Of a stretch of DNA of 14,065 nt, positions 1 to 14,065 are shown piece after piece. Source of the stretch: Coprococcus eutactus (GTDB taxonomy: Bacteria; Bacillota; Clostridia; Oscillospirales; Butyricicoccaceae); contig CAVIRF010000042.1 in the NCBI GenBank assembly GCA_963645185.1, positions 1 to 14,065 of the forward strand, written 5' to 3'. The translations under genes were made by a program, and so were the position numbers. Positions within the stretch are counted from its first letter, which is position 1; the number at the start of each line of letters is the position of its first letter. The notes beneath the pieces were generated by a model. It searched no databases. It was not told the DNA's origin and worked only from the letters and a program-made list of their open reading frames with translations.

Positions 1-137
1 TCGTGCTAGATGGATTATTCGGTTTTTGTGTGCAACTTGTTATTGCAATTTATATGAAAAATATACAAAAGGAAACGCAGAAATTTAGTCGGGATTTATA
101 CGGCCTGTCGAAAATAGACCAAAAGAGACGAAAGTGA

Positions 138-166
138 TTGACAAATGCGGCGCAAAGTTCTATCAT
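138..166 (+). promoter_or_regulatory. SigA/sigma70-type promoter driving the cstA leader
   Basis: TTGACA (138-143), 17-nt spacer, TATCAT (161-166). The predicted transcription start near 173 lies about 15 nt before the first helix of the leader RNA. Confidence 0.55.
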
Positions 167-187
167 AAAAACCGTCAAAAGGATAAA

Positions 188-500
188 TGCTTTGAACAGG
201 ACACGATTTCCTGTATCACCGCTTTCAGAAAGCCGTCGGTTGTGTGAGACGGCAGCAAGGCACGGAGAAATTATCCCCTGCGAGCAGCTCGAACGAAAGA
301 AAAAGAGTAGTAGTTCGAGACGGAAACCTCCGTTACAGGGTCACGCTTTCCGGCGCAGCGGCACCGGGCGGCGGATGAGCGGCCGGATTTTCTCCGGCAA
401 GCAGAGTGGTAACGCGGAAGTGTAACCGACCGAGTCGGAAATGCCTTCGTCTTTGCAGGTTCTCCCGAAAGAGAGAGCAGGTAAAGACGAGGGCTTTTTT
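188..500 (+). promoter_or_regulatory. T-box riboswitch leader (tRNA-sensing transcription attenuator); candidate specifier AUU (Ile)
   Basis: K-turn at the stem I base: UGC 188-190 pairs with GCA 284-286, UUU loop 191-193, sheared G194-A283 and A195-G282, then CAGG 197-200 pairs with CCUG 277-280. AG-bay-like AGAAA 227-231 is followed by hairpin GCCGUC 232-237 / GACGGC 248-253 with loop GGUUGUGUGA, resembling the stem I distal loop. GAA-AUU-A at 267-273 sits on the 3' side of the internal loop. Stem III hairpin is GCCGGA 382-387 / UCCGGC 393-398. T-box core GCAGAGUGGUAACGCGG (401-417) resembles the consensus GGGUGGUACCGCG. The antiterminator has helix A1 401-406/451-456, a 7-nt bulge UGGUAAC 407-413, and helix A2 414-418/446-450. 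Residues 446-456 are also the 5' arm of the terminator, so the two folds exclude each other. Confidence 0.65.
443..500 (+). terminator. Intrinsic terminator (attenuator) of the cstA leader
   Basis: 14-bp outer stem, GCCUUCGUCUUUGC 443-456 with GUAAAGACGAGGGC 481-494 (includes G-U pairs). An inner UCUC...GAGA extension surrounds a GAAA loop. The stem is followed by UUUUUU 495-500, 66 nt upstream of the cstA ATG. Confidence 0.8.
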
Positions 501-566
501 AGTGCCTGCTTTTCACGCTCATTGACAGAAAAGCCGCAAATCCAAACGGAAAAGAGAAGAAAAGAC

Positions 567-2309
567 ATGAACACACTCACAATCGTGCTGATCGCGGCTG
601 TTGTTCTCGCTTGCGCCTATGTATTCTATGGACGCTGGCTCGCGAACAAATGGGGCATTGATCCCAAGGCCAAGACCCCGGCCGTCGAGTTCAACGACGG
701 CAAGGACTACGTCCCGACCAACGGCTGGACGGTATTCAGCCATCAGTTTTCGTCCATCGCAGGCGCAGGCCCTGTAACCGGTGCAATTCAGGCCGCAGCC
801 TTCGGCTGGCTGCCGGTACTGCTCTGGGTACTGATCGGCGGCGCGTTCTTCGGCGCTGTCACGGACTTCGGCGCACTGTACGCTTCGGTCAAGAACAAGG
901 GCAAGTCGATGGGCATGCTCATCGAGAAGTACATCGGCAAGACCGGCCGTCGCCTGTTCCTCATCTTTGAGTGGATCTTCTGCTGCATCGTTATCGCGGC
1001 GTTCGCCGACATGGTAGCCGGCACGTTCAATGCTTTCGCAGCCAACGACGCAGGCGTTATGGAGCTGTCCCCGGCGGCTCAGACCAACGGCGCTGCCGGC
1101 ATGGTCTCCATCATGTTTATGGTATTCGCTGTTGTATTCGGCCTCATCCAGAAGAAGTTTGACTTCAAGGGCTGGAAGGAAGTCGTTCTCGGCATCGTAT
1201 TCATCATCCTGTCCTTTGTCATCGGCGCGCACTGCCCGCTGATCTTCGGCAAGGCAGCATGGAGCTACATCACCTTCATCTACATCTTCTTCGCAGCGGT
1301 CCTCCCGATGTGGCTGCTCAAGCAGCCGCGCGACTACATGACGACCTTCATGTTCATCTGCATGATCGCCGGTGCAGTCGTCGGTCTGGTCGTTGCACAC
1401 CCGACCATGAACCTGCCGGTATTCACCGGTTTCAACAATGAGAACCTCGGCACCATGTTCCCGATCCTGTTCGTCACGGTTGCGTGCGGCGCGGTTTCCG
1501 GCTTCCACAGCCTGGTTTCCTCCGGTACGTCCTCCAAGACCATCGAGAACGAAAAGGACATGCCGAAGGTAGGCTACGGCGCAATGGTACTGGAAAGCCT
1601 GCTGGCAGTGCTCGCTCTGTGCGTTGCCGGTGCGGCAGCCGCAGCAGACGGCACCCCGGCGGCAGGCACGCCGTTCCAGGTATTCAGCAGCGGCGTTGCA
1701 GGCTTCTTCGAAATGTTCGGTGTTCCGGTTTATGTTGCAACCGTATTCATGACCATGTGCGTTTCCGCGCTGGCGCTGACCAGTCTGGATGCAGTTGCCC
1801 GTATCGGCCGCATGGCTTTCCAGGAGCTGTTCTCCGTTGACGACATGGAGCACGCAGAGGGCTGGAGAAAGCTGTTCTGCAACGTTTATTTCTCCACCAT
1901 CCTCACGCTGGCGTTCGGCTATGTGCTGACCAAGGTTGGCTACGCAAACATCTGGCCGCTGTTCGGTTCCGCAAACCAGCTGCTGAGCGCTCTGGTACTC
2001 ATCACGCTGTGCGTATTCCTCAAGGTCACCGGCCGCAGCAACAAGATGATCTTCCCGCCGCTGATCATCATGCTGTGCGTCACCTTCACCGCTCTGGTAC
2101 AGCGCCTGATCGCGATGGTAAAGGCGATCTCCGCTGCCGCTTCGACGGCTATCCCGGCTGGCGAGACCACGTGGGGCGCGGTATTCATCGCAAACGGCCT
2201 TCAGCTTATCCTCGCGGTTCTGCTGATCGTGCTCGGTCTGACGATCGTTATCCATTCGTTCAAGACCTACGCGAAGAGCGAAAAGAACAGCGAAAGCGCA
2301 AAGGCATAA
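567..2309 (+). CDS. cstA: Carbon starvation protein A family transporter (CstA; peptide/pyruvate transporter family)
   Basis: The N-terminus [33 protein letters not shown] and the motif [25 protein letters not shown]...GAVTDFG match the canonical CstA signature. The protein is polytopic and hydrophobic throughout. I trimmed the ORF-track start (441) to ATG 567 because 441-566 lies in the terminator and leader, and MNT... is the usual CstA N-terminus. Confidence 0.92.
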
Positions 2310-2325
2310 GACAGTCATTAAAAAT

Positions 2326-2361
2326 CCGGCTTTCTTTCGAGAGAGCCGGGTTTTTCTTTTT
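2326..2361 (+). terminator. Intrinsic terminator after cstA
   Basis: 10-bp stem, CCGGCUUUCU 2326-2335 with AGAGAGCCGG 2340-2349, closing a UUCG tetraloop. It is followed by a U-rich run, GUUUUUCUUUUU. Confidence 0.75.
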
Positions 2362-2371
2362 GCCGCCGGTA

Positions 2372-2380
2372 TGCTATAAT
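2372..2380 (+). promoter_or_regulatory. Possible extended -10 promoter for moaC
   Basis: TGcTATAAT at 2372-2380, 28 nt upstream of the moaC ATG. There is no good -35 (T-rich only), so the call rests on the extended -10 alone. Confidence 0.35.
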
Positions 2381-2407
2381 AAAAGAAAAAGCAACGGAGG
2401 CGGAGAT

Positions 2408-2884
2408 ATGGAACTGACCCATCTGGACGAAACGGGCGCGGCGCGCATGGTGGACGTAGGGGAGAAGCCGATCACGCGGCGCACGGCCTGCGCGCAGTCG
2501 GTCATTACGATGAAGCCGGAGACGCTTCGCATGATCTGTGAGGACCGCGCGCCCAAGGGCGACGTTTTCGCGTGTGCGCGCATCGCAGGCATCATGGCGG
2601 CGAAAAAAACGAGCGAGCTTATCCCGATGTGCCATCCCATCCCCATCGAGAGCGTGAAGATCGACATGGAAGCCATCTCGGACACGCAGGTGCGCATTGT
2701 CAGCACGCTGCGCTGCTCGCACAAGACCGGCATCGAAATGGAGGCGCTGACGGCGGCATCCATCGCGGCGCTGACGATCTACGATATGTGCAAGGCGGTC
2801 GACCGCGGCATGCGCATCGACGAAACGCTGCTGCTGCACAAGGACGGCGGCAGGAGCGGAGAATACAGCAGAACGAACGAATAA
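2408..2884 (+). CDS. moaC: Cyclic pyranopterin monophosphate synthase MoaC
   Basis: Collinear with E. coli MoaC: [70 protein letters not shown] at 2396-2400. Start trimmed from the ORF-track 2009 to ATG 2408. Confidence 0.95.
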
Positions 2885-2903
2885 GCCGCAGGGAGCGAGA
2901 AAA

Positions 2904-3830
2904 ATGAACCTTTTAGAGCAATTTCAGACGATAAAAGAGAACGCGGAGCGCGGCCTTGCGTCGACGCTGCACTTTGAGGCGGAGGGCGCGGAGCTCGTGC
3001 GCAATTTCCGCCCGAATGAGCGGCTGATCCTGCTCGGTGGCGGCAACATCGCGCAGCCGCTCTGCCGCTACGCCGCCGACCTCGGCTTTGAGGTCACTGT
3101 GGCGGACGACCGTCCGACGTTCGCGAACCGGCCGCGCTTTCCGGAAGCGCACACGGTGTACTGCGATCTGTTCGAGGGCGCGATAGATCGAATTGGCATC
3201 GGCGAGGGCGATTATGTCGCGGTCATCACGCGCGGACACCGCTACGATGCGGACTGCCTGCGCAAGATCCTGCGCGGCACGATGCCGAAATACCTCGGCA
3301 TGATCGGCTCAAAGCGGCGCACGGTCGGCCTGCTGAACCTGCTCGAGAGCGAGGGCTTCGACCGGGCGCAGCTGGACGCCATTCACACGCCCATCGGTCT
3401 GGACATCGGCGCGCTGACCGTCAAGGAGATCGCGATCTCCATCGTGGCGGAGCTCATCGCCTGCCGCCGCGCGGACACAAACCGCCGCTCGCACAGCAGC
3501 ATCATGACGAGCGAGGACATCGACCTGCCGCTGCTGCGCTACGTCGCGGACGAGAGCATCGACAAGGTGCTCATGCTCGTGTACGACACGAGCGGCTCGA
3601 CGCCGGTGAAATCCGGCTCCTTCATGGCGGTGGACAGCTCGACGAAGTTCATGGGCACGATCGGCGGCGGATGCAGCGAGAGCGCCGTCCTGCGGCAGGC
3701 CTATTACCTCATCGGCACGGGCGAGAGCAGGTGTGTGACCATCGACATGTCGAACGATGTGGCGGAAAAGGAGGGCATGGTCTGCGGCGGACAGATGAAG
3801 GTGCTGCTCGCAGATCTTTCGAAACAATAA
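2904..3830 (+). CDS. xdhC: XdhC/CoxI-family molybdenum-hydroxylase maturation (accessory) protein with swapped domain order
   Basis: Rossmann-type XdhC_C motifs come first: LILLGGGNIAQPL, VITRGHRYD, YLGMIGSKRR, IHTPIGLDIGALTVKEIAISIVAELIA. XdhC_CoxI motifs follow near the C-terminus: GTIGGGCSESAV and GMVCGGQMKVLL. GGGAG RBS upstream; the gene starts 19 nt after the moaC stop, so the two are likely co-transcribed. Confidence 0.85.
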   Translation: MNLLEQFQTIKENAERGLASTLHFEAEGAELVRNFRPNERLILLGGGNIAQPLCRYAADLGFEVTVADDRPTFANRPRFPEAHTVYCDLFEGAIDRIGIGEGDYVAVITRGHRYDADCLRKILRGTMPKYLGMIGSKRRTVGLLNLLESEGFDRAQLDAIHTPIGLDIGALTVKEIAISIVAELIACRRADTNRRSHSSIMTSEDIDLPLLRYVADESIDKVLMLVYDTSGSTPVKSGSFMAVDSSTKFMGTIGGGCSESAVLRQAYYLIGTGESRCVTIDMSNDVAEKEGMVCGGQMKVLLADLSKQ

Positions 3831-3831
3831 G

Positions 3832-3879
3832 AAAAAGACGAACGATACCGGTTTCTCTCGGGTTATCGTTCGTCTTTTT
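3832..3879. terminator. Bidirectional intrinsic terminator between convergent genes
   Basis: AAAAAGACGAACGAUA 3832-3847 pairs with UAUCGUUCGUCUUUUU 3864-3879, with an inner CCG/CGG extension. A-tract and U-tract flanks allow termination in both directions. Confidence 0.8.
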
Positions 3880-3885
3880 GCTTGC

Positions 3886-4362
3886 TTATTTCGGAAGGGA
3901 AACGCTGTGCGTCTCGCCGTTTTCCGTCCAGTGCACCTCGTCGTCCTGCACGAACAGGCCGGTGCAGCGTCGTCCGCCTGCATTCAGAAAGATCGCGCGG
4001 CCGTCCTGCGTGAGCAGGTAGAGGTTATAATAGTAGTCCGCGGCGTCGCGGTTGCCTGCGGTGTGGCCGAACACAAAGCCGACCATCGCGCCGCCCTCCA
4101 GACGGACATAATTCGTGAAATCGAAGCCGGAGTAGGGCGTCGAGGCGAGGTCAGAGGCCTTCATGCGCTCGCGGTCGTGCTGATAGGCAGGCGTTTCGGT
4201 ATACGCGCCGCCGGGGTAGAGCGCGTCGCAGGACAGATATTTTCTGCCGGGCAGGCAGCAGGCGCTCTGCGCAGGCGCAGCCGCCGCGCCGAGCGGCGTG
4301 CCGCAGTACATGCAGAATTTCGCGCCGTCCGGCAGCGCCTTTCCGCAGTTCATACAAAACAT
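3886..4362 (-). CDS. Zinc-ribbon domain protein, function unknown
   Basis: The N-terminus MFCMNCGKALPDGAKFCMYCGTPL is a CxxC-x10-CxxC zinc ribbon. GGAGAG RBS lies 6 nt before the ATG. The gene starts 12 nt after the stop of the upstream exported-protein gene. Confidence 0.7.
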   Translation of the reverse strand: MFCMNCGKALPDGAKFCMYCGTPLGAAAAPAQSACCLPGRKYLSCDALYPGGAYTETPAYQHDRERMKASDLASTPYSGFDFTNYVRLEGGAMVGFVFGHTAGNRDAADYYYNLYLLTQDGRAIFLNAGGRRCTGLFVQDDEVHWTENGETHSVSLPK

Positions 4363-4374
4363 AGGGGTCTCTCC

Positions 4375-5835
4375 TTATTTCATGTAGGCCGTGATGCCGT
4401 TCGCGTCCATCCACGTGCGCTTGTGCTGCATCAGCGTGTCAAGCACGGGATCGGTGCGCGAAAAACGTTCGCTGAGGTACTTTTGCAGCTTGAACAGGTC
4501 GTCGTAGGTGAGGTAGGGGTAGTCGATATTGCCGTACTCGCCGGTCTGCGAGACCTGATAGTGCAGGTTGTCGTCCGGCAGGACCCAGTCCTCGCCGGTC
4601 TCATCGACCGCGAGCAGCATTTTGTCCGCGAGCGTTCGCAGACTGTCGTCCGCGAGCGTGTCGGCCGCCTTGTACAGCAGCAGGATCTCCGCAAGCTGAT
4701 GGTTCAGACTGGTGTGCGAGACGTTCGACATGTCCTCATGCCAGTAATCCGGGATAAACCAGCCGCTGAGACCGGTCTCGGAATGATAATTCGACGCGAA
4801 ATCCTCGAAAAAGTCGCTGTAGCGGCGCAGCGAATCCCGATAGACATCCGAGGGGAAGCGGTACTCCGCGAGCAGCAGCAGGCTTGCAAACTCGGTATTG
4901 AAACGCGTGTCGTAGAAACCGGCGCCGATGCCGTAATCGCCCTCGAGCCATGTGCTGCCCGACAGCGTCGGCCAGTAACCGGCGTCGCTCTGCTCGGAGA
5001 TCATCGTGTCGAGCATGGCGATGCTGAGGTCGCGCGCCGTGCGGCTCGAACCGGCCTGATAGAGAAAGCTCTTAATAAGGTAGGAGGCCGGGTTGCGGAA
5101 GAAAACGCGGTCGCCGGTCGGAATGTAGGTTTCGGGCGAGGGGGCGTAATATCCGTCGAAGCACCAGCGGCCGTCACCGGCGTTGCGGTAGGTGCTCCAG
5201 AGCGCCGGGATGCCGTCGCGCGCCCAGTCGATGCCGCTGCTGTCCGCGACGGCCAGATAAGTAAAGTCCGCCGCACTGCTGCCCTCCATGCGCGGCGCGC
5301 AGAACGTCAGCCGCCAGCCGTTTTTCGTCTGGGCGGCTTCGATCCAGCCGAGCCAGTTGTCCGCGAGCTGACGCGAGCCGTTCTCGCGGAACGCCCAGAC
5401 CTGCGGCGTGTAGCACAGCGCGGAAAAATCGCTGCCCGTGAGGAAAAAGGCGGTGTTGGAGTGGTATTTTCCGGTGTGGATGGGCTCGTCGTGCCAGACC
5501 TGACCGTCATACCACCGCACGGAAAGCGTGTCGTCCGCGATTTCGGTGGACCAGACCGCACGGGGCCGCAGGGTGTGGCGCGTGGTCTGAAAGCTGCCCA
5601 TCACGCAGCGGTCCTCGTCTCCGAGCGTCCAGCCGCGCAGCAGAAGGACGTTGCTGCCCTGCGGCAGATTGGTCTGGCTGACCTCGACGGTCTCATCACC
5701 GACTTCGTATGTATTCGCGACCGTGCCGAACAGCGCGTCATCCTGCGCGCCTAAGCGCAGCGGCGTGCGGCAGACGCACAGCGCAAGAATGACCGGAACT
5801 GAGGCGAACAGGCAGATTCGTTGCAGAAGTTTCAA
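4375..5835 (-). CDS. Exported or membrane-anchored protein of unknown function (about 486 aa)
   Basis: Long minus-strand ORF. I place the start at TTG 5835-5833 because an AGGAGA RBS (5849-5844) sits 8 nt upstream. The product then begins MKLLQRICLFASVPVILALCVC, a signal-peptide-like N-terminus. The ORF-track extension to 6009 would overlap its own promoter. The C-terminal half (GFYDTRFNTEFA, SHTSLNHQLAEILLLYK) loosely recalls alpha/alpha-toroid epimerase or glycosidase-like folds. I cannot assign a family. Confidence 0.7.
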   Translation of the reverse strand: MKLLQRICLFASVPVILALCVCRTPLRLGAQDDALFGTVANTYEVGDETVEVSQTNLPQGSNVLLLRGWTLGDEDRCVMGSFQTTRHTLRPRAVWSTEIADDTLSVRWYDGQVWHDEPIHTGKYHSNTAFFLTGSDFSALCYTPQVWAFRENGSRQLADNWLGWIEAAQTKNGWRLTFCAPRMEGSSAADFTYLAVADSSGIDWARDGIPALWSTYRNAGDGRWCFDGYYAPSPETYIPTGDRVFFRNPASYLIKSFLYQAGSSRTARDLSIAMLDTMISEQSDAGYWPTLSGSTWLEGDYGIGAGFYDTRFNTEFASLLLLAEYRFPSDVYRDSLRRYSDFFEDFASNYHSETGLSGWFIPDYWHEDMSNVSHTSLNHQLAEILLLYKAADTLADDSLRTLADKMLLAVDETGEDWVLPDDNLHYQVSQTGEYGNIDYPYLTYDDLFKLQKYLSERFSRTDPVLDTLMQHKRTWMDANGITAYMK

Positions 5836-5907
5836 TAAAATGTTCTCCTTTTGCAAAATCGGTATCGCTTTCACAGAAAAGGGAAAGCGGCGGAATATGG
5901 TGCATTC

Positions 5908-5936
5908 AGTATAGCACAGGGCACCGAAAAAGGCAA
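5908..5936 (-). promoter_or_regulatory. Promoter for the exported-protein / zinc-ribbon operon
   Basis: Minus strand reads TTGCCT (5936-5931), 17-nt spacer, TGcTATACT with the -10 at 5913-5908. Confidence 0.5.
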
Positions 5937-5942
5937 CATGCA

Positions 5943-5971
5943 TTGACGAAGCGTGCCCGGCTTGGTATGAT
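5943..5971 (+). promoter_or_regulatory. Promoter for the small acidic protein gene (divergent from the previous promoter)
   Basis: TTGACG (5943-5948), 17-nt spacer, TGgTATGAT with the -10 at 5966-5971, about 30 nt upstream of ATG 6003. Confidence 0.5.
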
Positions 5972-6002
5972 AAAGGCATAACGCGAAAAGGGGAGAGCAG
6001 AC

Positions 6003-6218
6003 ATGGCAAAGATCATTGAATTCGGCACCGCGCCTGACATCGACGCGATGGACGCCGACGCGCTTCGGGACTATCTCGGGGAGATACGCGAGCGCATCGC
6101 GCGCCTCGACGAGGCCGAGCCGGAGGACATGGCGTCCGAGGCCTACGACGAGTGGAGCGAGCAGCACGAAAAGCTGGAGGACATTGCGGACGATATTCTC
6201 GACCGTCTCGAGGAGTAA
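6003..6218 (+). CDS. Small, highly acidic hypothetical protein (71 aa)
   Basis: GGGGAG RBS before ATG 6003, with its own promoter and terminator. I count 25 Asp/Glu and 7 Lys/Arg in 71 residues. The sequence looks predominantly helical. I recognise no family. Confidence 0.6.
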   Translation: MAKIIEFGTAPDIDAMDADALRDYLGEIRERIARLDEAEPEDMASEAYDEWSEQHEKLEDIADDILDRLEE

Positions 6219-6219
6219 G

Positions 6220-6264
6220 AAAAGCCGGAGAGCAGGGAACAAAATCCCAAGCTCTCCGGCTTTT
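6220..6264. terminator. Bidirectional intrinsic terminator (acidic protein gene / ferredoxin gene)
   Basis: AAAAGCCGGAGAGC 6220-6233 pairs with GCUCUCCGGCUUUU 6251-6264. A/U tracts lie on both sides, between convergent stops at 6218 and 6265. Confidence 0.8.
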
Positions 6265-6450
6265 TCAATCTGTCCACGAAATCGCCGCCGTGGGGCAGGC
6301 GTCGATGGCCTCCTGTACGGCGTCGCGGTTTTCTTCCGCCGTATCGAGCGCGTAGGCCTTGCCGACATCGTTCAGCTCGGACACGGCAGGTGCGATATTG
6401 GTGCACAGGCCGCAGCCGATGCAGGCGTCATCGTTTACACAAGCGTTCAC
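6265..6450 (-). CDS. Small ferredoxin (single [4Fe-4S]/[3Fe-4S] cluster type)
   Basis: 61 aa with the motif CIGCGLC ... CP (C-x2-C-x2-C, then a distal Cys-Pro). GTG start preceded by AGGAGG 9 nt upstream. Confidence 0.85.
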   Translation of the reverse strand: MNACVNDDACIGCGLCTNIAPAVSELNDVGKAYALDTAEENRDAVQEAIDACPTAAISWTD

Positions 6451-6498
6451 AGCAATCCGCCTCCTTTTCGGGAGAAGTATAACCGGAAAGCAGGGGCG

Positions 6499-7374
6499 TT
6501 ATTCGCGGCTGAAAAATCGGTAAAACACAAACAGGAGCAGCAGGTACAGCGCAGCGGTGCAGAGGGCAGTAAATTGAAAATTCTCGACATATACATCATG
6601 CCAGTTGACTGCGTGCCGGGCAAACCCCGTTCCATAGCTGATGGAACTCTGTATGTACGAAGGCCTGTCGCGGCTGCTCAGCAGATCGCTTTCATCGGCG
6701 GTGAGCTCTTCGCCGCAGAGCTGTTTGGTTGCCGAAGGAAAGACCTTCACCACATCGAGATAGCTTTCGAGCTCGGCTCTGCTTTGAAAATTCCAACGCA
6801 GGTCATCCGATTTGATTTCGTAATGGTCGGTTTCCTCGACCGGGGTCTGCGCTGTCCATTCGGTTCCGTCGATGCACACGCGGTTCAGACTCAAAATCTT
6901 CCAGTATTCCGTTGTCACGAGTTTTCCGTAAAGCTCTATGGAGCTGCCGCCCGGACAGGCGTAGAGAGCGCGCAGATCGTCGGCGGCGAAATCGGTGAAA
7001 TCAAGGGAATAATCGCTGTCGACACAATATGCGAACAGGCCGGAGCGCTGCACGGTCTGGTTTCCCTGTGCGTCCTTATACTGAAGAATGACCGGCGTTT
7101 CCCATCCGTCTTGACTGGAGGCAATGGTCAGAAAAGCGCGGAGCTGATACCAGTCCGGCGTGCCGGAGACCGGCATGCTGTCCGGGCGGAGACCATGTTC
7201 AGACAGGAAGGTTTCCACATCGTTCGGCGCGTGCATCGTCCACATAAATGCGCTGTCCAGAGCATCGGTTTTTATCTTCTGTACGCCGAAATACACGAAC
7301 GGCGCGAAAAGCAATGCGAGCGTTATCGCGGCGAGCAAGGTCTGCCGCGCGGCTTTGCTGAACCGTTTTTTCAT
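6499..7374 (-). CDS. Membrane protein of unknown function (N- and C-terminal TM helices)
   Basis: MKKRFSKAARQTLLAAITLALLFAPFVYFGV forms the N-terminal TM or signal anchor. TALCTAALYLLLLFVFYRFF forms the C-terminal TM. The roughly 230-aa middle region is soluble. GGAGGGGA RBS precedes the ATG. The gene starts 38 nt after the guaD stop with no terminator between. Confidence 0.7.
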   Translation of the reverse strand: MKKRFSKAARQTLLAAITLALLFAPFVYFGVQKIKTDALDSAFMWTMHAPNDVETFLSEHGLRPDSMPVSGTPDWYQLRAFLTIASSQDGWETPVILQYKDAQGNQTVQRSGLFAYCVDSDYSLDFTDFAADDLRALYACPGGSSIELYGKLVTTEYWKILSLNRVCIDGTEWTAQTPVEETDHYEIKSDDLRWNFQSRAELESYLDVVKVFPSATKQLCGEELTADESDLLSSRDRPSYIQSSISYGTGFARHAVNWHDVYVENFQFTALCTAALYLLLLFVFYRFFSRE

Positions 7375-7412
7375 ATGATCCCCTCCAGCAACGGAATTGT
7401 CCTATCCTGCTG

Positions 7413-8753
7413 TCAGTATACCATAAAACGGCACAGAAGCCATCCGAATTTCCGCGAACGAGCGGCAGATTTCCGAACGGTCGCGGCGGTGCGGCGGTCG
7501 AGCACCAGACGGCCCTCCGACCAGACGGCGCAGACATTCGCGGCGCTCATCGTGTACAGCGCGCGCTCGAGGCGCTCGGACAGGCTGAGCGCCCACGGCG
7601 TTTCCGTGAAATCACGGTCGTCGACCACGACGGCGTGCAGCTGGTCGCCTGCGGCAAAACCGTTTCCGGCACCGAAATAACGGTGGCCGGACGTCGTGCC
7701 GAGATAGTACGCCTCGGGAACGGTCAGGAAGTTCGGCTTTTCCGGGTCGGTGAAGTGGCGGATTTTGGAGGCGCGGATGCTCATCGTGACCATCCGGCTG
7801 CCAGAAAGCGACGAGCCTGCGGCGATGTCCGAGCCGAGCGTGACCCAGAGGCCTTCGTTCAGCATCTGCCGCACGGGCGCGATGCCGCTGCACAGATTGA
7901 TGTTGCTGTCCGGGCAGTGCGCCACGACCGCACCGGCCTGCCGGATGGCGCGGCGCTCGCGCGCGTCCGAGTGGACGCAGTGCGCCATGATGGTGTGGTC
8001 CTTCCACAGACCGAATTTATCGTAGCTCTCCCAGTACTGCGCGCAGTCGGGGTGCAGCTCGCGCACCCACGCGATCTCATCGAGGTTTTCCGATAGATGC
8101 GACTGCACATACAGTCCCTTTTCGGCGGAGATTTTTCCGAGCGCCGCCATCAGCTCATCCGTGCAGGCCGGGGTGAAGCGCGGCGTCAGGATGGGCTTGA
8201 TATGGGTGAAGCGGCTGCACTCCGCAAGCCAGCGCAGCGTCTCGCGGATGGACTCCTCGGTGGTCTCCTGAAGGTTTTCGCCGCCGTTGCGGTCCATGTT
8301 CACCTTGCCGACAAAGCCGGTCACGCCTGCGTTTTCCAGCTCCTCCATCAGCACGAGCGTTGCGTCCGTGTGGAGAGAGGAGAACATGCACACGCGCGTG
8401 GTTCCGTTCGCGATGAGGTCATGCGCGAGCCTGCGGTAGACGCGGCGCGCGTAGCCGAGGTCGGCGAATTTCGCCTCGACCGGGAACGTGTAGGTCTTCA
8501 GCCAGTCGAGCAGCGGCAGGTCCATGCCCATGCCGACGTTCGGGAACTGCGGCGCGTGCAGATGCATGTCGGCAAACGACTGCATGATAAGCTTTCCGGT
8601 GCAGTCGAATACCTCGCCATCGAAATCCTGCGGCGCTTTGTGCAGCACCTCGCAGATCGTGCCGTCGTCCTCGAGCAGCAGCGCGCCGTCCGGGATGATC
8701 TCGAGCGTTCCGAGCGCTGGCGCATGAACAATGTCGCCCTTCAAAAGTTTCAT
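7413..8753 (-). CDS. guaD: Guanine deaminase (amidohydrolase superfamily)
   Basis: Collinear with E. coli GuaD: SFADMHLHAPQFPNVG...PLLDWLKTYTFP, ANGTTR, TPRFTP, HLSENLDEIAWVRELHPD, AHCVH, HCPDSNINLCSG, LGSDIAAG. I prefer the start at ATG 8753 (MKLLKG), 8 nt after GGAAAGGA. ATG 8762 is an alternative, and the ORF-track start at 8825 lies inside the riboswitch. The C-terminus extends about 20 aa beyond where E. coli GuaD ends. Confidence 0.92.
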   Translation of the reverse strand: MKLLKGDIVHAPALGTLEIIPDGALLLEDDGTICEVLHKAPQDFDGEVFDCTGKLIMQSFADMHLHAPQFPNVGMGMDLPLLDWLKTYTFPVEAKFADLGYARRVYRRLAHDLIANGTTRVCMFSSLHTDATLVLMEELENAGVTGFVGKVNMDRNGGENLQETTEESIRETLRWLAECSRFTHIKPILTPRFTPACTDELMAALGKISAEKGLYVQSHLSENLDEIAWVRELHPDCAQYWESYDKFGLWKDHTIMAHCVHSDARERRAIRQAGAVVAHCPDSNINLCSGIAPVRQMLNEGLWVTLGSDIAAGSSLSGSRMVTMSIRASKIRHFTDPEKPNFLTVPEAYYLGTTSGHRYFGAGNGFAAGDQLHAVVVDDRDFTETPWALSLSERLERALYTMSAANVCAVWSEGRLVLDRRTAATVRKSAARSRKFGWLLCRFMVY

Positions 8754-8783
8754 TTTTTTCATCCTTTCCGTAATCTGGGCATG

Positions 8784-8825
8784 AAAAAAGTGCCCGTCAG
8801 ATGGAACCTTCCCATCAGCGGACAC
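8784..8825 (-). terminator. Riboswitch expression platform: intrinsic terminator
   Basis: Minus-strand RNA GUGUCCGCUGAUGG-gaagguu-CCAUCUGACGGGCAC followed by UUUUUU. The stem has one mismatch and one bulge. It begins at the last nucleotide of aptamer helix P1 and ends about 30 nt before the guaD start. Confidence 0.7.
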
Positions 8826-8889
8826 TCATAGTGAGGTCTTTCGGCGACCTCGTAGAAACTCTCGCGCCATGACAGCGAGACTATATGAG
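8825..8889 (-). promoter_or_regulatory. Purine riboswitch aptamer, guanine/hypoxanthine class
   Basis: Minus-strand RNA: CUCAUAUAGUCUCGCUGUCAUGGCGCGAGAGUUUCUACGAGGUCGCCGAAAGACCUCACUAUGAG. Compared with the B. subtilis xpt G-box: P1 is CUCAUAU/AUAUGAG, J2/3 AGUUUCUAC is identical, L2 is UCAUGG, and L3 GCCGAAA provides the GG/CC kissing pairs. The AC before the P1 3' strand carries the C74-equivalent (minus-strand C at 8831). Confidence 0.9.
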
Positions 8890-8907
8890 CTCTTTTTTCC
8901 GTAGGCT

Positions 8908-8936
8908 ATCATAACAGCCGCCGCGGCGTTTGTCAA
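8908..8936 (-). promoter_or_regulatory. Promoter of the riboswitch-guaD operon
   Basis: Minus strand reads TTGACA (8936-8931), 17-nt spacer, TATGAT (8913-8908), about 20 nt upstream of aptamer P1. Confidence 0.6.
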
Positions 8937-9051
8937 GAAATTTATCTCCTCCGCCTAAAAGTCGGATTTATTGGACAGATACTCTGCTATACTCGAGATA
9001 ACAGGAAAGAACAAAGCATATAAAACTAAAAGGCAACAAACAGGAAAAATC

Positions 9052-9080
9052 GTGACATATGTCGAAAACAATGGTATACT
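9052..9080 (+). promoter_or_regulatory. Candidate promoter of the cas operon
   Basis: GTGACA (9052-9057), 17-nt spacer, TGgTATACT with the -10 at 9075-9080, inside an AT-rich intergenic stretch about 36 nt upstream of the cas3 ATG. Confidence 0.45.
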
Positions 9081-9115
9081 GGTGAAGAAAGAGAAAATTC
9101 TGGAAGGTGCGGCGT

Positions 9116-11830
9116 ATGAACAAAATGCAGCAGGCAATGCGAGGAACGGTCGCGAAAACCGATCCGCAGGATCGTCAGTATTATCTGCCGACGTGGATGC
9201 ACGCGATGGATACCGCAGGCGTGATGGAATACCTCTGCCGCGAATGGCTGCCGCAGTCGGTTTTCCGGCGGCTGTCCGAGGAGGTCGGAGAGGATATTTT
9301 TCTGGGAGTGTGCTGTCTGCTGGTGCTGCTGCACGACATCGGCAAGCTGATCGCGCTTTTTCAGTCAAAAATTCAAATTCATCTGGACGATTACGCCGGG
9401 TGCAGACTGAATTTTCCGGGAGCATTCAACTATAATATGCCGCACGCGAGAGCGAGCGAAGCAATCCTGCTGAAATACGGCTTTCCGCGCTCGCTGGCGG
9501 CGATCATCGGCGCGCATCACGGAAAGCCGCAGGATGATGACGTGGACAGCGCGATAGAGACCAGTCCGTGCTGCTTTTACGGTGTGGACGAGGAAAAAGA
9601 GGCGTGGGAGACCTGCTGGCGGCAGACGATCGACGCGGCGCTGGAGCAGTGCGGCTTTGCGTCGGTGGAAGAGCTGCCCGAGGTGTCTATGTCCGCGCAA
9701 ATGGTTCTGACCGGCCTGCTCATTATGGCGGACTGGCTCGCGAGCAATACGGATTATTTTCCAGTGATACCGGTCGAGCAGAGCGGCGAGGAAGAGTGGT
9801 ATCCCGAGCGAGTGGACGCCGCGTGGGAGACGATAGACCTGCCTGCCCCGTGGGAAAGTCAGACATTCGGAATGGACGCACAGAAGTTCGACAAGGAATT
9901 CGGCTTTGCACCGAGACATGTTCAGCAGGCGGCGATAAACGCAGGAAACGAAGCGGCCGCGCCGGGGATTTTCATTCTGGAAGCCTCGATGGGATGCGGA
10001 AAAACGGAAGCCAGCCTCGCGCTCGCAGAGATACTCGCGCAGCGGACGGGGAGCGGCGGCCTGTTCTTCGGCCTGCCGACACAGGCGACGGCGAATGGCC
10101 TGTTTTCCCGAGTCAGACAATGGGCGGAGTATCAGTCGTCGGAGGAGAGACACGGCATTCGTCTGGCGCATGGCGCATCCGCGATGAACGCGGAATATCA
10201 GGAGCTGTTTCACGGCTCTGCCGAGATTTCGGAGGACGAAGAGGGCGGTCTGATCGTTCACAGCTGGTTCGAGGGACAAAAACAGGCGCTCCTCGCGGAT
10301 TTTGTCATCGGAACGGTGGATCAGCTGCTGATGGCATCGCTGCAAAATAAGCATTTGATGCTGCGGCATCTGGGACTTGCCGGGAAAGTGGTTATCATAG
10401 ATGAGGTCCATTCGTATTCGCACCATATGAACGCCTATCTGGACCGCACGCTGACATGGCTCGGTGAATACGGCGCGCCGGTCATCGTTCTGTCGGCGAC
10501 GCTGCCGGAGGAGCGGCGAGCAGCGCTCGTGCAGGCTTATTTGCAGGGGTGTTCGCATCAGTCGAAGGCGGTAAAGCTGCCGGAAGATGCCGAATGGCGG
10601 CACAGTCTGGCCTATCCGCTGCTGACATGGACGGACGGCATGGAGGTCAATCAGACCGTGATCGAGACGGACGGAGACAGCAAAACGGTCGAAATTGAAC
10701 GGGAAACGCTCGAAAACCTGTCTGAGCGTCTGCGAGATGAGCTCGCAGAGGGCGGCTGTGCCGGCGTTATCGTCAATACGGTGCGCCGGGCGCAGAAAAT
10801 CGCGGCGGAACTGAGGGAAAAGCTGCCCGAAATGCGCGTGGTTGTGTTCCACTCGCAGTTTGTCATGGCAGACCGCGTGCGGCGCGAGCAGATGCTGCTG
10901 GAGGTGGTAGGCAAGCACTCGACCGCAGAGCAGAGAGACCGGCTGATCGTGGTCGGAACGCAGGTGATCGAGCAGTCTCTCGATTTAGACCTCGATGTGC
11001 TGTTCACCGACCTGTGTCCGATGGACCTGCTGTTGCAGCGCATCGGCCGCCTGCACCGCCATCATCTACGTATCCGTCCGGAACAGCTGCGCGTGCCGCG
11101 CTGTCTCGTGCTGGAGGCGGACGGCGACGAGCTCGAACCGGGCGCGAAGGCGATCTATGGTCCGTGGCTGCTGCTGCGGACAAAAGAGCTGCTGCCAGAG
11201 CAGATCGTGCTGCCGCAGGACATTCCGGTTCTGGTGCAGAAAACCTACCGAAAACCGGAGGAAGCACCGCTTACTGAGCAGGAACGCGCTGCGTGGGAGC
11301 AGTATGAGATGGAAAAACGCGACAGTTACGGAAAGGCGAACAGTTTCCGGCTGACCGCACCAAAGCACAGACGCCGCGGCGTCAGCACGATCGAAGGGAT
11401 TCTGAACGCCGACCCAGGCAGCACCGAGGCAAGCGCCGAAAAAAGCGTGCGCGGCGGCGACCCGTCCATCGAGGTACTGGTGCTTCAGCAGGATGAAAAC
11501 GGGTATCTGTATCTGCTCGGAGCCCCGGAAATGCCGCTGTACGCAGATCATGTGCCGTCGGCATCGGAATGCAGAGAAATCGCAAAGCAGCGCCTGCGGC
11601 TGTCCGGACGCTTCAGCAGGCGATGGATGGTCGATGCAGTGATTGCTGAGCTGGAAGAAAAAACAAAAGCACTCGCGGAATGGCAGCAGTCTCCGTGGCT
11701 GCGCGGCGAGGTTTTCCTGTTGCTGGACGAAAACGGCCGCACCATGCTGCACGGCACGCTGCTGCGCTATTCGGCAGAGGACGGTCTGTGCATCGAAGAG
11801 AAGGAAGAAAATGCCAGAAAAAGAGTTTAA
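9116..11830 (+). CDS. cas3: CRISPR-associated helicase/nuclease Cas3 (HD domain fused to SF2 helicase), type I-E
   Basis: HD nuclease motifs: WMHAMD, LLHDIGK, GAHHGK. Helicase motifs: MGCGKTEA (Walker A), IIDEVHSY (DEVH), SATLP, QRIGRLHRH (motif VI). I prefer ATG 9116 (GGAAGG 8 nt upstream) over the ORF-track GTG at 9107. It is followed by cse1 and cse2. Confidence 0.93.
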   Translation: MNKMQQAMRGTVAKTDPQDRQYYLPTWMHAMDTAGVMEYLCREWLPQSVFRRLSEEVGEDIFLGVCCLLVLLHDIGKLIALFQSKIQIHLDDYAGCRLNFPGAFNYNMPHARASEAILLKYGFPRSLAAIIGAHHGKPQDDDVDSAIETSPCCFYGVDEEKEAWETCWRQTIDAALEQCGFASVEELPEVSMSAQMVLTGLLIMADWLASNTDYFPVIPVEQSGEEEWYPERVDAAWETIDLPAPWESQTFGMDAQKFDKEFGFAPRHVQQAAINAGNEAAAPGIFILEASMGCGKTEASLALAEILAQRTGSGGLFFGLPTQATANGLFSRVRQWAEYQSSEERHGIRLAHGASAMNAEYQELFHGSAEISEDEEGGLIVHSWFEGQKQALLADFVIGTVDQLLMASLQNKHLMLRHLGLAGKVVIIDEVHSYSHHMNAYLDRTLTWLGEYGAPVIVLSATLPEERRAALVQAYLQGCSHQSKAVKLPEDAEWRHSLAYPLLTWTDGMEVNQTVIETDGDSKTVEIERETLENLSERLRDELAEGGCAGVIVNTVRRAQKIAAELREKLPEMRVVVFHSQFVMADRVRREQMLLEVVGKHSTAEQRDRLIVVGTQVIEQSLDLDLDVLFTDLCPMDLLLQRIGRLHRHHLRIRPEQLRVPRCLVLEADGDELEPGAKAIYGPWLLLRTKELLPEQIVLPQDIPVLVQKTYRKPEEAPLTEQERAAWEQYEMEKRDSYGKANSFRLTAPKHRRRGVSTIEGILNADPGSTEASAEKSVRGGDPSIEVLVLQQDENGYLYLLGAPEMPLYADHVPSASECREIAKQRLRLSGRFSRRWMVDAVIAELEEKTKALAEWQQSPWLRGEVFLLLDENGRTMLHGTLLRYSAEDGLCIEEKEENARKRV

Positions 11831-13445
11831 TCTGATCGACGAGCCGTGGGTGCGCGTCATGCGGCAGGACGGCGAAATCGAGGAGGTCTCGCTCCTGGAT
11901 GCGCTCCTGCGAGCCCACGAATTTGCAGATCTCGCAGGAGAAACGCAGACGCAGAATATCGCGGTGCTCCGTCTGCTGCTGGCGGTGCTGCATACCGTTT
12001 TTTCGCGTGTGGACGAAGCCGGAGAGGACGCGCCGCTCGAGGACGAGGACGACGCCTTTGACCGCTGGGGCGCGCTGTGGGAAAACGGCAGTTTTCCGGA
12101 AAAGCCGATCGTAGACTATTTGGAGAAATGGCATGAGCGGTTCTGGCTGTTCCATCCCGAGCGGCCGTTCATGCAGGCGGTCAGTGCGGAGAACGGCACG
12201 CAGTGCGCAGCCTCCAAGCTGATCGGAGAGCTGAGCGAAAGCGGCAACAAGCTGAGGCTGTTTCCGTCTCGCACGGGCGAAGGGAAAAAGTCGGTCAGCT
12301 ATGCGGAAGCTGCAAGGTGGCTGCTGTACTTAAATGGGTTTGATGATGCGGCACTCAAGCCGCATATTCCAAAGGAGCAGCGTCAGAGTACGATCTCGGT
12401 CGCATGGCTTGGAAAACTTGGTCTGGTCTATGCCAAAGGGGACAGCCTGTATGAAACGCTGCTTTTGAACTGCGTTTTCCTGAAAAACGGCTTAGAGCTG
12501 CGGGGAGAGCCGCAGCCGGACTGGGAGAGAGATACACCGCGAGAAAACGAATTGCGTACGATTGCGGTTCCCGACGATAATGCGGCGCTTTTAACAGTCC
12601 GGTCCCGTTTAATCCGGCTGAACCGGGAGCAGGGAAGCGTAAGCGGCTACGGCATTCTCTGCGGTGACTCGTTCAGCGGCGAAAATGCCTTTGCCGAGCA
12701 GATGACAGTATGGCGATATGTGCCGGAGAAAAAGGGACAGGCGGCGTATTATTATCCCCAGATGCATCTGGCAAACCGGCAGATGTGGCGTGATTTTGCC
12801 AACATGTTTACAGAAGCCGCGGATGGAGGCAATACGCATCTGCCCGGCGTTGTCATGTGGGCTGCAGCCCTGCAGAGAGAAGGCCTGCTGTACAGAAAGA
12901 AGTTTATTCAGTTTGCTGTGACGGGAAACCGGTATGACAGCTCGCAGAAAAGCGCAGTGACAGACAGCATCGGTGACAGTCTGACGTTCCACACGGAGCT
13001 GTTTGGTCAGATGTGCGTCGGCTGGCGCAGACGCATTATGGAAGAGATACAGAAATGCGACAATGCAGCGGCGGCAGTCGGACTGCTGGTCAGAAATATT
13101 CACATTGCAGGCGGCGGAGATACCGAAAAAACGTCTGAGCCTGCATCACAGGCTCGGGGAAAATGGTACGAACGGTTAGACAGGCCGTTCCGTGAATGGC
13201 TGAGATCAATCGATCCGGAAAAAGATAGCATCGATGCAAGAACAGCGGAGTGGCAGGAGTATGCACGCAGTGAGGCGCTGCGCCTTGGCAGGGAGCTGGT
13301 TGCGCAGGCGGGAGAAAAGGCGCTGTTTGGTCGGACAATCGAATTGAAAACCGGAGGCAAAGTGAAAAAACAGCATTATTCAGCGCCGGAGGCGTATCTG
13401 TGGTTTCAGGCGAAGATTTATAAAGAGTATCCGAAGGAGGGATAA
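11811..13445 (+). CDS. cse1: Type I-E Cascade large subunit Cse1/CasA (Cas8e)
   Basis: The N-terminus MPEKEFNLIDEPWVRV matches the Cse1 hallmark FNLLxxPWIPV. FWLFHPERPFMQ matches the conserved H..PFMQ motif. The start at ATG 11811 follows GAGAAGGAAG and overlaps the cas3 3' end by 20 nt. The ORF-track start at 11643 is an out-of-frame read through cas3. Confidence 0.88.
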   Translation: MPEKEFNLIDEPWVRVMRQDGEIEEVSLLDALLRAHEFADLAGETQTQNIAVLRLLLAVLHTVFSRVDEAGEDAPLEDEDDAFDRWGALWENGSFPEKPIVDYLEKWHERFWLFHPERPFMQAVSAENGTQCAASKLIGELSESGNKLRLFPSRTGEGKKSVSYAEAARWLLYLNGFDDAALKPHIPKEQRQSTISVAWLGKLGLVYAKGDSLYETLLLNCVFLKNGLELRGEPQPDWERDTPRENELRTIAVPDDNAALLTVRSRLIRLNREQGSVSGYGILCGDSFSGENAFAEQMTVWRYVPEKKGQAAYYYPQMHLANRQMWRDFANMFTEAADGGNTHLPGVVMWAAALQREGLLYRKKFIQFAVTGNRYDSSQKSAVTDSIGDSLTFHTELFGQMCVGWRRRIMEEIQKCDNAAAAVGLLVRNIHIAGGGDTEKTSEPASQARGKWYERLDRPFREWLRSIDPEKDSIDARTAEWQEYARSEALRLGRELVAQAGEKALFGRTIELKTGGKVKKQHYSAPEAYLWFQAKIYKEYPKEG

Positions 13446-13447
13446 AT

Positions 13448-14065
13448 GTGTGGGAACAGAAAAACGGCCATACGCCGCATGAGCTGTCCGGCTGGGTAGA
13501 GCGCCGCATCACGCGCATTCTGGCCATGCCGGAGGGCGGCGCGCAGCGCGCGCTGCTGGCAGAGCTGCGGCGCGGCGTCGGCAAGGCGCCGGGAGAGCTG
13601 CCGCGGCTGTGGGGCGTACTGTTTGAAGAGTTTCCGGAGGAATGGCTGTCGGAACGGGACGGCGCGAGCCGGTATGAGTGGGCGGCGTACCTCGCGCTGA
13701 CGCTGTTTGCCCTGCATCAGCAGAGCAGGGACCCGAAAACCGACCCGATGCACAAGGACGGACAGCCGCTCGGACGGGCGCTCAGCCGTCTGGCAGATGA
13801 AGACGATAGTGAGGGTGCAAGAGAGCGCATTCTCCGGCGCTTTCAGCAGATGGCGACGGCGACGGACATCAAGGGCGCGGCATATCACCTGCGCGGACTG
13901 GTGCAGCTGCTGCGAGCGGCGGATATTCCGCTGGATTATGCGTCGCTCGCATGGGATTTGTATCAGTATCAGAGCAGCAGCAGTGTCGCGGCGGTACGGC
14001 TGCGGTGGGCGCAGGATTTCTATCGCATGAACAAGGATGAAAACGGAAAGGAAGAAGAAAAATGA
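13448..14065 (+). CDS. cse2: Type I-E Cascade small subunit Cse2/CasB (Cas11)
   Basis: Position immediately after cse1. GTG start 7 nt after AGGAGG. The 205-aa Arg/Leu-rich helical protein (RALLAELRRGVGK, YHLRGLVQLLRAA) is typical of Cse2. The stop TGA is at 14063-14065, and ATG 14062-14064 overlaps it, probably the start of cas7, which is cut off by the window. Confidence 0.8.
   Translation: MWEQKNGHTPHELSGWVERRITRILAMPEGGAQRALLAELRRGVGKAPGELPRLWGVLFEEFPEEWLSERDGASRYEWAAYLALTLFALHQQSRDPKTDPMHKDGQPLGRALSRLADEDDSEGARERILRRFQQMATATDIKGAAYHLRGLVQLLRAADIPLDYASLAWDLYQYQSSSSVAAVRLRWAQDFYRMNKDENGKEEEK

Follow-up and report, generated by a model that had tools for sequence, protein, structure and literature searches.

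A self-contained cstA transcription unit

The window, the whole 14,065-nt stretch of DNA analysed here, holds near its start a self-contained unit of promoter, leader, cstA-family transporter gene and terminator. A sigma-70-type promoter of the form TTGACA-17 nt-TATCAT (138–166, forward strand) agrees with the consensus at 11 of 12 positions and is the sole promoter-like site on that strand within 1–700. The transporter gene (567–2309, forward strand) encodes a protein of 580 aa that belongs to the CstA family (Pfam PF02554, TC 2.A.114; E = 1.3e-145, 486.8 bits). It is followed on the same strand by a terminator, read from the sequence as a CCGGCUUUC/GAGAGCCGG hairpin with a U-run (2326–2361); this terminator closes the unit, which is therefore monocistronic, and moaC follows from 2408 on. 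A search for conserved neighbours that could serve as a functional clue to cstA found none, the flanks of the gene differing among the sampled genomes.

The leader as a member of the T-box family

The leader of this gene is very probably a canonical transcription-attenuating T-box riboswitch reading the isoleucine codon AUC. The initial annotation had proposed a T-box at this site, and the proposal is borne out: a permissive Rfam scan of the leader yields a match to RF00230 from end to end at 183–457 of the forward strand (model positions 1–219 of 219, 91.5 bits, E = 1e-20), beginning about 17 nt downstream of the promoter. The match is significant, though it lies 1.5 bits below the gathering cutoff of 93 bits, and for this reason the default Rfam scan of the window lists no T-box and returns a purine riboswitch as its sole match. 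The shortfall is attributable to two insertions, one of 31 nt at 336–366 and one of 26 nt in the antiterminator loop; four leaders of orthologous loci score above the cutoff (L048 with 107.1, L158 with 103.4, L001 with 95.5 and L147 with 93.4 bits). The E-value, together with the covariation among orthologues described below, excludes a chance resemblance. Sequence, folding and conservation predict that the leader is expressed, binds tRNA and functions as a T-box.

Stem I and the position of the specifier codon

Stem I spans 189–285 of the forward strand in the RF00230 alignment. At its base lies a K-turn (GC189-190 and UUUGAA191-196 facing CGA281-283 and GC284-285), followed by a basal helix of CAGG197-200 with CCUG277-280; the pairs of both elements are invariant in 43 distinct orthologous leaders. 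At the far end, the AG bulge and the distal hairpin (226–253, forward strand) form the tRNA-elbow platform, with the bulge at 226–231, the helix at 232–237/248–253 and the loop at 238–247, where GUGA occupies 244–247. Three pairs of the distal helix show compensatory changes among orthologues. The K-turn, the AG bulge, the GUGA-containing loop and stem III all fall in the alignment where the initial annotation had read them.

Folded as a single sequence, stem I gives z = -0.82 and does not reproduce the T-box fold. This fold is uninformative because the stem is built on non-canonical motifs, and we relied on covariation instead. Across the 43 leaders, 94.9% of stem I cells are paired, against 29–54% with slid partners, and 110 cells are compensatory, against 8–27; 10 pairs show compensatory changes, and none of 500 shuffles reached the observed score.

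The covariation also fixes the borders of the specifier loop. A helix above the loop (207–270, forward strand; U207-A270, U208-A269, U209-A268, C210-G265 and C211-G264) was found unaided by RNAalifold, and in orthologues all six pairs of this helix, in which G267-A270 lie opposite U207-C210, show compensatory changes at both partners. What the covarying helices leave unpaired is ACACGA on the 5′ side (201–206) and UU-AUC-C on the 3′ side (U271 U272 A273 U274 C275 C276; 271–276), both on the forward strand. Within the latter, AUC at 273–275 occupies the codon columns of RF00230. It also satisfies the rule of the TBDB database, by which the specifier occupies positions 2–4 of the specifier bulge, counted from its 3′ end (PMC7778990).

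The initial annotation had instead placed the specifier at AUU (270–272), as part of a GAA-AUU-A layout in the stem I loop; isoleucine would still be read, with another triplet pairing to the tRNA. The GAAAUUA string at 267–273 does look like the arrangement in certain model T-boxes, for instance the GAA-GGC-A of glyQ leaders. The GAA (267–269) and the first base of AUU, however, sit inside the covarying helix, and no unpaired GAA motif is present on the 3′ side of the specifier loop in the window. Nor is AUU conserved: leaders of the Agathobaculum butyriciproducens type carry GCU at this place and yet keep AUC, while leucine-type leaders carry CUC at the triplet homologous to AUC, followed by one base and then the CCUG helix. 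With the model columns and the TBDB rule both selecting AUC, we regard the AUU register as very improbable and the layout at 267–273 as coincidental. Isoleucine as the amino acid read by the window leader thus stands, by way of AUC at 273–275.

The base following AUC in the window is C276 rather than a purine; a purine is usual at this place in T-boxes, not obligatory. Across the family the base 3′ of the specifier is A in 64, G in 23 and C in 31 leaders, and after AUC it is C in 17 and A in 3. A rule that C always follows AUC held in our first sample and was abandoned with the second, in which AUC-A occurs at L101, L147 and L162. The window contains no tRNA-Ile genes; the host presumably has a tRNA-Ile with anticodon GAU and discriminator A73, matching AUC and the UGGU of the T-box bulge.

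Two mutually exclusive conformers downstream of stem I

Between stem I and the switching region, the RF00230 alignment resolves stem II (288–319, forward strand; CUCGAAC288-294 with GUUCGAG313-319 and a purine-rich GAAA...AGUA loop) and stem IIA/B (321–332, forward strand; CGG321-323 with CCG330-332), neither of which was mentioned in the initial annotation. The 31-nt insertion relative to the model (336–366, forward strand), which is lineage-specific, separates stem IIA/B from stem III (382–398, forward strand; GCCGGA382-387 with UCCGGC393-398).

The antiterminator (401–456, forward strand) pairs G401, C402 and AGAG403-406 with CUUU451-454, G455 and C456, and GCGGA414-418 with UUCGU446-450. 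Between its two 5′ strands lies the 7-nt T-box bulge UGGUAAC (407–413, forward strand), whose UGGU is invariant in all leaders found, and its loop holds an extra hairpin (420–445, forward strand). This structure is the unconstrained minimum-energy fold of 399–457, at -18.8 kcal/mol. Overlapping it is an intrinsic terminator (443–500, forward strand) that consists of a hairpin at 443–494, with a 14-bp lower and a 6-bp upper stem, and a U-run at 495–500. Its 5′ arm reuses the antiterminator 3′ strand 446–456, making the two conformers mutually exclusive. The bulge, the shared strand and the terminator had all been assigned these coordinates in the initial annotation. The terminator escaped a simple terminator scan, its apical part being beyond the loop limit of the scan, and was detected by folding: alone it reaches -34.5 kcal/mol, with z = -5.9 against shuffles. 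Once the leader is fully transcribed, the terminator conformer (-44.5 kcal/mol) is ahead of the forced antiterminator (-26.9 kcal/mol) by about 18 kcal/mol.

Both conformers are conserved as structures. Over 39 leaders, 94.9% of antiterminator cells are paired, against 36–59% with slid partners, and one antiterminator pair alternates between G-C (23 leaders) and A-U (16 leaders). For the terminator stem, 91.9% of cells are paired, against 43–54% with slid partners. A position of the shared strand covaries with both its antiterminator partner and its terminator partner, a three-way covariation, and compensatory changes are present in stem I, antiterminator and terminator alike. Each of the 54 leaders in the first sample has a U-run after the terminator.

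Distribution of the leader and variation of the specifier

We find the T-box leader upstream of about 120 of 160 orthologous cstA loci in gut Clostridia, among them Agathobaculum, Faecalibacterium and Lachnospira. The window protein is 96% identical to that of Agathobaculum hominis. Among the 120 matches listed in the protein homologue search, relatives have at least 92% identity, with one at 84%, and the metagenome scan stayed within this orthologue group, reaching down to 72% identity; the sample represents one CstA clade. About three quarters of the sampled orthologous loci are, as predicted from their leaders, behind a T-box that reads leucine or isoleucine. The remaining quarter or so have no leader, so that T-box control is not obligatory for the transporter. 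Rfam detects no other known RNA element upstream of cstA in these T-box-less orthologues. In the Gemmiger/Subdoligranulum group the UTR is short and is preceded by a conserved AT-rich promoter region that contains a weak CodY-box-like string.

The specifier triplet is conserved in position but takes two forms: 98 of 118 leaders have CUC (Leu) and the other 20 have AUC (Ile), with no further codon present. Switches between the two number at least eight on the CstA protein tree, and one pair of loci with different specifiers is separated by a protein distance of only 0.002. L055 (AUC) and L138 (CUC) exemplify such natural pairs, their proteins being near-identical. As the same leader mostly carries CUC in orthologues, the inducing signal is better described as leucine or isoleucine than as isoleucine in particular.

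Could a single leader respond to both? In the window a leucine codon, UUA (271–273), overlaps AUC (273–275), so that either uncharged tRNA might induce cstA in the manner reported for two-codon T-boxes. UUA or CUA overlaps AUC in the same way at L001, L025, L003, L004 and L055, and leucine is the ancestral signal of this leader family. Yet L022 (GCA) and L078 (UCA) have no leucine codon in this register, which is also outside the specifier frame preferred under the TBDB rule. The two bases 5′ of the specifier are pyrimidines in nearly all leaders, with either codon, and a YYA string yields a leucine codon half of the time by chance; for this reason we judge the overlap to be fortuitous and dual specificity to be very improbable. 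The reading of a single codon, AUC in the window, is retained.

Conservation also bears on whether the leader might be a relic of evolution that has lost its control over cstA. Such a status was proposed for the T-box that precedes cstA1 of Bacillus methanolicus, where a transcription break between the T-box and the gene cast doubt on their link (PMC4342826), and in our set a degraded leader is present at L013. A break 3′ of a T-box is, however, what is expected from an attenuator in the OFF state. About 120 leaders retain every functional element, with the compensatory changes noted above, and the specifier is confined to two codons. In the first sample the terminator almost always lies close to the start codon (53–120 nt, rising to 208–249 nt at L017, L019 and L036), and no ORF intervenes between the two in the window. 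We consider a relic extremely unlikely, and what follows assumes a leader that is in use.

The CstA protein and its possible substrate

What could be the role of a transporter placed under such control? The CstA family was first named as peptide transporters, and later work on its E. coli member demonstrated pyruvate transport of narrow specificity. The window protein is 37% identical to E. coli CstA and 36% identical to BtsT over the N-terminal ~370 aa only, about two thirds of its length; it is 120–135 aa shorter than these proteins, and its C-terminal third is divergent. The NCBIfam pyruvate-symporter equivalog NF011590 gives 231.3 bits against a cutoff of 1188, with residues 2–355 aligned. 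At this distance the function of the characterised pyruvate symporters is not transferable to the window protein, for which no relative was found in the PDB. Given the identity of ~37% and the equivalog score below cutoff, the T-box is the best functional clue at the locus. It suggests that cstA may be induced by starvation for charged leucine or isoleucine tRNA, and, as the initial annotation suggested, this CstA paralogue may take up amino acids or peptides rather than pyruvate. The substrate could be leucine and isoleucine themselves, peptides in which they occur, the 2-oxo acids from which they are made, or pyruvate as a starting point for their synthesis. Branched-chain 2-oxo acids are chemical relatives of pyruvate.

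The last of these candidates deserves attention. If the transporter imports pyruvate, starvation for leucine or isoleucine would induce it as a means of supplying carbon precursor for branched-chain amino-acid synthesis. Pyruvate is a precursor of both amino acids, and in B. subtilis a leucine (CUC) T-box also governs the ilv-leu biosynthetic operon. By the same logic a valine specifier would be equally expected, and none occurs in 118 leaders; pyruvate limitation is, moreover, unlikely in glycolytic, butyrate-producing anaerobes. All CstA-family members with a direct uptake assay take up pyruvate, the specificity of E. coli CstA is very narrow (PMC7730263; PMC5847655), and mutation of CstA in C. 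difficile impairs the use of pyruvate (bioRxiv 10.1101/2021.01.23.427917). Against this stand the sequence divergence and shorter length of the window protein and its low equivalog score, as well as the genomic context: neither a PF04328 partner gene nor a LytS/LytTR sensor, of the kind typical of pyruvate systems, lies beside cstA in the window or was found at the sampled loci. Pyruvate import thus appears unlikely, while keeping an appreciable share of our expectation.

Tentatively, and with somewhat more doubt than confidence, we propose that the short CstA proteins (~580 aa) found in gut Clostridia do not carry pyruvate but import leucine and isoleucine or a source of both, such as hydrophobic di- and tripeptides or branched-chain 2-oxo acids. 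As part of the same proposal, the cassette of promoter, T-box, cstA and terminator would move horizontally between Oscillospiraceae and Lachnospiraceae, each host retuning it to its limiting amino acid through one C/A substitution in the specifier codon.

Discussion

The arrangement of the leader suggests how it might operate. Transcription would start at the promoter at 138–166, and stem I (189–285) would dock tRNA-Ile through AUC (273–275) and the distal platform. With uncharged tRNA, the free ACCA end, which includes the discriminator A73, would pair with UGGU (407–410) and stabilise the weak antiterminator (401–456), allowing RNA polymerase to read through into cstA. With charged tRNA, the far more stable terminator (443–494 and the U-run) would form and transcription would stop before the gene. 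Through this switch the CstA transporter would thus be made when charging of isoleucyl-tRNA falls, and its job would be to restore the supply of leucine or isoleucine. In most related bacteria the same cassette would read leucine (CUC) instead.

T-box specifiers are among the few clues to the role of an uncharacterised transporter that can be read from sequence alone, and here they tie a poorly understood CstA protein to leucine and isoleucine supply. The hosts of the T-box-cstA arrangement include very abundant butyrate producers of the human gut, such as Faecalibacterium, Agathobaculum and Lachnospira, which gives rise to a concrete hypothesis on how these bacteria acquire branched-chain amino acids. 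Should the short CstA proteins indeed import leucine and isoleucine, part of the ambiguity between peptide and pyruvate in this family would be settled, and Faecalibacterium prausnitzii and its relatives would have gained a recognised route of branched-chain amino-acid uptake. The leaders also offer a natural case of specifier retuning among otherwise near-identical RNAs. For annotation, they illustrate that real T-boxes with lineage-specific insertions can drop just below the Rfam cutoff and be missed by default scans.

Comparison with known systems

In its architecture the leader resembles the canonical transcriptional T-boxes of Firmicutes, such as those of B. subtilis ileS and ilv-leu and the RF00230 model: it has the K-turn, specifier loop, AG bulge and distal loop, stems II, IIA/B and III, UGGN bulge and overlapping terminator. 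Its specifier codons are the same as those of typical isoleucine and leucine T-boxes, AUC in the B. subtilis ileS leader and CUC in that of ilv-leu. It departs from them in the two lineage-specific insertions, the lack of an unpaired GAA and the C after the codon in the window leader, and in its target, a CstA-family transporter taking the place of a synthetase, biosynthetic operon or recognised amino-acid permease. That CstA lies outside the standard T-box regulon, as the initial annotation surmised, agrees with its absence from the main text and examined supplements of two T-box regulon surveys, Wels et al. 2008 (PMC2494555) and Sun 2013. Set against those two surveys, the leader is a canonical T-box with a target family that they were not found to list. 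Apparent mentions of cstA in T-box papers on S. aureus and C. difficile proved to be false matches.

Among transporters, the closest parallels are brnQ/braB and yvbW, T-box-regulated branched-chain amino-acid transporters whose specificity was predicted from their specifiers (Wels et al. 2008, PMC2494555). As in those cases, a transporter lies behind a T-box of the leucine/isoleucine type, and the specifier predicts the amino-acid pool served. Those proteins, however, belong to the LIVCS or APC families, whereas the transporter here is a CstA protein (TC 2.A.114).

With the pyruvate/H+ symporters, namely CstA of E. coli and Salmonella, BtsT and C. difficile CstA, the window protein shares PF02554 and the conserved N-terminal core with its CGAVSGFH motif. 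It differs in regulation, which is by a predicted tRNA-sensing RNA here and by CRP/CsrA, BtsSR or a LytSR-type pyruvate sensor there. In E. coli, ybdD lies next to cstA and yjiX next to btsT, whereas the window cstA has no such partner.

In the literature searched, the only published T-box next to cstA is that of cstA1 in B. methanolicus MGA3, to which no amino acid was assigned and whose regulation of the gene was argued to be improbable (PMC4342826). Unlike that single instance, the link between T-box and cstA described here is conserved over about 120 loci and accompanied by covariation.

Leader structure and transcription unit

The leader preceding the cstA-family gene matches the entire T-box model RF00230 (model positions 1-219) at 183-457(+), with 91.5 bits and an E-value of 1e-20 in a permissive Rfam scan of the leader only, in agreement with the initial annotation, which had read it as a T-box. 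This score is 1.5 bits below the gathering score of 93, for which reason a purine riboswitch is the sole entry when the entire window is scanned against Rfam at default settings; two stretches absent from the model, 31 nt at 336-366 and 26 nt in the antiterminator loop, account for the shortfall. A near-consensus promoter (TTGACA-17-TATCAT, 138-166, +) lies upstream of the match, the ORF starts at 567 (+; Pfam CstA, 1.3e-145), and a hairpin with a U-run (2326-2361, +) follows it ahead of moaC, so that the cstA unit comprises promoter, leader, a single gene and its own terminator. Two further coding possibilities, a 95-aa ORF with a TTG start (138-425, +) and an in-frame ATG at 441 (441-566, +) extending cstA by 42 codons, were rejected as spurious, since each overlaps structured RNA of the T-box, and the orthologues all align from ATG 567.

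Model alignment and raw sequence together place, on the forward strand, a K-turn (GC189-190, UUUGAA and CAGG197-200 opposite CCUG277-280, CGA and GC284-285), the AG bulge (226-231), the distal hairpin (232-253, with GUGA in its loop, 238-247), stem II (288-319), stem IIA/B (321-332), stem III (382-398) and, two nucleotides 3' of the latter, the antiterminator (401-456) with its 7-nt T-box bulge UGGUAAC (407-413). Strand 446-456 is shared between the antiterminator and the 5' arm of the terminator, a hairpin at 443-494 followed by UUUUUU (495-500). The positions initially annotated for the K-turn, AG bulge and distal hairpin, stem III, UGGUAAC, shared strand and terminator are correct, and folding recovers both proposed conformers. 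For 399-457 by itself, the unconstrained minimum-energy fold is exactly the antiterminator (-18.8 kcal/mol); once the 3' arm is included, the terminator conformer is calculated at -44.5 kcal/mol and the forced antiterminator at -26.9, and the terminator region has z = -5.9 relative to shuffles. This is the balance of energies to be expected in a T-box, whose mechanism is textbook knowledge: a weak antiterminator in need of help, opposed by a terminator that is strong and forms by default.

Covariation among orthologous leaders, which the initial annotation had proposed as a check, is found in stem I, antiterminator and terminator. RNAalifold recovers the stem I helices unaided from 43 distinct sequences, with compensatory changes in 9 of 16 pairs. 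Standard pairs occupy 94.9% of cells in the full stem I structure versus 29-54% after shifting the partners by 1-3 columns, both-side changes occur in 110 cells versus 8-27 with slid partners, and none of 500 shuffles attained the observed score. Across 39 distinct 3'-domain sequences, pairing amounts to 94.9% in the antiterminator (36-59% slid) and 91.9% in the lower stem of the terminator (43-54% slid). At one shared-strand position, covariation is seen both with the antiterminator partner (G-C 23, A-U 16) and with the terminator partner (C-G 20, U-A 12, U-G 4). This three-way constraint is what a two-conformer switch predicts.

Specifier codon

The leader had been assigned to isoleucine through an AUU triplet in a GAA-AUU-A loop layout (267-273); the amino acid holds, the triplet and the layout do not. 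The helix above the specifier loop comprises U207-A270, U208-A269, U209-A268, C210-G265 and C211-G264, and other leaders show double changes at all six alignment pairs of this helix, which therefore places GAA, along with the A of AUU, in the helix rather than in the loop. The 3' side of the loop instead reads UU-AUC-C (271-276). AUC (273-275) occupies the codon columns of the Rfam alignment, it is returned by the TBDB rule that the specifier takes positions 2-4 of the specifier bulge, counted from its 3' end (PMC7778990), and leaders of the A. butyriciproducens type read GCU-AUC-C, where AUU is not conserved. As these three lines agree, the specifier is AUC, for isoleucine. The base that follows it, C276, is not the usual purine; C follows every AUC in our first sample of orthologues and the second includes AUC-A, a tendency and not a rule.

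Specifiers could be assigned in 118 leaders, 98 with CUC (Leu) and 20 with AUC (Ile), and no other triplet occurs. Mapped by parsimony onto a neighbour-joining tree built from 158 CstA proteins, the specifier changed between CUC and AUC at least 8 times, and the leader was gained or lost at least 8 times; the CstA proteins of two loci with different specifiers, L055 (AUC) and L138 (CUC), are separated by a distance of 0.002. UGGU is kept in all leaders, and this invariant sequence fits discriminator A73 of both tRNA-Leu and tRNA-Ile.

Distribution of the leader

Scanning one genome per species yielded a first sample of 80 loci with CstA 78-96% identical to the window protein, the closest from Agathobaculum hominis (96%) and the others from Faecalibacterium, Gemmiger, Subdoligranulum, Lachnospira and further gut Clostridia. 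The T-box core RRRR-UGGUA[A/C]CGCG lies on the coding strand 136-355 nt upstream of cstA in 54 of these loci; beyond the 54, the leader of L062 is interrupted by a contig end. Locus L013 retains a degraded copy. The core recurs in 67 of 80 metagenome loci of a second sample (CstA 72-92% identical), which shares species with the first and is not independent of it. Rfam reports a full-length T-box in every core-bearing locus tested and none in the tested loci lacking the core.

Several of these loci carry further features. L025 and L062 are two cstA paralogues in one genome (MAG UQVU01, 'Butyricicoccus sp. UMGS682'), 96% and 89% identical to that of the window and both preceded by T-box sequence; the L025 specifier is AUC and L062 ends before its own, and the paralogues may respond to different amino acids. 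In L017 and L019, two loci of Lachnospira type, T-box terminator and cstA are separated by about 140 nt more than in most other leaders of the first sample, and a Clostridiales-1 RNA match below threshold (39.8 bits, cutoff 48) falls within this spacer in L017 (1302-1452, +). On the opposite strand upstream of cstA, L155 has a strong match to Clostridiales-1 (131.6 bits; 13-187, -), and TPP riboswitches occur in L003 (823-925, -; adjoining thiD), L072 (1081-1184, -) and L155 (294-398, -). L109 has a sub-threshold glycine-GGAnGA match (17-175, -), and L061 a tRNA and a SAM riboswitch downstream of cstA (3388-3560, +).

The leader is absent from about a quarter of cstA loci. In the Gemmiger/Subdoligranulum group a short UTR downstream of a TTGACA-17-TAAAGT promoter takes the place of the T-box, and the T-box-less loci (L041, L002, L005, L009, L058, L077) carry upstream a conserved AT-rich promoter region at roughly 1330-1500 with repeated TTGTCAA/TTGACAA strings and AAATTTTCTAC, which agrees with the CodY-box consensus at 11 of 15 positions. 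This weak resemblance makes AAATTTTCTAC a candidate CodY box; if CodY, which senses branched-chain amino acids, did replace the T-box, cstA would be tied to Leu/Ile independently.

The flanks of the cassette vary among genomes (GH28, AraC, thiD, Cache sensor, Iso_dh gene). The CstA proteins of Oscillospiraceae (Faecalibacterium, Agathobaculum) and those of Lachnospiraceae (Lachnospira) share 80-88% identity, far above expectation for vertical descent between the two families. Such identity amid unrelated flanking genes suggests that the T-box-cstA unit may have spread horizontally as a whole.

Other features of the window

The purine riboswitch aptamer (RF00167, 8809-8908, -; 54.5 bits, cutoff 37) immediately precedes an amidohydrolase-family gene (7413-8825, -) that resembles a guanine deaminase; together with the nearby moaC (2408-2884) and xdhC-like gene (2904-3830), this pair suggests a purine-catabolism and molybdenum-cofactor neighbourhood. 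Two ORFs with N-terminal hydrophobic segments, 4375-6009 (-; 544 aa) and 6499-7374 (-; 291 aa), have no Pfam match and are adjoined by a zinc-ribbon protein (3886-4362, -). Positions 9107-14065 (+) hold the beginning of a type I-E CRISPR-Cas operon, with cas3 (HD and helicase, 9107-11830, +), cse1 (ending at 13445, +) and cse2 (13448 to the window end, +); no CRISPR array lies within the window.

Possible function of the transporter and relation to known systems

Older work tied the CstA family to peptide use. Its characterised members take up pyruvate, E. coli CstA with very narrow specificity (PMC7730263, PMC5847655), and a CstA mutant of C. difficile shows impaired use of pyruvate (bioRxiv 10.1101/2021.01.23.427917). 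The window protein shares 37% identity with E. coli CstA and 36% with BtsT, over the N-terminal ~370 residues only, and is shorter by 120-135 aa, it scores 231 bits against a cutoff of 1188 for the NCBI pyruvate-symporter equivalog, its gene lacks the ybdD/yjiX-type partner of E. coli cstA and btsT, and no solved structure was found for it; pyruvate-symporter function is therefore not transferable. Control by a T-box would say that cstA is wanted when charging of Leu- or Ile-tRNA falls, a signal that would be compatible with a transporter importing Leu/Ile themselves, peptides or branched 2-oxo acids. Import of pyruvate as a precursor would be compatible as well, but we rank it lower, because no leader carries a Val specifier and fermenters of this kind are unlikely to be short of pyruvate.

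The main texts of Wels 2008 and Sun 2013 and the supplements covered contain no T-box-cstA assignment. A full-text literature search, with Vitreschak 2008 and Gutierrez-Preciado 2009 outside its coverage, returned a single exception, a B. methanolicus transcriptome in which a T-box was placed upstream of cstA1, with no amino acid given and the link doubted (PMC4342826). Leaders scoring above the Rfam cutoff are probably already present in automated databases. The window leader is a T-box of known type with an unusual target gene.

Follow-up and report, generated by a model that had tools for sequence, protein, structure and literature searches.

The Bacillus subtilis xpt-pbuX guanine-I riboswitch, reportedly described by Mandal et al. 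in 2003, is an OFF switch, in which the terminator lies about 45 nt past P1 and the 3' strand of P1 forms an antiterminator with the 5' arm of the terminator. The B. subtilis pbuE (ydhL) riboswitch is an adenine-sensing transcriptional ON switch with a U at position 74. Guanine-I riboswitches have been described as repressing genes for purine synthesis, salvage and uptake (PMC9295807, PMC12445698). For the guanine-II riboswitches of Paenibacillus phosphoribosyltransferase genes, which sense guanine, activation via a terminator has been predicted and reported (PMC9295807, PMC12445698). The 8-oxoguanine riboswitch of Paenibacillaceae, which is located upstream of 8-oxoguanine deaminase genes, lacks U47 and prefers 8-oxoguanine (PMC10556655). 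In a literature search of incomplete coverage, we found neither a guanine-I aptamer on a guanine deaminase gene nor a guanine-I ON switch.

Here, we analysed a window of 14,065 nucleotides (the whole stretch of DNA), in which a guanine-I riboswitch precedes a gene for a guanine-deaminase-family protein. The architecture of this leader and of related leaders makes it probable that the riboswitch acts on guanine deaminase as a transcriptional ON switch; that it binds its ligand, in which direction it regulates and how a truncated stem affects termination are what we infer from this architecture. The promoter, the start region and the gene are located as follows:

8936-8908, minus strand: SigA-type (sigma-70) promoter with the -35 element TTGACA (8936-8931), a spacer of 17 nt and the extended -10 element TGtTATGAT (8916-8908)
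8767-8751, minus strand: ribosome binding site AAAGGA (8767-8762), A-rich spacer and start codon ATG (8753-8751), read from the sequence
8753-7413, minus strand: guanine-deaminase-family amidohydrolase gene, 446 aa plus stop codon (TIGR02967, PF01979)

The promoter matches 11 of 12 consensus positions and carries a TG ahead of the -10 element, and its position places the likely transcript start near 8900. The start codon of the deaminase gene was set by comparison with its orthologues, all of which begin with MKLLKG; a further ATG ahead of it, at 8762, is not in frame in the orthologous locus L001. The earlier note had named the regulated gene a guanine deaminase, and its membership of that family is borne out: TIGR02967 is the best NCBIfam match of the 446-aa protein by a wide margin (319.4 bits, compared with only 93 bits for the 8-oxoguanine deaminase model), and, as this score lies under the equivalog cut-off of 375.4, guanine is to be read as its presumed substrate. 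The best solved structure is the Clostridium acetobutylicum guanine deaminase 2I9U (E 6e-98), with which the motifs HxH...Q, PRF, HxxE and GSD align, and further matches are the human (2UZ9, E 9e-72), yeast (6OH9, 4e-66) and E. coli (6OHB, 7e-52) guanine deaminases.

The riboswitch itself lies between the promoter and the gene and is composed of the following parts:

8908-8809, minus strand: purine riboswitch, RF00167 match with flanks (54.5 bits, E 3.3e-07, model positions 1-102)
8890-8824, minus strand: aptamer core, from the Rfam alignment, folding and an alignment of 49 sequences
8890-8884 with 8830-8824, minus strand: P1, 7 bp, with an outer G.U pair
8880-8875 with 8865-8860, minus strand: P2, 6 bp
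8851-8846 with 8838-8833, minus strand: P3, 6 bp
8883, 8858, 8854 and 8831, minus strand: pocket nucleotides U22, U47, U51 and C74, all canonical

The RF00167 match exceeds the gathering score of 37 and spans the full model, and no other Rfam family was matched in the whole window, which, together with the canonical pocket nucleotides, confirms the earlier assignment as a C74-type purine riboswitch. J2/3 (GUUUCUAC) and J3/1 (AC) of the window have guanine-I lengths without insertions. Across the 49 aligned aptamers, U22, U47, U49-C53, C74 and U75-G78 are invariant, 95.8% of the P1, P2 and P3 cells are paired (at most 60% in slid-partner controls), and 13 of the 19 aptamer pairs show compensatory changes on both sides. 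The same alignment has a conserved AUGG in L2 and GCC in L3, which provides a sequence basis for the predicted L2-L3 contact; L3 of the window is 2 nt shorter than the Rfam consensus. By these features the element is a conserved, canonical aptamer of the guanine-I class that presumably binds guanine.

Several related classes were considered and rejected. An adenine riboswitch needs U74, and a C is found at 8831 and in all 49 relatives. The 8-oxoguanine class is without U47, a nucleotide that is present here (8858) and invariant in the relatives. Guanine-II and xanthine-II aptamers have J2/3 enlarged by 1 or 2 nt, guanine-II has a J3/1 enlarged by 3 or 4 nt, and position 51 is changed in xanthine-II (PMC9295807, PMC12445698); the window has no junction insertions and keeps U51. 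Some variation exists among the orthologous aptamers: position 73 varies between A, G and U and position 24 between A and G, and a subgroup of six (L006, L007, L008, L010, L013 and L027) has an extra nucleotide before G46, which pairs with G24, with a J3/1 that remains 2 nt long.

The 3' strand of P1 runs directly into the terminator:

8827-8788, minus strand: intrinsic terminator hairpin, bulged; the full form (-21.9 kcal/mol) takes in the first two U of the U tract
8789-8784, minus strand: U6 tract, from the sequence
8827-8824, minus strand: shared nucleotides G78, A79, G80 and U81, which pair either with the P1 5' strand (8887-8890) or with 8791-8788

A consensus terminator scan detected no terminator in the leader because the stem is bulged, and the scan was replaced by an energy-based search for the best hairpin with a U-rich tail. 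G80 and U81 are shared by the terminator and P1, as are A79 and G78 if pairs with the U tract are counted, since the alternative partners at 8791-8788 comprise both 3'-arm nucleotides and the two U at the head of the tract. Since the last nucleotides of the P1 3' strand are also part of the terminator stem, P1 and the terminator cannot both be complete at the same time. The earlier note had described a terminator that starts at the last P1 nucleotide and is otherwise independent of the aptamer; it does abut P1, but it is not merely adjacent to it, as G78-U81 belong to both. When P1 is locked, the hairpin can only be formed from G82 (-14.7 kcal/mol) and stops 2 nt short of the U tract, so that the hairpin loses 7.2 kcal/mol through P1 locking and its stem is set apart from the U tract by A-C; a form that runs from G80 to C8790 has -19.0 kcal/mol. 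The ordinary stem pairs that are contested in the window are G80-C and U81-A only, whereas A79-U and G78.U rely on U-tract residues that are in the RNA:DNA hybrid when termination occurs. For the leader in the window, the P1-complete fold (-40.7 kcal/mol) and the terminator-complete fold (-41.4 to -42.4 kcal/mol) differ by 0.7-1.7 kcal/mol, with a barrier of about 4 kcal/mol on the path between them, and the minimum-energy fold of a transcript that ends in ...CAC has the full aptamer including P1 and a hairpin that is 2 bp short.

A terminator base that uses P1 nucleotides without a spacer is an ON layout, and the switch could function in the following way. Transcription would begin near 8900 and the aptamer would fold first. 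Without ligand, the 7-bp P1 would be marginally stable, and the 3' arm of the emerging hairpin could, in a short branch migration, capture G78-U81 from the outer part of P1; the -22 kcal/mol terminator would then be completed flush against the U6 tract, and RNA polymerase would stop before guaD. With guanine bound, P1 would be locked and the hairpin would close only to the G82-C8792 pair, in which case a 2-nt A-C spacer, which includes one strong rC:dG hybrid pair, would part the stem from the U tract, termination would fail and guaD would be transcribed. Hypoxanthine and xanthine may also bind and act likewise. The enzyme would thus be made when its substrate accumulates. In intrinsic termination, the closing pairs beside the U tract are the most important ones. 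Because only two ordinary stem pairs are contested in the window lineage, the dynamic range of the switch could be small. The window has this shallow overlap in common with 15 other leaders; in all of them, closure of the terminator to G80 might be compatible with a ligand-bound aptamer whose P1 has frayed to 5 bp, and the switch would then be weak.

A survey of guaD orthologues for the same element, as proposed in the earlier note, indicates that the overlap is not peculiar to this window. A search with the deaminase in a collection of species-representative genomes gave 80 orthologous loci, the closest of which is from Agathobaculum hominis (94% amino-acid identity), the rest being mostly labelled as Oscillospiraceae or other Clostridia. 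RF00167 was found upstream of guaD on the same strand in 48 of these 80 loci, 41 times within 130 nt of the start codon. Together with the window this gave a set of 49 leaders, for each of which the RNA was folded from U75 onward and an energy-based terminator search was performed, and 47 of them have a terminator. Of these terminator stems, 40 start at nt 78 and the other 7 at nt 76, and hence the stem overlaps the P1 3' strand in 47 of 47. The two leaders without a terminator, L029 (805-923) and L074 (2906-3030), have their guaD start codons 40 and 21 nt past C74, respectively, and the start region of L074 (CAUAUGAG) is similar to the P1 3' strand, a sign that the platform of this leader may be translational.

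At its end, the terminator 3' arm repeats the sequence of the P1 5' strand. Opposite G78, R79 and G80, 20 leaders have C, U and C, and in 11 more at least one of G78 and R79 faces a C (31 of 47 in all); in the remaining 16, including the window, the arm ends in C-U-U, so that the two U that open the tract serve as partners of G78 and A79. An A at position 79 is always opposite U in these terminators and a G opposite C or U, and position 81 pairs in both contexts (G.U, A-U, G-C, U.G or U-A in P1 and U-A, U.G or C-G in the terminator). As the terminator pairs come from energy minimisation they are canonical by construction, and the start position of the stem is the unbiased part of this evidence. 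The P1-complete fold is less stable than the terminator-complete fold in 40 of the 47 leaders; the median difference of 2.0 kcal/mol is small, and ligand binding could therefore reverse it.

We also compared these leaders with two sets of controls. The first consisted of 120 canonical guanine aptamers that were collected by sequence pattern, mostly from Bacilli, 106 of which have a terminator. Only three of these 106 terminators start at nt 81 or earlier, all of them weak, lone-pair structures, and most start at nt 98 or later, i.e. at least 17 nt past P1. The second set, which guards against an effect of taxonomy, consisted of 118 aptamers with the same core from Clostridia and Fusobacteria, whose downstream genes were classed by blastx against guaD and hydantoinase. 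To take the first downstream ORF of at least 100 aa as the regulated gene was abandoned in favour of blastx, as this picked spurious GC-rich ORFs. The overlap layout was found in 60 of 60 leaders of guaD (52) or hydantoinase genes (8), compared with 3 of 57 leaders of other genes (Fisher p = 3e-30), counts and a p-value that overstate independence, as the samples share loci and the sequences are related. Despite this non-independent sampling, the overlap layout is clearly associated with catabolic genes. The non-overlap leaders of the second set head pbuX, guaB, purL and purE, which are classical repressed genes. The two B. subtilis systems were run through the same search with presumed leader sequences: for xpt the terminator start is placed at nt 121, and for pbuE there is an overlap of about 18 nt that starts in P3. 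The search from nt 75 misses the pbuE stem because this stem begins in P3, and it recovers the stem when the segment starts there. Six loci of this collection, five from Cetobacterium (L213, L238, L240, L262 and L276) and L314, have a guanine-type aptamer before a TRZ/ATZ-type amidohydrolase gene, with an ordinary OFF-like platform whose terminator lies 40-75 nt past P1. This amidohydrolase shares about 23% identity with the window deaminase, and its best match is 5'-deoxyadenosine deaminase-like.

If the leader is an ON switch, its trigger could be the oxopurine pool, i.e. hypoxanthine and/or xanthine, the latter being the product of the enzyme, and not guanine specifically. Hypoxanthine and xanthine are further ligands of guanine-I aptamers (PMC12445698, PMC9295807), the pocket found here is the unmodified guanine-I pocket, and the same type of riboswitch heads hydantoinase-guaD operons that resemble general purine catabolism (with MocA in L062). 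On the other hand, guanine is the tightest ligand of the class as well as the substrate of the first gene, and the variation at positions 24 (A/G) and 73 (A/G/U) within the group may alter selectivity. We regard this reading as unlikely, although it fares better than the two considered below.

It might also be argued that the aptamer binds its ligand but that an overlap of 2 nt is too small to affect termination, so that the hairpin is a constitutive attenuator or regulation occurs mainly at another level. The small number of shared nucleotides is in line with this idea: in the window, L001-L003 and 12 other leaders, sharing outside the U tract is confined to G80 and U81, and the two complete folds of the window lie within 0.7-1.7 kcal/mol of each other. 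Against it, the C-U-U arrangement is found in 16 leaders from several genera with both aptamer and terminator intact, the covariation shows purifying selection on the aptamer, and P1 locking takes 7.2 kcal/mol from the hairpin; the closing pairs beside the U tract are generally the most critical for termination. We therefore consider a weak or uncoupled element to be improbable.

The earlier note had favoured an xpt-like OFF switch, in which a ligand-stabilised P1 permits the adjoining terminator to form, with the result that guanine represses its own deaminase, and in which, without ligand, the unfolded P2/L2 segment pairs with the terminator 3' arm as an antiterminator. The lack of a spacer between P1 and the terminator makes stacking possible, the transcript ending in ...CAC can hold P1 together with a hairpin 2 bp short, and the resemblance that was pointed out between P2/L2 (CGCUGUCAUGG, 8877-8867) and the terminator 5' arm of the window (CGCUGAUGG, 8820-8812) is real. 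However, the 3' arm pairs with the aptamer body at only -9.6 kcal/mol, a value no better than that of shuffled arms (z = +0.84), and arm-to-aptamer complementarity over the 47 leaders has a median z of 0.15 (3' arm) or 0.45 (5' arm), with none below -2; the P2/L2 near-copy was thus rejected as an antiterminator. The similarity also fades in L002 and L003 and is absent beyond the closest relatives, and, given this restriction and the lack of excess complementarity, we take the likeness to be due to chance. Nor did the proposed xpt-like layout hold: the terminator base is located inside P1 and competes with it in 47 of 47 leaders, whereas typical OFF leaders have a terminator at least 17 nt past P1, mostly starting at nt 98 or later in the OFF-type controls, which leaves room for an antiterminator made from the P1 3' strand, and the overlap layout tracks catabolic genes while the pbuX, guaB, purL and purE leaders of related taxa have the other layout. 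An OFF switch is hence without structural support and is in our view very improbable. The fallback offered in the earlier note, that the platform works in a way unseen by eye, is supported by the comparison of leaders.

In a constrained fold, the 5' A tract GAAAAAAG (8899-8892) paired over a long range with CUUUUUUC in the terminator (8790-8783); this helix was also rejected. Complementarity between flank and tail is weak across the orthologues (median -3.9 kcal/mol, z = -0.56) and the flank is about as rich in A as that of ordinary guanine riboswitches (0.50 versus 0.42), for which reasons this helix was treated as an effect of composition. The U tract plus CAU (8790-8781, minus strand) is the exact complement of GAAAAAAG (8899-8892) and of AUGAAAAAA (8762-8754); the latter sits between the ribosome binding site and the start codon, and this second complementarity is present only in the window and in L001. 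Such complementary segments might play a part in mRNA stability or translation.

In five loci the riboswitch is located 1.5-2.3 kb upstream of guaD with intervening genes. A D-hydantoinase-family gene lies between the riboswitch and guaD in L050 and L062, followed in L062 by a MocA-like gene, and in the E. coli K-12 region guaD is found among the hyuA, mocA, yqeB and xdh genes, i.e. in the same gene company. In a MAG labelled Oscillospiraceae (L007), an OLE RNA (RF01071, 402 bits, 4356-5022) is found directly downstream of the guaD orthologue. In the window, the plus strand on either side of the riboswitch and guaD carries the following genes:

441-2309, plus strand: CstA, by domain match
2009-2884, plus strand: ORF with a MoaC domain, the N-terminal 130 aa of which overlap cstA
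2904-3830, plus strand: XdhC-family maturation factor, by domain match
9107-11830, plus strand: cas3, with HD and helicase domains
about 11643-13445, plus strand: cse1
from 13448, plus strand: cse2

The true start of MoaC probably lies later than 2009. MoaC and the XdhC-family factor are molybdenum-cofactor genes, which is consistent with a purine hydroxylase nearby. The cas genes belong to a type I-E CRISPR-Cas operon (9107-14065, plus strand) that diverges from the riboswitch promoter and has a promoter-like site at 9052-9080 on the plus strand. Downstream of guaD there are four co-directional ORFs on the minus strand (3889-7374): 7374-6502 (291 aa), 6368-5874, 6009-4378 (544 aa) and 4362-3889 (158 aa). 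Apart from an N-terminal zinc ribbon in the last of these, none of the four gave a Pfam or NCBIfam match. GC3 and conservation in Agathobaculum indicate that 6009-4378 and 4362-3889 are real genes, and support is weaker for 7374-6502 and 6368-5874. The long ORFs on the plus strand at 3907-5754 and 6016-7680 look like antisense shadows.

If the leader acts as an ON switch, the paradox of a metabolite that represses its own degrading enzyme goes away and the leader fits substrate induction. An unmodified guanine-I aptamer would then be wired in the opposite way on the guaD and hydantoinase-guaD operons of many gut Clostridia, whose genes are similar to those of the ygeW-guaD purine catabolism region of E. 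coli. Both the class of the aptamer and the principle of an ON switch by terminator overlap are already well known. It is evenly balanced, in our estimate, whether the leaders that precede guaD and hydantoinase genes in gut Oscillospiraceae and other Clostridia make up a widespread, as yet undescribed set of guanine-I riboswitches that activate catabolism through a shallow platform, in which the ligand holds the outer 2-6 nt of P1. In that case, the regulatory decision would be taken at the last step of terminator closure, beside the U tract, and since guanine-I aptamers also bind xanthine, the product of the enzyme could keep the switch on as a feed-forward signal. An overlap of 2-6 nt with P1 would illustrate how little evolution uses to reverse the sign of a terminator switch, and such leaders would be of use in riboswitch engineering and, as a test case from nature, in modelling how switches act during transcription.

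With the B. subtilis xpt-pbuX riboswitch (RF00167), the window shares the common aptamer class with its three-way junction, L2-L3 contact (predicted in the window) and U22/U47/U51/C74 pocket, the same P1 core (CUCAUA/UAUGRG) and control by an intrinsic terminator. It differs from xpt in that its terminator starts inside the P1 3' strand, that no antiterminator was found and that its gene consumes guanine, whereas the xpt-pbuX genes make or import purines. The pbuE riboswitch is more similar in its platform, as the terminator 5' arm takes in the P1 3' strand in both cases and a ligand-locked P1 prevents termination, in the window by prediction. However, the pbuE terminator also consumes the P3 3' strand and J3/1 (about 18 nt in the presumed sequence), whereas 2-6 nt of P1 are involved here, and position 74 is a C. 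Guanine-II riboswitches have 1 nt more in J2/3 and 3 or 4 more in J3/1 and are associated with phosphoribosyltransferase genes, in contrast to the guanine-I junction lengths and the deaminase gene of the window. The 8-oxoguanine riboswitch resembles the proposed switch in several respects, being an ON switch derived from guanine-I that controls a purine deaminase of the amidohydrolase family by competition between terminator and P1 (PMC10556655). Its terminator also competes with P3, whereas the window retains U47 and encodes an enzyme that fits guanine deaminase over 8-oxoguanine deaminase (319 versus 93 bits).
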